Shown in pieces: positions 1-64,000 of a stretch of 64,000 bases of DNA (its first letter is position 1; every line of letters starts with the position of its first letter). Position numbers and translations under genes: made by a program. Source of the stretch: an uncultured delta proteobacterium (GTDB lineage: Bacteria; Myxococcota_A; Polyangia; Polyangiales; Houyiibacteriaceae); the NCBI GenBank assembly GCA_963792825.1, contig CAWBXS010000001.1:130913-194912 (forward strand), written 5' to 3'. The notes under the pieces are model-generated. The model saw nothing but the letters and a program-made list of their open reading frames with translations, was not told the DNA's origin and ran no database searches.

Positions 1-788
1 TCGCTCTTTTCGGTCGCACGGACGTATCGCTGAAAGGTTGCAATGGCGAGATCGACATGACCGACCTTCTCGTAGCACGACGCGAGATCGAACAAGAGGT
101 CCGGTGGCCCGCCCTTGCCGAGCTCGAGAGCCTGATTGTAGATCGGAATCGCGTCCTTGTATCGTTCAGCGCCCCGGTACGCGATCGCCAAGTTGCGCGC
201 GACCTCGGGGTCGTACGGGTCGGCGGTGCTCGCCCGCTCGAGCGCTCGGATGGCTTCGTCGTAGCGTCGCGCATTGCGCAGCGCCACGCCGAGGTTGTTC
301 AGAAGCCTCGGGTCGTCGGGAAAGAGCTTCAGCGCCTTCTGGTAGGTCGCGATCGCCGCCTCGTCGTTCTTCGATTGACGGTAGGCGACGCCTAGATTGA
401 GCCAGTGGTTCGCGTGCTTCGGCTCGAGCTCCGTTGCCTTCTGGAGGTACTTCACGGCTTCTTTCGGTCGCCCGAGCCGCAACAGGGTGGCGCCTGCCAG
501 CCCCTGTGCTCTCCCGTCAGCCGGCTGGAGCTCGATCGCGTGCGAGAACGCCTGAAAGGCCTCTTCATATCGGCCGAGCCTTCGGAGGATCGAGCCGCGC
601 GTGAAATGCCCCTGCGCATAGGTCGGTCTTTCGGCGACCGCCCGATCGATTTCGGCGAGAGCCTCCTCGTAGCGGCCCTCTTCGCGAAGCGTCTTGGCGA
701 GCTGATAGTGGGCGTCCGCAGCGTCAGCCCATACGGCCGGCGCCGTGAGCCACAGCGTGCACACAAGAACGATCCCGACCCCTCGCAC
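1..788 (-). CDS. TPR-repeat protein with N-terminal signal peptide (partial; 3' end beyond window start)
   Basis: This gene is missing from the ORF track because its stop lies outside the window. My reverse-strand translation from GTG 788 (in-frame TAA four codons upstream) reads VRGVGIVLVCTLWLTAPAVWADA. Tetratricopeptide-like ~34-aa units follow (e.g. HWLNLGVAYRQSKNDEAAIATYQKALKLFPDDP, ARNLAIAYRGAERYKDAIPIYNQALELG), with no stop down to position 1. Confidence 0.8.
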   Translation of the reverse strand, partial: MRGVGIVLVCTLWLTAPAVWADAADAHYQLAKTLREEGRYEEALAEIDRAVAERPTYAQGHFTRGSILRRLGRYEEAFQAFSHAIELQPADGRAQGLAGATLLRLGRPKEAVKYLQKATELEPKHANHWLNLGVAYRQSKNDEAAIATYQKALKLFPDDPRLLNNLGVALRNARRYDEAIRALERASTADPYDPEVARNLAIAYRGAERYKDAIPIYNQALELGKGGPPDLLFDLASCYEKVGHVDLAIATFQRYVRATEKS

Positions 789-805
789 TTCGTCAGATTA
801 GCCGT

Positions 806-1498
806 TCAAATGCCCTTGTACAACAATCCGATTGCCGTTCGGAACACCGGCGGCATCAAGCGGTCGAAAAGCACCCAGGCGAGGATCAAGCCCATGAGCG
901 CGCCACCGCCCGAAAAGAGCCCAAACCATTTGTCGCGCAGGCGGTCGTTCAGCACGAGCGGGACGATCGCATATCCGTCCAGCGGTGGCAGCGGAATCAA
1001 ATTGAAACATCCCAAGATGAGATTGATCGAAAAGAGAACGCTCAGGAAGAGCGCGAGTCCCTGCGCGACGCCGGAGGGCGCAACCGCAAGTGTTTCGAGA
1101 CTGAGGCCCTCGGTCGGAAGGGTGAAGTAGCCGCTCGCGATACCGACGCGGATGGCAACCGCAGCAAGCAATGCGAGCGCGAAGTTTGCCGCCGGACCGG
1201 CCGACGCCATGACCGCCGCACGCCTTGGGTGCCGGCTGGCCCAAGTCGGGTCGTACGGTGCGCTGGCCCAGCCGATCATCCAACCGCCGCCCTGCAGGAA
1301 GAAGGACAGGATGGGCACGACGATCGCGCCAAATGGCTCCCTCTTGATGTGCGGTAATGGGTCGAGCGTCACTTGAGCTGCCGCGGTCGAGTCGCCGCCC
1401 AGCTTGCCGACGAGGGCGTGCGCCGCCTCGTGACACGTGAGCGACATCAAGAACGCGGCGAGCCAGAGGGGAAGCTTGGCGAGGAGGTGAGCGTCCAT
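806..1498 (-). CDS. Site-2 protease family (peptidase M50) membrane metalloprotease
   Basis: The 230-aa ORF is polytopic and hydrophobic. It has HEAAHALV (HExxH) in the first TM segment and a later NLIPLPPLDG motif, both typical of M50/S2P proteins. Confidence 0.8.
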   Translation of the reverse strand: MDAHLLAKLPLWLAAFLMSLTCHEAAHALVGKLGGDSTAAAQVTLDPLPHIKREPFGAIVVPILSFFLQGGGWMIGWASAPYDPTWASRHPRRAAVMASAGPAANFALALLAAVAIRVGIASGYFTLPTEGLSLETLAVAPSGVAQGLALFLSVLFSINLILGCFNLIPLPPLDGYAIVPLVLNDRLRDKWFGLFSGGGALMGLILAWVLFDRLMPPVFRTAIGLLYKGI

Positions 1499-1546
1499 CG
1501 AGCGGCCAAGACTACACTGAAAACGCGCACCTGCTACATTCGACGA

Positions 1547-2248
1547 ATGAAGGCGATCATCGCGCTCTTCGACATCGACGGAACGCTCTTGAGGGCCGGC
1601 GGCGCTGGGCGCCGCGCAGTCGAGCTCGCCCTAGGTGAAGTGCTCGAGGATCGGGTCGAGGAGGTGAGCCTTCATGCGGTCGAGTTCGCGGGACGCACCG
1701 ATCCGTGGATCGTGCGCACGGCGCTCACGCACTATGACGTGATCGCCGACGACACGCTGATCCACGAAGTGCTGCGGCGCTACGTCGTCCACCTACCGCG
1801 CGAGCTCGAACGGGCGAGCGAGTTCGAAGTGCTGCCCGGAGTCCTGTCATTGCTTCGCGAGTTGAGCGCGCGCGACGACGTGGCGCTCGGCCTCGGCACC
1901 GGGAACACCGAGCCTGCAGCCCATGCCAAGCTGATGCGGGGTGGGCTCGACGGATTTTTCGCCTTCGGCGGGTTCGGATCCGACCACGCCGACCGCGTGG
2001 AGCTCCTCCGCGCTGGGCTCGGGCGAGGCCTGGAGCGAGCCCGATGTCGGCGAGAAGAAGCACGGGTCGTCGTGATCGGAGACACGCCGCACGACGTCGC
2101 CGCAGCGCGCGCCATCGGGGCCCACTGCGTGGGCGTGAGCACCGGTGGCTTCGACGGAGGGGCGCTCGAAGCTGCCGGCGCGGACGTCGTGGTGTCGAGC
2201 CTCCGTGCCGAGGAAGTCCGCTCGGCCTTCGCACGCACCAAACCGTGA
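1547..2248 (+). CDS. HAD-superfamily hydrolase (phosphoglycolate-phosphatase-like)
   Basis: ORF 1373..2248 trimmed to ATG 1547. It reads MKAIIALFDIDGTLL (DxDGT motif I), GLGTGN and VVIGDTPHDV (motif IV). The upstream extension would overlap the divergent M50 gene. Confidence 0.8.
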   Translation: MKAIIALFDIDGTLLRAGGAGRRAVELALGEVLEDRVEEVSLHAVEFAGRTDPWIVRTALTHYDVIADDTLIHEVLRRYVVHLPRELERASEFEVLPGVLSLLRELSARDDVALGLGTGNTEPAAHAKLMRGGLDGFFAFGGFGSDHADRVELLRAGLGRGLERARCRREEARVVVIGDTPHDVAAARAIGAHCVGVSTGGFDGGALEAAGADVVVSSLRAEEVRSAFARTKP

Positions 2249-2303
2249 CCCTCCCGCACAGGCGAGCCGTGTGGGGTGAGTCGGCGCGTGCCATACTCCG
2301 ACC

Positions 2304-3188
2304 GTGAGCACGGTGCCGAGGCATTGGTACGGCAGATGGTGGGCGATCGTGATCCTGATCTCGTTGGTCGTCGGGGTCACCGGGGTGCTCACCGTCAAGG
2401 GTCTCGGGCTCCGATCCGTGAGCGTGAACGCGGTGCCCTTGGAGCAAGCGCCGGAAGGCTTCGACTACGGCTGGTGGAACGATGCGCTTGGTCGATGGGT
2501 GCGCGGAGCAAGCGTCGACTACGATGCAGTCCTTCTCGAAGAGAGCGGTTTGCGCCGGTTCGTCGCGACCTTGGGGCAGTTAGGCCCGCACTCGACGCCC
2601 GAGCGATTCAGCACCGAGCCCGAACGTCTGGCCTATTACATCAACGCCTACAACGCGCTCACCTTGTTTGGGGTCGTGGATAACTGGCCGATCGACAGCG
2701 TACAGGACGTTCACGGTTGGCTCGACCCGAGGGCCGGGTTCGGCTTCTTCTACGGTCTTCGTTTTCCGCTCGATGGCCGGGCAACCAATCTCTATGACCT
2801 AGAGAACGAGGTGATCCGCGGCTTCGTCGATGCGCGCATTCATGCCGCGATCAATTGCGCTTCGAGGTCCTGTCCCGCGCTCAGGCCGTTTGCCTTCGAA
2901 CCGGTCCGCCTCGACGACCAGCTCGACCTGGTCACACGGGACTTTTGCTCCAACCCGCTCCATGTCCGCGTCGACAAGGAGGCCCAGGAGATCCAGTTGT
3001 CGGCGATCTTCGAGTGGTATCAGCCGGATTTCGAGGAACACGCCCGACGCCTGGGCAGGCCAGCGACGATCATCGACTTCATCCTCGGCTTCGCGACACC
3101 TGAGCTCGCCATCGCGGTCGCAGAGGCTCGAAACGCCGATTTCAAAGTCGTTTTTCAGCCCTATGACTGGTCCTTGAATCGGCTTTGA
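2304..3188 (+). CDS. DUF547 domain protein with N-terminal TM anchor
   Basis: GTG start, followed by the TM segment WWAIVILISLVVGVTGVLTV. Motifs YYINAYNALTLFGV and HAAINCASRSCPAL are characteristic of DUF547. Confidence 0.7.
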   Translation: MSTVPRHWYGRWWAIVILISLVVGVTGVLTVKGLGLRSVSVNAVPLEQAPEGFDYGWWNDALGRWVRGASVDYDAVLLEESGLRRFVATLGQLGPHSTPERFSTEPERLAYYINAYNALTLFGVVDNWPIDSVQDVHGWLDPRAGFGFFYGLRFPLDGRATNLYDLENEVIRGFVDARIHAAINCASRSCPALRPFAFEPVRLDDQLDLVTRDFCSNPLHVRVDKEAQEIQLSAIFEWYQPDFEEHARRLGRPATIIDFILGFATPELAIAVAEARNADFKVVFQPYDWSLNRL

Positions 3189-3257
3189 GGACCTCCGCCC
3201 GCACAAAAGAGCTGCGAGACTCGACGAAGCGTGGCATAGCTGACTAAGATTTTAGGG

Positions 3258-3728
3258 ATGATTCGGGGGAGTCAGCGTGGGATGAAAGGTCTCGCTTCAT
3301 TCGCTCTTGGGGTATGTTCCGCGCTGGCTCTCGCCGGCTGCCCAGGGAGCTTGTCCAACCCAGAGGACTTCATCGACGGCGGGCTCCAGCAGAGGGACGC
3401 AGCGACCGTCCTGGCGGAGACCTGTGGCACCTCAGGTTGCCACGACGCCTCACCTCAGGCGCAGGCGGGTCTCGATCTCGTTTCGGCAAACGTCGAGAAC
3501 CGCGTGGTCGACGTGAACGCCGTCGGCATCGGATGCGAGAGCGGCATTCTGGTCGTCGCCGGAGATCCCGACGCGAGCTACTTGCTCGACAAGGTGCTCG
3601 ACATGCCCGGGATTTGCGGCCTCCCGATGCCTTTCGTGGGCGTCATCGAAGGAAGCGACGTGCAGGTCCTCCGGCAATGGATCATCGATTTGGGAGGTTC
3701 CCCTGGAGGAACCCAGGACGGGGGGTAG
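3258..3728 (+). CDS. Lipoprotein with planctomycete-cytochrome-c-like (PSCyt-type) domain, variant CxxxxCH
   Basis: Lipobox ALALAGC. The order CGTSGCHD ... GLDL ... GDPDASYLLDKV ... LPMP ... LRQWIIDLGG resembles the PSCyt domain layout, but with C-x4-CH instead of CxxCH. Confidence 0.45.
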   Translation: MIRGSQRGMKGLASFALGVCSALALAGCPGSLSNPEDFIDGGLQQRDAATVLAETCGTSGCHDASPQAQAGLDLVSANVENRVVDVNAVGIGCESGILVVAGDPDASYLLDKVLDMPGICGLPMPFVGVIEGSDVQVLRQWIIDLGGSPGGTQDGG

Positions 3729-3731
3729 TCG

Positions 3732-5456
3732 ATGCGATCGCTCTACGCGGGCGCGCTCACCGTGCTGCTGAGCTCTTTCATCCTGGTGGGCGGCGCCTCG
3801 GCCGAGGACGGCGCTGGAGCTTTGCTCCCGTTTCACGGCCCTCAGGCGGCCAAGCTTCGGCAAAGCGTCCAACGGGGCCTGCGCGCTGCCGATGTCGAGC
3901 TCATCCCGCTCGGGGAGGTCAGCGCGGTCGTCAAGAAGACGAAGGGCTACGCAAAGCAGGCTGCCAAGCTCGAAGCCAGTGTGCTGATCCGAGTGCGCAC
4001 TCAGCGCGTCGAAGGGCGTTATATCGCGGACACCGAGGTGCGCGACGCGAAAGGCAAGCGAGTCCGAAAGCTTCGCACCAGCTCTTCGAGTCTCTCCCGC
4101 CTCTCGAACCGGATCGTCGACCAGCTGATCAAAACGGGGCGCATGCCGGGGGCGGCAGAGGATGCAGCAGCGACGCCAGAGGCAGCGTCAGAGCCGCCGC
4201 CTCCGACCCAGCCGCGACTCGTCGTCCGGCCGTTCACCGGGCCTCAATCGGGCAAGATTCGGGGCGCCACGGTTCGAGGGCTCCGCTCGGCACCGGTAGA
4301 GCTCTTTCCCAACGCGCAGTTCACGGAAAAGGCCGAGAGCCTGGGTGTCGACCTGACGGCGCCGGGCGGGCACGTGGCGCCTGCGGCGGCCCTCGCGGTG
4401 AGCGGGCTCATCGACGGCGACGTGCTGCACGAAGATGGGGTGTGGTCCGCCTACGTTCGGCTCGTCGATGGCGAGAGCATGAAGGTGATCAATCAGCATT
4501 TCTACGAAGCCAGGACGGCCTCGGCGCTGGCGAAGTCCGTTCAATCCAGCGTCAGCTCGGACTTCCGGCAAGACCTCTCGAAGCTCGGCGTCGGAGCGGC
4601 CGTGGCCGTGGCGCCCGTGACGGAAGTGACTGCCGTGCCCTCGACGAAGGCTTCGGACGAGAGCGAGCCTGAGGCGAAGCCGAAGGCAGCCCGCCCCAAG
4701 GAGAAGAGGCCCGCCGCGGTCGACATCGAGGTCACGTTTCGGCTGGTGCACCGCACCTTCGCCTATAGCGAGGTCCTCCTCAACGATCCGCGTGGAGATC
4801 TGCGTGACTACAAGCTCAAGATTGGCCCAGGCGTGGGGATCCGATTTCAGTATTTTCCGGGCGCGCACTTCACCTCAGGCGTCGGCGCGCAGTTCGGCAT
4901 CGACTTCGAATGGGAGCGAGTGTTCAAGTTCGACTCGACTCGTCCCGATGGTCAGAAGTTCCCAACGGAGTCGCAGCAGTTCTTGGTCGGGGCGCGCTGG
5001 CGCTACCCCAAGGAGCGGTGGGAGCCTTTCGTCGTTGCGGATTACGGCGTTCACGACTTCCGCTTTGGGCTGTCGGGCCCGCCGCAGCCCGGCGTGGACG
5101 TGACGGCCGGGATTCCGAACGTGAAGTACGAGTTCATCCGAATCGGGGGAGGCTTCCGGGTCGGCATCGGTAAGAAGGAGCGCTTCATCGTCGCCCTCAA
5201 TGCAGCCTTTCGCGGGGTCTTGTCCCTCGGAGGCATCGGAACTGACCTCTGGTTTCCGGAGGCCAAGGCCAACGGCATGGATGCGATGCTGATGCTCGGG
5301 TACGCGCTTCCGAAGGGCTTCGAGATCCGAATCGGCGGCGACTACCGTCGCTACTGGTTCGATTTGAACCCCGTGCCGGGTACCGCGCCCTACGTCGCAG
5401 GGGGCGCGCTCGACCAGTACTGGGACGGCTCGATCGGCCTCGCCTGGCGCCGGTAG
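3732..5456 (+). CDS. Secreted protein with duplicated N-terminal module and probable C-terminal beta-barrel
   Basis: Signal peptide MRSLYAGALTVLLSSFILVGGASA. Two similar modules follow (LLPFHGPQAAKLRQSVQRGLRAADVELIPLG and VVRPFTGPQSGKIRGATVRGLRSAPVELFPNA). The C-terminal ~230 aa has alternating aromatic/Gly-rich strands (GVGIRFQYFPG, FLVGARWRY, FRVGIG, IRIGGDYRRYWF). Coding-like GC3 bias. Confidence 0.7.
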   Translation: MRSLYAGALTVLLSSFILVGGASAEDGAGALLPFHGPQAAKLRQSVQRGLRAADVELIPLGEVSAVVKKTKGYAKQAAKLEASVLIRVRTQRVEGRYIADTEVRDAKGKRVRKLRTSSSSLSRLSNRIVDQLIKTGRMPGAAEDAAATPEAASEPPPPTQPRLVVRPFTGPQSGKIRGATVRGLRSAPVELFPNAQFTEKAESLGVDLTAPGGHVAPAAALAVSGLIDGDVLHEDGVWSAYVRLVDGESMKVINQHFYEARTASALAKSVQSSVSSDFRQDLSKLGVGAAVAVAPVTEVTAVPSTKASDESEPEAKPKAARPKEKRPAAVDIEVTFRLVHRTFAYSEVLLNDPRGDLRDYKLKIGPGVGIRFQYFPGAHFTSGVGAQFGIDFEWERVFKFDSTRPDGQKFPTESQQFLVGARWRYPKERWEPFVVADYGVHDFRFGLSGPPQPGVDVTAGIPNVKYEFIRIGGGFRVGIGKKERFIVALNAAFRGVLSLGGIGTDLWFPEAKANGMDAMLMLGYALPKGFEIRIGGDYRRYWFDLNPVPGTAPYVAGGALDQYWDGSIGLAWRR

Positions 5457-5510
5457 CAGGGCGATCGGCGCGAAGTACCCTCAGCGGGCTTTCCCCGCTA
5501 AGCTGCTCTA

Positions 5511-6239
5511 ATGATGCGCGTGTGGACCACCTGTGCCGCCGCCATGCTGCTCTTCGGTTGCCAGAGCGGAGAGGAGCCGGTTCGAGGGGCGCACCGAGGC
5601 ATCGAGCCAACCTCCGTGTATACGCCCCGTCCGCAGCCCTCGAAGGCGCCTGCGGAGTTGCCAACGCCCGTCGAGCGCGGGCCGCAGCGCATCGTCATTG
5701 GCACGAAAGAGGAAGAGCCGAAGCGCGACCTCGGTGCCGAGCTTCGATCGGCGGTGGGCACGCCAATCGACTGCGTCAGGGATTTCGTCGCCCCCGCCCC
5801 GACGACGATTCGAGTCAGCGTCACCGGGACCGTACGCCCGACAGGAATGATCATCGACCCCTCCGCCCATGGGTCGGGTTTGTCTGAGGCCGCTCGCCAG
5901 TGCATCGAGCAGCGCGTCGGCCGGGTCGCGTTGAAGCCATTGGACGAATCAGTGTCGCAGAGGGCCGCTACCATCATCGAGATCAACTACGAGCCCGAGC
6001 GCATCGTCGAGGCCGATCCGCGGACGCCCGAGCCTCGGCTCACGGACGTCTTGCAACCGCTGCCCAAGCGACCGACGCTCCCACCGTCGGGAACGCGGAT
6101 CGACGATCCGTTTCGAGGATGGCTCGAAGGTGGCGACGTGAAGCACATCGAAGGCCCGAAGCCGAGAAAGGTCACCGGCCCGAAGCCCCGACCCATCGAG
6201 GGCTACGAAGTCGATGAGAACGCGCAGGTCTGGCGTTAG
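5511..6239 (+). CDS. Hypothetical lipoprotein
   Basis: Lipobox MLLFGCQSG. The mature part is Pro-rich and charged. I recognised no family. Confidence 0.65.
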   Translation: MMRVWTTCAAAMLLFGCQSGEEPVRGAHRGIEPTSVYTPRPQPSKAPAELPTPVERGPQRIVIGTKEEEPKRDLGAELRSAVGTPIDCVRDFVAPAPTTIRVSVTGTVRPTGMIIDPSAHGSGLSEAARQCIEQRVGRVALKPLDESVSQRAATIIEINYEPERIVEADPRTPEPRLTDVLQPLPKRPTLPPSGTRIDDPFRGWLEGGDVKHIEGPKPRKVTGPKPRPIEGYEVDENAQVWR

Positions 6240-6248
6240 CAGGGCCTC

Positions 6249-9200
6249 CTAACCGGGCCGCCGCCGTTCGGCGAACCACTTTCGATACTGCTGCATCAGG
6301 GATTGTTGGTCGGCCGGAGCCCGTCTCACGCAGGTGGCGCGCTCCTCCGAGCGCTCCGGCGCGCCCCAGCGAACCTCCACGCAGTCGTTCGGGTTATAGG
6401 CCATCTCCAGCGCCTTCATGCGTGTGATCAGGTCGGCGAGTGACAAAGACCAGGTGCTTCCGTCCGAACGCGTGTACTCGAAGGTACGCTTGTCGAGCTC
6501 CGCCTGAAGCACGCCCCGCACCTCCTCGCGGGCGGTCTCCCGATCTGCGGCGCGGATCCCAAACCGCTCCGGCTGCGCCGCGACCGCGTCGGGGAACGAG
6601 ACGACGGCGTCGATGCTGATCAGCAGGCGCATGTCGCGTGACGGCGTGGAATAGTCCTCCCAAGGGCCCGTCGTCAGAAACAGCGCTGAGCCGTGTGGCA
6701 TGTCGATGGATGGATGACCCTGGGCCTTCATGAAGTCTTCGCCGTTTTGGACCGAGCTCAGGCGCCGTTGCACCGATTCCTCGAGAGCGTCGACCAAGCT
6801 GGTTTGCATACGAACCGGGTCGAGCGGACGCGGATTGATCAGGCCCTCGATGGCTGCGTAGAAGTCGTCGGCGGTGCCGCGATATTGAGCATCGGACCAT
6901 GCGCGAGCTCCGCCCGTCTTGCGGAGCTCCTCGTTCATGGCGATCGTCCACGCCCCCGAATCGAATCGAACGGGACGCCACCCCTTGAAGCCAGCGCCGA
7001 CGAGGTCGGTCTTCGGTGTGAACAAGAACGAACCACGCCAGAATCGCCGCCTGCCTACCGTGCCGTCGGGCTGAGCGTCCGCCCCGAAGAGCACGCCGTA
7101 TTCGTCGACGCCCTGCGGTTTCCAACGTGCAACGACCAGTACGTGCCCGTACGGGTCCGCGAATACCGTTCCGGGACGAATCGCTCGGCGGCTCATGCGT
7201 AGCGGGTAAAGGTCCGTTTGGTCGTCACCAGGCAGTGTGCGCGGGCTTGAGGAATGCACCGCTCCCGCCATCGTGCGCACGAACCTGCGGAACGCATCGA
7301 CGTGGTCTGCATCCGGGACTGGGTCGAGCTCACTGAGCAGATCGGGTTCGCAGCGCGGTGCTGCGTCTTTGCGACCTCGGGTGCACATCCGATAGACGAA
7401 GGGCAATCGAAGCTTCCACGCGAAATACGCTCGTAGAAAGTAGGGAAGGTCGGCGCAGTCCGGTTCGAGATCGAGCCGCGCATCCTCCCCCGCGATGCGA
7501 TGGTCGTAGAGCAGGTTCCGCTCCGGATCCGAGATCAAGGCCTGCAGGCGCGGCCAAGTGACGTCCTCTCCGATCGGCTCCCGAAACAGCTGCTCGACGA
7601 AGGCGGAGTAGAGGTTCTCGGTGTCGCGGCCCCAGCTCGAGCTCGCGTTCCAGGCCGGGCCCGGTGCCGCGCGCGGCGATGGCCTCGACGGTCGAGCTGC
7701 GACGGCGATGTGCTTGCACGCGTGCATGAGCTCCCCGTCGGCGAACACGGCCGTCCACCTGCCGGCCTCGGGCGCGGGGACCTCTACCCATCGGCTCGCC
7801 GGAGGACCGTCGAGCACGTGCTGCTCGGGTGTTCGCAGCGATCCATCCGGTGCAAACAGCACGAGCGATCCGAGACCTGGGTCACGCTCGGCGGTTGCAA
7901 TCACGCGCAGCGGGCGTGAGGAGTCTGGTCGATGCGGCGATTGGAAGAGCGCCGTGCCTTTGGTGTCGCTGCACCGGCCTCTTGGAAAGGAGATCGGTGC
8001 GACCGGACGCAGCTCTGCATCGGCGACGAGGGCGGGCCCTGGCGTTCGACCGAGCACGGCGATGCGCGTGATTCGGCTCAAGAAGTCTCGTCGCGAGCTT
8101 CCTGCGCCCAACGACAGATCGCTCACCACCACCCGATCGACGCGATTGATCGTCTCGAGCTCGGAGCCCTCGCACGGCGTCACGAATTCCGAGAACGCGT
8201 GGATCGCCATCGGCTCGCCTTTCTCGGTCGTGCCGAGGTAGAGCATGATGTGGCCCGGGAAGTAGAGCAGGACCACCCCGCGATGCGCTGCCGCCTCGAT
8301 CAAGAGCCGCTTCTCGTTCGGATCTTGGAGCGTGGACACGTCGACGGCGAAGGTTCCGGCCATGGCCTGCCGCGCGCTGTGCCGCGGCAGATCGATCCCG
8401 AAGGGCTCGAAGAGGTCGAGCAAGAATCGCGAGCAGTCGTAGCCCCCGTCTTTGCCGCCCCAGCCGTACGGCCTACCGAGCATCGAGAACGCTTCGGTGA
8501 GCAACTCACGCCGGGTGAAGGGACGAGGCATGCCTTTTGCGAGATGCGCCTCGAGGGCTTTTCGGGTGAGGGGCGCGGAGAGCGCCTCGGTGGTGACCCA
8601 GCCAAGGGCGTAGGATGTGCGTCCGAGGTACATCCCGTTGGGCCATCGCGCCAAGAGTTGGACGACTTCGCCCTCACGGATCGTGCTGCACCGGTTGCGA
8701 TCGAAGTCCGCGTCGACCGGCGCTTCGAAGAGACCACCCTCGAAGGGGGCGCAGCGCAATGCGGCGAGCCTTTCGACCAGTCGCCATTCGTCGACCTCCT
8801 CGACCGTCGCAGGCGTTTCGAACGGAGCTGCCTCACTCGCAGCGATTGGGTCGCCGTTGCGGTCGACCAACTCGGCTGCCTGCAGCCGCTTGTTCAAGTA
8901 GGCCAAGCGTTCGTCCACCTGCACCTGGAGCGCGTTTCGGTCGACCGGCTCGAGCAGATCCGCTCGGCCAATCGGCTCGTCGTTCACGGGCTTTTGAAGC
9001 GCGAGGCGATGGCGCTGCACCTCGTCTCGGCTCATCAACGGCTCGTCGAGCGGGCCGTATGCCTCGTTGCGGGAGAGCCAGTATTCCAGCGTCTCCTGTT
9101 TTGGGGAGACGTTGGCAAGGGGAGTCTCGACCCGGCGCGTTTCCGGGCACGAGGCGGAACGCTCCGGGCCTCGAGGCGCTGCCCGGTCGTGTTTGCAGGC

Positions 9201-9269
9201 GCTCACGGAGCCGAGGCAGACCGCGGCTGCCAAGGCGCCGAGGACCGTTATGTGGTTGCCAGCATCCAT
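6249..9269 (-). CDS. Large lipoprotein with NlpC/P60 cysteine peptidase domain and ~600-aa uncharacterised C-terminal region
   Basis: ORF 6249..9551 trimmed to ATG 9269, giving MDAGNHITVLGALAAAVCLGSVSAC (lipobox). The NlpC/P60 signature is GRPYGWGGKDGGYDCSRFLLDLFEPFGIDLPRHSARQ ... GHIMLYLG. The upstream extension is Arg-rich junk that overlaps the next gene. Confidence 0.8.
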   Translation of the reverse strand: MDAGNHITVLGALAAAVCLGSVSACKHDRAAPRGPERSASCPETRRVETPLANVSPKQETLEYWLSRNEAYGPLDEPLMSRDEVQRHRLALQKPVNDEPIGRADLLEPVDRNALQVQVDERLAYLNKRLQAAELVDRNGDPIAASEAAPFETPATVEEVDEWRLVERLAALRCAPFEGGLFEAPVDADFDRNRCSTIREGEVVQLLARWPNGMYLGRTSYALGWVTTEALSAPLTRKALEAHLAKGMPRPFTRRELLTEAFSMLGRPYGWGGKDGGYDCSRFLLDLFEPFGIDLPRHSARQAMAGTFAVDVSTLQDPNEKRLLIEAAAHRGVVLLYFPGHIMLYLGTTEKGEPMAIHAFSEFVTPCEGSELETINRVDRVVVSDLSLGAGSSRRDFLSRITRIAVLGRTPGPALVADAELRPVAPISFPRGRCSDTKGTALFQSPHRPDSSRPLRVIATAERDPGLGSLVLFAPDGSLRTPEQHVLDGPPASRWVEVPAPEAGRWTAVFADGELMHACKHIAVAARPSRPSPRAAPGPAWNASSSWGRDTENLYSAFVEQLFREPIGEDVTWPRLQALISDPERNLLYDHRIAGEDARLDLEPDCADLPYFLRAYFAWKLRLPFVYRMCTRGRKDAAPRCEPDLLSELDPVPDADHVDAFRRFVRTMAGAVHSSSPRTLPGDDQTDLYPLRMSRRAIRPGTVFADPYGHVLVVARWKPQGVDEYGVLFGADAQPDGTVGRRRFWRGSFLFTPKTDLVGAGFKGWRPVRFDSGAWTIAMNEELRKTGGARAWSDAQYRGTADDFYAAIEGLINPRPLDPVRMQTSLVDALEESVQRRLSSVQNGEDFMKAQGHPSIDMPHGSALFLTTGPWEDYSTPSRDMRLLISIDAVVSFPDAVAAQPERFGIRAADRETAREEVRGVLQAELDKRTFEYTRSDGSTWSLSLADLITRMKALEMAYNPNDCVEVRWGAPERSEERATCVRRAPADQQSLMQQYRKWFAERRRPG

Positions 9270-10186
9270 TGGATGATTTGGTCTTCGACGGTACCCTCGG
9301 TGCCGAGGCCGAGGTCCACTTTTCGCGGAAAGCCGACGTGGCCTCCACGATTGGTGACGATCCGGCGAAGCGTCTGCGCATCCTGCAGCCAAGGGCGCAC
9401 CGTGTCGATCAGCACCATCGGGTCCCGTTCGGTCGCGACGAAGAGGGTCGGCGTCCCGATGTGGTCGAGCACGTTGCACGCACTGGTCCGGGCCCAGTAA
9501 TCCTCGGCCCCCGCAAACCCGTGGCGGGGCGCGATAATCCGTTCGTCCCACTCTTCGATCGTGCCGATGCGCAGCGCTCGACCGAGGGGCAGCGGCACCT
9601 CGTGCCGCGCGGCGACGCGACGATAGATGTCCTTCAGCGCGCTGAGGACGTGGCGTCGATAGAAGACACCTCGGGGTCGATCGATCGCGCGCGCGCTCTC
9701 CTTCAGATCGATCGGCGCGCAGACTGTGGCGGCGGCGTGAACGCGCTCGTCAGGCTCCCCGGCGAGGTAGCGCAGCACCATGTTGCCGCCGAGCGAGTAG
9801 CCGAGCAGCAAGACCTTCCGGTAGCCCTTCACGGCGGTGCTCCGCAGAGCGGCCTCGAGATCCTCCGTGAGGCCCGCGTGATAGTAGTCAGAGCCGCTCC
9901 GGTCGGCGCCGCGGAGGTTGATCCGCAGGCTGTCGATCCCGGCGCGCGCAGCGGCGAGCGCGGCCCGACCCGCGTAGTAACTGCTCGCGCTTCCGCCGAG
10001 CCCATGCACGATCACGACGATGGTCTCAGAAGCCCCTCCTCGAGAAAGGCGCCCGGTCAAGTCGAGAGTCCCGACGACTCGATCATCGAGGCTCGTGCTC
10101 CACTCGCGCCACTCCGGGAGCCGTTGCGGCAGGAGGTTATGACGAAGAAAGGGGCCGAGGGTCCAGAGGTGACCCTTCCAGGTCAT
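9248..10186 (-). CDS. Alpha/beta hydrolase (YheT-like)
   Basis: VVIVHGLGGSASSYY, and a nucleophile elbow GYSLGGN. A 4-nt overlap with the upstream gene (10183/10186) suggests an operon. Confidence 0.8.
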   Translation of the reverse strand: MTWKGHLWTLGPFLRHNLLPQRLPEWREWSTSLDDRVVGTLDLTGRLSRGGASETIVVIVHGLGGSASSYYAGRAALAAARAGIDSLRINLRGADRSGSDYYHAGLTEDLEAALRSTAVKGYRKVLLLGYSLGGNMVLRYLAGEPDERVHAAATVCAPIDLKESARAIDRPRGVFYRRHVLSALKDIYRRVAARHEVPLPLGRALRIGTIEEWDERIIAPRHGFAGAEDYWARTSACNVLDHIGTPTLFVATERDPMVLIDTVRPWLQDAQTLRRIVTNRGGHVGFPRKVDLGLGTEGTVEDQIIQWMLATT

Positions 10187-11145
10187 GAGTCATTGGGTTT
10201 GAGCGTGCTGAGTGCGACGGCATCTTCAGCGCGCTGGTGCCACGCGTAGAAGGGCGGGCGATCCTTGCACATCGGCCGATCGTCATCGGCGCAGTAGATT
10301 CGGACGTGAAAATGGCTCCGGTGTGGGGCGCCGTGTCGGGGCTGCGTGATCACACGCTTGGCACGCATGAGCACTTCGGGGTTCGCACCTTCCTTCACGG
10401 CCTGCCGAAGCAGAAGCCGCTTCACCGTGTTCGACACGAAGATGTGCTGCACATCGGTCGTCGGCTGGCTCAGCAATGATTCGATTAGTGCCCAGTTGCG
10501 CGCAGCGTCGAACTTGTAGAGGCTGCCCCACTGAATCCCCATGCCCTTGTTGTTCAACCGGACGAAGAGGTGCTCGTTGACCGGCGTCGAGCGCCGATCG
10601 AGCAGGTAGAAGCCGATGTCGACGTCGCGGCCGCTCTGATGTGAGACATGTGGGCGGAATCGGCCGCCCCCCGGCCGGGAAATGTCACCGACCGTGAGCT
10701 GTGCACGCGGATAACGAAACGCGACGTCCTGCGCTGCGCTTTCGATGAGCCGGACGAGCTCACCGGTGCCGTGACGCGCGTTTTCCGACCCTACCTTCAC
10801 GCGATAGTCTTTGCCGTCGTTGATCCGGATGCCGAATCGGAGCAGGCCCCTGTTTGGGTAGCCTACCGAGACACTTGGGTTGGGTTCAAGGTCCGAGGGT
10901 GAGACGCTTCGGGGCATTCGCGCGATCTTTTCGAGCTCGTCGTCCGAAGGCTCCGCATGCTTCTCCGCGTGTTGCGCCTCTCGCAAGACGAGGTCACCCG
11001 TCATGGGAAGCTCGGCGGACGCAGAGCTCCCAAACGATCCCGACAGCCACACCAGGCACGTCGCGGTCGCGGCACAGACCCAGGGCACTAGCCCAGATCG
11101 TTTTCCCCTTTGTGAATCCCCCTGCCCCATTTTTCTGAGCCGCAA
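10183..11145 (-). CDS. Penicillin-insensitive murein endopeptidase-like (peptidase M74, MepA-like), secreted
   Basis: Signal-like N-terminus. Motifs HVSHQSGRDVDIGFY and HRSHFHVRIYC match the metal-binding His/Asp motifs of the MepA family. A paralog lies at 21944..22978. Confidence 0.7.
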   Translation of the reverse strand: MRLRKMGQGDSQRGKRSGLVPWVCAATATCLVWLSGSFGSSASAELPMTGDLVLREAQHAEKHAEPSDDELEKIARMPRSVSPSDLEPNPSVSVGYPNRGLLRFGIRINDGKDYRVKVGSENARHGTGELVRLIESAAQDVAFRYPRAQLTVGDISRPGGGRFRPHVSHQSGRDVDIGFYLLDRRSTPVNEHLFVRLNNKGMGIQWGSLYKFDAARNWALIESLLSQPTTDVQHIFVSNTVKRLLLRQAVKEGANPEVLMRAKRVITQPRHGAPHRSHFHVRIYCADDDRPMCKDRPPFYAWHQRAEDAVALSTLKPNDS

Positions 11146-11279
11146 GTGTGGCCCGAATCCCCTTCAGTGCCAGTCTGCCGGTTCGAAAACCGGAACGCCA
11201 GGGCTGAGAGCGCGTTCAGCCCCTGTTTCTCAGCACTTTCTCTAACCCCAGGGGCCGGTTTTGCGAAGAAAACGACAAT

Positions 11280-11828
11280 TCAACCGATCGCGGGCTGCTC
11301 TCTAGCGACGTTTTCGGCAGGTAGGTCGCTCGGCGGCGGGATTCTTACACCGGCGAGATACCGCAGAAAGAGCCACCAGACGACCCCAAGGCCCCAGACC
11401 AGGCCGAGCACGACACCTCCATCGACGATTCCGCGCCAGGGCTGGGCCAGCGACCGGACCCACCAGATCAAAGTGATGATCGCAGCGATGAAGACCCAGC
11501 TCACCGTCATCTGGCGCCGGGTCGAGTGGAAGAGGCTCATGCAGAAGGGGAGCGCCAGGATGACCCAAAGCGGACGGGGGTTCTGGCCGAGGTACACCGC
11601 GCGCGACACCACACGGGGCGAGAACTTGAGCTGAAAGCCACGGTAGCCCTCGAGGTAGGCGTTTGCCAGAAGCCACGCGATGTAGATCCCCTTTTGGCCG
11701 GTGGTCATCTGGTCGTGGGTCCACGGCTCGAGGGCAAGCGGTGTGAGCCGCCAGATCGCTCGACCGAGCAGGAGTGTCACCCAGGCAATCCCCCAGGCGG
11801 TCACGAGCTTCTGGACCCACGGGCGCAC
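11280..11828 (-). CDS. Hypothetical polytopic membrane protein
   Basis: 182 aa with about 5 hydrophobic segments rich in Trp (WGIAWVTLLL, IYIAWLLANAYL, VFIAAIITLIWWV, LGLVWGLGVVWWLFL). No family recognised. Confidence 0.6.
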   Translation of the reverse strand: MRPWVQKLVTAWGIAWVTLLLGRAIWRLTPLALEPWTHDQMTTGQKGIYIAWLLANAYLEGYRGFQLKFSPRVVSRAVYLGQNPRPLWVILALPFCMSLFHSTRRQMTVSWVFIAAIITLIWWVRSLAQPWRGIVDGGVVLGLVWGLGVVWWLFLRYLAGVRIPPPSDLPAENVAREQPAIG

Positions 11829-11893
11829 GGTTGCTCGCGACGGTAGCAGTCCCGCCCGAGATGTCGACTTGCCCGGGGGGCGCTTCAGCCGCC

Positions 11894-14431
11894 ATGCTCA
11901 ACGGAGATTTCGGAGGCAATTTGGAAGACGAAGAGTACGAGATCGGCGATCGGGACGAGGAGGGCGGAAAGCCGAAGCGTCCCGGCCTTCCCGTCGAGCC
12001 GCGTCGCGTGATCTCGATCCTCGTGCAGAATCGGAGGCCACTGCTCAGGGCGTTCCTGATCGCTTCGATCATGGCGGCGGTTGCTTCCTTCTTCGTACCT
12101 AGAACGTTCGAATCCTCGGCACAGCTCTTGTTCGAGGGGACCCCGGTGTTGGACCAGGCGGGCGGTCAGTCTGCGCTGGGGGCGTTCGCGCAATCCGCGA
12201 TCATGCCGGGGCGGCTTCGCGAAATCCGTCAACGCCTCGGCTGGAACGTATCGCTCGACGAGGTCGAAAGTCAGATCGAGGTGGCGCTGGCCGGTGAAGA
12301 CGCGATGCGCATCACCGCCCACGCGAGAACCCCGGAGGAGGCCCAGGCGCTCGCGAAAGCGGTGCTCGATGTGTTTCTCGCTCGGCAAGCGAGCTTCAAC
12401 GCGGAACGGTTGGCCTTGCTCACCACCGAGAATCAAGCTGCGCTCGAGCGTGCTAGGGAAAGGCGCGAAGAGGCCAACCAGGCGTACGAAGCGTTCCGCG
12501 AAAAGAGCGGCCGGCCGGATCTGCTTCAGGAGCGTGAGCAGTTGATCGCGCGCGCAGCAGAGCTCCGTTCCAAGGTGGACGAGGCCGTGGTAGAGGTCGC
12601 ATCTCAGCAGGCGCGGATCTCGGAGCTGAAAGACGCGGTGCGCGAGCTCCCCCAGCAGGTCGTGGCCAGCGCGACGAAGGGCTCACCCGTCGACAGTCCG
12701 CTCGCTCAGGCGCGCGCGGACCTTGCCGCAGCGCGTGCTTCGCTGAGCGATCAACATCCCAGGGTGCAAGCTCTCAAGGAACGGGTCGCGAGCCTGCAAG
12801 CGCAGAGAAAAGGTGAGAAGAGCGAGCTCGCCGACCGGACCCTCACCGCCAATCCTGCGCGCGGCGCCGCGGACCAAGCGCTCGTGACCGCGAGGGCTGC
12901 ACACGCCGCCGCGATGGAGCGAGAGTCCGCCCTTCGCGTTCTGTTGAAGGCCACCGAGAATGAAGCCGCGTCGCTTGCCTCGGAGCAGGGCGAGGCCCGC
13001 CAAATCATCGGGGAGCTCGAAATGGCCACCGCCCGGGTCGAAGAGTTGACCAAGCGGGCTGCCACCTTCGCGGACGCTGCGGTGGGGCCGATGACCGGCT
13101 TTCGCGTGTTGTCCGTTCCGATGCTGCCCGAAGGGCCGCAGCGCTCGAAAATGCACGTCGTCCTGCTCATGGCGTTTCCGGTCGTGGCGGTGCTGATCTT
13201 CGCGTTGGTGATCCTCGTGCGCCGACTCAAGGAGTTGACGGTCGAAGCGCCGCGAGAAGTCGCGTGGTGGGGAAACGGCCCCGTACTCGGAACGAGCGTG
13301 TGGCCCCGTGATCCAGCCGCGCTCGAGCCCTTCGTCGACGAGCTAGAGGACTACGGCGCCAACGGTGCGGGACGCACCCTCGTCGTTCCGGCATCCGAAG
13401 CCGAGCGCGACATCGCTTGCGCGTTTGCGATGCGCCTCTCCGAGGCGCCCTGGCTTGCCGCAGCGATTCTGGATGTCGGAGCACGCGCGGGCGACTACGA
13501 CATCTCACCGCTGGTGACTCCCCCTCCCAGTTCGAACGCGCCAGACGCATCCGTACGGCCGAGGCGCCTCTCTTCGCAAGGCATCCCGTCGGTCGCGGCC
13601 GGTCGGGTCATCGTCACCCCCGAGTCGAAGCCGCCGTCGCACCCCACGATTCAAGGGCTCGTTCCGCCGGTGGCGGACGACACCCCCTCCTCCCGGCCGC
13701 CGCGCAAGAGCACCGTGATCGGGATGCCAGCGGTTCAGTCCTCCTTCGCGACGGAGATCTTCACCGAGCCTCCGGCCCCTCCGTCACAGGCGTCCTTGCC
13801 CGAGACGACGAAGCCCACCGAAGAGCCCGAAGCCTTTCGGCGCAGGCCTGGTGCGCGGGCGACGGTTCGGATGATCGTGCCGGTAGCCCACGGCGAGCTT
13901 GCTGCTGATGCTGCGGGCGAGCGAGGCGCGCGTGTCGAAGAAGAAGCATTTCTGCTCACCCGCCCGGTTCCGGTGGCGACCGATCGCACGCCCACCGGGT
14001 TCGATCGGACCGCTCACGCTGGCGTCGAACCTTCAGCCACCAACGCCTCGGGTGCCGTGATGCGGGCCGCGATCAGGCTGCTTGGGAACGACGAGGACGA
14101 CGTCACGAGTCTCCGGAGATCAACCCCACCGGTCGAGCGCGCTTCCGGAGGGGTCACCGGCGTTGCGTTGGCATGGAACGGTCCGCTGAGTGGTCCCCTC
14201 TTGCGGCGCGCCGCGCGTCTCGCGCATCGGGTCATGGTGGTCGTTTCTTCCGGCATGAGTGTGATCGACCTGGCGCGCGTCCGGACTCGTCTTGGCCGAG
14301 ACGAAGGCGTCGGGTATGTGCTCGTCAACGTCGGGCAAACCTACGTCGACCTTCCCGACCGTGTGGGGCCCGTCGAAGAGTTCTGGCAGGCCGCTGGGGC
14401 TCGAGAGACCGAGGACGCGAGGCTCCCGTAG
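11894..14431 (+). CDS. Polysaccharide co-polymerase (Wzz/GumC-like) protein with long coiled coil and degenerate C-terminal kinase-like region
   Basis: ORF trimmed to ATG 11894. It has a Wzz-type N-terminus (RRVISILVQNRRPLLRAFLIASIMAAVASFFVPRTFESSAQLLFEG) and a long Ala/Glu/Arg/Gln coiled-coil segment. A second TM follows (VVLLMAFPVVAVLIFALVILV), then a Pro/Ser-rich tract, then RVMVVVSSGMSVIDL...VGYVLVN. Confidence 0.7.
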   Translation: MLNGDFGGNLEDEEYEIGDRDEEGGKPKRPGLPVEPRRVISILVQNRRPLLRAFLIASIMAAVASFFVPRTFESSAQLLFEGTPVLDQAGGQSALGAFAQSAIMPGRLREIRQRLGWNVSLDEVESQIEVALAGEDAMRITAHARTPEEAQALAKAVLDVFLARQASFNAERLALLTTENQAALERARERREEANQAYEAFREKSGRPDLLQEREQLIARAAELRSKVDEAVVEVASQQARISELKDAVRELPQQVVASATKGSPVDSPLAQARADLAAARASLSDQHPRVQALKERVASLQAQRKGEKSELADRTLTANPARGAADQALVTARAAHAAAMERESALRVLLKATENEAASLASEQGEARQIIGELEMATARVEELTKRAATFADAAVGPMTGFRVLSVPMLPEGPQRSKMHVVLLMAFPVVAVLIFALVILVRRLKELTVEAPREVAWWGNGPVLGTSVWPRDPAALEPFVDELEDYGANGAGRTLVVPASEAERDIACAFAMRLSEAPWLAAAILDVGARAGDYDISPLVTPPPSSNAPDASVRPRRLSSQGIPSVAAGRVIVTPESKPPSHPTIQGLVPPVADDTPSSRPPRKSTVIGMPAVQSSFATEIFTEPPAPPSQASLPETTKPTEEPEAFRRRPGARATVRMIVPVAHGELAADAAGERGARVEEEAFLLTRPVPVATDRTPTGFDRTAHAGVEPSATNASGAVMRAAIRLLGNDEDDVTSLRRSTPPVERASGGVTGVALAWNGPLSGPLLRRAARLAHRVMVVVSSGMSVIDLARVRTRLGRDEGVGYVLVNVGQTYVDLPDRVGPVEEFWQAAGARETEDARLP

Positions 14432-14476
14432 GGGGGCGTTGCGGCTGCAATCTCCGTAGTCTATTTAGCTTTCGCA

Positions 14477-16521
14477 GTGTCCGACACCGACGAGCGAATG
14501 AACGCGTTTCCTCCCGTGAGCAAGTCCGAGTGGATCGCGAAGGTGGAGACGGACCTTCGTGGAGCCGCGTTTTCCACCTTGCGGAGCACGATTCCGGGCG
14601 GCCTCGTCCTGGACCCGCTCTACACAGCCGAAGACGTCGACGGCATGAGCGCACCGGGTATGCCGGGCGTCTATCCGTTTGTCCGCGGCGCGCCGGCCTT
14701 GGGCGGTTGGGTGATTCGGCAGGAGTATGATGATCCTCGCCCCGCCGTCTGCAAAGAGATGATCCGCCAGGATCTCGAGCGTGGTGTTCAGGCGCTGTGG
14801 CTCCGCGTCGGACCGCGGCACGGATGCCGCGTGCTGACCATCGGCGAGCTCGATGAGTTGCTCAGACCGGTCGACCTGGCGACGATTTCGATCTGCGTGG
14901 ATGGGGGCTCAGACGGCCTTGCGGTGGCGTCAGGGTTGCTCGCCGTGGCGGAGCGTCGCGGCGTTCGCCACACGGCGTTGCGCGGTGGGCTGGGCGTCGA
15001 CCCCTTGGGGCTGCTTGCTCGCCAAGGGTGCATCCCGGGCGGGCTCCGCGCGCGCTTCGCCGAGCTGAGGGACCTCGGCTTCTGGTGTTCAACCCATGCG
15101 CCCGGGCTGCGTGCTGCGAGCGTGTCGAGCGACCCTTATGAAGGCGGAGGCGCCAGCACGGTGCAAGAGCTCGCGTACACGGTCGCTACCGGGCTCGAAT
15201 ACCTTCGCCAGCTCACGGAGGGCGATCTCGGCGTCGATGCTGCGGCCGGTCAGATCGGTTTCGACTATGCGGTGTCGGGCGACTTCTTCACTCAGGTGGC
15301 CAAGCTCAGGGCTGCTCGGTGGCTCTGGGCCAAGGTGGTGGTCGCGGCCGGCGGCGAGCCTCAGGCTGCCGCCATGCAAATCCATTGCCGGACGTCCCGC
15401 TTCACCAAGACCCGTCGGGACCCTTGGGTCAACATGCTGCGCGTCACGGCCGAGGCTGCAGCTGCAATCCTCGGAGGCGCCCAGAGCATCGCGACGCTCC
15501 CGTTTGATTGCATGGTCGGTCCTCCCGACGAGCTCGCGCAACGAATCGCTCGCAACACGCAGATCGTGCTTCGCGCGGAGTCTCATCTCGGTGAGGTCGC
15601 CGACCCCGCGGGCGGCAGCTGGTACATCGAGCGGCTCACGAATGATCTTGCGCGCGCCGCCTGGGAGGAGTTGCGGTCGATCGAAAGGGCGGGCGGAATC
15701 GTTGCGGCCCTGGGCTCGGGAAAGCTCCTCGATGCCATCAGCGCGGTCGCCGACGCAAGGGAGACACAGTTGGCGACGCGGAAAAAGCCCATCGTCGGGG
15801 TGAGCGAGTTCCCCAACCTTCACGAGCGAGCATTGGAGCGTGAACCGATCCCAGCCGAGGAAGTCAAACGCCTGCTCAAAGCGTCCCTCGATACGCTCGA
15901 CCTCGTCGAACATCGAGATCGCCTGCTCTCGCTCGCGCACACCGTGAACGACGTCGAGCGCGCACCGGGGGCGCTCACAGAGGCCTGCCTCGCCGCAACG
16001 AGGAAGGGGACCGACTTGTACAGCGTCGCGACGGTGCTCCAGCATGGCCAGCCCGACTTCCACGTGGAGCCAGTGCCTCAATGGCGAGAAGCCGAGCGTT
16101 GGGAGCAGCTACGCGCACGTAGCGACGCGCAGCCCGCCCGGCCCGTTGCGTTCCTCGCGAATCTAGGGGCGGTTCCGGCGCACAAGGCGCGTTCGACGTG
16201 GGCTCAGAATCTCCTGGCCGCCGCGGGCATCGATTCCGTCGGCAACGATGGGTTCGAAGACACGGACGCGTTGATCGCGGCCTGGGACGATTCCTCTGCA
16301 TCGCTTGCCATGATCTGCGGCAGCGACGAGGACTACGAGGTTTCGTTGGAGCCGGTGGTCGTCGCGTTGAAGAAGGCAGGGTGCCCGGTCGTGTTGGTGG
16401 CGGGCCGTCCGGCCGGACCCGAGGCCATCGTTCGCGAGGCGGGCGTCAGTGACTTCGTATTCATCGGGGCGGATGTGCTCCGGGTGATGAGCCGTGTGCT
16501 GGATTCCCTCGAGGTACCAGG

Positions 16522-16525
<4 letters not shown>
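14477..16525 (+). CDS. mutA: Methylmalonyl-CoA mutase small (beta) subunit
   Basis: 682 aa with mutase-like motifs ([50 protein letters not shown]). It lacks the DxHxxG B12 ligand motif. Its stop overlaps the mutB start (ATGA at 16522-16525). Confidence 0.85.
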
Positions 16526-18695
<2,170 letters not shown>

Positions 18696-18699
<4 letters not shown>

Positions 18700-19694
18700 A
18701 ACGCCTCGATGCGCAGGCGTACGTAGAGGGAGTCCGCGGCGGAGATCGCGCGATCCTCGCCAGAGCCATCACGCTCATCGAAAGCGAGAATACTGCGCAC
18801 GCGAAGCTCGCACAGGAAGTGCTCGAGGCGCTGCTGCCGTACACCGGTGGGGCGTACCGCGTCGGGATCAGCGGTGTGCCGGGCGCGGGCAAGAGTACGT
18901 TCATCGACGCGCTCGGCACGATGCTCACCGGCCAGGGGCATCGGGTTGCGGTACTCGCCGTCGATCCGACCAGCAGCATCAGTGGCGGCAGCATTCTCGG
19001 GGACAAGACTCGAATGGCGGTGCTCAGCAACGATCCGAACGCCTTCATTCGCCCTTCTCCAACGAGCGGGACACTCGGCGGAGTGGCCCGAAAGACCCGC
19101 GAGTCGATCCTCTTGTGCGAAGCGGCGGCCTTCGATGTCGTGCTGGTCGAGACCGTGGGGGTGGGTCAGTCGGAGACCATCGTCTCCCGCATGGTGGACT
19201 ACTTCCTCGTGCTGCTGATCGCGGGCGCCGGCGACGAGCTTCAGGGGATCAAGCGCGGAATCCTCGAAGTCGCCGACATGTTGGCGATCAACAAAGCCGA
19301 CGGCGATAATCTAGCGCGCGCGAGACGCGCACAGTCGTCCTATCAGAGTGCACTACGCCTGATGCGCGCTGGGAGCGCCCCCCCCGTCGTCACGTGCAGC
19401 GCGCTCGAGAAGACGGGCTTGAAGGAGCTCTGGCAGCAGATCGTCGACGCTCGGCGCGACCTCGAAGCCTCCGGTGAGTTTCAGCAGCGGCGACGAGCAC
19501 AACAGGTGCAGTGGATGTGGGACATGGTGGAAAACGGGCTTCGTCGAGCACTTCGAAGCGACCCAGAGTTGTCCATCCTAGTCAAGCACTTGGAGGACGC
19601 GGTCAGCAAGGGCCGAACTACGCCGAGCGCAGCGGCGCAACAAGTGTTGCGTGAGTTTGCCGAGCGCGCGGGCGAGGCGCTCACGCGCGGCTGA
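18696..19694 (+). CDS. meaB: Methylmalonyl-CoA mutase-associated GTPase MeaB/ArgK
   Basis: GTG 18696 overlaps the mutB stop (GTGA). P-loop [15 protein letters not shown], then [29 protein letters not shown] and NKAD. The longer ORF from 18426 runs inside mutB. Confidence 0.9.
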
Positions 19695-20742
19695 GCTCGT
19701 CCGCCGAGTCGGGTTTCTTCCGTTTCGACTTCCCGGACGGTTTGGGCGACGGTCCAAGAAGCTCCGCCATCCATCGGAGCTCGTCGCTGTGCGCGATGGC
19801 ATGCTTGATCACCATCGTGAGCGGAGCTGACACGAGAGCGCCAACGGGACCGAGCAACCATCCCCAGACGACCATCGAAACCAACACGACCAAGTCGGAG
19901 AGCCCGAGTGCCTGACCCATCACACGCGGCTCGACGGCCCCTATCGCGAGGTTGATGCCCCCCAATCCTGCGGCGACGACCAGTGCTTGCCCGGGCCCGA
20001 ACTCAATCAACGCCAGCGTGACGGCCGGCACCGCTGCGATGATCTGTCCAACCGTCGGAATGTAGTTCAGCAGGTAGGCGAGCAAGCCCCAAAGGACCGG
20101 AACCTCCACGCCCTGCCACCAGCACCAGAGGAAGACGAGCACGCCCGTCAGAAGGCTCATCACCGTCTTGGCGACCAAGTAGGTGTTGACTTCCCGTGCC
20201 GCCTCGGAGAGCTCTTGAATTTGACCTGGTGTCGCGATCTTGGCGAGCTTCTCCCGAAGACCGGTCGATTCGAACAGCATGAAAGCGACGATCAGCAGGA
20301 CGAGCACCATCTGCGAAACGAAGGAAGCCGCGTATTGAGCCATGGCTGCGGCCAGGTTGAGCATCCAGGTTGGCTCGGTGAGGTCGTACACGGAATGGAT
20401 GCGAATGCCGTAGCCCGCGAGCCAGAGCTCGAGGTCCTGCATTTGGCCGGAGAGCATCGACGCATAGATCGGAACTCGCGCCGTAAACGTCGCCACCGCA
20501 GCGGCGAGCGGAAAACCGAGGGCCGCGCCTGCTGCGACGTCCAACAAGAGCCCCGACAAGACCGCTATGAGTCGAGGCACCCCATGGTCACAGAGCCACA
20601 TGACGAGGGGCGCAGTCACGATCGCGATGAAGGTTGCCACGAGCACCGGTACCAGCAGGGGTGACGCAAGCTTGATCCCAGCTCCGATCACGACGATCGA
20701 GGCCACGGAGAGAACGATGCGTCCGCCCTTGTTCATGGTCAC
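19681..20742 (-). CDS. AI-2E family (UPF0118/PerM-like) transporter
   Basis: 353 aa and polytopic. WGLLAYLLNYIPTVGQIIAAVPAVTLAL and VVWGWLLGPVGALVSAPLT are typical of this family. Confidence 0.8.
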   Translation of the reverse strand: MTMNKGGRIVLSVASIVVIGAGIKLASPLLVPVLVATFIAIVTAPLVMWLCDHGVPRLIAVLSGLLLDVAAGAALGFPLAAAVATFTARVPIYASMLSGQMQDLELWLAGYGIRIHSVYDLTEPTWMLNLAAAMAQYAASFVSQMVLVLLIVAFMLFESTGLREKLAKIATPGQIQELSEAAREVNTYLVAKTVMSLLTGVLVFLWCWWQGVEVPVLWGLLAYLLNYIPTVGQIIAAVPAVTLALIEFGPGQALVVAAGLGGINLAIGAVEPRVMGQALGLSDLVVLVSMVVWGWLLGPVGALVSAPLTMVIKHAIAHSDELRWMAELLGPSPKPSGKSKRKKPDSADELSRA

Positions 20743-20761
20743 CTTCTCACTCTAGCGCGGA

Positions 20762-21907
20762 TCACGGCGGCGTGCGATTGAGCAACTGGAGCTCGTTGCC
20801 GTCGAGGCGGAGCACGGCGGTCCCGTCTAGAATCGCACCGAGCTCGCGCCCTACCAGAGAGTGCCGCCAGCCGTTTGCCAGGCGGGAGGGCTCACGAAGG
20901 ACGAAGCTCGTCACGTCGTCACGGGTGCCAAGCATGCTCATGTCGATGTCCTCCTGGTTGGCACGATGCGACAGCCAGGCGAGGCACAGAGCGATTGCAC
21001 CCTCGGCGTTCGGAAGGTCTTTCGGCTTCTTGGGTGGAAGACACACTGCGTCCGTTGGCAGCGCAGCTCCCCTGCGGATCGCACCGAGGAGCTCCTCGGT
21101 ATGCTTGAAGCGGCGTGCATCGAGATTACGGACCCTCCTGAGGTCCGCGGCATCTCGCGCCGGGCGCTGCGCGAGAGCAAGAAGCGCCATGTCGGAGAGC
21201 ACGCTTCGAGGCGGTCGATTTTCTTTTTGGGCGATGCTCTCGCGCCATGAAGCGAGCTCCTGTGCGACCCCTCGGGCCCGCGTGTTCAGCTTGGTCTTGC
21301 CACTGAGCTTCCACCAGAGTGTCCTAGGATCGGGCGCGGAGCGGTCTTTGGAACGCAAACGTTCAATCTCTTCCTCGGCCCATCGGAGGCGGTTCCGATC
21401 TTCCAGTCGATGGACGAGGGCCTCTCGAAGCGCCAAGAGATGCGTGACGTCGGACGCGGCGTAGCGGAGGTCTGCCTCGGGTAGGGGACGGCGCATCCAG
21501 TCCGTGAGCTGGGCGCTCTTGTCGAGCTCGACGTTCAGGAACCCTTCGACGAGCTTCCCGAGCGAGCTGGTCCGATAACCGCAAAATAGCGCCGCGATTT
21601 GCGTATCGAACATCCGCTTGGGCACCGCGCTACAGAACAGCTCGAGGATCTCGAGGTCTTGAGAGCCAGCATGCAGGACGCACACGGCATCGCTCTGGAA
21701 TGCTCGGCGAAGCGGGCGAACGTCGACTGCGAGGGCGTCTACCAATGCGACGCGATCGTCGGTTGCGAGTTGTACGACTGCAAGCCGGGGCAAATAGGTT
21801 CGCTCGCGATGAAACTCCGTATCCAACGCATAGGCGCTCGCGGCCGCGAGCTCGTCGACGAGCCTCTCGAAGTCCGTCTGCTCCGTGATCCAGTCGAACT
21901 CGGCCAC
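20762..21907 (-). CDS. rnd: Ribonuclease D (3'-5' exonuclease + HRDC domain)
   Basis: DEDDy exonuclease motifs (YALDTEFHRERTYLPRLAVVQLA, HAGSQDLEIL, YAASDVTHLL), followed by an HRDC-like region (RGVAQELASWRESIAQKENRPPRSVLSD). Confidence 0.85.
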   Translation of the reverse strand: MAEFDWITEQTDFERLVDELAAASAYALDTEFHRERTYLPRLAVVQLATDDRVALVDALAVDVRPLRRAFQSDAVCVLHAGSQDLEILELFCSAVPKRMFDTQIAALFCGYRTSSLGKLVEGFLNVELDKSAQLTDWMRRPLPEADLRYAASDVTHLLALREALVHRLEDRNRLRWAEEEIERLRSKDRSAPDPRTLWWKLSGKTKLNTRARGVAQELASWRESIAQKENRPPRSVLSDMALLALAQRPARDAADLRRVRNLDARRFKHTEELLGAIRRGAALPTDAVCLPPKKPKDLPNAEGAIALCLAWLSHRANQEDIDMSMLGTRDDVTSFVLREPSRLANGWRHSLVGRELGAILDGTAVLRLDGNELQLLNRTPP

Positions 21908-21943
21908 GTCGCCACTCTAGCGCATCGGGGGGGAGTCGCCCGA

Positions 21944-22978
21944 TCACGGGCAATACGTGCGTCCCGGGTGTGGTGGCTCGATCCACTCTTCACGACGCTC
22001 GAGCCAACGTTCCACCTCTCGGTCCATGGGACCGGCGGCTTTCCGCGCTTCTTCGTGCGTGACGATCGGCGCCTGAGCCTGTGCGCGCACGGGCACGAGG
22101 GGCCGTGGGCGGAGGCCTGCCCGGGCGAGCTTTTGTCGCTGCCGAGGATACATTGGGGGTGAATCCCGGCATCCTTCGGCGATGTCGTCGAGCGCACAGA
22201 AGAAACGGAAGTGGAAATGGTCATCGTGGGGATACGCCGGCTGGCACGTCATCTCGGCAAACCGTGAAATCGTCGACTCGGGGGCTTGCTGAGCTCGGGC
22301 ATAGGCGAGCAGGAGGGTCCTCAAGTGTTCCGCGACGAAAATCTGCTGAAGCTGCGCCTGGTCGTCTTCAAGGAGCGCCTGCAGGAACATCCACGTACGG
22401 GGAACGTCGAGCCGGAGGGCGACGTCGTCCGAGGGATCCGTCAGATCTTTGAAATCGATGCCATTGCCCTCGGGATCGAAGAACGCGCCCACGCTCTCGA
22501 TCGGCTCTCCGTCGGGGCCGAGTTGATAGAAGAACGCGTCGGCATCCCGGCCGCTTTGGTGCGAGCGGTGATGGGGAATCGGCCCCCCTTGCTCGTAGCT
22601 GAGCTCATTGATCGTCACGGGCAAGCCCCCGAGCTCCCGATCCACCCGGCCGGCCGCATTCACGAGGCCTCGGATGACCTCCACGGTGCCGTAGCGAGCC
22701 TTCGGGTCGCGTGCCGGGTTGAACCGCAGCCCTGGCACAGCCTCGGGAAGAGGGACTCCTCCTCGGAGGGAGCCGTCGTTTGGGTTTCTCAGCGAGGTCG
22801 AGTCGAAACGGCTCCAATCGATCGGGATCATCCGGGCTGGCTCTTCGACGGGCTCGACTGATGCAACGGTCGGCTCGACAGCCGGCACGCCCGGAGAGAG
22901 GACGGGGCGGCCCGTGCGTCTGCAGCCCACAGCGGCCACACACAGGAGCGCAGTCGCGAAGATCCGATGCACGCGCAT
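21944..22978 (-). CDS. Penicillin-insensitive murein endopeptidase-like (peptidase M74) paralog, secreted
   Basis: Signal/lipobox-like MRVHRIFATALLCVAAVGC. HRSHQSGRDADAFFY and HDDHFHFRFFC are the same motif pair as in 10183..11145. Confidence 0.7.
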   Translation of the reverse strand: MRVHRIFATALLCVAAVGCRRTGRPVLSPGVPAVEPTVASVEPVEEPARMIPIDWSRFDSTSLRNPNDGSLRGGVPLPEAVPGLRFNPARDPKARYGTVEVIRGLVNAAGRVDRELGGLPVTINELSYEQGGPIPHHRSHQSGRDADAFFYQLGPDGEPIESVGAFFDPEGNGIDFKDLTDPSDDVALRLDVPRTWMFLQALLEDDQAQLQQIFVAEHLRTLLLAYARAQQAPESTISRFAEMTCQPAYPHDDHFHFRFFCALDDIAEGCRDSPPMYPRQRQKLARAGLRPRPLVPVRAQAQAPIVTHEEARKAAGPMDREVERWLERREEWIEPPHPGRTYCP

Positions 22979-23592
22979 TAGCGTTCGGGAACCGGTAGAA
23001 CGGACGCGAACACCACGATCGACATCTGAACGAGGAGCTCGAGAAACGATTCGAGGTCTAGCTCTTGTCTATCGGCCCAGTCGAGGCTCGATCCTTCGAG
23101 AAACCCGAGCCAACCTCGAAGTCTCAGTCTCGTCGCCGGGTCATCGGCCCGGGCACCGAACCGAGACAGGCGCGAAAGCATGCGCTCGAGGAGCGCCTGC
23201 CGCGTGTCTTCGATGATTTTGGCAACCTCGGGGTCGGTGCCTATGCCGCCACGGAGCAGAAAGGCGTACGCGACGCGCCGGCGCGTCACGTATTCTAGGA
23301 AGGCGCGAAGCGCGGCCCGCACGCCCTCCGGATCGGGCTCCGAGCCCCAACCATGACGGTCGATGTCGGTCTCCTCCGACAGTTGACGCGCCGCCTCCTC
23401 CACTGCGGCGACGTAGAATGCTCGCTTGCTCGGGAAGTAGTGATACAGGAGCCCCTTGGAAACCCCTGCTCTCGCGGCGATGTCCTCGATGGATAGCTCG
23501 TCATAGGTCTGCTTGCCGAAGAGCTCGAGCCCCAGCTCCAAGAGCTGCTTCCGGCGGACGTCTACTTGGAGGCGGGTACGTGCGGGTTGCAT
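22978..23592 (-). CDS. TetR/AcrR family transcriptional regulator
   Basis: ORF trimmed to ATG 23592. The HTH reads LSIEDIAARAGVSKGLLYHYFPSKRAFY. It starts one base after the stop of the M74 paralog gene. Confidence 0.85.
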   Translation of the reverse strand: MQPARTRLQVDVRRKQLLELGLELFGKQTYDELSIEDIAARAGVSKGLLYHYFPSKRAFYVAAVEEAARQLSEETDIDRHGWGSEPDPEGVRAALRAFLEYVTRRRVAYAFLLRGGIGTDPEVAKIIEDTRQALLERMLSRLSRFGARADDPATRLRLRGWLGFLEGSSLDWADRQELDLESFLELLVQMSIVVFASVLPVPER

Positions 23593-23667
23593 GCGAGCCC
23601 AGAGTATACCCCAGCTTCGGGGCCGGGCAGGTTTGCGTCTATCGCCGCAATTTCGCATGCTCTTCGG

Positions 23668-23919
23668 ATGCGTGAAGCGGTGCAGCGAGTCATCGACGAC
23701 ATCCTCGGCCCGCTCCTCCAACGAGATGCGAGCAGCATCGAGCTCCTCGACGTGAGCGAGAGCGAAGTGGTCGTTCGAGTCACGGGGCGAGCAGCCTTCG
23801 GCGTCGGCGCGGAGTTCGTTCGCATCGGGATCATCGAGCCAGCCCTGCGAAAGATCGTGGGAGACCAGTGTGCGATTCAAATCGAGAAGGCGGTGCCTAA
23901 GGCCAAGCGTCGTGCGTGA
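23668..23919 (+). CDS. Small NifU/Nfu C-terminal-domain-like protein (no CxxC)
   Basis: Trimmed to ATG 23668. MREAVQRVIDDILGPLLQRDASSIELLDVSESEVVVRVTG... follows the Nfu-type pattern but has no cysteine pair. It is divergent from the TetR gene. Confidence 0.45.
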   Translation: MREAVQRVIDDILGPLLQRDASSIELLDVSESEVVVRVTGRAAFGVGAEFVRIGIIEPALRKIVGDQCAIQIEKAVPKAKRRA

Positions 23920-23952
23920 GCCGTCCGCAACACCGCGTTCGCGGAGACTCCG

Positions 23953-24741
23953 TTAGCGCCCCTTGAACTCACCCTCGCGCCGTTCCACGAAGGAGCGGAC
24001 ACCTTCCGCTGCGTCCTCGGTGTCCATGAGGCGGCGAGCGATGACGAGAAGCTCGGCAACCGCGGCGTCGGGCCCCTCGAGCTGAGCGGTCCGCGCCGAA
24101 CGGAGGGTCGCCTGCACGCCCAACGGCGCTCGCTTGACGACGGTCCTCGCGATCTCCAGGGCTCTCTCACTCAGCCGGTCCGCAGGGACGACCTCCTGGA
24201 CGAGACCGATACGCAAAGCCTCCTTTGCGTCGAAGCGGTCCCCAGTGAGAAGCCACCTCATCGCGTTTCCCCACCCTGCGATCTCGGGAAGACGGATCGT
24301 CGCTCCACCGAAGGGGAAGATTCCCCGATTGATCTCGATCTGGCCGAAGCGAGCTCCCTCGGCTGCGAGACGAATGTCGGCTGCGAGCAGGAGCTCGATA
24401 CCGATGGTGAGGCACCAACCCTGCACCGCCATGATCAGAGGCTTCTTTCGCCTCGGTTCGCGGAGGCTGAGGACGTCGACCGAGCCCTCCGGAAACAAAG
24501 GGGCACCCGCTCGGACGGCAGGACCCACTTCCGCCAGATCGAGTCCCGAAGTGAAGTTGTCGCCATTCGCAGAGAGCAGCGCACACCACAGCGATTCGTC
24601 CCGCTCGTACTCGTTGACCGCTTCGCCGAGCTCTCGGAGCATTCGTAAGTCGAAAGCGTTCATCTTTTCCGCACGGTCGAGGACCATGTGAAAGATGCGT
24701 CCGTCGCGTTCGGTCAGCACTCGGCTTCGGTCTTTGGTCAT
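23953..24741 (-). CDS. Enoyl-CoA hydratase/isomerase (crotonase) family protein
   Basis: Trimmed to ATG 24741 (ATGA overlap with the upstream gene's stop). RIFHMVLDRAEKMNAFD, LSANGDNFTSGLDL, MAVQGWCLTIGIELLLAADIRLA. Confidence 0.85.
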   Translation of the reverse strand: MTKDRSRVLTERDGRIFHMVLDRAEKMNAFDLRMLRELGEAVNEYERDESLWCALLSANGDNFTSGLDLAEVGPAVRAGAPLFPEGSVDVLSLREPRRKKPLIMAVQGWCLTIGIELLLAADIRLAAEGARFGQIEINRGIFPFGGATIRLPEIAGWGNAMRWLLTGDRFDAKEALRIGLVQEVVPADRLSERALEIARTVVKRAPLGVQATLRSARTAQLEGPDAAVAELLVIARRLMDTEDAAEGVRSFVERREGEFKGR

Positions 24742-25205
24742 GGAGCGCGATCGTACCGGACTGCCGTTCCGTAGGCCAGCACCTCGATGGTGCCGGTACC
24801 ATCGTTTCCCGAGGTCATCGAAATGGTAGAAGTTTCCAATCGCGTGTTGAGATACGCATCCGCATCGGGTTGCGATTCCTTCATCCGCAAAACTGCCTCG
24901 CGCCGCGCACGATCGATCAGCGACGAGTAGGACCGAACCTCCCCGCCAAAGATCATCCGGAAGCTGCTCAGAAACCGCTTGAAATGATCGACGGAAATGA
25001 CGACCGCTCCGACCGCGAGAGTCGCCGATCGAATCGGGCCGGGCGCTTCCCACTGCTTGGTCGATAACGCTGGCCTCGCGTCATACTCGGTTTCGCGCGC
25101 TACGATGCTCTTGTAGTGAGCGCGCTCGATGCGCGAGCCGACCACTCTGCCCACGACGATGAGGAGAACTGGGATCGCGGTGTAGAGGAGCAGCTCGATC
25201 GACAT
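24738..25205 (-). CDS. Membrane-anchored YbjQ/UPF0145-like protein
   Basis: An N-terminal TM (IELLLYTAIPVLLIVVG) precedes a YbjQ-like domain (FGGEVRSYSSLIDRARREAVLRMKE...IEVLAYGTAV). Confidence 0.6.
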   Translation of the reverse strand: MSIELLLYTAIPVLLIVVGRVVGSRIERAHYKSIVARETEYDARPALSTKQWEAPGPIRSATLAVGAVVISVDHFKRFLSSFRMIFGGEVRSYSSLIDRARREAVLRMKESQPDADAYLNTRLETSTISMTSGNDGTGTIEVLAYGTAVRYDRAP

Positions 25206-25212
25206 GGCGCAG

Positions 25213-25527
25213 CTACTCGACCAAGACCGCCGTGCCGTAGGAGAGAATCTCCGAGGCCCCTTGTGCGATCGACGAAGTCGTGAAGCGCACGTTGATCACC
25301 GCGTTGGCTCCGAGCTCACGGGCTTGGGCCACCATTCGGCTCGTCGCCTCGGCGCGGCTTTCTTGCAGAAGCTCCGTATAGCCCTTGAGCTCTCCGCCGA
25401 CGATGTTCTTAAGGCCTGCGACGAAGTCGCGGCCCAAGTGTTTCGCGCGGATCGTGCTGCCTTGCACTAGGCCGAAGTGACGGACGATTCGTTGCCCCGG
25501 TACGCTGTCGATGTTGGTGAGAATCAA
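25213..25527 (-). CDS. YbjQ family protein (UPF0145)
   Basis: 104 aa: GLVQGSTIRAKHLGRDFVAGLKNIVGGELKGYTELLQESRAEATSRMVAQARELGANAVINVRF...ILSYGTAV. Confidence 0.85.
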   Translation of the reverse strand: MILTNIDSVPGQRIVRHFGLVQGSTIRAKHLGRDFVAGLKNIVGGELKGYTELLQESRAEATSRMVAQARELGANAVINVRFTTSSIAQGASEILSYGTAVLVE

Positions 25528-25638
25528 GCGCCCCCCTCGAACTGTATTTTAGCAGAATCTTCGCCGCGACCCCGAGATTCGAACCCGTGGCGCCCCAAAA
25601 AATCGTCGGGGAGGCCGCAAACATGCTATGTGCCCCCC

Positions 25639-26955
25639 GTGAAACTTTGCGTCATCGGAACGGGCTACGTAGGTCTGGTGAGCGGGGCGTGTTTCGCCGC
25701 GACCGGTCAGCGTGTGGTTTGCGTCGACAAAGACGCGGATAAGATCGAGCGTTTGCGCCGGGGTGAGATACCGATCTACGAGCCCGGCCTAGAGGAGATG
25801 GTCGAGGAGAATGCCTCCGCCGGGCGCCTCACCTTCACGACCGATCTCTCGGAAGCCGTCCGGAAGGTCGATCTTGCGTTCATCGCGGTGGGAACCCCTC
25901 CCACGCTCGACGGAGAAGCCGATCTAAGCGCCGTCTTCGGAGTTGCACGGGAGCTTGCCAAACACGCGACCCACGACCTCGTCATCGTGATGAAAAGCAC
26001 CGTTCCCGTCGGCACCAACCTTCAGGTCCAACGGCTCGTTGCAAATGCCGCCCATGACATCCAGGTGGTGTCGAATCCCGAGTTCCTCAAGGAAGGCGGC
26101 GCGATCAAGGATTTCATGTACCCGGACCGGATCGTGATCGGCGTACGCCCGCAGCACGACCGAGCTCGACGTGCGATGGACCGGGTCTATCATCCGCTCA
26201 ACCTCTCGAATACGAAGATCGTGTGGATGAACCCCGAGAGCGCCGAGCTCACGAAGTACGCCGCCAACACGATGCTTGCAATGCGGATTTCGTTCATGAA
26301 CGAGCTCGCGGTGCTCTGCGAGGAAGTGGGCGCGGACGTCCAGAGCGTGCGGCACGGAGTGGGCAGCGACCCTCGTGTCGGCTCGCAGTTTCTGCACGCA
26401 GGGCCGGGATACGGTGGCTCTTGTTTCCCCAAGGACGTCAAGGCGCTCGTGGCGACCGGGCGGCGTCACGGCATCGAGCTCGAGCTGGCGGACGCCACCA
26501 ATCGGGTCAACGTGCGGCATCGGAGCTTCATCGCGCGGAAGCTGAAGCGCCATTTCGAAAACGAGCTCGCCGGCAAGCGCATCGCCATCTGGGGATTGGC
26601 GTTCAAACCTGGCACCGACGACATCCGAGAGTCTCCGTCGATCGCGACGATCGAGTTTCTGCTCAACGAGCGATGTGAGATCGTGTGTCACGATCCCGAA
26701 GCCATGCCGAACGTCCAGGAGGCGTTTGGAGACAGCATCACGCTCGTCGATGATGCCTACGACGCGGTCAAGGATGCGGATGCGCTCCTTCTATTGACCG
26801 AGTGGCGCGAATATCAGTACCCCGAGTTCGAGCGAATTCGCACCTCGATGCGCACCCCCGTCATTCTGGACGGCCGCAACATCTGGGTCACCTACAAGCT
26901 CGCCGAACAGGGGTTCGAGTATGCAGGGGTGGGGATTCAGACCGAGCCCGGCTGA
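25639..26955 (+). CDS. ugd: UDP-glucose 6-dehydrogenase
   Basis: Start chosen at GTG 25639 (VKLCVIGTGYVGLVSGACFA, Rossmann fold). In-frame GTG 25630 is an alternative. Catalytic GPGYGGSCFPKD, and a C-terminal UDP-binding region. Confidence 0.9.
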   Translation: MKLCVIGTGYVGLVSGACFAATGQRVVCVDKDADKIERLRRGEIPIYEPGLEEMVEENASAGRLTFTTDLSEAVRKVDLAFIAVGTPPTLDGEADLSAVFGVARELAKHATHDLVIVMKSTVPVGTNLQVQRLVANAAHDIQVVSNPEFLKEGGAIKDFMYPDRIVIGVRPQHDRARRAMDRVYHPLNLSNTKIVWMNPESAELTKYAANTMLAMRISFMNELAVLCEEVGADVQSVRHGVGSDPRVGSQFLHAGPGYGGSCFPKDVKALVATGRRHGIELELADATNRVNVRHRSFIARKLKRHFENELAGKRIAIWGLAFKPGTDDIRESPSIATIEFLLNERCEIVCHDPEAMPNVQEAFGDSITLVDDAYDAVKDADALLLLTEWREYQYPEFERIRTSMRTPVILDGRNIWVTYKLAEQGFEYAGVGIQTEPG

Positions 26956-26961
26956 CGCGCC

Positions 26962-27585
26962 ATGTGCGGGCGATACACCCTGACCTGCCCCGATGAGCAG
27001 ACGCTCCTCGATGGTCTCCCGTTCGACGAGTTCAGCGAGGTCCGGATCGAGTTTCGCCCCCGCTACAACATCGCGCCCGGCCAGCACGGCCCGGTGGTCC
27101 TTTTCAAGCGCGGCATGCCGATCCTCCGCGATGCTGAGTGGGGCATGAAGCGCTCGGGGGGAGGGCTCGTCATCAATGCACGCGCAGAAACGGCAGCGCG
27201 GGCGGTGATCTTCCGCGATGCGTTCCGAGAGGGAAGGTGTCTCGTCCCGGCCGATGGCTTTCTCGAGTGGCGCAAGGAAGGGGGCGTCAATCAGCCCTAT
27301 CTCTTTCGAGTCGAGGGCGGAGGGATCTTCGTGATGGCCGGCCTCTGGCGGAATGGGCGCTACGTCGTCCTCACGCGCGATTCTCGAGGCGAGGTTGCCG
27401 AGATCCACGATCGGATGCCAGTGCTTCTAGACGGCGCGGACGCGCGGCAGTGGTTGACCGAAGGCAAGCTCGGCGAGTCTCCCGATCTCCAGAGGACCCG
27501 GGTCTCGCCCCGAATCAACCGAACCGAGAACGATGATCCCTCTTGTCTCGAGCCGGTCCCTCAACGGTCCTTCGATTTCGACTGA
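26962..27585 (+). CDS. SOS response-associated peptidase (SRAP/YedK family)
   Basis: N-terminal MCGRYTL with catalytic Cys2, RYNIAPGQ, INARAET and HDRMPVLL. Confidence 0.9.
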   Translation: MCGRYTLTCPDEQTLLDGLPFDEFSEVRIEFRPRYNIAPGQHGPVVLFKRGMPILRDAEWGMKRSGGGLVINARAETAARAVIFRDAFREGRCLVPADGFLEWRKEGGVNQPYLFRVEGGGIFVMAGLWRNGRYVVLTRDSRGEVAEIHDRMPVLLDGADARQWLTEGKLGESPDLQRTRVSPRINRTENDDPSCLEPVPQRSFDFD

Positions 27586-27608
27586 CATCGAAGCCCGTCG
27601 CCGAGCGG

Positions 27609-28220
27609 TCAGTTCTTCGTGCGCCGTTCCGAGCTCTCCACTTCGATCACCTCGGAATCGGATTCTTGCACGCGCACTCGCTGTCTCGCCTGGGCTGGCA
27701 CCGGACGACCCGCGGAGATCTTGCGAGAGGCCGCATCGACGAGCGCGTCCACACCGACCTGTATCGCCCGGTCCACTTCTTTTCGGACCTGCTTTTCCCA
27801 ATCTCCGCGCCGCCTCTTGGCGATACGGCGTCGGGCGCGTGCGCGCAGGCGCTCCCGATCGGGCAGTAGAGCACGCCTCGCGCCGAGCGCGAGGGCGATG
27901 CCCCAACCCGCGAGCACCCATTGCACCCACCAACCGGGCCCAGACATGATGTCGATCACGAACAGGCCGGCATTCACGACGACGTACGTGTAGATCCACT
28001 GCAGGAAGCGCTTTTTTCGCGCCGTGAGGACGCGCTCTTCCTCGATGCGCACCTCACGTTCTTCTTCGATTTGCTTGGCTGCGGCCTCTACGTCGGCCGC
28101 ATCGATGCCCGCTTCGACTGCCGCATCGACGAGGTCTCGATGAGAGAGCGTTTCGACGGGTTGTGTCTCGAGCGCCCGCCGTAAAATCTCTTCCACTTCG
28201 TCGCGCGAGTACTGCTTCAC
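27609..28220 (-). CDS. 2TM-domain membrane protein
   Basis: A charged N-terminal helix region, two adjacent TM helices (WIYTYVVVNAGLFVIDI / WVQWVLAGWGIALALG), and a basic C-terminal tail. Confidence 0.5.
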   Translation of the reverse strand: MKQYSRDEVEEILRRALETQPVETLSHRDLVDAAVEAGIDAADVEAAAKQIEEEREVRIEEERVLTARKKRFLQWIYTYVVVNAGLFVIDIMSGPGWWVQWVLAGWGIALALGARRALLPDRERLRARARRRIAKRRRGDWEKQVRKEVDRAIQVGVDALVDAASRKISAGRPVPAQARQRVRVQESDSEVIEVESSERRTKN

Positions 28221-28222
28221 CG

Positions 28223-29965
28223 TTAGATCGTATCCCAGCGGAAGGCTTCGGCCTTGAACGCGTCCTCAGCCAGCGCCTTTATCATCTCGTCGTCATTCGT
28301 ATCGATACGCCTGAAGTTGTGTTTGATGCGCACCTTGGCTGCGCGGGTGAAGGTTCGAAGAATGTCGATCTCGAGGGCGGCGCCTTCGACCCCCTTAGAC
28401 TCGATCGAGGCCTGCACCCGGCTGATCGTCGCGGCCATGACGAAGAGGTCGATCATGATCTCGGCAAGACGATGGCTTGCGAATTGCTTGCCGATGATGG
28501 CCTTACCATGCTTGCGAAGGATCTTGTCGGCCGCCTGGGCCAGGTAGCGCGTCTCTTCTTCGAAGATCTGGGCCTGTTCCTGAATGGCTTCGTGCACGCC
28601 GCTCAACTTCGCCTGCCCCCGGATGCCGGTTCGAAGGGAGGCGTGTTTCCGCGCGTAGTCGGAGAGAAGGCCGAACCCTTTGATCGGCTCGTTGAAGATG
28701 TCCTTCATCGTCGCCGAGAGCTCTTGGAGCTGGCTCGCCACGTCGTTCATCGCTGAGAGCGCGATGAGGAGGCGGAGAATTTCGTTGGTGCCCTCGAAAA
28801 TGCGGTTGATTCGACAGTCGCGGACGATCCGCTCGTACGGATACTCGCGCATGTAACCGTTGCCACCTGCGATTTGCAGAGCCTCGTCGGCCGTGCGCCA
28901 GAGGCACTCGGTAGCGTACACCTTGGAGATGGCTGCCTCGACTTGGTACTCCTTGTAACCCGCGTCGATGAGGCCGCCGACCATCGTGACCACAGCTTCG
29001 GCCGTGTAGCAGTCGATGACCATTTCACCGACCTTCTTCTTGATGAGGCCGTAGCTCGAGATGGGCTGGCCGAACGTGTGGCGCTCGTTCGCCTGCTTGG
29101 TCGCCATTCGAATGAGACGCTTCATCGCGCCTACAGACCCACCGCCAAGACCCGTGCGGCCGCTGTTCAAGATCGCCATGGCGACTTTGAAGCCCTGGCC
29201 TATCTCGCCAAGAACGTTGTTGTCGGGCACCTTGACGTTGTCGAAGTGAACGGTGGTGGTCGAGCTCGAGCGAAGGCCCATCTTGTCCTCGTGCGGGCCG
29301 ATGCTGACACCCTCCATGTCTCGCGTGACGATGAAGCCGGTCATCTTGCCACGACCTCCCTCCTCGGGCGTCTTTGCAAAGACCGTGAAGAAATCGGCCA
29401 TTCCGCCGTTGGTGATCCAGAGCTTGTTCCCGTTGAGGACCCAGTGATCGCCTTCCTTGACGGCCGTCGTCTTCACCGCTGCGGCGTCCGACCCCGCCCC
29501 GGGCTCGGTGAGGCAATACGCCGCAATCATCTCGCCGCTTGCGAGCTTTTCCATGTAGCGGTCGTTTTGATCCTTGGTTCCGAAGAGCAGCAGGCCGCGC
29601 ATGCCGATCGAGCTGTGCGCGCCGATCGTCACGGCCACCGATGCGTCGTACTTGGCAATCTCCTGCAGGGTGCGGGAGTAGGCCTTGTTGCCGAGGCCCA
29701 TTCCACCGTGCTCCTCCGGGATGACCAGGCCGAACATACCGAACTCTTTGAGCTCGTCGATGAACTCCGCGGGCATCTCACCCTCGACGTCCCACTTTCG
29801 GAAGTCCTCCGCCCGAGTGCCGAGCAGACCTTCGAGCGCCCCCGAGATGTCGGCGAGCGTCTCTTTTTCGGCATCCGACAGGCTGGGAAACGGGAAGATC
29901 AGATCCTGCTCGATGCGCCCCATGCACAAGGACCGCATGAAGCTCGTGGTTTCGATGTCTGCCAC
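28223..29965 (-). CDS. Acyl-CoA dehydrogenase (long, ~580 aa form)
   Basis: CLTEPGAGSDAA, WITNGGMADFFTVFAK, and GGNGYMREYPYERIVRDCRINRIFEGTNEI, plus a C-terminal extension. Confidence 0.9.
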   Translation of the reverse strand: MADIETTSFMRSLCMGRIEQDLIFPFPSLSDAEKETLADISGALEGLLGTRAEDFRKWDVEGEMPAEFIDELKEFGMFGLVIPEEHGGMGLGNKAYSRTLQEIAKYDASVAVTIGAHSSIGMRGLLLFGTKDQNDRYMEKLASGEMIAAYCLTEPGAGSDAAAVKTTAVKEGDHWVLNGNKLWITNGGMADFFTVFAKTPEEGGRGKMTGFIVTRDMEGVSIGPHEDKMGLRSSSTTTVHFDNVKVPDNNVLGEIGQGFKVAMAILNSGRTGLGGGSVGAMKRLIRMATKQANERHTFGQPISSYGLIKKKVGEMVIDCYTAEAVVTMVGGLIDAGYKEYQVEAAISKVYATECLWRTADEALQIAGGNGYMREYPYERIVRDCRINRIFEGTNEILRLLIALSAMNDVASQLQELSATMKDIFNEPIKGFGLLSDYARKHASLRTGIRGQAKLSGVHEAIQEQAQIFEEETRYLAQAADKILRKHGKAIIGKQFASHRLAEIMIDLFVMAATISRVQASIESKGVEGAALEIDILRTFTRAAKVRIKHNFRRIDTNDDEMIKALAEDAFKAEAFRWDTI

Positions 29966-30097
29966 TGGTCGCTCCTTTTCGAAGGCCCATCATGCACGCG
30001 TCAAACGCCCGCGTCCATCTGCGCCACTCCGGCAATCTAGGGTCGCGGCTCCGTTTGCGCCACTCTCGCATGCGAGCGCGCCGCCCCTGCTGAAGCG

Positions 30098-30130
30098 AAA
30101 AAGGGACCGCCGGCTTTCCCCGACGGTCCC
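30098..30130 (-). terminator. Rho-independent terminator downstream of 30157..30909
   Basis: On the minus strand, GGGACCGTCGG-GGAAAG-CCGGCGGTCCC forms an 11-bp stem with one G-U pair. TTTTT follows it, and the hairpin starts 27 nt after the stop codon. Confidence 0.6.
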
Positions 30131-30156
30131 CCGAGAACGCGCGATTCGAGCTCTCG

Positions 30157-30909
30157 CTATTCCATCGGCTCGGCAACGTCCGACTTGTTCTTGTTCTTGC
30201 CGAGGACACCCCAGAAGGCGGTGCCGGCGCCGAGGCGCCACGCAAACGAGGCGCCCGAGGTACCTTTGCCCAGGTTGATGCCCGGGCCGAGGTCGAAGAA
30301 GAACCAAGGCGCGACGTTCTCATTGGCCTTGATCTCGACGCCGAGTCGCACGAGCAGCGGAAGAAGGCCGTTATCGTTGCCTTCTCTGATGAACCAGGTG
30401 AACGGAATGTACCCGCCCGTCACCACGCTGACGCGCTCGTGCACGTCAATCGAGACCGGCGCGCCCACCTCGCCTTTGACGCCAAAGGTAAACGTGTCCC
30501 CGAAGCCTCTCGCAATCAGGATGCCCGGCTTGAAGAGAATGCCAACGTCATTGGTGACTTTGGGTCGCTCTTTTTCGGCCAGGTGCCAACGCAGGAGCCC
30601 GTTGATGCCGAGGCCAATTCGGATGAAGCGGCTGCCGCCCCGGACCGTGAAGGGTCCGACGTCCGTGCGGTTGGTCGTCGCCACGGACCAGCTGCCGCCG
30701 TAGACCAGATCGCCCCCGAGGCCCCAGTCGAGCTTGTTCTTCCCCTTGTTCCACCATTCATAGAGGATGTTCGGGTAACCGACGCCCCCGCTGTGGACCA
30801 TGTCCTGTTCGAGCTTCTTACCGCCGATGACCGAGTTTGCCGGCCCGGCCAAGGCCGGGCTCGCCATCGCAAGCACCAAAACGAATACACCGATTGCTCT
30901 TGCTGTCAT
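30157..30909 (-). CDS. Secreted hypothetical protein, probable outer-membrane beta-barrel
   Basis: Trimmed to ATG 30909, giving MTARAIGVFVLVLAMASPALAGP (signal peptide). The mature part is Gly/aromatic-rich with alternating strands (FIRIGLGINGLLRW, FTFGVKGEVG, WFFFDLGPGINLG, FAWRLGAGTAFWGV). Confidence 0.65.
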   Translation of the reverse strand: MTARAIGVFVLVLAMASPALAGPANSVIGGKKLEQDMVHSGGVGYPNILYEWWNKGKNKLDWGLGGDLVYGGSWSVATTNRTDVGPFTVRGGSRFIRIGLGINGLLRWHLAEKERPKVTNDVGILFKPGILIARGFGDTFTFGVKGEVGAPVSIDVHERVSVVTGGYIPFTWFIREGNDNGLLPLLVRLGVEIKANENVAPWFFFDLGPGINLGKGTSGASFAWRLGAGTAFWGVLGKNKNKSDVAEPME

Positions 30910-31158
30910 TGTTCCAGCTGCTCCTTCCCCGTGAGGTGGCCGAAGCCTAGAGTAGCCGCGCCCACACCGCCAGCGATTATCTCGGCGAACCTCCCACCGC
31001 CACAAGATTTCTGTTTACCCATTGATTTCGTGGAGATCGAGACTTTGTCGACCGATGTGACGGAAACGATCGCACCCGAGCTCGTTCCCGACGGAGCGAC
31101 CGAGCCCCTGCCTTGACCCGATCGCTCGCGTCCCCATAGACGGCGAAAAGGAGGATTC

Positions 31159-31794
31159 ATGCGCATTCTATCGTTTTTCGTCTTGTTCGGGTGGGCCGTC
31201 TCCGGTTGTAAGGATCCCGCTGCGAACGTCACCAGTGCGACCGTCGAGTCAGCCACCGGCGAGAAGGCAGCAGCTCCCGCAGGTGCGACGCCCGGCGAGG
31301 CACTCGCCTCGCTCGCCATCAACCCTTCCAACACCAAGGTCGAGTTCGTCGGCGCGAAGGTCACCAGGAGCCACGACGGCGGCTTCACCGACTTCGCCGG
31401 AATGGTCGAGCTGAACGATCCCATCGAAAAGAGTCAGATCGACATCACGATTCAAACCGCGTCGCTCTATGCGGATGAAGAAAAGCTCACCAAACATTTG
31501 AAGTCCGACGATTTCTTCGCCGTCGAGAAATACCCCACTGCAACGTTCCGCTCGACCGAGATCAGGAAAGAGGGCGATGGGCACGTCATCACCGGGAACC
31601 TCACGCTCCACGGGATCACCAAACGCATCAGCTTTCCCGCGACCATCACCGCCACCGACCGGGAGGTCAGCGCTACCTCGGAGTTCTCGATCAACCGTCA
31701 TGACTTCGCAATCACCTATCCAGGAATGCCGGATGATTTGATTCGCGACCTGGTCGTACTCAAGCTTTCGCTCAAGCTTCCACGCCAAAGCTAA
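31159..31794 (+). CDS. YceI-family lipoprotein
   Basis: Lipobox FGWAVSGC, with a GGAGG RBS upstream. YceI-like FVGAKVTRSHDGGFTDFAGMVEL and VITGNLTLHGITKRISFPATI. Confidence 0.8.
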   Translation: MRILSFFVLFGWAVSGCKDPAANVTSATVESATGEKAAAPAGATPGEALASLAINPSNTKVEFVGAKVTRSHDGGFTDFAGMVELNDPIEKSQIDITIQTASLYADEEKLTKHLKSDDFFAVEKYPTATFRSTEIRKEGDGHVITGNLTLHGITKRISFPATITATDREVSATSEFSINRHDFAITYPGMPDDLIRDLVVLKLSLKLPRQS

Positions 31795-33455
31795 CCGGTC
31801 GCCGTCGGTGGCCACGGCTGAAGCTCGAGAAGGTCTTTGACCACGATCTTCCCCATCTCCCTCACCCCGGTCGCCGCGTCGGCGATCGTCCAAGCATGCG
31901 TAGGCTGCCCCATGGGCTGGGATTCGACGAAAATGCATCGAAGCTCGCCTTCCTCGAACTGGCACTGCGCCTGGATCGAGCGAAGAAGCTGCATGTTGTG
32001 AAGATGGCCCTCTCCGAAGTTCCAGCCGATGACGATTCCCGCGACGAGCTCGCCGTCTAGGTATTCATACTCGTCGATGTCGTCCACGGCCTTCGGCAAC
32101 AGGAATTGCAGACAGCGGCCGTGCAGATGCATCGAGCGAAAGCCCAGCACCTTCGACATCGTCGCCGTGATCGCGTCTTCGTCGAGGAACTTGCTCAGCT
32201 GCTCACGGAGCCCCGGCGCGACCTTGACGAGGTGCATGTCGAGCTTCTTCGCGGCGTCGCCCTTGAAGAGCCAGGCGCTATACGCCCAGTTGCCCGCGTA
32301 GTATCGCATCGAGCACAGGAACGAGCAGCGAGACGGGACGAGATTCCCAAAGAGCGGCATACCGACCAGCGCGACGGCCAGAAACGCGATGAGCATGGGC
32401 GAGCTGATGCTGAACGCGTCGACACCCGCGTAATGTCCAAACAGCACGAACGCGCCGTAGACCATGATGACATTCCATTCGATGGGAACCCCCATGGGAA
32501 TGCTGCTCGTGATGAAGAGGTGAAAGAGCAGCATGACGGTCAGTGCGATGGTCGTCGCCGGTCCGCCATGGCTGAGGAGTAGCACCACGGGGAACGAGTA
32601 CTCCACCGCCGTACCGGCATGCGCCATGACTTCGGTCAAGCGGGAGGGGCGAAGGTCGTCGGGGTAGCTTCGATACAGGAGCTTTCTTAGCGATCCGACG
32701 CCGGTGAGCGGGCTGTTGCTCTGCATCACCGCGACCACCGACGGAAAATGGTGGTTGAGCTTGGAGGTTGCCGCCCACATCCAGATGGCGACCCACACTA
32801 GCTTCGACCCTGCCAGCCAATCGTGTGTGAAGAGAAAGCACACCAGGGCCGTGTAGTAGTGCTCGGCGCGCGAGGCGAGAAAGAGAGTCTTGTCGGTGAT
32901 CCCGAGAATGGGAAGCAGGATGACGGTGGGAATCAAGAGCTCGATGGAGAGATCGGGTGCGACGAGCGCGCGAAACAAGAACCCCATGTGGGCGACGTAC
33001 AGCAACACGTCGAAGATCGTGCGCGTCGATCCTCCCAAGAGGGGCAGGCCCGGCCAGAGGGGAACCTTCATCGTTCCAGGCCGGCAGAAATAAAGCGCGC
33101 CGCCGATCGGGGGGTTGTATCGGCCGGTGAGCGGCCCGCTTCCACACCCGAGCCCGAGCCCTTCGAAGGCCATGCTCCAGAGCACAGCCTTCTGAAAGGC
33201 GATCGGTTCGTAGTACCAAGCGCCGAAGTTGCGCAGCTCACCGAGCCCGGGGGTCGAGGAGCAGAAGAGGCTCCAAATCCAAACGTAGAAAACGACCTTG
33301 AGCGCGTACACGATGTAGATCGGCCATGGGGTTCCGTAGCCCTGGAGCGCCCACGACTGACACACCATCTTCACTCGCGCGGGGAACGGTTTTTTCTGCC
33401 ATTCGCCGATATCGTAGGGGGGCAAGATGGGATTCAGTAGGGACATGGGTCGCAT
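31791..33455 (-). CDS. DUF3556-like polytopic membrane protein
   Basis: ORF 31791..33518. The start is uncertain, and ATG 33455 (MRPMSLLNPILPPYDIGEWQKKPF...) is preferred. About 12 TM segments plus a soluble C-terminal ~170 aa. The family call rests on my recollection of the DUF3556 N-terminal pattern. Confidence 0.55.
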   Translation of the reverse strand: MRPMSLLNPILPPYDIGEWQKKPFPARVKMVCQSWALQGYGTPWPIYIVYALKVVFYVWIWSLFCSSTPGLGELRNFGAWYYEPIAFQKAVLWSMAFEGLGLGCGSGPLTGRYNPPIGGALYFCRPGTMKVPLWPGLPLLGGSTRTIFDVLLYVAHMGFLFRALVAPDLSIELLIPTVILLPILGITDKTLFLASRAEHYYTALVCFLFTHDWLAGSKLVWVAIWMWAATSKLNHHFPSVVAVMQSNSPLTGVGSLRKLLYRSYPDDLRPSRLTEVMAHAGTAVEYSFPVVLLLSHGGPATTIALTVMLLFHLFITSSIPMGVPIEWNVIMVYGAFVLFGHYAGVDAFSISSPMLIAFLAVALVGMPLFGNLVPSRCSFLCSMRYYAGNWAYSAWLFKGDAAKKLDMHLVKVAPGLREQLSKFLDEDAITATMSKVLGFRSMHLHGRCLQFLLPKAVDDIDEYEYLDGELVAGIVIGWNFGEGHLHNMQLLRSIQAQCQFEEGELRCIFVESQPMGQPTHAWTIADAATGVREMGKIVVKDLLELQPWPPTATG

Positions 33456-33587
33456 GCTATCGATCCGCGCGCCTGGTGTCATGCGCGTCTCGCGACTCCT
33501 GACCGACGGCGCGAGCATTTGGCCATCGACCGACAGATCTGGCTCTCGGCGGCGTGTTGTGGCAGCTTTTCAGAGACCGAGGACGTG

Positions 33588-34442
33588 ATGGGAAAGAATG
33601 AAGAGCCGTCGGCGGAAGCCCCTCCCCAGCCGCCGTTTGGCAAGGACTCCAAGTTGGGAAAGAAGCCGAAGCTGAAGAAGGCTCAGTACGAGAAGGCGCT
33701 AGCGGACTTCCAGGTCGAGCTGGTGAAGCTCCAGAAGTGGATTCACACCCAGGGCCTCAAAGTCGTCGTCATCTTCGAAGGACGTGACGCCGCGGGGAAG
33801 GGCGGCGCGATCAGGCGCATCACGCAAAGCCTCAACCCCCGCATCTGCAGAGTCGAGGCGCTCGCGAGGCCGACCGACCGCGAGCGAAGCCAGTGGTACT
33901 TCCAACGTTACGTGCAGTATCTTCCCGCGGCCGGTGAGATGGTCTGCTTCGACCGCAGTTGGTACAACCGAGCGGGCGTCGAGCGGGTCATGGGCTACTG
34001 CACCGAGGAGGAGTATCGGGAGTTTCTTCGTTCGTGCCCAGAGTTCGAACGCATGCTCGTCCGTTCGGGCATCATTCTGATCAAGTACTGGTTCTCCGTC
34101 AGCGACGAAGAACAAGAACGGCGTTTTCAGAGACGTATCCAAGACCCCGTGCGGCGCTGGAAGGTCAGTGACGTGGACTTGCAGTCCCGCAAGTACTGGA
34201 TCGACTACTCGATGGCCAAGGACGAGATGTTTGCGCACACCGACATCAAGCAAGCGCCATGGTACGTGGTGGAGGGTGATGACAAGCGCCGCGCGCGCCT
34301 CAACGTCATCTCGCACTTCCTCAGCTTGATCCCCTATCAGCACGTGCCCGCGCCGCATCTCGAGCTCCCGGCGCGGCAGAACAACATCAAGTACGTGCGA
34401 CCGCCGCTCGAGGACCAGAATTTCGTCCCCGAGGTGTTTTGA
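33588..34442 (+). CDS. ppk2: Polyphosphate kinase 2
   Basis: Trimmed to ATG 33588. VVVIFEGRDAAGKGGAIRRI (Walker A), QWYFQRYVQYLPAAGEMVCFDRSWYNRAGVERV, PWYVVEGDDKRRARLN. Confidence 0.9.
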   Translation: MGKNEEPSAEAPPQPPFGKDSKLGKKPKLKKAQYEKALADFQVELVKLQKWIHTQGLKVVVIFEGRDAAGKGGAIRRITQSLNPRICRVEALARPTDRERSQWYFQRYVQYLPAAGEMVCFDRSWYNRAGVERVMGYCTEEEYREFLRSCPEFERMLVRSGIILIKYWFSVSDEEQERRFQRRIQDPVRRWKVSDVDLQSRKYWIDYSMAKDEMFAHTDIKQAPWYVVEGDDKRRARLNVISHFLSLIPYQHVPAPHLELPARQNNIKYVRPPLEDQNFVPEVF

Positions 34443-34443
34443 C

Positions 34444-35436
34444 TCAGAGCCCGAGGCCGGGCGGCAGCGCTGCGCCCGGCGGCTTCGCCATCAGTTGTTC
34501 GATCGCATCCTCCACGGTCGAAATCGGCGCCCTTGGAATCAAGTAGCTCTGGTCTTTGTCGGGCGTGGTCAGCCAACGGTACGAGCCGTCGGGGTCGTAC
34601 TCGAAAGACCCCTCGTCGATGACGTCCCAAAGTGGTGCAGCCCCGCGAACGCCCGCCCACACCGCGGTTTGATCCCAGCTGAACCGGCCCTCGAAGTCAT
34701 TGAATATCTCGTAGGCGCGGCGTATCGGATTGTTTTCGGTCGTTGCGTCGCGCAAGCGCTCGGTGCCGGTCATGATCTCTGCTCCGATCTCTCCGCCGCT
34801 GAACAGGATGGGCGTCGGCCAGCTCGAGAGAACCGCATGGCTAGACTCGATGTCTAGGTTGAGGTTGTAGTCTCCAGGAATCTGCTCGGGAAATCGACCG
34901 CCCATCTGAACGTAGAGCGCCACCTTCTGGCGTACCAACTCCGGTCCGGAGAGCGGGCTGTGCTCGTCGCCCGGCGACTCGAGCAACGCCGCTAGATTCG
35001 TGAGAAAGCCAACCGAGATGATGGTGACCGAACGATCTAGCTGCGTTGCCAGAACTCTCCGATAGAGCGAGACCGGCTCCTCGACCTGGGTCGCGTCGAT
35101 GTCGTGCGCGAACTCTTGGGCGATGGCGACTCGGTAGGGCACCGAGTCCCGCCGAACGTTGTCGATGCTGGCGATCGGGATATCAGGGCGTCCGTAGAAG
35201 GTGTTGACTGCATCGAGGGACGTCGGGCCCTGATCCCCGGAGAACGAGATCGCAACGCCGAGGATATCCACCTCGCCGCCATCGGCCAGCGCATGAAGCA
35301 CTGCGAGGGCGCCCACGTCATCGACGTCCGGTCCCCAATCGGTGTCGAAGATCACGCGCCGCTTGGAGGTTTGTTCTCCTGGGCTGCCGCATCCGGCCGC
35401 TACGAGGCTCAAAGCGAGTACGAAGAGTTTCTTCAT
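34444..35436 (-). CDS. Inosine/uridine-preferring nucleoside hydrolase family lipoprotein
   Basis: Trimmed to ATG 35436: MKKLFVLALSLVAAGCGSP (lipobox). VIFDTDWGPDVDDVGALAVLHALA is the DxDxxxDD aspartate cluster of the family. Confidence 0.8.
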   Translation of the reverse strand: MKKLFVLALSLVAAGCGSPGEQTSKRRVIFDTDWGPDVDDVGALAVLHALADGGEVDILGVAISFSGDQGPTSLDAVNTFYGRPDIPIASIDNVRRDSVPYRVAIAQEFAHDIDATQVEEPVSLYRRVLATQLDRSVTIISVGFLTNLAALLESPGDEHSPLSGPELVRQKVALYVQMGGRFPEQIPGDYNLNLDIESSHAVLSSWPTPILFSGGEIGAEIMTGTERLRDATTENNPIRRAYEIFNDFEGRFSWDQTAVWAGVRGAAPLWDVIDEGSFEYDPDGSYRWLTTPDKDQSYLIPRAPISTVEDAIEQLMAKPPGAALPPGLGL

Positions 35437-35572
35437 GGAGGCTCCAATGAGAGTACTTTTCGTGTATGCGCTGCCATCGGGGGGCGCAAGGCGGTGGCGG
35501 GCAGTCACGCATTGCGGTTCCCTCCGCTTGACCCCACACTCGATCAATCGCTCGGTCGCCCGCATTCGCTCC

Positions 35573-36436
35573 ATGAACCCCACGCCTTCCCGTCACCATC
35601 GCGGTCCCCTCATCGTGTTGCTCTGCCTGCTTCTGCTGGTCGCAGCCGGATGCACGGGGCTCCTTCAGAACTTCGGGGCTCGCTGGGTCACCCGACAGAT
35701 CGCCGAGGAGCTCGATCTCGACGAGGCGCAGACCACGGCGACGCGCGCGGCGGTCGACCGTCTCATCGCGGCCGCGCCAGACGCGCTTGGCGCCAAGGTC
35801 GAGATGCTGGTTGCCACCGTCGATGCTGCGATCGCTCAGGGTTTGACCGAGAAGAAGTTGCTCGGCATGGAGCGCCAAGTCGACAAGCTTCTCGATGTCG
35901 TTGCGCGGAGTATCATCGACCAAGCGTCTCCGATTCTCGCGACCCTTCGAGACGGCCAGATCGATTTCGTCGAAGCCCGCATTCGAGTCCGTCTCGAGAA
36001 AGCCCGGGCGGAGCTGGAAGAGCCTCCGGAAGAGCGGCTCGCAAAGCGCCAGGACCAGCTCGTCGAGGCGGCAGGGGACTGGGCCGGTACCCTCACCAAC
36101 GCGCAGGAAGGCGGGCTCCGAGGCTATGTCGCAGGGCTACCCGATGAAGCCGCGGCACGGCTCGCCGCGGACGAACGGCGTGTGGCGACCGTTTCGGCGG
36201 TCTTTCGCAAACATCCAGGGCCTGATGCGATCCGCGATGCCCTCTGGAGGGAATGGAAGAATCGTGAGGACTGGGGCCGTGGCGCGCGTTCCCCGCAGGC
36301 CCGGAGGGCCGAGGGCCGTGAGGCACTGTTGTTCGTCTACGGCCTTCTCGATGCGGAGCAGAGGGACCACGCGAGCAGGCACCTGCACGAGCTCCACGAA
36401 AAGGTCAAGACCTTCCTCGGAACCGCTGGCTCTTAG
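35573..36436 (+). CDS. Hypothetical helical lipoprotein
   Basis: Trimmed to ATG 35573: ...LIVLLCLLLLVAAGC (lipobox). The mature part is Ala/Glu/Arg/Leu-rich and helical. No family recognised. Confidence 0.6.
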   Translation: MNPTPSRHHRGPLIVLLCLLLLVAAGCTGLLQNFGARWVTRQIAEELDLDEAQTTATRAAVDRLIAAAPDALGAKVEMLVATVDAAIAQGLTEKKLLGMERQVDKLLDVVARSIIDQASPILATLRDGQIDFVEARIRVRLEKARAELEEPPEERLAKRQDQLVEAAGDWAGTLTNAQEGGLRGYVAGLPDEAAARLAADERRVATVSAVFRKHPGPDAIRDALWREWKNREDWGRGARSPQARRAEGREALLFVYGLLDAEQRDHASRHLHELHEKVKTFLGTAGS

Positions 36437-36553
36437 AAACACTGGACACGCGACATCAGACCTCGACGCTCGGGAAGGGCTGCGGTTCGACGCTCGATTA
36501 GAACCGATCAACCTTCCCTACCGACCGTTCGGCGTTCCAGCTTCTACCTTGCT

Positions 36554-36583
36554 TTGACATCATGGAGGTCGGCGCTCTATTAG
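36554..36583 (+). promoter_or_regulatory. Candidate sigma-70 promoter (TTGACA-N18-TATTAG) giving a near-leaderless sulfotransferase mRNA
   Basis: A perfect -35 TTGACA lies at 36554-36559. TATTAG lies at 36578-36583, and the ATG at 36591 is only 7 nt after the -10. Confidence 0.3.
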
Positions 36584-36590
36584 TCGCGCG

Positions 36591-37808
36591 ATGAGCGAGA
36601 CTCCCGACGAGCTGAAGCCCAGCCTTCCGTTCTCGCTCGTCAACAGGCTGGACGGCCTGAGCAAGAAGATGATCCCCATCCAGTCGGAGGGGGCCATGAA
36701 GCTCGCGGAGCGAACCACGGGGCTCTCCGATTGGGGTGACGGCGGGTTTCGGGCTCGCCTCGATGCCGCGGTCGACGGGTTGAACGAGGCGAACCTCAAC
36801 ACGACCGGTCTGTTCGGCGCGCGCTACGTGCTGAACTGGCATCTCGGAAACCGCCTTCGCGTCGTCGACTTCGCCAAGCGCCATCCCGAGCTCGACGACG
36901 TCGCGATCGAGCGACCCGTGGTGATCACCGGCTTCTTCCGAACGGGCACCACTTTCCTTCACAACGTCCTAGCCGCCGATCCCAACAACCGGGTGGCCCA
37001 GGCCTGGGAGCTTTCGTATCCGGTCGGTCGTCTGGGTGACCCACTCGGCGACGTTGCGTGGCGGCGTGCGCAGGCGAAGTTCACGTTTGGGTTCAATCAG
37101 GCGGCCATTCCCGACCAGGGTGTCGCACATCACGTCACGGCGGAGTCCTACGAGGAGGACTTCTTCTTGCTCGAGAACGACATGGCCGTGCTGACGTTCT
37201 GGATAGGATTCGCTGCCTACCAGTACGCGATGGCGATGCTCGACTGGGACATGATCGAGCCCTATGAGTTTCACAAGACTCAGCTGAGGATCTTGACCGC
37301 GCAGCGTGCGGCCAAGCGCTGGGTGTTGAAGTGTCCGTGGCACCTGTGGAACCTGGACGCACTGATGGCGGTCTATCCCGATGCGCAGATCATTTTCACA
37401 CATCGCGACATCACGGAGGCGCTCGCGTCCCATTGCAGCCTCTCGGCCCGGATGGCCTCCAAGTTGCGACGAAGCCTCGACGTCAAGGAGCTCGGCGCGT
37501 TCTGGCTCGAGCACACGCGCATCGGCCTCGAGCGAGCCATGGAGTCACGAAAGAAAATACCGGAGTCTCAGCTCTACGACGTCCGGCTCCGTGATCTCAT
37601 GGCAGACCCGATGACCGTGCTGACGGACATCTACGCTTACTTCGACTTGGGGCTCACACCCGAGATCGCCCGGCTTCTCGAGGCTCGCGTCGCCGAGAAA
37701 CCGACCTCTCAGGAGGGAGAGCACGACTATCACATCGAGGACTTCGGGCTCACCGACGAGCAGGTGCGGGAGACGCTTGCCGCCTACAACGACCGCTTCG
37801 GCGTCTAG
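36591..37808 (+). CDS. Sulfotransferase family protein
   Basis: VVITGFFRTGTTFLHNVLA is a PAPS 5'-phosphosulfate-binding loop. WVLKCPWHLWNLDAL and FTHRD are also present. 405 aa. Confidence 0.8.
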   Translation: MSETPDELKPSLPFSLVNRLDGLSKKMIPIQSEGAMKLAERTTGLSDWGDGGFRARLDAAVDGLNEANLNTTGLFGARYVLNWHLGNRLRVVDFAKRHPELDDVAIERPVVITGFFRTGTTFLHNVLAADPNNRVAQAWELSYPVGRLGDPLGDVAWRRAQAKFTFGFNQAAIPDQGVAHHVTAESYEEDFFLLENDMAVLTFWIGFAAYQYAMAMLDWDMIEPYEFHKTQLRILTAQRAAKRWVLKCPWHLWNLDALMAVYPDAQIIFTHRDITEALASHCSLSARMASKLRRSLDVKELGAFWLEHTRIGLERAMESRKKIPESQLYDVRLRDLMADPMTVLTDIYAYFDLGLTPEIARLLEARVAEKPTSQEGEHDYHIEDFGLTDEQVRETLAAYNDRFGV

Positions 37809-37896
37809 CGCGGCGTCCGAGAGTCTCGGGCTGGGCCGTCAGGCGAAGCTCGAGATTCGGCTGACCCATTCGGCCAGCTTCGAGTAGAAGAGCAGG

Positions 37897-39378
37897 GTGA
37901 GCGAGCATCGGGAGACGTTCGACGCGGTCGTGGTGGGCTCGGGGCCCAACGGCTTGAGCGCGGCCGTCGCGTTGGCGCAGGGTGGGGCGTCGGTCCTGGT
38001 GCTCGAAGCTGCGGATCAAATCGGTGGCGGGACACGAACGGCGGAGCTCACCCTGCCGGGCTTTCATCACGACGTCTGCTCGGCGGTGCATACGACCGGC
38101 ATCCTCTCGCCCTTCCTTCGGTCACTGCCACTCGAGGAGCACGGCCTTCGATGGATCCTGCCGAACGCCTCGGTCGCTCATCCGCTCGACGATCAACCTG
38201 CGGTCATGATGTGGAGGTCCGTCGAGGAGACATGTGCCGGACTTGGTGCCGACGCGAGCAGTTACCGTTCGCTCGTCGAGCCCTTCCTCGACGACACGGA
38301 AGGCTTTTTCAGCGATGTGCTCGGGCCGCTTGGTTGGCCGAGTCACCCTGCCACCTTCGTTCGTTTTGGTCTCAGGGCGATGTGGCCCGCCACCGCTTTC
38401 GCGAAATGGAATTTTCAGCAGACGCGCGCCAAAGCGCTCTTCGCGGGATGCGCGGCGCACAGCATCTTGCCGCTGGACAAACTCTTCACCGCGGCCCTGG
38501 GCGTCATCTTCTCGATTGCCGGACACGCCGAGCCGTGGCCCGTGGCCGCGGGAGGCTCCCAAGCGATCCCCCGTGCCCTAGGAAGCCTGTTGACCGCGCT
38601 CGGGGGCAAGTGCCGCACCGGCGTGCGCGTGACCTCTGCCGCGGATCTACCCGCTGCCCGAGTCTATCTTTTCGACACGAGCCCCGATCAGCTCGCTTCG
38701 ATCGCCCGGTCCGTGTTACCGCGCGGTTACCTGCGGCGCCTCGGCCGCTATCGGTACGGACCTGGCGCGTTCAAGCTCGACTGGGCGCTCGATGGGCCGA
38801 TTCCATGGCGCGACCCCAACTGCCTCGCAGCATCGACGGTGCACCTCGGTGGAACGCTCGAGGAGATCGCGGCAGGTGAAGCGGCGATGTTTCACGGCAA
38901 GCCCTCTGAGCGCCCGTACGTCCTGCTCTGTCAGCAAAGCCAGCTCGACCCGAGCCGCGCGCCCGCTGGGAAGCAAACGGGCTACGCCTACTGCCACGTT
39001 CCGGGCGGCTCGCCGGTGGACATGACCGAAGCGATCGAGAACCAGGTCGAGCGTTTCGCTCCCGGGTTCAAGGATCGGATCCTCGCCCGGCACACCATGA
39101 ACACGGGGGACTTCTACCGCTACAACCCGAACTACGTCGGAGGCGCGATCACGGGCGGCGCCGCCGACGTGTTCCAACTCTTCACGCGGCCGGTCGCACG
39201 GCTCGACCCGTACACCACTCCGAATCCGAGGGTCTTCATCTGCTCGGCCTCGACGCCACCCGGGGGCGGTGTGCACGGCATGTGCGGATATCATGCGGCG
39301 CAAAGCGCCCTAAGGCGCATCGAACGCTTCGAGCCGGCTCCATTGGTCGGTGCGCGTCCTCAACCCGTAAACCAGTAA
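37897..39378 (+). CDS. Phytoene-desaturase (CrtI)-family NAD(P)/FAD-dependent oxidoreductase
   Basis: FDAVVVGSGPNGLSAAVALAQGGASVLVLEA (dinucleotide-binding fold). The size and C-terminal GGGVHGMCG are typical of the family. Confidence 0.8.
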   Translation: MSEHRETFDAVVVGSGPNGLSAAVALAQGGASVLVLEAADQIGGGTRTAELTLPGFHHDVCSAVHTTGILSPFLRSLPLEEHGLRWILPNASVAHPLDDQPAVMMWRSVEETCAGLGADASSYRSLVEPFLDDTEGFFSDVLGPLGWPSHPATFVRFGLRAMWPATAFAKWNFQQTRAKALFAGCAAHSILPLDKLFTAALGVIFSIAGHAEPWPVAAGGSQAIPRALGSLLTALGGKCRTGVRVTSAADLPAARVYLFDTSPDQLASIARSVLPRGYLRRLGRYRYGPGAFKLDWALDGPIPWRDPNCLAASTVHLGGTLEEIAAGEAAMFHGKPSERPYVLLCQQSQLDPSRAPAGKQTGYAYCHVPGGSPVDMTEAIENQVERFAPGFKDRILARHTMNTGDFYRYNPNYVGGAITGGAADVFQLFTRPVARLDPYTTPNPRVFICSASTPPGGGVHGMCGYHAAQSALRRIERFEPAPLVGARPQPVNQ

Positions 39379-39731
39379 GCCCAGCCGATGAATAGGAGCT
39401 GAAAGGGAAGGCGTAGCCAGAGCGCCCAGCGCGGAATCGGTTTCCTCGGGTCGAGCGAGATGTTCTCCGTCAACATGTAGACGTTGGCTGGGAAGACCGC
39501 CACGTAGAGGGCGATGAGACCCCATGCAGCCCAGGCTCGCGTTGCCGGGACGAGAAGCCCGATACCGCCGAGGATCTCGAAGAAGCCACTCACGTACACG
39601 AGCGTGAGAGGCGCCGGAAGGTACTTCGGGACGATGCGAACGAACGGCTTCGGCCTCACGAAATGAAGGGTGCCAATCGCTATCATCGCGAGCGCGAGCA
39701 ACCAGAGCGCGGCGAGCTTGAGGGTGGTCAT
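39360..39731 (-). CDS. DoxX-like small membrane protein
   Basis: 123 aa with 4 TM segments, including GFFEILGGIGLLVP as in the DoxX family. Confidence 0.55.
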   Translation of the reverse strand: MTTLKLAALWLLALAMIAIGTLHFVRPKPFVRIVPKYLPAPLTLVYVSGFFEILGGIGLLVPATRAWAAWGLIALYVAVFPANVYMLTENISLDPRKPIPRWALWLRLPFQLLFIGWAYWFTG

Positions 39732-39762
39732 GGCAGAAACTAGTTAGAGCGAGCGATTCGAC

Positions 39763-40281
39763 CTACGAGGCGGCAGGCTTTTGTGTGCCTTTGCGTTTGC
39801 CGAACAGGCGGCGAACCTTGACGCCCGCCACGAGGAAGAAAACCAGCAACAAAATCAAGATCACCATGTTGACCCAGGGGACGTACACGTAGTCCGGCTC
39901 GACCTGTTTCAGCGAGAGAACGTTGGGATACGAGTCGAGAATCGCGACGCGCACGCCGTAGTACTTCAGTAGTGCGGTTTCGTCTCGTTCGCTCTTTGCA
40001 AGCTTCGATGCCTCGGCCGCGATGTCTCCGGAGTTCCACTTGAAGTACCAGCCGTTGTCCTCGTTGCGGAACGCCAGCGCCTTTTTTGAGTCCACCTCCT
40101 CGGCGTAGACGAATCGGACATCGCGCGTCTTGTCCTCGCCGGTTTTGGCATCCTTCTGATCCATCCGCTTGACCTCGGTTCCGGTGATCAGAACCTTCGT
40201 CGCCCGCGGCATGAAGTAGTAGAGCGTGCCCGCGAAGAGCAGGGTCACCAGTAACGCAAGTGCTACACCGAGTTTTCGCAT
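39763..40281 (-). CDS. DUF1523-like membrane-anchored protein
   Basis: An N-terminal TM, VLITGTEVKRMD...TRDVRFVY...WYFKWNSGD, and a C-terminal TM. The family call is from memory. Confidence 0.5.
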   Translation of the reverse strand: MRKLGVALALLVTLLFAGTLYYFMPRATKVLITGTEVKRMDQKDAKTGEDKTRDVRFVYAEEVDSKKALAFRNEDNGWYFKWNSGDIAAEASKLAKSERDETALLKYYGVRVAILDSYPNVLSLKQVEPDYVYVPWVNMVILILLLVFFLVAGVKVRRLFGKRKGTQKPAAS

Positions 40282-40307
40282 CGCTTCAATCCTCTCCCAA
40301 GCTTACC

Positions 40308-41582
40308 CTAGGCGCCGGTCGCGGCGACCCCGCTTCGCCGGGGTGACAAACGTTGGCTCCAGAGCTCCCGAATTGCCGCTGTCGCCATGGGAATCGCCAG
40401 CTTGGGTTGAAGGAATGCGCGCCATGGCGCCTCACCCATCATGATGTCGGCCCAAGCGAAAAAGAACTCGTCGCCACGCGCATTGGCGACCTTCGCCATC
40501 GAGTCAACCAGCTCCGGGTAGCGGGCCATCAGATGCGATGCCTTCTTCGCGAGCCCGAACTTGTGGCCAAACTCGCCTACCCATTTTCGTTGATAGGCGG
40601 CGAGGAAGTGCTCGTCGAACCGTCCGACTCGAAACGCTTCGGCCAGGATGGCGGCAGCATTCTCCGCACCTTCCATCGCAAATTGAATGCCTTCGCCGGT
40701 CAGTGGGTCGATGTGGCCAGCCGCGTCGCCGATGATGAGCAGGTTGTTCGCGTAGCTCTTTGGAATTCCACCTAGTCGCAGCCACGCGCCCTTCATCGGC
40801 TCGATTCGATAGTCGGGGCCCAAGTGCCGGCGCACGATGGGGTTGCGGGCGAGCAGCCCATTGTGAATGGTCTTCAAGTCTGAGGGAACCGCCAGACCGC
40901 CCGGAATGATGTATGTGCAAAAATTGAGCTCGTCGTTTGGGTGACGGAAGATAGCGGCGTACCCCGGAAGCAGATCGCGCTCCATGTAGCAAATGCCGTC
41001 CGTCTCGAACGAGTGCGTTCCACCCTCGATGAAGGCGCGGCTGCAAATCGCGCCGGGGCCCTCTTTCACGATTCCGAGTGAGCGCGCCAACTTCGAGTGG
41101 GCTCCATCCGCCAAGACCAGCGTTTTGGCTCTGAACTTCCTGCCGCTAGAATGAGCTGTCCAAGTCCCAGGTTCTGCGTCGAACACGACCCTGTCGACTG
41201 CAGTTTCCTCCACGAGCTCGGCGCCAGCAGACTGCGCAGCGCGCACGATGCGTTCGTCTAGGATGATCCGCTTGACCGACATCGGCGTGCCGTGTGGGTT
41301 CTCCGAAGAGTCGCTTAGGCACTCAATCCCCGAGGGGCTCACGAAACCGCCCGAGGTCGTGAACAGGCACTCACTCGCTTTGATCATCGGGTCGAGCACC
41401 CCCATGCGCTCGAGGTGCCGTTGGGCCCTCGGAATCACGGCATCACCGCAGAACTTGTCGCGAGGGAACTTCGCCTTGTCGAGCAGCAAGACTTGGAGGT
41501 CGCGTTTGGCCAGGTACCAAGCACAGGTTGCCCCGGCAGGCCCGGCCCCGACGATGGCAACGTCGTAGAGCGAGTCGCTCAT
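40308..41582 (-). CDS. Geranylgeranyl-reductase-family FAD-dependent oxidoreductase
   Basis: YDVAIVGAGPAGATCAWYLAKRDLQVLLLDKAKFPRDKFCGDAV, and IIGDAAGHIDPLTGEGI. Confidence 0.85.
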   Translation of the reverse strand: MSDSLYDVAIVGAGPAGATCAWYLAKRDLQVLLLDKAKFPRDKFCGDAVIPRAQRHLERMGVLDPMIKASECLFTTSGGFVSPSGIECLSDSSENPHGTPMSVKRIILDERIVRAAQSAGAELVEETAVDRVVFDAEPGTWTAHSSGRKFRAKTLVLADGAHSKLARSLGIVKEGPGAICSRAFIEGGTHSFETDGICYMERDLLPGYAAIFRHPNDELNFCTYIIPGGLAVPSDLKTIHNGLLARNPIVRRHLGPDYRIEPMKGAWLRLGGIPKSYANNLLIIGDAAGHIDPLTGEGIQFAMEGAENAAAILAEAFRVGRFDEHFLAAYQRKWVGEFGHKFGLAKKASHLMARYPELVDSMAKVANARGDEFFFAWADIMMGEAPWRAFLQPKLAIPMATAAIRELWSQRLSPRRSGVAATGA

Positions 41583-41585
41583 CGC

Positions 41586-42821
41586 CTAGCTCTGTATCTC
41601 GAAGGTCATCCCGGCCCGGCGCAGTCGTTCCACGAGTGGCATGCCCATCGCCGAGGCGGGCGTGAGGACACCCCCTTCGCTTCGAAGCTTGGCGTTGTCG
41701 AGCACGAGGCAGAGCGCGGACTCGGAGAGCATGACCGCGGTCGAGCCATAGCCGGGGTCGCGCTGATCTGAGACCATTCCCCGCACCACGTGGCCGTCGC
41801 CGAGAGCGGCGAACCGCGTCTTGAAGAAACCCTTGTCGCGGGCTTCCTGGCTCGGTCCCTCGCCCGGCGAAGGAAGACGCTTTTCGACCAACGGTCGCGT
41901 CAATGGAAACGCGAGCGACCCCATGAATGCGACGATCCCGCCGACGAACACGGCCGCTCTCGACCAGCCCTTGGGGCCCTTGCCAGTGCTCATCACCTCG
42001 GAGTAACGGAAGTCCTGTCCCCAGGGAAGGCCCATGAGCGCGTGGCTCCGTCGTACGATGCGGGTGTTGATCGCGGCCATGAGGAAAGGCGCCGTCCACA
42101 TATCGAAGTCCTTATCGAAGCGGATTCCAGTTTGGTCTCCTTTGTCCGGCCCTCGCACGCCTTTCGGATTGAGTGCGTAAGGGTTGCCGAGCACCTTCCT
42201 CAGGCTCGGGTCCTCTTTCATCTCGTCCAAGATGTTGAGCATGCTCGCGAACGTGCCGCCGCTGAAGGAGCCGCTCATCTCGCCGGCTGCCATCTTGACC
42301 TCCGATGCGTACTTGCCGTGCCGCTGCTTGAACGCCTCTTGAACCATCAAGGTGCCAAGGTCGGAGGGAATCGAGTCGTAGCCGCAGCAGTGCACGATAC
42401 GTGCGCCGGTCCGATTTGCCTCCTCCTGGTGGGCGTCGATCATGGCCCGCACGAATTGGGTTTCGCCGGTCAGGTCGCAGTAGTCGGTTCCGTTGCGCGC
42501 GCAGGCCGCGACGAGCTCAGCGCCATATTTTGCATACGGGCCGACCGTGCTGATGACCACCTCGGCCTTCCGCGCAATCGCATCGAGCGAATCTGCGTCG
42601 AAGCTGTCGCCGATCAGGACAGGAAGATTCGAAGCGCCAATCTCGCCCGCAATTTCTTGGAGCTTTTGTTTGTTGCGTCCGGCGAGTGCGAGCCGAAGCC
42701 CGGTTTCGCCGCCGAGGTAGTTGCGGACGAGGTACTCGCCGACGAGGCGCCCGGTGAAACCGGTGGCGCCCCATAGAACGATGTCGAATTCGCGAGAACG
42801 GTCGCGGGTGCGGGTCGTCAT
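41586..42821 (-). CDS. Saccharopine-dehydrogenase-like NAD(P) oxidoreductase (trans-acting enoyl-reductase-like)
   Basis: Trimmed to ATG 42821. FDIVLWGATGFTGRLVGEYL (Rossmann fold). Its stop lies 3 nt upstream of the start of the geranylgeranyl-reductase-like gene. Confidence 0.8.
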   Translation of the reverse strand: MTTRTRDRSREFDIVLWGATGFTGRLVGEYLVRNYLGGETGLRLALAGRNKQKLQEIAGEIGASNLPVLIGDSFDADSLDAIARKAEVVISTVGPYAKYGAELVAACARNGTDYCDLTGETQFVRAMIDAHQEEANRTGARIVHCCGYDSIPSDLGTLMVQEAFKQRHGKYASEVKMAAGEMSGSFSGGTFASMLNILDEMKEDPSLRKVLGNPYALNPKGVRGPDKGDQTGIRFDKDFDMWTAPFLMAAINTRIVRRSHALMGLPWGQDFRYSEVMSTGKGPKGWSRAAVFVGGIVAFMGSLAFPLTRPLVEKRLPSPGEGPSQEARDKGFFKTRFAALGDGHVVRGMVSDQRDPGYGSTAVMLSESALCLVLDNAKLRSEGGVLTPASAMGMPLVERLRRAGMTFEIQS

Positions 42822-42971
42822 GGGGAGGTCATACGGCAGGCCGCTTCCGGAGGCCACCCCGGACTTCGGCGAAAAGCTCGAGTGAGCCGTTCTCGCCTTT
42901 TCTAGGAGCGCCAAACGTTCGAAGGCCGGCCGGAAGCAGAGCGACCTCGCCGTGCTAGTCTGTGACCCGAA

Positions 42972-43739
42972 ATGCCCGCAGTGCGCGAGACGAATCAGCA
43001 GGGAAGGCCGCTTTCGATTGCAGCCGCGGCTCTCGCAATGATTGTCGGGTGCGCCTCGGGACCCGTGGCGGAGCCAGCGCCCGAGCGATCGCCCGACGCG
43101 CTGGCCACGGCGCTCACGCCTCAGCAGTCGCCCGAATACTACGTCGATCAGGCGAACCGATACTTCGATACGCTCGACACGAGCGCCGACCCGAACAGCG
43201 TGCCGAGCTACTCACCGCTCGTCGCAAGGTGGGAGCTGCCGCCATGGCTCTGGCTGACGGGATATGGCCGTGAGAACATGATCCTCACCACAAACCTCGC
43301 CGTCGAGCTCGATCCCTCGACCGTGCCCACACGCGACTGCCGCGCCTTCGCCGTCCAGCCCTTTGCGCGCTGTTACGTGACGTTCGAGTACGAGGCCGGC
43401 TCGTGTCCAATCTACGAAGAGTTCGTCTTCAACGATCAGGGCGAGATGACTTTCATCGAGGCCTGGTCGGACCAGCCAGGGCTCCTGCCGATGCCCGATC
43501 CAGCGGATCGGTGGGCCCAGGGTGAAGACGTCCGCCGCCTCGCCACCAAGGTTCCCGGTCTCGGAAACGAAACCGGTCTCATCGATCTCGATTCCGATGC
43601 CATGGAGGTCGCCGCAAGGGAGGACCCCGAGGTCGCCGACTTCGTCCGCCGCGCCAAGGATTTCTGGCCGGCTTGGCTCGAGGCGAATCAAGAGGCGGGC
43701 CCGGACTACTTCGCGCGCGGCTGCGGATGGACGGAGTGA
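42972..43739 (+). CDS. Hypothetical lipoprotein
   Basis: Lipobox LAMIVGCASG. The mature domain is acidic with several Cys and Trp. No family recognised. Confidence 0.6.
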   Translation: MPAVRETNQQGRPLSIAAAALAMIVGCASGPVAEPAPERSPDALATALTPQQSPEYYVDQANRYFDTLDTSADPNSVPSYSPLVARWELPPWLWLTGYGRENMILTTNLAVELDPSTVPTRDCRAFAVQPFARCYVTFEYEAGSCPIYEEFVFNDQGEMTFIEAWSDQPGLLPMPDPADRWAQGEDVRRLATKVPGLGNETGLIDLDSDAMEVAAREDPEVADFVRRAKDFWPAWLEANQEAGPDYFARGCGWTE

Positions 43740-43813
43740 GCCCCCGTCCAACTTGATCTCTCTGGCCCTCGTCGATTGATGTTATACGGCAGAACCCACC
43801 CCGAGGAGATGAG

Positions 43814-44308
43814 ATGGCTGCTTCCAGAAACGGTCTTCCACTGAGCCTGCGGAAGAAGGACATCTTTTTCGTCGTTTGTTTTTCGTTCTTCGCGTTCTCG
43901 TCGTTCTTTTCCGATTCCTGGCATGCGCTCGGCCTCCTCGACGGCGATGCCTTTTGGTCACGCGCGAACCGGTGGTACGGCGAAATCGCCCAGGATTACT
44001 TCTTCCTGGCGGACCACCCGTACGTCCGGGTCAACACCGGCATTTCTGGAATGGTGTACGGACCCTTTTATCTCCTGCTGGTCTATTCCTTCATCAAGGG
44101 GAAGAACTGGATTCGCCCTTGGGCGCTGGTCTACGTCGGCGCGATGTTGCATGGCTGCACCGAGTTTCTGATCTACGAATATTGGATCGGACCCCCGCCC
44201 GGTAACGCGCTCCTCTTTTGGGCGTTCAACGGCCCCTACTGGGTGGTCCCGTTTCTGCTCGGCATCCGCATGTGGAAGCCCGACCCGTTCGGCTCGTCAG
44301 TTGTCTGA
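43814..44308 (+). CDS. TMEM97/sigma-2-receptor-like (EXPERA domain) 4-TM membrane protein
   Basis: 164 aa with four TM segments. YGPFYLLLVYSFIKGKNWIRPWALVYVGAMLHG and NGPYWVVPFLLGIRMW parallel the TMEM97/EBP-type pattern as I recall it (...FLKG..WIR...; ...YAPYLLIPF...). The local sequence is visibly more A/T-rich than its surroundings. Confidence 0.6.
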   Translation: MAASRNGLPLSLRKKDIFFVVCFSFFAFSSFFSDSWHALGLLDGDAFWSRANRWYGEIAQDYFFLADHPYVRVNTGISGMVYGPFYLLLVYSFIKGKNWIRPWALVYVGAMLHGCTEFLIYEYWIGPPPGNALLFWAFNGPYWVVPFLLGIRMWKPDPFGSSVV

Positions 44309-46153
44309 CGCGTTGCGCGGGCGGGGTTTTCGCGGTGTGCCCCGTAAGTCCTCGTAACTACTGCGCGTAGGGAGGGGGAGCGTGTCCCGTTTGAGCTTGA
44401 GGGTGGGGGTGTAGGAGGCGCTCGGGAATCCGCCTTCCACGATGTGCCACGCGGCTATGCGCTCGGCATGCGACACCTCGTCGTTGTACGAATCGACCAG
44501 TCGTTGGATTTCGGCGGCGATTGCAGGGTGTCTTTCCACCGGCGCGGATCGCGCTGCTTCGCGTGCATCAAGCCATGCTGCCGCCTCTTCAGCGTCGAGC
44601 GAGATGAGCACGGCGGCATGTGGCCGCCCTTCGCCGAATGCCATCGCGTCGGAAATCAGGGGGCTTGCTCTCAGCCGGTTCTCGATCCGTTGCGGCGAGA
44701 TGTTCTTGCCGGACGTGAGAACGAAATAGTCCTTTTTCCGATCGAGAATACGGAGGCGTCCATCGGAGGTGAGCTCCCCGATATCCCCGGTATGCAGCCA
44801 GCCTTCGCCGTCGAGAACCTTTGCGGTCTCGTCGGGCTTCCGCCAGTAACCCGCAAACACGCAGTCACCGCGCAGCAGTATCTCGCCGTCCTCCGCAATC
44901 GTGATCTCGACGTCGTCGTGCGGAGCTCCGACGAGCCCAGCTTCGAGGTCGCCGGGGCCTTGGGAGGCACCTGCACCGCACGTCTCCGTCATCCCCCAGG
45001 CCTGGCGGAGCGGGATCCCGATCGCCTGAAAGAAATACTGCACCTCGACCGGCAGCGCCGCCGCGCCAGAGCTGGCGGACCACAAGCGCTCGAACCCCAT
45101 ACGTTTCTTGATCGGTGGGCCGAGGATCTCGCTCGACAACCATGCCTCTAGTCTCTCGGCGATGCTCACCTGCTGTCCTTCGCGGCGCCGACGGACGATT
45201 CCGGCGGCCGCTTCGATGGCTCCCCCGATCCAACGCTCGGGCTTCGGAGCGGCCTCGAGCTCAGCCAGGATGCGTGCCCGAGTCTTCATCCAGAACTGCG
45301 GCGGACCGAGCAGCGCCGTCGGACGGGCCAGCCGAAATGCTTCGGGAAGCAGCGCAAGATCGGGGACGAACCAGATCTCGCCCGATGGAGCCCCTCGGAC
45401 CATCGGGATCAGCGAGATCATGATTCGTCCCGTGATGTGGCTGAGCGGACTGTAGCTGACGAGGGTCTGATGCCCCTTGGGCCGGAGCCGCGTCACGAAC
45501 CGCGTCGCCGCAAACAGCGCGTTGCGATGTGTGAGCGCGACGCCTTTGGGTGGACCCGTCGTTCCCGACGTGTAGACGATCGTGAACACATCCGAATCAC
45601 GGATCATGTCGAGCCGAGCGGCGACGGCCTGGCTATCGGTTTTGAGGAATTGGGCTCCACGGCGGCGGAGCTCGGTCAGAGGCACGATCCGGCCGTAGGC
45701 GACTTTCCGGCAACTGACGATGAACGACTCCACATCCGGGAGCCTTAGGGCAAGCAGGCGTTCGAGAGTCCCATCGTCGTCGACGAATACATGGCGGCAG
45801 CCTGCATCGTTGATGCACCGCGCGAACTGGTCATCGGCAAACTCACGAAAGAGCGGAACCACAATTCCAGCGGCGTGCTGGATGGCGTAATCCGCGATCA
45901 GCCATTCGGGGGAGTTTCGGGCGATGATGCCGACCCGGTCGCCCGACTCGAGGCCCATCGCCATCAGACCGGCGGAGGTCTCCTCGGTCAACCGCCGCGC
46001 GTCGGCTCCTGTCGCGCTTTCCCACTCACCTTCCACGGGCCAGCGAAAGACGACCTCGTTTGCAAGCTCCCCGGAGCGTACCAGGAAGTTGTGAATTACA
46101 GTGTCGCGACGAAGCGAGGGAGCCGATCCAGTTGCATCGCGGGGGGGCGACAT
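44297..46153 (-). CDS. Long-chain fatty-acid--CoA ligase (AMP-forming adenylating enzyme)
   Basis: TIVYTSGTTGPPKGV (AMP-binding motif), GWLHTGDIG, RILDRKKDYF. Confidence 0.9.
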   Translation of the reverse strand: MSPPRDATGSAPSLRRDTVIHNFLVRSGELANEVVFRWPVEGEWESATGADARRLTEETSAGLMAMGLESGDRVGIIARNSPEWLIADYAIQHAAGIVVPLFREFADDQFARCINDAGCRHVFVDDDGTLERLLALRLPDVESFIVSCRKVAYGRIVPLTELRRRGAQFLKTDSQAVAARLDMIRDSDVFTIVYTSGTTGPPKGVALTHRNALFAATRFVTRLRPKGHQTLVSYSPLSHITGRIMISLIPMVRGAPSGEIWFVPDLALLPEAFRLARPTALLGPPQFWMKTRARILAELEAAPKPERWIGGAIEAAAGIVRRRREGQQVSIAERLEAWLSSEILGPPIKKRMGFERLWSASSGAAALPVEVQYFFQAIGIPLRQAWGMTETCGAGASQGPGDLEAGLVGAPHDDVEITIAEDGEILLRGDCVFAGYWRKPDETAKVLDGEGWLHTGDIGELTSDGRLRILDRKKDYFVLTSGKNISPQRIENRLRASPLISDAMAFGEGRPHAAVLISLDAEEAAAWLDAREAARSAPVERHPAIAAEIQRLVDSYNDEVSHAERIAAWHIVEGGFPSASYTPTLKLKRDTLPLPTRSSYEDLRGTPRKPRPRNASDN

Positions 46154-46158
46154 GACGA

Positions 46159-46833
46159 CTAGAGGTCGACCTCGAACGACCCCTCGTCGGGTAATCCTCG
46201 CAGCATGTACCGGCTCGTATGAATTCGAAGAGAGACCCGGCCGTCGTCATCGCGCGACTCGTCGAGAGTCCAGAGGAGATACTCCGCTTCAGGGAATGCG
46301 CTGGCGTGGAGTTGCTCGCCGAACATCCGCCGCAAGATGCTCGACGGATCCATCACCTGCGCCAGCAGGCGAAGGAGCATCGCTTCGCTCAACGGTTGCG
46401 AGAGGCGCTCGCGCGCAGCCTCGTCGAGCGGCGTCAGGTGCAGATCAGCTCGCACGATCTCCGGCGTCGAAAAATCCCGGGGAAACGCCTTCGAGAGGAG
46501 CCACGCGCCTCGAAAGAGCGGCTCGTGCGCCTGTAGATCGGGATAGTTTTCCCAGAGCGCTTCCTCGCGAAGATCATGGGCGGCGTTCCGGATCTGGCCG
46601 TCCTTGAGAATCCCTCGCAAACACACGTCGAGCGTCAGCTCGGAGGCTTCGAGCGGCTCCAAGTCCTGAAGCGCCATGATGCACATGTCCGGGAGCTCTT
46701 CATGAGGAACGCTCTGCCCGTCCGGAATCTCGAGGCGCTCCAGAATCTCCCGGAACTTCTCGTCGGTCCACGCGTGCGGGAGCTCGTCGACCACGGCGAG
46801 CTCGTCGATTGTCAGCCGAAATGACGCCTTCAT
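46159..46833 (-). CDS. Hypothetical acidic cytoplasmic protein
   Basis: Trimmed to ATG 46833 (MKASFRLTIDELAVVDELPHAW...). It ends 5 nt upstream of the acyl-CoA ligase start. It has no signal peptide or TM segment, and I recognised no family. Confidence 0.55.
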   Translation of the reverse strand: MKASFRLTIDELAVVDELPHAWTDEKFREILERLEIPDGQSVPHEELPDMCIMALQDLEPLEASELTLDVCLRGILKDGQIRNAAHDLREEALWENYPDLQAHEPLFRGAWLLSKAFPRDFSTPEIVRADLHLTPLDEAARERLSQPLSEAMLLRLLAQVMDPSSILRRMFGEQLHASAFPEAEYLLWTLDESRDDDGRVSLRIHTSRYMLRGLPDEGSFEVDL

Positions 46834-47142
46834 CCGCCAACCGTATGACACGGTTGCAGGCAGAGAGCACCGGATAGAAAAGCGCACCCCAAATCGGATA
46901 GAGTCTGCGCTCCGTCTCATCGGCGGGTAGCGGAGTAGGGCTGTGCCTACGATGACGCGGGTACTTTTGCTGGCTCGGGAGAGTCCGCTCAGAAACCTTG
47001 GCGGTGATCGGCGCAGACCCGGCGAAGTCAATGCACGAAGCCAACGCGTGAACAATTACGTATGCCGCATCAATTTCGCCAACACGAAAGCAAACGAATC
47101 GCTTGCGCCTCGCCGAAACGGAATCAGTCGGGAAAACCGAGT

Positions 47143-47158
47143 TGGCATGGCTGATGCA
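47143..47158 (+). promoter_or_regulatory. Candidate sigma-54 (-24/-12) promoter
   Basis: TGGCATGgctgATGCA compared with the consensus TGGCACG-N4-TTGCW. The GG and GC elements have correct spacing. The GC lies 42 nt upstream of ATG 47199, which has a GGAGAGG RBS. Confidence 0.5.
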
Positions 47159-47198
47159 TCTTTGGTCGTCAGTGGTCATGAAACCGGAGAGGTGGCCG

Positions 47199-47744
47199 AT
47201 GCGGTACGTGGGATTTTTGAGTGTGCTCGCCCTGAGCCTGATGGTGTCACTTGGGTGCGGCGAAGGCGGCGGCGAGGGAGGCAGTGGTGGAATGGCCGGG
47301 ACTGGCGGAACGGCCGGGACTGGCGGCATGGCTGGAGCCGGTGGCGCGGCTGGCATGGGTGGAACCTCGCCTCCGGCGAAGGGGGTCTGGACCGGAACGG
47401 GAGACGGTCCCGATGGGACGTTCACCATTTGCTTCGTGGTCAACGAGGAAGGGACCGCGTTGGTTAGGCCGTTGGTCTCGAGCCCGGGCAGCACGTGTTC
47501 GACGGATCCCACCTACTCCTTCGCGGTCGAGTTCGACACGTGTGTGGGCGCGTTGCTGACGACTGAGGAGGTCCCCATCGTCGATGGGATGTTCGAGCTC
47601 GTCGAGGAGGGTCAAGGTCCCCTCGCCGGGTATTGGATGATCCACGGCACCATCGACGGGAGCTCGGCATCTGGCGACGCGGAAGTCGCAGATAACTCCG
47701 GCGGCACCTGCGCGGGCAACTGGGAAGCGATGCTCAGCGAGTAG
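47199..47744 (+). CDS. Lipoprotein with post-lipobox glycine tract (P1)
   Basis: Trimmed to ATG 47199: MRYVGFLSVLALSLMVSLGC (lipobox). A glycine tract GEGGGEGGSGGMAGTGGTAGTGGMAGAGGAAGMGG follows, then a ~120-aa domain with 4 Cys. Confidence 0.75.
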   Translation: MRYVGFLSVLALSLMVSLGCGEGGGEGGSGGMAGTGGTAGTGGMAGAGGAAGMGGTSPPAKGVWTGTGDGPDGTFTICFVVNEEGTALVRPLVSSPGSTCSTDPTYSFAVEFDTCVGALLTTEEVPIVDGMFELVEEGQGPLAGYWMIHGTIDGSSASGDAEVADNSGGTCAGNWEAMLSE

Positions 47745-47851
47745 CCCTCGCACAAAGATCTCGAAGATTTGACCGAGGTTGAGCAGAAAGAAGGATTGTC
47801 GCACAGCGTATTGACCCGACTGCGAGCCGAACCCGGCTGGGGACGCCTCCC

Positions 47852-47884
47852 AAAAAAAGAGCCCGCTCGAAAGAGAGCGGGCTC
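47852..47884 (-). terminator. Rho-independent terminator after tRNA-Glu
   Basis: On the minus strand, GAGCCCGCTC-TCTTTC-GAGCGGGCTC forms a perfect 10-bp stem. TTTTTTT follows it, and the hairpin starts 9 nt past the tRNA 3' end. Confidence 0.75.
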
Positions 47885-47893
47885 CTTGCGGGG

Positions 47894-47966
47894 CGTCCCC
47901 AGCGGGATTTGAACCCGCGTTACTGGCGTGAAAGGCCAGGGTCCTTGGCCACTAGACGATGGGGAC
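47894..47966 (-). tRNA. tRNA-Glu (anticodon UUC)
   Basis: The reverse complement reads GTCCCCATCGTCTAGTGGCCAAGGACCCTGGCCTTTCACGCCAGTAACGCGGGTTCAAATCCCGCTGGGGACG. The acceptor stem is GTCCCCA/TGGGGAC, the anticodon loop CTTTCAC, and the T-arm GCGGG-TTCAAAT-CCCGC. CCA is not encoded. Confidence 0.9.
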
Positions 47967-47998
47967 GATATGTATTCTTCAAGCTTGCGCTTCCTCGG

Positions 47999-48071
47999 TG
48001 GGCCGTCAGGGACTCGAACCCTGGACCGTTGGATTAAAAGTCCACTGCTCTACCAACTGAGCTAACAGCCC
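47999..48071 (-). tRNA. tRNA-Lys (anticodon UUU)
   Basis: The reverse complement reads GGGCTGTTAGCTCAGTTGGTAGAGCAGTGGACTTTTAATCCAACGGTCCAGGGTTCGAGTCCCTGACGGCCCA. The anticodon loop is CTTTTAA and the T-arm CAGGG-TTCGAGT-CCCTG. It is followed by CCG, not CCA. Confidence 0.9.
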
Positions 48072-48410
48072 AAATACCTGAGATGCCCAATCTATTCTGG
48101 TTGATTCCTCGTCGCTTTCCGCTGATTCACCGACTCGCGCGGTGATCGTCGGTGCGGCGGGCGATATACGCTAAACCGCTCAAATGTCCACTCTTTCAGG
48201 CAACGTCGCCGGACGCAGCGTCGCGAAATCCCGGATAACCAGGGACTTTCGATAGCCCCGATGTTCGCAGCTCGAGCCATCCTCTCGGCTTAGCGTCGCT
48301 CGCGCAGCATACACGCGCTCGGCTGAGCCGGACCCGGTGAAACAGTCGCGCCGAGCCCCTGATTAAGGGGCGGGTCGAGCTGATGGAAGATTCACGCTCC
48401 GTCCGAGCCC

Positions 48411-48983
48411 CTAGTCGATCGAAAAGACTTCGAAGCTGTAAGCCTGCGGGATTCCATCGGTGTCGACCGCGCGGACATCGATCAGATAAAATGTGTTCTC
48501 CTCGAGTGAAGCAGCGATCTCGACCTCACACATGGAACTGCAGACCGTCGGGCCGGTTGCCTCATCCAGGACCGACTCGTCGATGTCGAGGAGGTAGACG
48601 TCGAGATCGCTACTCGCGTTGCCCCAGGTCAGCACGACTCGGTACTTCCCAGCGCAAGTCTCTGCCGTCGTGATCGACCACCGATCGAGCAGATCCTCGG
48701 TCGTGCAGCCATTGGCGCATACGTTTCCCATCGCGATTTTAGATTCGGCGAAGTCATCGAGCTCGATGTCACTCCCTTCTTTCGGAAAGACGGCACACGG
48801 GTCGATGCCACCGGATCCTCCCGAGCCGCCATCGACGCCTTGACCAGCGGTTCCGCCCTCGCCACCGCCCGTGCCGCCGGTACCGGCGTCGGGCAGTGGC
48901 GGCAGCTCGGTGCAAGCCGCCAGGCCGAGAGTGAAGAGGGCTGCAAGCATCCGGCGGAGCATGAGCGCTATCCTAACGCGCAT
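48411..48983 (-). CDS. Lipoprotein with glycine tract and pre-peptidase-C-terminal (PPC)-like beta domain (P2)
   Basis: Lipobox FTLGLAAC, then AGTGGTGGGEGGTAGQGVDGGSGGSGG. The C-terminal part (YRVVLTWGNASSDLDVYLLD...TFYLIDVRAVD) resembles PPC domains. It starts 11 nt after the P3 stop, so the two are probably an operon. Confidence 0.7.
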   Translation of the reverse strand: MRVRIALMLRRMLAALFTLGLAACTELPPLPDAGTGGTGGGEGGTAGQGVDGGSGGSGGIDPCAVFPKEGSDIELDDFAESKIAMGNVCANGCTTEDLLDRWSITTAETCAGKYRVVLTWGNASSDLDVYLLDIDESVLDEATGPTVCSSMCEVEIAASLEENTFYLIDVRAVDTDGIPQAYSFEVFSID

Positions 48984-48994
48984 TCCCGCTGGAG

Positions 48995-49615
48995 TCAGTA
49001 TCGACGAAAGTCGACGATCACGACCTCACCCGGAATCTCCACGATCACGATGGGCTCGGTCACATCGGTGACGTCCGGTTCCTCGTCCTCGGATCCGTCC
49101 GTCGGGGACGTCTCTTCGGTGTCGGCGTCCAGGTCGCTCCAGGACCCATCGTGGATCTCGGCGACGAGCTCCCGGTCCGATTCTGGGTCGTCCACGACTC
49201 GCAGGTCCCCGCCCCCGCAAGTCGCGTGAACCGCCCTTGCCGCATCGGCGCACGCGCCCTCGTCGTCAAACGGAAGACTAGGGCAGCCTAGCGACGAATA
49301 GCAATTGAGGAGGTCAATCCCCGCGAGAGCGCACTCGTCGCCCGTCTCGATTCCAGCAGCATAAGACGTCACGCAACTCTCGACGCAGTCGACGGTGACG
49401 CGAATACCCGCGCATTCGCGCATGGCGTCACAGGCGGACTCGCAAGCAAGCTCGACCTCCTCCTCGGATGACGTGACGGTAACGCTTTCGGACGGGTCGA
49501 TCGTGGCGGGTCCTCCAAGGATGCTGCGGTCGTCGACGCTCGGGTCGCCGCAGCCGATCGCTGCGAGGATCGCGCTCGAGCTGATGAGAATGCGAAAGAT
49601 GTTGTAGCGAGTCAT
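48995..49615 (-). CDS. Lipoprotein with 10-cysteine module and highly acidic C-terminus (P3)
   Basis: A GGAGAGG RBS precedes the start. Lipobox ILAAIGCG. The 10-Cys region is ACESACDAMREC...VDCVESC...DECALAGIDLLNCYSSLGCPS...GACADAARAVHATC, followed by an Asp/Glu-rich tail. Confidence 0.75.
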   Translation of the reverse strand: MTRYNIFRILISSSAILAAIGCGDPSVDDRSILGGPATIDPSESVTVTSSEEEVELACESACDAMRECAGIRVTVDCVESCVTSYAAGIETGDECALAGIDLLNCYSSLGCPSLPFDDEGACADAARAVHATCGGGDLRVVDDPESDRELVAEIHDGSWSDLDADTEETSPTDGSEDEEPDVTDVTEPIVIVEIPGEVVIVDFRRY

Positions 49616-49699
49616 GGCCTCTCCTATGGGTTGGGGTTTGCATCCGCGCGCCCGCTTCTTCTCGAAATTGCTGCGCCTTCGGACATGACCGGTCGCCTA

Positions 49700-49715
49700 C
49701 GCATGTGGCGTGCCA
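49700..49715 (-). promoter_or_regulatory. Candidate sigma-54 (-24/-12) promoter for the P3-P2 operon
   Basis: The minus strand reads TGGCACGccacATGCG, with correct GG-N10-GC spacing. The GC lies 86 nt upstream of ATG 49615. Confidence 0.5.
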
Positions 49716-49933
49716 CCGAGAAAACTCAATGATTTGCGCGAGCGCGTCGGCTGGGAGAGTCAAATGACGGACTTCCGTCAGTCATTCGAGACGGGATCTC
49801 GTCGACCCGTGAAGGAAGCGCGACGACGCAGTCCGTGGCAACCGCGACCTACATGCCCACTCGAATGGGCCTACTGCTCATGCGATTGGCGGGTACTAAG
49901 GTGTATCGTTTCGCCCACACGGAGGAGGCAGCG

Positions 49934-50305
49934 ATGGCGAGGAGCTGGATTGGGTGGTCGCTCGCGTTTGCGATGGTGCTCGGGCTGGCCGGATGCGGTG
50001 ACGAGAGCGACCCGGGCGGCAGCGGGGCAAGCGGTGGCAGCGGGGCAACCGGCGGTAGCGGTGGCGTGGGCGGCATGATCGGCGGTGACTGCGCGCGCAT
50101 TTGCGGAAGCCGTTGTGTCGGCGACTACTTGCCACCGGGCGCGCCCGACGACTGCGAACGCTCGTGCTCGATGGGTTTCTTCACGTGCGTGCCAGAGTTG
50201 ATCGCGGCGCTCGATTGCATCGAAGCGCTCGGCTGCGACTCGGGTGGCGGCTCTTCCGCATGCGTCGACGAATCGCAAGCGTTCACCAATTGCCTGCTTC
50301 CTTGA
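49934..50305 (+). CDS. Small lipoprotein with glycine tract and 10-cysteine module (P4)
   Basis: Trimmed to ATG 49934 (GGAGGAGG RBS). Lipobox VLGLAGCG, then GGSGASGGSGATGGSGGVGGMIGG. The 10-Cys region is DCARICGSRC...DDCERSC...FTC...LDCIEALGCDS...SACVDESQAFTNC. Confidence 0.75.
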   Translation: MARSWIGWSLAFAMVLGLAGCGDESDPGGSGASGGSGATGGSGGVGGMIGGDCARICGSRCVGDYLPPGAPDDCERSCSMGFFTCVPELIAALDCIEALGCDSGGGSSACVDESQAFTNCLLP

Positions 50306-50443
50306 CGATCGGTCTTTGATCGCGTTCCCGCGGTCGCCAGCTCACGATTTCAGGTGACGTGCGCGCGTCGTAATTCGGCGCCGTGCGTCAGTCGATTCGA
50401 GCTTGGATCTCGGATTTGCGTGCGAATTTCTCCTGGCGATGTC

Positions 50444-50459
50444 TGGCACGCCTCGTGCT
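50444..50459 (+). promoter_or_regulatory. Candidate sigma-54 (-24/-12) promoter for the S8 protease gene
   Basis: TGGCACGcctcGTGCT has one mismatch to TGGCACG-N4-TTGCW. The GC lies 53 nt upstream of ATG 50511, which has an AGGAGA RBS. Confidence 0.55.
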
Positions 50460-50510
50460 CGAGAGACCTGGCACATCGGCTCTTCGGGGCCTTCAACCAG
50501 GAGATCAGTC

Positions 50511-53051
50511 ATGTACGAATCACTTTCTTTCCGTCGTGCCATCGCACTCTTCCTTGCCCTCTTCGTTGCCGCCTGCGGTGGCGGCGGTTCCGCCAACCCG
50601 CAGGTGGAGGCGACGTTTGAAGTCGATCCAATGGTGGAGCCGAACGTCAATGCGATTTCGTTCGTCGATGACACCGGCGCGCGCCCCATCGCCTCGATCG
50701 TCGACGGATATGGTCGTCAGATCGATTTCGTCGAGGACGAAGTGATCCTGACGCTCGACGACCGTGACGCGCTTCCTGCCATCCTCGAGCGGCTGCACGG
50801 CACGGTCCTCCGTGAGGTGGACCCTAACGCCACGGGTTTGTTGAGCGAGCCTTCGCCGATCTTCGTTCTGGTGCGGGTCGACGCACCCGACGTAGAGGCT
50901 TCGGAGCTCGCCGAGCTCGTCATGGGGCAGGGCCAAAACGGAGGCGAGCACCGCGTGTCTTCTCAAAAAGGTCTCAACACGCTGACGGCGATGGCGCGCG
51001 AGAGCGTGGACGAAGGGACCGAGCTCGGTGCCAACTTCTTGTTCACCTACGACGAGCTGAGCCTTCGTGAAACCGCGGAGTCTCCCTCTGGCGATGGGTC
51101 AGGCTACTCTCCCAACGCGTTCGATCTTCCGTATATGAACCGCGGTTCGCAGCAGGACATCGGCGCCGCCGAGGCTGCTCGTATGGTGCACGACGCCATC
51201 GGAGTGCCGACCGGTCGCAATCGTGTGGATTTCATGATCATCGACGGCGGTTTCCTGAACATCCCGGACTACCCCGGCGCGGAGATCATCCCGCGCGACC
51301 GCTTTTCTCGAATCAATCCCCCGAACTCGTGTTCTGGCGGTGGTGACTGTCCGTGGCACGGGACGAACGTCGCGTCTGCCGCGCTCGGCGTGTTCGATGA
51401 CAGCATCGGTGCTGCGGGCCCGGCAGCAGAGGTCGTCAACCCAATCTTCGTGCAGAGCCCCCGACCTAACGTCTGGGATTACCTCGATTACGTCTTCGAC
51501 ACCGTTCCAAGCGCCCTTGGCCGCTTCCCCGATATCGTGAACATCTCCGCGTCGGCCGACATTCCGGCTGGTCTTTGCCTCGTAGGCGTTTGCGAGGCCG
51601 TCAACGTGGTGGGTCGATCGGTCCGTGCGGCTGGCATCCTCGTCTTCGCCTCCGCGGGGAACGATGGTGCCAACGTCGATGGCGAAGACTGCGGACCCTT
51701 CGGAGCGGTTTGCTGGGAAGGTGCTTACCGCGTTCCTTGCGAAGCGCCGGGGGTGATCTGCGTAGGCGGTCTTCAGCACGACCGCGACACGAAGGACGTG
51801 GACAGCGCGACGGGATCGAAACAGCGAGACTCTGGCGACTCCGTCGACATCTATGCCCCTTTCTCCGTCTGGGTTCACGACACACCCGTCCGGGGTGCAG
51901 GGATCGTCCCACCCAGCACGAGCGCAAAGCTCAAGCACGGCACCTCGTTCGCGTCGCCTTTCGCCGCAGGCATCGCAGCGCTGATCAAGGCCGCGAGCCC
52001 GCGCCTCGGCCCGGCTGAGATCTGGGAAATCATCAGAGACACGGCGCACACCCACGCGACTGGCTCGGTTCATCGCTGGGTGAACGCTCAAGCGGCCGTC
52101 CACCGTGCCCTCGGGGCCGCGCCCCCCTTCGTGCGAATCGAGCAGCCCACGGCCGAGCAGCGATTTTCGATCGGGGGCAGCGTGCCACTCAGCTGTGACG
52201 TACAAGACGACGACGGCATGGACGACGTGACAGTGTCGTGGGTGAGCGATCTCGACGGCCCCATCGGCGCGGCGTCCTCGTTCACCAGCGCGACGCGCCT
52301 TCGCCCCGGCGTGCACGAGATCACGTGCACGGCCACCGACGGCCGCTTCACCGTGAGTGACAGTGTGTCCATTTCGGTGGGCAACGAGGCTCCGACGGTG
52401 GTGATCACCACACCAACGGGCTCCGACATCCTGTATGCCGGCAACGCGATCGCCGTGAGCGCGGACGCCTCCGACGTCGACGCGAACCTCGACGACGTCT
52501 ATTGGCAGGTGATGAACGACCTCGGTTTCCCGACGGGCTGGACTGCCACGGGTGCTGAAGCGACGATCCCCCGGGGCTCCCTGGCGCCGGGTCGATACAC
52601 GCTGGTCGCGACCGCCTACGACACCGAAGGCGAGCGCGCACAGGATACGATGAGGCTCGTGATTCTGGCGAACCCCGAGAACCTAGGGCCGAGCATCAAC
52701 AGCTTGTCCGTCATCGCGACGCCAACGGACCCATATGACCGTGGGCTCGTGTTTTGGGCGGATGCGTGCACGGTTGACGTAACCGGAGATGGCAGGGTCG
52801 ACGGGGACGATCTCTGTCAGCGCCTCCGTTTCATCGCCGACGTCGCCGATGACCACGATCCAGTCAGCGCGTTGACCTTCCACTGGAACGTCTACGAGGC
52901 GGGGGTTCTCGTCGACTCCTTCACCACCAGCACTGCAACCGCCACGCTCGACCTCGAAATGGGACGATACTCGGTCGAGTTGGTCGCCTCGGACACGGCA
53001 TCCGTGTCGAGTCGGCGAGCTCTGAACGTCACGGTCACTACCCTGTTCTAA
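50511..53051 (+). CDS. Subtilisin-like serine protease (peptidase S8) lipoprotein with C-terminal Ig/PKD-like repeats
   Basis: Trimmed to ATG 50511: MYESLSFRRAIALFLALFVAAC (lipobox). The catalytic triad motifs appear in D-H-S order: FMIIDGGF, WHGTNVASAALG, HGTSFASPFAAGIAALIKA. The C-terminal ~300 aa contains repeated beta-sandwich-like units (VSWVSDLDGPIG...GVHEITCTATDG...). Confidence 0.85.
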   Translation: MYESLSFRRAIALFLALFVAACGGGGSANPQVEATFEVDPMVEPNVNAISFVDDTGARPIASIVDGYGRQIDFVEDEVILTLDDRDALPAILERLHGTVLREVDPNATGLLSEPSPIFVLVRVDAPDVEASELAELVMGQGQNGGEHRVSSQKGLNTLTAMARESVDEGTELGANFLFTYDELSLRETAESPSGDGSGYSPNAFDLPYMNRGSQQDIGAAEAARMVHDAIGVPTGRNRVDFMIIDGGFLNIPDYPGAEIIPRDRFSRINPPNSCSGGGDCPWHGTNVASAALGVFDDSIGAAGPAAEVVNPIFVQSPRPNVWDYLDYVFDTVPSALGRFPDIVNISASADIPAGLCLVGVCEAVNVVGRSVRAAGILVFASAGNDGANVDGEDCGPFGAVCWEGAYRVPCEAPGVICVGGLQHDRDTKDVDSATGSKQRDSGDSVDIYAPFSVWVHDTPVRGAGIVPPSTSAKLKHGTSFASPFAAGIAALIKAASPRLGPAEIWEIIRDTAHTHATGSVHRWVNAQAAVHRALGAAPPFVRIEQPTAEQRFSIGGSVPLSCDVQDDDGMDDVTVSWVSDLDGPIGAASSFTSATRLRPGVHEITCTATDGRFTVSDSVSISVGNEAPTVVITTPTGSDILYAGNAIAVSADASDVDANLDDVYWQVMNDLGFPTGWTATGAEATIPRGSLAPGRYTLVATAYDTEGERAQDTMRLVILANPENLGPSINSLSVIATPTDPYDRGLVFWADACTVDVTGDGRVDGDDLCQRLRFIADVADDHDPVSALTFHWNVYEAGVLVDSFTTSTATATLDLEMGRYSVELVASDTASVSSRRALNVTVTTLF

Positions 53052-53074
53052 AGACGAGCTACGAACCCGAACCC

Positions 53075-53110
53075 AGCGCGCCGCGTGGTCCTAAGACCGT
53101 GCGGCGCGCT
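53075..53110. terminator. Hairpin between convergent genes (possible bidirectional terminator)
   Basis: AGCGCGCCGCGTGGTC-CTAA-GACCGTGCGGCGCGCT forms a 16-bp stem including two G-U pairs. It lies between the S8 stop (53051) and the kinase stop (53133). There is no clear U-tract. Confidence 0.45.
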
Positions 53111-53132
53111 CCATTATGTCGAGCCCCATCGA

Positions 53133-54830
53133 TCATTTCGTGACGTCGAGCTTCAGCTTCTTCTCCTGGCCCGGCCGGAGTCGGATGGTTTGAGTGACTG
53201 TAGGCTCGCCCTGGCCGGCGGCGATTCGATAGCGGCCGGGCTTGAGCGAGAGGTTTTTCAGTGGTGAGGTTCCCCGTGGCTTCCCGTTGATCCAGACGTC
53301 GCCCCAGGGGTAGACGATGACGGTCAGGCTTGCCGGCGCCTGGGACAACGGCTGCTCCCGCGGTTTCGGCGTGGGCTCGTCGCTCGCTTCTTGCGGCTTG
53401 TCGACTGAAGGCTCACGGTCGCCAGTCGGTGCTGTCTCGCTCTCGGTGACGGTCTGGGGGTCTTCGCGTTGGGCGGGAGGCTCGTCGGGCTTCGGCTCTT
53501 CGGCCTCGACGGGCACCTGGGCTTCGTCGACCGCGATGACCGGCTTGGCTTCGACCTCACTCGGGGCCGGTCGAGACTCTTGACCCGCATCGCGCGTTGC
53601 GCGCCAGGCCAGCGTGCCTGTCGCCAACAGTAGGGCGCTGAGCAGCAACGTGATGAGAGCTCTGGGCCGTCGTCGCGCTGGCAACGCGCCGGTCACGAAC
53701 GATTCCGACAGAGCTGGTTCCGGTGTCTCAGGGGCGGCGTGGCTGCTCTCCGCCGAAGGCTCGACCTGCCTCCGCCCTTCTCCCGCGCCGACGATGCCGC
53801 TGATCTGTTCGCCCTCGTCTGCCTTCAGGATTTCTGGCTGATGGGCTGTTGCCCGCTCACCGAACGCCTGGCGTCCGGCTTCTTCGGGCCGGAGCTCCGC
53901 AACTCTTTTCCCAAGCTCGCGACGAACCCGCGGAACGGGTACGAACGGATCGAGCAGCTCAATCAGCTCTGCAGCGCTGTCGGGGCGTCTGTCGCGGTCG
54001 GGCTCGATGAGCCTCTCGACCAGTGCACAGAGCTCAGGCGGCGCTCCCGGCGCGAGCGAAGCGAGCGGCTGATGCCGACCCTGCAGGATCAACATGATCG
54101 TGGCCGGGTCGTGACCGCCTTCGTACGGGCGCCGCCCGCACAGCGCCTCGAAGAGGACGACGCCTACCCCGAAGAGGTCCGCGCGTCCATCGAGCGGTTC
54201 CAGGCGCAGTTGCTCGGGAGACATATAGGGGATCTTGCCCTTGACCGCGCTCTGTTGCCGAGAGCTGCCCGTGACCGCCTTGGCGACCCCGAAGTCACTC
54301 AGCATGATCTCGCCATGAATGCTGATGAGCACATTCGACGGCGAGATGTCGCGGTGCACGATCGCCGCGGCATGCACGGCGTCCAGGCTGCTGTCGCGAG
54401 GCGGGTTGTGTGCGTGGTTCAGTGCTGCAGCGAGATCGTGTCCGAGTAGGGCGACCCGCTCCGGGGAGAGCCGCTGCGCGCTTTCCGCGTCGAGCAGGAC
54501 CCGAAGGTCCACACCGTCGACCAATTCCATGGCGATGTATGAACGGCCTGCGATTTCTCCGAAGTCGATCACGCCGACGATGTTGCTGTGACGCAACCTC
54601 GCGGCGAGTCGTGCTTCACGCTGAAACAGCTCGACGAACTCCTCGTCTTCGCGAAAGAAAGGCAGGACGAGCTTCAGACATACCCGTTGAGTGAAGCCAC
54701 TCGGCCCACGCCGGATCGCCACGAAGGTTTCGGCCATTCCACCCATGCCCAGTCGTCGCACCAGCGTGTAAGGACCGATTTCCGTTCCGAGCAAATCGCT
54801 TGAAGAGGCATCGAAGTCGATTTTGGACAT
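53133..54830 (-). CDS. Ser/Thr protein kinase with TM segment and C-terminal PEGA domain
   Basis: Hanks kinase motifs GMGGMAETF, VCLKLV, HRDISPSNVLI, SDFGVAK and YMSPEQ. A Pro-rich linker and a TM (ALITLLLSALLLATGTLAW) follow. The C-terminus LTVIVYPWGDVWINGKPRGTSPL...PGRYRI is PEGA-like. Confidence 0.9.
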   Translation of the reverse strand: MSKIDFDASSSDLLGTEIGPYTLVRRLGMGGMAETFVAIRRGPSGFTQRVCLKLVLPFFREDEEFVELFQREARLAARLRHSNIVGVIDFGEIAGRSYIAMELVDGVDLRVLLDAESAQRLSPERVALLGHDLAAALNHAHNPPRDSSLDAVHAAAIVHRDISPSNVLISIHGEIMLSDFGVAKAVTGSSRQQSAVKGKIPYMSPEQLRLEPLDGRADLFGVGVVLFEALCGRRPYEGGHDPATIMLILQGRHQPLASLAPGAPPELCALVERLIEPDRDRRPDSAAELIELLDPFVPVPRVRRELGKRVAELRPEEAGRQAFGERATAHQPEILKADEGEQISGIVGAGEGRRQVEPSAESSHAAPETPEPALSESFVTGALPARRRPRALITLLLSALLLATGTLAWRATRDAGQESRPAPSEVEAKPVIAVDEAQVPVEAEEPKPDEPPAQREDPQTVTESETAPTGDREPSVDKPQEASDEPTPKPREQPLSQAPASLTVIVYPWGDVWINGKPRGTSPLKNLSLKPGRYRIAAGQGEPTVTQTIRLRPGQEKKLKLDVTK

Positions 54831-54839
54831 GAGCCCGGC

Positions 54840-56405
54840 TCATCCCTTCCGTTCTTTGAAGCTTTCCGTGTCGATGCCGAGCCGGCCGATCCGGCTTATC
54901 AAGCCAGTACGCGGGACATCCAACATGCGGGCGGTGCGTGCGACGATACCATGGCAGACGGCCAGTGCATCTTCGATGACGGCACGCTCCGCGGCTTCGA
55001 GGTCTTTCTCTTGTTCACTCAACTTCCGCCAGCGGTCCCGAAGCTTATCGTGAGCCGCCGGTCGCACCGACGGCGGGTCAGAGGGCGTCGGAGGTTCACC
55101 GCCGCCGAGCCCTAGGTGCTTTGCCTCGATGATGGGATCACCGTCCCCCGCCATGCGGGCTCGGTTTCGCGCGCGCTTCAACACCGCCTCGAGCTCGCGA
55201 ATGTTACCTTCCCAGGGAATTCTCCGGGACAGAAGGGCGTCCATCGCACTGCCGTCGAGCTCCCAGCTCGAGACTGGATCGATGCGATGAAGGTAACGCA
55301 CGGCGATGTTGGGGATGTCCCAGCGGCGCTCGCGAAGCGGAGGCAGGACGATTGGCATGGCTGCGAGCCGATGGTACAGGTCTTGACGAAACACTCTCTC
55401 GGCAATGGCCTTCCGTACGTCGCCGTTGGTCACCGAGATGATGCGTAGACTCGCGGTCTTCGGCTGCGGTCCCTGGTAGCCGAGCGGCCGGTAGGAACCG
55501 AATTGAGTGAAGTCGAGGAGCAGTTGTTGTGCGTGGTGCGGCAGGTTGAGCACCTCGTCGAAAATCAGCGTGCCTTTGTCCGCGTATTCGACTAGCCCCT
55601 TGCGTTTGGAAACAGCCCCCGAAAACGAGCCGCGTTCGTGTCCGAAGAGCTCCGATGTAATCGTGTTCAGGTCGTCCGCGAGACCCAGCGTGGCCCGGAT
55701 GATCGGGGTTTGGTTGCTTGCGTGTGCGAAGGCCGTGGCGAGCTGAGTCTTGCCGGTGCCGGACTCGCCGAGGATCATGATCGACTCGTCACCTCCGATG
55801 GCAGAGCGGAGCTCACGAGCGATGTCAGCCATGCTCTCAGGTTCGAGAAGCTCATCGAGCGTGAGCTGCGCACCGCCGGGCTCGGTTGCTCGCACCGCGC
55901 GGAGATCTTCCCTCGTGTCTTCGATGACTGTCTGTTGCGCAATGAGGCCCCCAAGCAGCGTGCCCGCTGTTTCCACCACGCCCACGACCGCTTCATGGGT
56001 GCCTTGGTCCTTGCCGAACTCCAAGTAGAGTGCGCCGATCAGGCTTCGGCCTTGTGACGAGGCGGTCGGCAGCGACCACAGCGGCACGGCAATGAAAGAG
56101 CCGTCCGGCGCGTAGGGAACGGGGCCGGCAACCGTCTTGAGCTTGGACTGCACCTGACTGAGCACGTCGCTCACGTGCATTGCGAGGACTGCGGGCGCCA
56201 CGCCGCGAAAGTTGGTCGTCCGCGACCGGTGCATGGGTCCGCCGCCTTTGGTTTCTAGCGTACTCCAGGCGGAGGCTGCGCCCAGCTGTACACACAGCGC
56301 TTCGAGTGTCTCTTCGATGAAGCGGCCGCGGTGGAGCCCCATGACAGAGGCTTCCACGACGTCCCGCACTCGCGGCCAGGGCTCTGTCGGCTTCATCGAG
56401 GACAT
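54840..56405 (-). CDS. Sigma-54-dependent transcriptional activator (GAF-like sensor + AAA+ + Fis-type HTH)
   Basis: ILGESGTGKTQLA (Walker A), ELFGHERGSFSGA (GAFTGA-region variant), and IFDEV (Walker B). The C-terminal HTH is GIVARTARMLDVPRTGLISRIGRLGI. There is no receiver domain. Its stop lies 9 nt upstream of the kinase start. Confidence 0.9.
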   Translation of the reverse strand: MSSMKPTEPWPRVRDVVEASVMGLHRGRFIEETLEALCVQLGAASAWSTLETKGGGPMHRSRTTNFRGVAPAVLAMHVSDVLSQVQSKLKTVAGPVPYAPDGSFIAVPLWSLPTASSQGRSLIGALYLEFGKDQGTHEAVVGVVETAGTLLGGLIAQQTVIEDTREDLRAVRATEPGGAQLTLDELLEPESMADIARELRSAIGGDESIMILGESGTGKTQLATAFAHASNQTPIIRATLGLADDLNTITSELFGHERGSFSGAVSKRKGLVEYADKGTLIFDEVLNLPHHAQQLLLDFTQFGSYRPLGYQGPQPKTASLRIISVTNGDVRKAIAERVFRQDLYHRLAAMPIVLPPLRERRWDIPNIAVRYLHRIDPVSSWELDGSAMDALLSRRIPWEGNIRELEAVLKRARNRARMAGDGDPIIEAKHLGLGGGEPPTPSDPPSVRPAAHDKLRDRWRKLSEQEKDLEAAERAVIEDALAVCHGIVARTARMLDVPRTGLISRIGRLGIDTESFKERKG

Positions 56406-56460
56406 CGGTGCTCATGAGATTACATGCTTGCCGTGACGAGGACTACCCCTTCACACGTTG

Positions 56461-56490
56461 TTGATCCCGAGTTTCCGAACCTGTGATAAT
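56461..56490 (+). promoter_or_regulatory. Candidate extended -10 sigma-70 promoter (TTGATC-N18-TGtGATAAT), near-leaderless
   Basis: TGTGATAAT lies at 56482-56490, and the ATG at 56499 is 8 nt after the -10 hexamer. A weak -35 TTGATC lies at 56461-56466. Confidence 0.35.
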
Positions 56491-56498
56491 ACCCCCGC

Positions 56499-58235
56499 AT
56501 GCGGCTGGCCTCGTTGACGTTCCTCTGTTGGAGCCTGCTGGTTTGGTCCGTTGCGGCACAGGCGGAGAGCGACTGGGTGGTCGTGTCAAGCCACTCGGGC
56601 GCGCTGGTCGACTGGACGGACGAGGCGGTATCAAACCTTCGCAAAGAGCTCGAAGCTCAGGGCGTAGCGGTCTTGTCCCAAGAGCGGGCTGTCGCCGAGG
56701 TGGAGGCAAAGGTTTCTGCGCCCTCGTTGGTGCTTGGCGACCCCGAGATCCGTCGTTGGAGGTCTCTGTCTGACGCAGCCGTCAACGACCTTGCGGAAGG
56801 CAACTATGACAGGGCTCTCGACAAGCTGAATTCGGCGCAGGCGATATCGCGAAGAGCAATCGAAGAGCTCAACCGCGATCCCGAACACTCCAGACGGGTC
56901 CTCGATACTTGTCTCTACATCGTGCGTGGTGAGCTTGCGACGCGATCCGAGTCTCGCGCAAGAGCCGTAGCACGCGAGTGCAGGCAGTTGGTGCCTCGCG
57001 GAGAGCCGAGCCCTCAGATGCATCCACCGACCGTGACTGATTTGCTCGATCAGGTGGACGCGCTGCAAGCCAAACAGACCGGTGAGCTTCGAGTGGAAAG
57101 CACTCCCCCCGGATGTGCTGCACGCCTCAACGGGCTCCTTCTAGGCGAGACACCCGTCTCGGTCGGGGATTTGTTTCCTGGAGACTATCGCCTTCAGGTC
57201 GAGTGCAGCACGCAAGCTCGTGGTCGTGTGCACGCGGTGAATGTTGGCGCAGGGAAGACGCTTCGCGAAGTGGACGGGCGATTCGATGGAATTATCGAAA
57301 CCAGGCCGAGCCTGTCGCTCGGTTATCCCAATGCCTCGGAGGAGCGTGAGCACCGGGCGCTCGATGCTCGACGTGTTGGGTTGGCGATTGGCGCCGACGC
57401 GGTCGTTCTCGTTTCGATGCCCACCGCGGACACGCTGGAGGCTGAGCTCATCCCAATTGACGAGGCGGACTCGTCCGTTCGGGTCGCCGTCGCGCGGGTT
57501 TCCATCGGTGCCGAGGGGCCTATCACGTCGGATCTCCGCGCCGCCGCGCGCGCTTTGACTGACCGTCGATGCATGGACTTCACGTCGCCCGAGCCCGTTG
57601 CGCTGCCCTGCAAGGGCCGCGAGGCTGTCGGCGCGGCTCCCGCGGCGACCGACACGTGGCCGGCACACCGTCGGCCGCGCGGCCAATTCATCGCCGGCCT
57701 CACGCTCGTCGGCGTCGGTTTGGCCGGCATTGCGACGGGCTATGCGCTTCTTCTGCCGCGAAGTGATGCCGCCGTGAAATGGGTCAACGAAATCGATACG
57801 GGCGGGCAAGACGCGTCTGCTCAGCAGAAGTGGTTTGACCTCCGAGGAGCGATCATCGCAACGGGCGCTGTCGGTTCGGTGGCGCTGATTGCGGCGATGC
57901 CACTCGCGTTGCCGAAGCGGCAAAAGGCTCCCTGGTGGGCATGGGTGTCCGGCGGCGTGGGATTGGGCTTGGCCGGCTTCTCGATTGCCTGGGGCGTCAC
58001 TGCCGAGGCTGAGCCATCGACCTCGTGCTCGGCTCAGGTCCTCGATTCGGTCGAAGTGCGGAGCTGCGTCAATCGGGGACTACATACGAGCGTCGCCTTG
58101 CTCACGGGCTTGACTTCCGCGCCTCTCATCACGATGCCGTTGGTCTACCTGTTCCGACCCAGTCGCGCTCGGCTCGAGCCGCAAGTCGTCGTGGGACGCA
58201 GCGGAGCTCACCTGGCGCTTCGAGGCCGGTTCTAG
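56499..58235 (+). CDS. Secreted/periplasmic PEGA-domain protein with C-terminal 4-TM region
   Basis: Signal peptide MRLASLTFLCWSLLVWSVAAQA. PEGA-like LRVESTPPGCAARLNGLLLGETPVSVGDLFPGDYRLQVE. Four C-terminal hydrophobic helices follow. Confidence 0.75.
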   Translation: MRLASLTFLCWSLLVWSVAAQAESDWVVVSSHSGALVDWTDEAVSNLRKELEAQGVAVLSQERAVAEVEAKVSAPSLVLGDPEIRRWRSLSDAAVNDLAEGNYDRALDKLNSAQAISRRAIEELNRDPEHSRRVLDTCLYIVRGELATRSESRARAVARECRQLVPRGEPSPQMHPPTVTDLLDQVDALQAKQTGELRVESTPPGCAARLNGLLLGETPVSVGDLFPGDYRLQVECSTQARGRVHAVNVGAGKTLREVDGRFDGIIETRPSLSLGYPNASEEREHRALDARRVGLAIGADAVVLVSMPTADTLEAELIPIDEADSSVRVAVARVSIGAEGPITSDLRAAARALTDRRCMDFTSPEPVALPCKGREAVGAAPAATDTWPAHRRPRGQFIAGLTLVGVGLAGIATGYALLLPRSDAAVKWVNEIDTGGQDASAQQKWFDLRGAIIATGAVGSVALIAAMPLALPKRQKAPWWAWVSGGVGLGLAGFSIAWGVTAEAEPSTSCSAQVLDSVEVRSCVNRGLHTSVALLTGLTSAPLITMPLVYLFRPSRARLEPQVVVGRSGAHLALRGRF

Positions 58236-58375
58236 GAGGCAACTGGCACCTTGTGCATCGCGCGCCGAGGGCCCGCTCGGGCGACCGCTCTATTCACGGA
58301 CGGGGAAAAGTGGTAGCAACGGACTGATTTGTTCCCGAGGGCACGCGCGTGCTCCGATGAGCTGAGGAGGTAGGC

Positions 58376-60064
58376 GTGACAAAGTGCCGAACGACGCCCC
58401 GCTTGGTCGTGGCGCTTCTCGCCGTCACCGCGGCGTTTGGCTTTTCTTCGGGCGCGAACGCACAGACGCCTCCTCAATTCGATCTCAACCAGTTTCGGCC
58501 TTCGGAGCTCGCAACCGACGGCTTCGCGGTGAGTGACGCAGACGGGCAGGGCCATCTGCGCTTTGGCGTCCAGCTCTACATCGACTTCGCGCGGAATCCG
58601 CTGGAGCTCAACGTGACCAATGGCCCGATCCCCGATCAAACCCTTGGGCTCGTTCACTCTCAACTTACCGGTCACCTCCTCTGGAACCTCGGGCTCTGGG
58701 ATCGTTTGGTGATCTTCATGGATCTCCCGTACACGTTCATGCTGAACGACAACCTCTCGGACGCCGCGACCGGGTTCCTCGATTCGATCGGCCAGGGTCC
58801 GCTCATCCCCAGGGGACGCGGCCTCGGTGATTTGTATCTCGGCGCTCGCGGCGTCTTGTACGGGACGCGCGAGAACGTCTTTCAACTGGCGGCGCAGGCG
58901 ATCTTGACCGCGAACACGGCGTCTGCGGCGAGACCCCAGCAGAACTACCTCGGCGAGCCGAACGCGAGCCCCAACATCGGCGGATGGTTCGAGCTGCTCG
59001 GGACCTTCAACGCGGGTCAGTACTTCCGCATTCCTCTCAATGTCGGCTACAAGACCAGTTTCCAGCAGGAGGTTCCCTCTCTCGAGATCGGTAACCAGCT
59101 CACCTTCGGCGCCGCACTCCAGCTTCTGCTCGGACAGGAACGCTTCATGATCACCATGGAAGCTTTCGGCCGCACCGCCGCAGACCCGGGAACGGGGTTC
59201 GGCGGCAGGCAGGAGACCCCGGTCGAGCTCCTCGGAGGATTCAAGTACCTGAATGAAATGGGTGTCACGCTCGGAATTGCAGGCACGGGCGGCGTCACCT
59301 CGGGGTATGGCAATCCCGATTGGCGTCTGATCGGCATGCTCGCCTACACGATGCCGGAGAAGGCCGAAGAAACACCGGTCGACACGGACGGCGACGGTAT
59401 CCTCGATGAGGACGACGCTTGCCCGAACGAGCCGGAGGATTTCGACGGCTTCCAAGACGAGGATGGCTGCCCGGATCTCGACAACGATGCGGATGGGATT
59501 CTCGATCTCGCCGATGCATGTCCGAACGAGCCAGGGCCTCCTGAAAACGACGGCTGTCCCGATACCGACCGGGACGGTGATGGGGTCCCCGACCGGATCG
59601 ACAACTGCCCGGATGAGCCCGGCCCCGTCGAGAACCAGGGTTGCCCCGAGGAGCAGCACGTCGTCATCGAAGAGAGTCGGCTCGAGATCCTGGACAAGAT
59701 CTACTTCAACGTGGACAGCGCCACGATTCAGAAGCGGTCGTATCCGGTTCTCGACAACGTAGCGGAGGTGCTCGACGCTCATCCCGAGATCTCTCTCGTC
59801 CGAGTCGAGGGCCATACGGACTCGACGGGTTCGGACGGCTACAACCTGCGGCTGTCGCAGCGGCGCGCTGCCTCGGTCGTGCGCTATCTCGTCGAACGGG
59901 GCGGAGTGAGCAAGGACCGCCTCGTGGCAGAGGGGTTTGGGGAAACGCGCCCGCTCGTCCCTGACGCGAAAACGAAAGCACAGCTCGCGCAGAACCGTCG
60001 CGTGGAGTTCCACATCGCGGAAGGCGAACTGGAAGACCCGGAGGAGGCGCTAAGCGATCCGTAA
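58376..60064 (+). CDS. OmpA-family outer-membrane protein with thrombospondin type-3 (TSP3) Ca-binding repeats
   Basis: GTG start after an AGGAGG RBS. It has a signal peptide and an N-terminal beta-rich region. TSP3 repeats are DTDGDGILDEDDACPNEPEDFDGFQDEDGCPDLDNDADGILDLADACPNEPG...DTDRDGDGVPDRIDNCPDEPG. The OmpA C-like domain reads VRVEGHTDSTGSDGYNLRLSQRRAASVVRYL. Confidence 0.9.
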   Translation: MTKCRTTPRLVVALLAVTAAFGFSSGANAQTPPQFDLNQFRPSELATDGFAVSDADGQGHLRFGVQLYIDFARNPLELNVTNGPIPDQTLGLVHSQLTGHLLWNLGLWDRLVIFMDLPYTFMLNDNLSDAATGFLDSIGQGPLIPRGRGLGDLYLGARGVLYGTRENVFQLAAQAILTANTASAARPQQNYLGEPNASPNIGGWFELLGTFNAGQYFRIPLNVGYKTSFQQEVPSLEIGNQLTFGAALQLLLGQERFMITMEAFGRTAADPGTGFGGRQETPVELLGGFKYLNEMGVTLGIAGTGGVTSGYGNPDWRLIGMLAYTMPEKAEETPVDTDGDGILDEDDACPNEPEDFDGFQDEDGCPDLDNDADGILDLADACPNEPGPPENDGCPDTDRDGDGVPDRIDNCPDEPGPVENQGCPEEQHVVIEESRLEILDKIYFNVDSATIQKRSYPVLDNVAEVLDAHPEISLVRVEGHTDSTGSDGYNLRLSQRRAASVVRYLVERGGVSKDRLVAEGFGETRPLVPDAKTKAQLAQNRRVEFHIAEGELEDPEEALSDP

Positions 60065-60095
60065 CCCGGCCCGAGACGCGGCGCGCCCTTGAAGA

Positions 60096-61292
60096 TCAGG
60101 TTCCCGTCAGCGAAATCGTGATTTCGCAGACTCCGCCGTCCGTGCCGCCCGCACCGCCCGTGCCCATGCCGCCGCTGCCACCTGCGCCGCCGGTTGCACC
60201 GCTACCACCCATGCCGCCCGTGCCACCTGCGCCGCCGGTTGCACCGCTACCACCCATGCCGCCCGCGCCGCCCATGCCCGCCGCGCCGCCGGTTGCACCA
60301 CTACCGCCCATGCCGCCTGCGCCGCCGGTTGCGCCGCTACCGCCCATGCCGCCTGCGCCGCCGGTTGCGCCGCTACCGCCCATGCCGCCTGCGCCGCCGG
60401 TTGCACCACTACCGCCCATGCCACCTGCGCCGCCGGTTGCACCGCTACCGCCCATGCCGCCTGCGCCGCCGCCACCACCTGCGCCGCCGGTTGCGCCGCT
60501 ACCGCCCATGCCACCTGCGCCGCCGGTTGCACCGCTACCGCCCATGCCGCCGCTGCCGTTTCCTCCCGTGCCACCCGTTCCGCCCTCGTCGACGCAGCGG
60601 ATCGCGACCATCCAGCTATCGACGCAATACGCGAAACCGTCGTCGCTCACGGCGATCGTCAGTGAGTGAACACCGGTCTCTTCACAGGTGTAGAAGGTGG
60701 CCGCCGTAGAGGGGTTTGCGAAGGTCCCACCGTCGCCGGTCCAGGCGTAGGCAATCGGGTCGCCTTCCTCGTCCTCTGCTTGCGAGCTCACCGCGATCCG
60801 GTTTCCGATCGAGGTCTGGAGCGGAGCCACCACGGCCTTGGTGAGGTCGGAACAGATGTTGAGCTTGCCGTTCACTCGAACGGCGCCGAAACGTTGGCCC
60901 AGCTTACATCGAAGGAGCACGCCCACTTCGGTCGAAACGCCTGCGGTGACGTCGAACATCGCTGACCCTCGGCAGCGGGTATCGCCATCTTCCGCGCTGG
61001 CTTCGAGATCGATCACGTAGCTTCCGGGGTTCAGCCCGAAGACTTCCACCGAGGGTGTGGCGCCTGGGGCGCTCGTGTCGATCGCGCCCGACATGGGGTC
61101 CATGGCGTTGCCGGTGAGGGTCCAGAGCACCTCGTCGAGGACGATGCTCCGAGCTTCCCCGTCCACGTTGACCTCGAGATCGATGCGCACCTCAGAATAG
61201 CAAGGGACCGACACGGAGTTGCCGCTACAGCTGGCCGCGAGCAGCGCGACGGCTACCAAGAGCAACGAGGAAGATTTTCGCTTGGGCACCAT
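60096..61292 (-). CDS. Lipoprotein with two beta-sandwich (PKD/Ig-like) domains and a long C-terminal (GGMGGSGATGGA)n glycine repeat
   Basis: Trimmed to ATG 61292 (GAAGGA RBS): MVPKRKSSSLLLVAVALLAASC (lipobox). PKD-like DPIAYAWTGDGGTF...HSLTIAVSDD. A ~135-aa glycine repeat follows, ending ...GGVCEITISLTGT. Confidence 0.8.
   Translation of the reverse strand: MVPKRKSSSLLLVAVALLAASCSGNSVSVPCYSEVRIDLEVNVDGEARSIVLDEVLWTLTGNAMDPMSGAIDTSAPGATPSVEVFGLNPGSYVIDLEASAEDGDTRCRGSAMFDVTAGVSTEVGVLLRCKLGQRFGAVRVNGKLNICSDLTKAVVAPLQTSIGNRIAVSSQAEDEEGDPIAYAWTGDGGTFANPSTAATFYTCEETGVHSLTIAVSDDGFAYCVDSWMVAIRCVDEGGTGGTGGNGSGGMGGSGATGGAGGMGGSGATGGAGGGGGAGGMGGSGATGGAGGMGGSGATGGAGGMGGSGATGGAGGMGGSGATGGAGGMGGSGATGGAAGMGGAGGMGGSGATGGAGGTGGMGGSGATGGAGGSGGMGTGGAGGTDGGVCEITISLTGT
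60160..60565 (-). repeat. Near-perfect 36-bp coding tandem repeat (about 9-10 units, some with 9/18-bp indels)
   Basis: The plus-strand unit is cctgcgccgccggttgcRccRctaccgcccatgccg. Met-codon complements (cat) at 60309, 60345, 60381, 60417 and 60453 are exactly 36 nt apart. Flanking units are offset by 18, 45 or 54 nt. Confidence 0.9.
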
Positions 61293-61477
61293 AGATCCTT
61301 CTTTGGGAACGTAAGACGGCCGGGCGAGGCCAAGAAAATCGAGGCTACATCGGAGGTTGGCTCTAGTAAACACTGAATACGAGAGACTGTCCCTCGCACC
61401 TTTGGGTCAGAAGAGACACATGGTGACTCCCGAGCGACGGCGGTAGTGTTAGGTCTCTCTCGGGAATCCCAGAGGAG

Positions 61478-62896
61478 GTGCGTATGAGTATCTCGATCGC
61501 CACCCTGAATGGAGACACCAAGAAGGTCTCTGACGAGGCAGTCGCGGCGCTGGAAGCATCGCTGCGAGGAAGCCTACTCAAACCCGAATCCGACGGGTAC
61601 GACGAAGCCCGCACGATTTGGAACGCGATGATCGACCGGCGGCCCGCCTTGATCGCGCGATGCACCGGTGCCGCGGATGTGATGCGCTCGGTCCGCTTTG
61701 CTGCCGAGAATAATCTGTTGCTGGCAGTTCGCGGCGCGGGGCACAACATCGCCGGCAAGGCCGTGTACGACGATGCATTCTTGATCGACCTTTCCCAATT
61801 GCGTTCGGTCCATGTCGACCCAAAGCGCGCGATTGCGTGGGTCGAGCCAGGCGCCACCCTCGGCGACTTGGACGACGAAACCCAGGCGTTTGGTCTTGCA
61901 ACGCCGGTAGGGATCAACTCGACGACCGGCGTCGCGGGGCTGACGCTTGGCGGCGGCTTCGGCTGGCTGAGCCGCAAATACGGGCTCACGATCGACAACC
62001 TTCGCTCGGTGGATGTCGTCACTGCCAAAGGCGAGGTCGTCCATGCGAGCGAAGCCGAAAACCCGGACCTCTTTTGGGGAGTCCGTGGCGGTGGAGGGAA
62101 CTTCGGCGTCGTCACGGCGTTCGAGCTCAATCTCCACGAGGTGAACACCGAGATCCTCTCGGGGCCGGTGATCTATCCGCTATCCGCGGGACGACAGGTC
62201 CTCCAGCACTACCGGGACTTCGCTCGGGACATGCCCGAGGACCTCAACGTCTGGGCCGTGCTCCGCAAGGCTCCGCCGTTCCCCTTTCTTCCCGCAAGCG
62301 CGCATGGCCAAGAGGTCGTCATTCTGGCGGCGGCTTGGTTCGGAGACGTGGGCGCAGGCAAGAAGGCCCTGAAACCGCTCGACCGCTTCGGGCCCGTCCT
62401 CGGGACCGGCGTCGGACCTCACCCCTTCGTGGGTTGGCAAGCGGCATTCGATCCACTCCTCACACCTGGATCACGCAACTACTGGAAGTCTCACAACTTC
62501 ACGGAGATTGAAGACGGTCTCATCGACGTCGCGCTCGACTACACGGCGCGGTTACCCTCGGACCAGACGGAGATCTTCTTTGGTCGGCTTGGCGGGGCGG
62601 TGAACCAGATTCCCGTCGATGCGACGGCGTACCCGCACCGGGACGCCGAGTACGTCATGAACGTACACGCACGCTGGGAAAAGCCGAGCAGCGATGCAAA
62701 GTGCATCGCTTGGGCGCGCAGTTACTTCGAAGCAACCGCGCCGTATGCGACCGGCGGGGTCTACGTGAACTTCGTCCCCGATGGAGAGGACCCCATCGAA
62801 TCCGCGTATGGCCCGAACCAGGATCGACTCGTCCGAGTCAAGCGCAAGTACGATCCGAACAATCTGTTTCGTTTGAATCAGAACATCCGCCCATGA
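61478..62896 (+). CDS. FAD-linked oxidase with berberine-bridge-enzyme (BBE)-like C-terminus
   Basis: FAD_binding_4-type LLLAVRGAGHNIAG, GINSTTGVAGLTLGGGFGWLSRKYG and LFWGVRGGGGNFGVVT. C-terminal YDPNNLFRLNQNI. Confidence 0.85.
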   Translation: MRMSISIATLNGDTKKVSDEAVAALEASLRGSLLKPESDGYDEARTIWNAMIDRRPALIARCTGAADVMRSVRFAAENNLLLAVRGAGHNIAGKAVYDDAFLIDLSQLRSVHVDPKRAIAWVEPGATLGDLDDETQAFGLATPVGINSTTGVAGLTLGGGFGWLSRKYGLTIDNLRSVDVVTAKGEVVHASEAENPDLFWGVRGGGGNFGVVTAFELNLHEVNTEILSGPVIYPLSAGRQVLQHYRDFARDMPEDLNVWAVLRKAPPFPFLPASAHGQEVVILAAAWFGDVGAGKKALKPLDRFGPVLGTGVGPHPFVGWQAAFDPLLTPGSRNYWKSHNFTEIEDGLIDVALDYTARLPSDQTEIFFGRLGGAVNQIPVDATAYPHRDAEYVMNVHARWEKPSSDAKCIAWARSYFEATAPYATGGVYVNFVPDGEDPIESAYGPNQDRLVRVKRKYDPNNLFRLNQNIRP

Positions 62897-62911
62897 TGGG
62901 GATCGTCGGGG

Positions 62912-63760
62912 TCAGTCACGGTCGCGGGCGACGATGGCGCCGCCCACGCCGCCGAGGATGATCACACTGGCGATGGCGAGGCGAGCGGAAGGCTTCTCGC
63001 CGAGCACGACGATGCCACCGGCAGCCGCAATCACCGGAACGGCGAGCTGCACGATGGCCGCCCGGGTCGCCGTCAAGCTGCGAAGTGCGATGTACCAGAT
63101 CACGTACCCGAGCCCCGAGGTGATCGCACCGGAAGTCATCGCGAGAGCCGCCCCGCGCGTCGACGTGTGGAGGGCAGCCGAGGACATCAAGAGCCCTGCG
63201 ATCGCCATTACGAATGCCCTGGCGAAATTGCCCGCCGTCGCCGCCACGGGCGCTGAGCTTCCCTTACCGCGGAGCGAATAGACGCCCCAGCCGACCCCCG
63301 ACGCGATCATCAACGCCGCCCCGAGCGGATCGGGTGCCGTGATCCCGGGCAGCACCAGGTAGACGAGCCCCGCCACTGCCACGACGAGACCGATCCACTC
63401 CTGGGGCCTCGGGCGTTCCCCCTGCCGCAAGGCGGCTCCGATCATGGTGGCCTGCACCGAACCGAACAGGATCAAGGCGCCCATGCCTGTCTCGAGTGAT
63501 ACGTAAGCCAGCGAGAACGCCATCGCATAGGCGAATAGCGCCAGTCCCGACCCCCAAGATCCGGCGAGGCGCCCCTCCGGCCGGGGCTCCGACATCGAGG
63601 CCGACAACGGGACGAGAATCGCGACGCCACTGCCGAGGCGAATCACTGTAAACGCTACGGGGTCGATGAGGCCGGGCCCGAGCGCCATCCTGCAAAGCAG
63701 CGAGTTGGCCGCAAACGCAACGAGGGTAATCCCGGTGAGTGCGACGGCCCGGAGGGTCAC
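62912..63760 (-). CDS. EamA/DMT-family transporter
   Basis: Ten hydrophobic segments in two EamA-like halves. The start is uncertain. GTG 63760 gives a typical ~282 aa, while the track ORF extends to GTG 63856 and would overlap the divergent gene. Confidence 0.75.
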   Translation of the reverse strand: MTLRAVALTGITLVAFAANSLLCRMALGPGLIDPVAFTVIRLGSGVAILVPLSASMSEPRPEGRLAGSWGSGLALFAYAMAFSLAYVSLETGMGALILFGSVQATMIGAALRQGERPRPQEWIGLVVAVAGLVYLVLPGITAPDPLGAALMIASGVGWGVYSLRGKGSSAPVAATAGNFARAFVMAIAGLLMSSAALHTSTRGAALAMTSGAITSGLGYVIWYIALRSLTATRAAIVQLAVPVIAAAGGIVVLGEKPSARLAIASVIILGGVGGAIVARDRD

Positions 63761-63840
63761 GAGAGGAGGGTACCTCGATCGGTGAGGGCTTTGTCTACCG
63801 CCGAGTCTCAGACCTGCTAGCGTCGCCGCGGGGGAACGGA

Positions 63841-64000
63841 ATGAGAACCACCGCACTGTTGACCGGTGCCGCGGGTAAGGTAGGCAAGTACGTCATCGGC
63901 GCATTGGCGCGGCGCGGCATCGGGGTCGTGGCCACCGACATCGTCTCGGAGGGGGTCCCCCGCGATGTTCGGTTCGAACCCTGTGATCTCACCGATGCCC
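63841..64000 (+). CDS. NAD-dependent epimerase/dehydratase-family protein (partial; continues beyond window end)
   Basis: My translation from ATG 63841 gives MRTTALLTGAAGKVGKYVIGALARRGIGVVATDIVSEGVPRDVRFEPCDLTDA. This is a TGxxGxxG Rossmann motif with no stop before the window end. Confidence 0.65.
   Translation, partial: MRTTALLTGAAGKVGKYVIGALARRGIGVVATDIVSEGVPRDVRFEPCDLTDA

Follow-up and report, generated by a model that had tools for sequence, protein, structure and literature searches.

The function of the sigma-2 receptor (TMEM97, MAC30), a target for drugs and imaging, is poorly understood; its pocket is enzyme-like, but isomerase activity has not been detected. This protein of about 176 amino acids with four trans-membrane segments (bovine structures 7M93-7M96 and 7MFI) binds cholesterol, but neither yeast complementation nor in-vitro assays showed it to act as an isomerase (Alon et al., bioRxiv 10.1101/2021.04.29.441652). 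FF-MAS, on which the delta14-reductase TM7SF2 acts, accumulates in TMEM97 knockout cells, and a contact between TMEM97 and TM7SF2 was not found by co-immunoprecipitation in human cells (PMC13382799). A second member of the EXPERA superfamily, EBP, is a 3-beta-hydroxysteroid delta8,delta7-isomerase (6OHT, 8W0R) of about 230 amino acids (222-244 in vertebrates) with an extra N-terminal segment. Mutagenesis has identified E122 and H76 of EBP as essential residues. The origin of EBP has been inferred to lie within eukaryotes by Hoshino & Gaucher (PMC8237579). TM6SF1 and TM6SF2 are eukaryotic double-domain proteins of about 370 amino acids, and TM6SF2 is described as cholesterol-bound (PMC13648352). 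The ERG2/sigma-1 family (PF04622) has an unrelated, cupin-like beta-barrel fold (Alon et al., bioRxiv 10.1101/2021.04.29.441652) and could be a functional analogue of the protein described here, since in sterol-producing bacteria the C-8 isomerase has been assigned to this family. Genes for a C-14 reductase and a C-8 isomerase carry adjacent locus tags in methanotrophs (Lee et al. 2023, Supplementary Data 1). An EXPERA gene also lies in the cyanobacterial sterol cluster, where published analyses have assigned no role to it.

We analysed a window of 64,000 nucleotides from an uncultured delta proteobacterium, in which a gene at 43814..44308 on the forward strand encodes a protein that we call EXPERA-1. 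The gene starts with ATG, and a Shine-Dalgarno-like GAGGAG (43803..43808, +), read directly in the sequence, lies 5 nt before the start codon. The original prediction described a four-trans-membrane protein of 164 amino acids from the TMEM97/EXPERA family; the open reading frame is exactly as described, and EXPERA-1 is a genuine EXPERA-superfamily protein, related to TMEM97 and EBP. It matches profile positions 3-113 of 113 of Pfam PF05241 with an E-value of 4.8e-11 and 43.4 bits, above the gathering cutoff of 25.7, and a whole-genome scan returned the same result; NCBIfam contains no model matching it. A phmmer search of PDB sequences with the single EXPERA-1 sequence gave no match, and the family profile was needed to reach proteins of known structure. 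This profile recovers sigma-2 as the best match (7m93, E 3.2e-13, full length), both EXPERA domains of TM6SF1 (E 5e-11) and, weakly, EBP (E 5.7e-3, with the match starting at EBP residue 75). Two stretches that the original prediction had likened to conserved motifs of TMEM97 and EBP were both reproduced by HMMER: yGPfYlllvyalvkG.knwirlpaliYvga aligns with a 30-residue stretch of bovine sigma-2, and fnlpYvlvPllllvRm with sigma-2 vYIPYFLIPLILLLFM. A BLASTP match to chimpanzee TMEM97 spans this stretch as well, with only 27% identity over half the length of this prokaryotic protein (85 amino acids).

The AlphaFold2 model of EXPERA-1, built from a 47-sequence alignment, has a pLDDT of 91.3 and a pTM of 0.84. 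It shows four long helices (residues 15-38, 69-95, 100-125 and 132-153), in agreement with the predicted topology, and one short extramembrane helix. In a Foldseek search of the PDB with this model the top 13 matches are all sigma-2 or EBP, each with a probability of 1.00, and the cholesterol-bound sigma-2 structure 7MFI is among the best. TM-scores are 0.63-0.77 for sigma-2 (mostly 0.72-0.77, the best fold match) and 0.68-0.70 for EBP, with which the core fold is shared, and the next match scores 0.22. The likeness to the TMEM97 and EBP structures extends to the acidic residues of the ligand site: D34 and D61 are invariant across 47 EXPERA-1 homologues, and both HMMER and MAFFT alignments place D34, in TM1, at sigma-2 D29 and EBP E80, and D61, in the TM1-TM2 loop, at sigma-2 D56 and EBP D108. 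The first aspartate is absent in the aligned TM6SF1 domain. EXPERA-1 is thus shown to be a four-helix, EXPERA-fold inner-membrane protein with a predicted lipid-facing pocket, in which the invariant D34 and D61 are buried.

Other positions of the predicted pocket, which S78, N139 and Y142 would line, resemble the two eukaryotic proteins to different degrees. The glycine and proline kinks of sigma-2 are kept, and its Y150 corresponds to Y142. In contrast, sigma-2 Y147 and L118 are replaced by N139 and E122, both as in EBP, where N193, W196 and E169 correspond to N139, Y142 and E122. The sigma-2 acid E73, which is hydrogen-bonded to D29, is S78 in EXPERA-1. Of the 51 rows of the clade to which EXPERA-1 belongs (clade B), 41 have Ser at this position and 7 have Asp. 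The essential E122 of EBP is T75 in EXPERA-1 and Thr, Ser or Ala across clade B, and H76 has no clear histidine equivalent: HMMER puts S30 in its place, whereas the MAFFT alignment shifts register there.

Phylogenies built with FastTree and IQ-TREE place EXPERA-1 in the mostly bacterial clade B, and a second EXPERA protein of the same genome (EXPERA-2, contig C2:1722358-1722870) with TMEM97; the split between clades A and B has 75% SH-aLRT support. Among the sampled tips of the EXPERA-1 clade, 19 of 20 are metagenomic or bacterial, and named members of its clade come from Myxococcota, Bacteroidota, Actinomycetota, Spirochaetota and Cyanobacteriota. The named eukaryotic sequences in the tree are vertebrates and a few EukProt protists only. 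All three alternative constraints pass the AU test, and neither a grouping of the EXPERA-1 clade with TMEM97 (p 0.26) nor a sister relation to EBP (p 0.67) is rejected. The narrower claim of a TMEM97 homologue is based on profile score and architecture; the phylogeny does not separate a TMEM97 affinity from an EBP affinity. EXPERA-2 and its clade carry Asp at the E73 position, and EXPERA-2, with its readier grouping with TMEM97, seems to be nearer to TMEM97 proper than EXPERA-1 is.

The gene had also been described as A/T-rich and possibly foreign. Its G+C content (0.574) is indeed lower than that of its neighbours (0.58-0.66) and of the genome (0.632), but the deficit is confined to codon positions 1 and 2, and GC3 (0.77) is native, neighbours having 0.73-0.83. 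The low G+C is attributed to the amino-acid composition (10.9% Phe and 47% hydrophobic residues) and gives no sign of foreign origin. The gene is under strong purifying selection, with a dN/dS of 0.03-0.10. A recent eukaryote-to-bacterium transfer, which would make EXPERA-1 a passenger without an integrated role, would fit the low total G+C and the better-known occurrence of the family in eukaryotes. Evidence to the contrary is the native GC3, the presence of the gene in 52 of 54 genomes of the genus and 71 of 87 genomes of the family, orthologues that remain 81-91% identical although synonymous sites are saturated, and the metagenomic or bacterial composition and the phylum range of its clade. 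A foreign or passenger origin is effectively refuted by GC3, genus-wide presence and dN/dS, and we regard it as extremely improbable.

The search of the host genome for further sterol genes, proposed with the original prediction, found several. The genome encodes, away from the window locus, a CYP51 (E 1e-133 to Methylococcus CYP51), and a homologue of the delta14-reductase MaSR1 (4QUV, E 2e-129; contig C2:769773-771023), which is one of four ERG4/24 genes in all. It also contains six KshA_C genes for Rieske sterol-type oxygenases, five FA_hydroxylase genes and the two EXPERA genes. An oxidosqualene cyclase is absent; searches of the host genome found no cyclase, no squalene epoxidase (SE) and no ERG2. 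An ORF of 199 amino acids after the host CYP51 was considered as a candidate 8,14-Bsr, and its single-sequence AlphaFold2 model has a pLDDT of only 38. Across the 54 genomes of the genus, ERG4/24 is found in 51, CYP51 in 53 and a strong cyclase in 20. In the host's family outside this genus, ERG4/24 is present in all 19 EXPERA-positive genomes and in 7 of the 14 EXPERA-negative ones. CYP51, a delta14-reductase and EXPERA are thus kept throughout a genus of Polyangiales with small genomes, whether a cyclase is present or not. This suggests that bacteria salvage or remodel sterols, a process that bears on the interpretation of sterane biomarkers and on predator-prey lipid ecology.

Homologues of EXPERA-1 in other bacteria are found in sterol contexts. 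In Calothrix rhizosoleniae and Rivularia the EXPERA gene lies between Rieske/cupin genes and a Bsr-like reductase inside a sterol operon, in the order SE-OSC, ERG2-like, SdmA-like, EXPERA, GGR/Bsr-like, SdmB-like, CYP51; ERG2-like and EXPERA genes thus occur together. Two Leptospirales genomes have, directly upstream of the EXPERA gene, a gene for an ERG4/24 reductase that shares 52-54% identity with the copy in the host genome; the reductase's neighbour here is thus an EXPERA gene. Among 19 EXPERA-bearing Bacteroidota genomes, 10 encode an OSC-type cyclase and 11 an ERG4/24 reductase. CYP51 is found in none of the 19, and the canonical post-demethylation substrate is therefore absent there. 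When 251 Bacteroidota genomes were sampled evenly, EXPERA was found in three, ERG4/24 in two, both EXPERA-positive, and a strong cyclase in the centre genome only. A cyclase is missing from roughly half of the genomes with EXPERA. An OSC gene lies about 14 kb from the EXPERA gene in G323 only, and a cyclase adjacent to EXPERA in the Chitinophagales genome G315 was a false lead that arose from the numbering of contigs. Recurrent neighbours of EXPERA genes are SDR (21 loci), WS/DGAT acyltransferase (13 Myxococcota loci, in which the two genes are translationally coupled), P450s other than CYP51 (8) and FAD-linked oxidase (7); the recurrent P450 was considered as a CYP51 and is instead CYP97/CYP102/CYP4-like.

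The original prediction of a sterol or isoprenoid-lipid isomerase or binding protein is consistent with these genomic contexts, in operons, beside reductases, and together with cyclase and ERG4/24 in Bacteroidota. The pocket of EXPERA-1 probably takes a sterol or protosterol nucleus, and the protein is probably part of a sterol-tailoring toolkit core to the host genus, together with CYP51, the MaSR1-like delta14-reductase, other ERG4/24 reductases, SdmA/KshA-like Rieske oxygenases and the second EXPERA protein. The reading that we favour, with a probability of roughly 0.42, is that EXPERA-1 is a sterol-nucleus double-bond isomerase of the delta8-to-delta7 kind, which works with ERG4/24 reductases. 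D34 would be the proton donor and acceptor, S78, N139 and Y142 would position the substrate, and the product would be passed to, or the substrate received from, an ERG4/ERG24-type reductase. EXPERA-1 would thereby close the gap that the absence of an ERG2-type or EBP-type isomerase leaves in the host genome. As the host lacks squalene epoxidase and cyclase, it probably acquires its sterols from outside, with eukaryotic prey or detritus as the source.

An isomerase is suggested by the invariant pair aligned to EBP E80/D108 and by the match of N139, Y142 and E122 to EBP residues, where animal TMEM97 has Y at the first position and L at the third. The EXPERA family and fold, the Calothrix/Rivularia operon, the Leptospirales tandem, the co-occurrence in Bacteroidota and in the host's family, the sterol genes of the host genome and the core status of EXPERA, ERG4/24 and CYP51 in a genus that keeps EXPERA-1 under purifying selection point the same way. 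However, the clade lacks acidic or histidine equivalents of EBP E122 and H76, the second pocket acid of sigma-2 is a serine in EXPERA-1, and sigma-2 itself is not an isomerase despite its acidic pair. Those replacements favour a non-catalytic sterol-binding partner, as sigma-2/TMEM97 and TM6SF2 appear to be, which comes close behind in our ranking as a tentative alternative. Here the predicted pocket would bind a sterol intermediate and deliver it to membrane enzymes, either the delta14-type ERG4/24 reductase or the WS/DGAT of relatives, or regulate them, and leave the sterol unchanged. The cholesterol binding of sigma-2 and that described for TM6SF2 agree with this, as does the FF-MAS build-up in TMEM97 knockouts, which parallels the bacterial ERG4/24-EXPERA tandem and co-occurrence, and so does the translational coupling to WS/DGAT. 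An ERG2-type isomerase is also encoded in the Calothrix operon already, which counts against a second one. On the other hand, the family is placed in compact biosynthetic operons and reductase tandems, whose genes usually encode enzymes, EBP-like N139, Y142 and E122 are kept in the clade and lost in animal TMEM97, and no alternative C-8 isomerase candidate was found in the host genome. The negative co-immunoprecipitation result in human cells likewise argues against a partner of the reductase.

Absence of CYP51 from EXPERA-bearing Bacteroidota and of a cyclase from roughly half of EXPERA-bearing genomes, as well as a window locus with no sterol-gene neighbour and no conserved surroundings, further weaken the case for an isomerase. 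Some of the same evidence could be read as a sign that the substrate is another lipid, for example a carotenoid, a polyprenoid or an intermediate of wax esters or ether lipids, and that the sterol association is lineage-specific. The host lacks SE and cyclase, recurrent neighbours are general lipid enzymes (WS/DGAT, SDR, CYP97/CYP102-type P450, FAD-linked oxidase), and those in the window include acyl-CoA ligase, sulfotransferase, CrtI-like and GGR-like flavoenzyme genes. We nevertheless consider this improbable: to our knowledge every characterised EXPERA protein handles sterols, Bacteroidota with EXPERA are very strongly enriched in OSC and ERG4/24, and homologues belong to the cyanobacterial sterol operon. 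Moreover, the cyclase-less host keeps CYP51 and a delta14-sterol reductase homologue, and we know of no non-sterol substrates for these enzymes.

With a large, strongly conserved bacterial sister family in sterol contexts, the function of the pocket can be probed by genetics and heterologous expression. Since the bacterial family accompanies sterol enzymes in several phyla, bacteria may reveal the function of the human family in a simple way. The presence of an EXPERA gene in the cyanobacterial sterol operon also bears on the evolution of sterol synthesis, the origin of EBP having been published as eukaryotic (PMC8237579). A broader and rather speculative view, which we think unlikely, is that TMEM97-like EXPERA is an ancient bacterial part of sterol-nucleus processing around C-14 demethylation and reduction (CYP51, ERG4/24), from which sigma-2 would descend. 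The genus keeps its toolkit as core genes without a cyclase, so exogenous sterol salvage and remodelling would be implied by it. If true, the descent of sigma-2 from a bacterial module would be at odds with the inferred eukaryotic origin of the EBP/EXPERA family, and a partnership with the delta14-reductase step, conserved from bacteria, would underlie the FF-MAS link of TMEM97 in human cells.

The genes on either side of EXPERA-1 are not linked to it in relatives. No sterol genes lie within 7 kb of it, none of six window neighbours was found near an EXPERA gene in 80 related loci, and a same-genus genome (G029) with EXPERA and a cyclase in 37 kb has the EXPERA gene alone in common with the window. 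Pfam assigns the preceding genes to a sulfotransferase (36591-37808, +), a CrtI-like flavoenzyme (37897-39378, +), DoxX (39360-39731, -), DUF1523 (39763-40281, -), a GGR-like FAD protein (40308-41582, -) and a saccharopine-DH-like protein (41586-42914, -), followed by a 255-amino-acid protein with no family match (42972-43739, +). Orthology of the GGR-like gene to Bsr, a C-24 sterol reductase, was considered and rejected, as it is only 24% identical to the Calothrix cluster gene; tblastn of that Bsr-like cluster gene against the host genome found nothing at E <= 1e-5. On the other side, a convergent gene of the long-chain acyl-CoA ligase type (44297..46153, -; Pfam AMP-binding 1.2e-58) overlaps the stop of EXPERA-1 with its 3' end by 12 nt. 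The genes from 36591 to 43739 form a loose block of lipid-type genes 5' of EXPERA-1.

The gene under study, EXPERA-1, is an open reading frame on the plus strand of the window (43814..44308) that starts with ATG and encodes 164 amino acids, exactly as originally predicted, and a GAGGAG ribosome-binding site can be read from the sequence 5 nt upstream of the ATG. Its G+C content (0.574) is lower than that of the genome (0.632) and of its neighbors. The deficit is confined to codon positions 1 and 2, and GC3 (0.77) is level with that of the neighbors (0.73-0.83); the encoded protein has 10.9% Phe and 47% hydrophobic residues. The noted A/T-richness is therefore attributed to Phe-rich membrane composition and gives no sign of the foreign origin that had been proposed as the other explanation. 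Comparison with 13 orthologs gave 81-90% protein identity, synonymous sites near saturation (pS 0.57-0.73) and a dN/dS of 0.03-0.10; EXPERA-1 is a genuine, heavily constrained gene.

The original prediction of a bacterial TMEM97 (sigma-2) homolog in the EXPERA family is borne out by profile and structure comparisons. The Pfam EXPERA model (PF05241) matches EXPERA-1 with 43.4 bits (cutoff 25.7), and a family profile built from 47 homologs matches bovine sigma-2/TMEM97 over its full length (E 3.2e-13) and each of the two EXPERA domains in TM6SF1 (E 5e-11); its match to the sterol delta8,delta7-isomerase EBP is weak (E 5.7e-3). Searches of NCBIfam and single-sequence searches of PDB sequences gave no match. 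Both motif parallels of the original prediction were recovered in HMMER and BLASTP alignments. The AlphaFold2 model computed from the 47-homolog alignment (pLDDT 91.3, pTM 0.84) has four long helices, in agreement with the expected four-TM topology, and superposes on sigma-2 with TM scores mostly of 0.72-0.77 (RMSD about 3 A) and on EBP with 0.68-0.70. The best 13 PDB structure matches are sigma-2 or EBP without exception, and the match ranking after them has a TM score of 0.22. Membership in the EXPERA superfamily is secure; what places the protein in the TMEM97 subfamily is limited to its profile score, its length and its architecture of four TM helices. The family assignment is not new, since databases already name orthologs "EXPERA domain-containing", "emopamil-binding family" or "DUF2781". 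Full-text literature searches found no paper treating bacterial TMEM97-like proteins; bacteria go unmentioned in the EXPERA-defining paper, and EBP was inferred to have arisen within eukaryotes (Hoshino & Gaucher, PMC8237579).

Residues R13, D16, F23, D34, D61, G83, P84, Y86, G96, P146 and R152 are invariant in the alignment of the 47 homologs. These include the anticipated pocket acids: D34 aligns with sigma-2 D29 and EBP E80 and is acidic across every group, and D61 aligns with sigma-2 D56 and EBP D108 and is kept throughout the superfamily. In the predicted EXPERA fold of this strongly constrained protein both aspartates are buried. They correspond to the ligand-site aspartates of sigma-2, whose second pocket acid, E73, is replaced by S78 (EBP T125; Asp in the paralog clade). 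Y142 aligns with sigma-2 Y150 and EBP W196 and is aromatic throughout the groups. N139 and E122 match EBP N193 and E169 and differ from animal TMEM97 (Y147 and L118), whereas the EBP acid E122 is replaced by T75 (sigma-2 L70) and EBP H76 has no clear equivalent. Because the residue map mixes EBP-like and sigma-2-like positions, the pocket reads as a hybrid, and its residues alone mark neither an enzyme nor a receptor.

The host genome (G000) encodes a second paralog outside the window, EXPERA-2 (C2:1722358-1722870; 170 aa, 29% identical to EXPERA-1), which is followed with zero intergenic gap by an SDR gene (pair at C2:1722358-1723671, equal to L001:1333-2646), is preceded by an alpha/beta-hydrolase-like gene and has an Asp where sigma-2 has E73. 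In trees built from 138 and 72 sequences EXPERA-2 clusters with TMEM97 of vertebrates and with protist sequences from EukProt, and EXPERA-1 is placed in a large clade containing every named bacterial locus. The split between the two groups has only 75% SH-aLRT, and AU tests rejected neither the EXPERA-1 clade with TMEM97 (p 0.26) or with EBP (p 0.67) nor the paralog clade with TMEM97 (p 0.60). The EXPERA-1 clade is found almost only in uncultured organisms (19 of 20 sampled tips are metagenomic or from MAGs), with many Polyangiales and Sandaracinaceae-labelled MAGs and further members in Bacteroidota, Actinomycetota, Leptospirales, Treponemataceae, Calothrix/Rivularia and others. Among 301 sampled genomes of the window's order, EXPERA is present in 52/54 genomes of the genus (3-5 Mb, usually 2-3 copies), 71/87 of the family and 9/213 of the rest of the order; an even sample of Bacteroidota has it in 3/251. 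One MAG labelled "uncultured Coxiellaceae" (G330, locus L054) probably represents a Myxococcota genome that is either wrongly labelled or a duplicate, because its cyclase and CYP51 matches are identical in contig numbers, coordinates and scores to those of G199 from the window's genus.

Neighbors of EXPERA-1 in the window encode a sulfotransferase, a CrtI-like flavoenzyme, DoxX, DUF1523, a GGR-like flavoenzyme, a saccharopine-DH-like protein and a 255-aa protein without family, and its stop overlaps the 3' end of a convergent acyl-CoA ligase gene by 12 nt (44297-44308). This block is no evidence for function, since none of these genes accompanies EXPERA at any of 80 related loci or in one same-genus genome. 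Recurrent neighbors elsewhere encode lipid enzymes: a WS/DGAT, whose gene lies upstream of EXPERA in translational coupling with it in 13 Myxococcota loci and whose ortholog is absent from the host genome, SDRs (21 loci), a non-CYP51 P450 (8 loci) and an FAD-linked oxidase (7 loci).

In four phyla, members of the EXPERA-1 clade are associated with sterol enzymes. A homolog with 40% identity lies, in both Calothrix rhizosoleniae and Rivularia, within a co-directional sterol operon ordered as squalene epoxidase-oxidosqualene cyclase fusion, ERG2/sigma-1-like, Rieske/KshA_C, (cupin), EXPERA, GGR/Bsr-like reductase, SdmB-like, CYP51 and Rieske. The ERG2/sigma-1-like and EXPERA genes are at L068:2979-3575 and 6001-6501 in Calothrix and at L069:4378-4974 and 5995-6495 in Rivularia; homologs of both human sigma receptors, which are structurally unrelated families, thus share one operon. 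Lee et al. 2023 gave the role of C-8 isomerase to the ERG2-like gene of the cyanobacterial cluster (matched here by gene order) and left the EXPERA gene without one. In two Leptospirales genomes a sterol reductase of the ERG4/24 family, 52-54% identical to the host copy, is encoded directly upstream of EXPERA. EXPERA-bearing Bacteroidota have an oxidosqualene cyclase-type cyclase in 10/19 genomes, ERG4/24 in 11/19 and CYP51 in 0/19, and in the even sample of 251 a strong cyclase occurs in the centre genome only and ERG4/24 in two genomes, both EXPERA-positive. Among genomes that belong to the window's family but not to its genus, ERG4/24 occurs in 19/19 with EXPERA versus 7/14 without it, and cyclase in 16/19 versus 9/14, counts that are descriptive only because related genomes are not independent.

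The original prediction also looked to the rest of the genome for oxidosqualene cyclase and sterol genes. In the host genome (4.44 Mb, 5 contigs, 99% complete) no squalene epoxidase and no cyclase C- or N-domain were found, and tblastn with three cyclases and the ERG2-like protein gave no match; tailoring genes are present. These comprise a genuine CYP51, which matches Methylococcus CYP51 at E 1e-133 and M. tuberculosis CYP51B1 at E 1e-107, four ERG4/24 genes, one a close homolog of the delta14-sterol reductase MaSR1 (4QUV, E 2e-129), and six KshA_C-type Rieske genes; along with these Rieske genes, five FA_hydroxylase genes and six WS/DGAT paralogs are packed into a 4.4-Mb genome lacking a cyclase. 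The CYP51 gene (C2:371488-372810) belongs to locus L105 outside the window (C2:367503-373415), ordered as a divergent TetR, a P450, an IS/integrase (rve), a KshA_C Rieske, CYP51 and a 199-aa ORF (C2:372816-373415). This ORF matches SnoaL_2/NTF2 weakly (E 3.9e-4) and is a candidate 8,14-sterol reductase of the NTF2 family reported in 2026 (PMC13277303), and CYP51 and NTF2-like genes are adjacent in 20/54 genus genomes. Across the genus CYP51 (53/54) and ERG4/24 (51/54) are as near-universal as EXPERA, and a strong cyclase match occurs in only 20/54, being missing from several near-closed genomes. That tailoring genes are core and the cyclase accessory suggests that the genus remodels exogenous sterols, as proposed for CYP51/8,14-Bsr in sterol-degrading Mycobacteriales (Lee, Giner & Welander 2026, PMC13277303); another source of substrate is possible. 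Cyclase-bearing genomes of the genus have, besides the core CYP51, an extra copy a few kb from the cyclase (e.g. G281:C21, G213:C94, G285:C45, G077:C9, G243:C16, G136:C57), which suggests an accessory cyclase-CYP51 module added onto the core tailoring set.

The substrate of EXPERA-1 is probably a sterol or protosterol nucleus, and a role with non-sterol lipids seems unlikely; given the native-like GC3, a recent foreign passenger gene is highly improbable. We favor, with a probability of roughly 0.4, a double-bond isomerase that would shift a sterol double bond in cooperation with ERG4/24 reductases, because homologs hold enzyme-like places in operons and in tandems, EBP-like N, aromatic and E residues persist in the clade, and the host genome is without an ERG2- or EBP-type isomerase. 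The main rival, which is somewhat less probable, is a non-catalytic sterol-binding partner. It would agree with the report that sigma-2 is not an isomerase (Alon et al., bioRxiv 10.1101/2021.04.29.441652), with equivalents of sigma-2 E73 and of EBP E122 and H76 missing from the clade, and with the ERG2-type gene already in the Calothrix operon. Furthermore, human TMEM97 loss leads to accumulation of FF-MAS, the delta14-reductase substrate (PMC13382799), which mirrors the bacterial reductase-EXPERA pairing.

A DEAD-box/DbpA RNA helicase gene also recurs near EXPERA across phyla: it is convergent, 23-25 bp past the EXPERA gene, in 12 Myxococcota loci (L017-L048), and in five Bacteroidota loci (L086, L089, L091, L092, L094) it precedes EXPERA by 0.8-1.7 kb in the same orientation.
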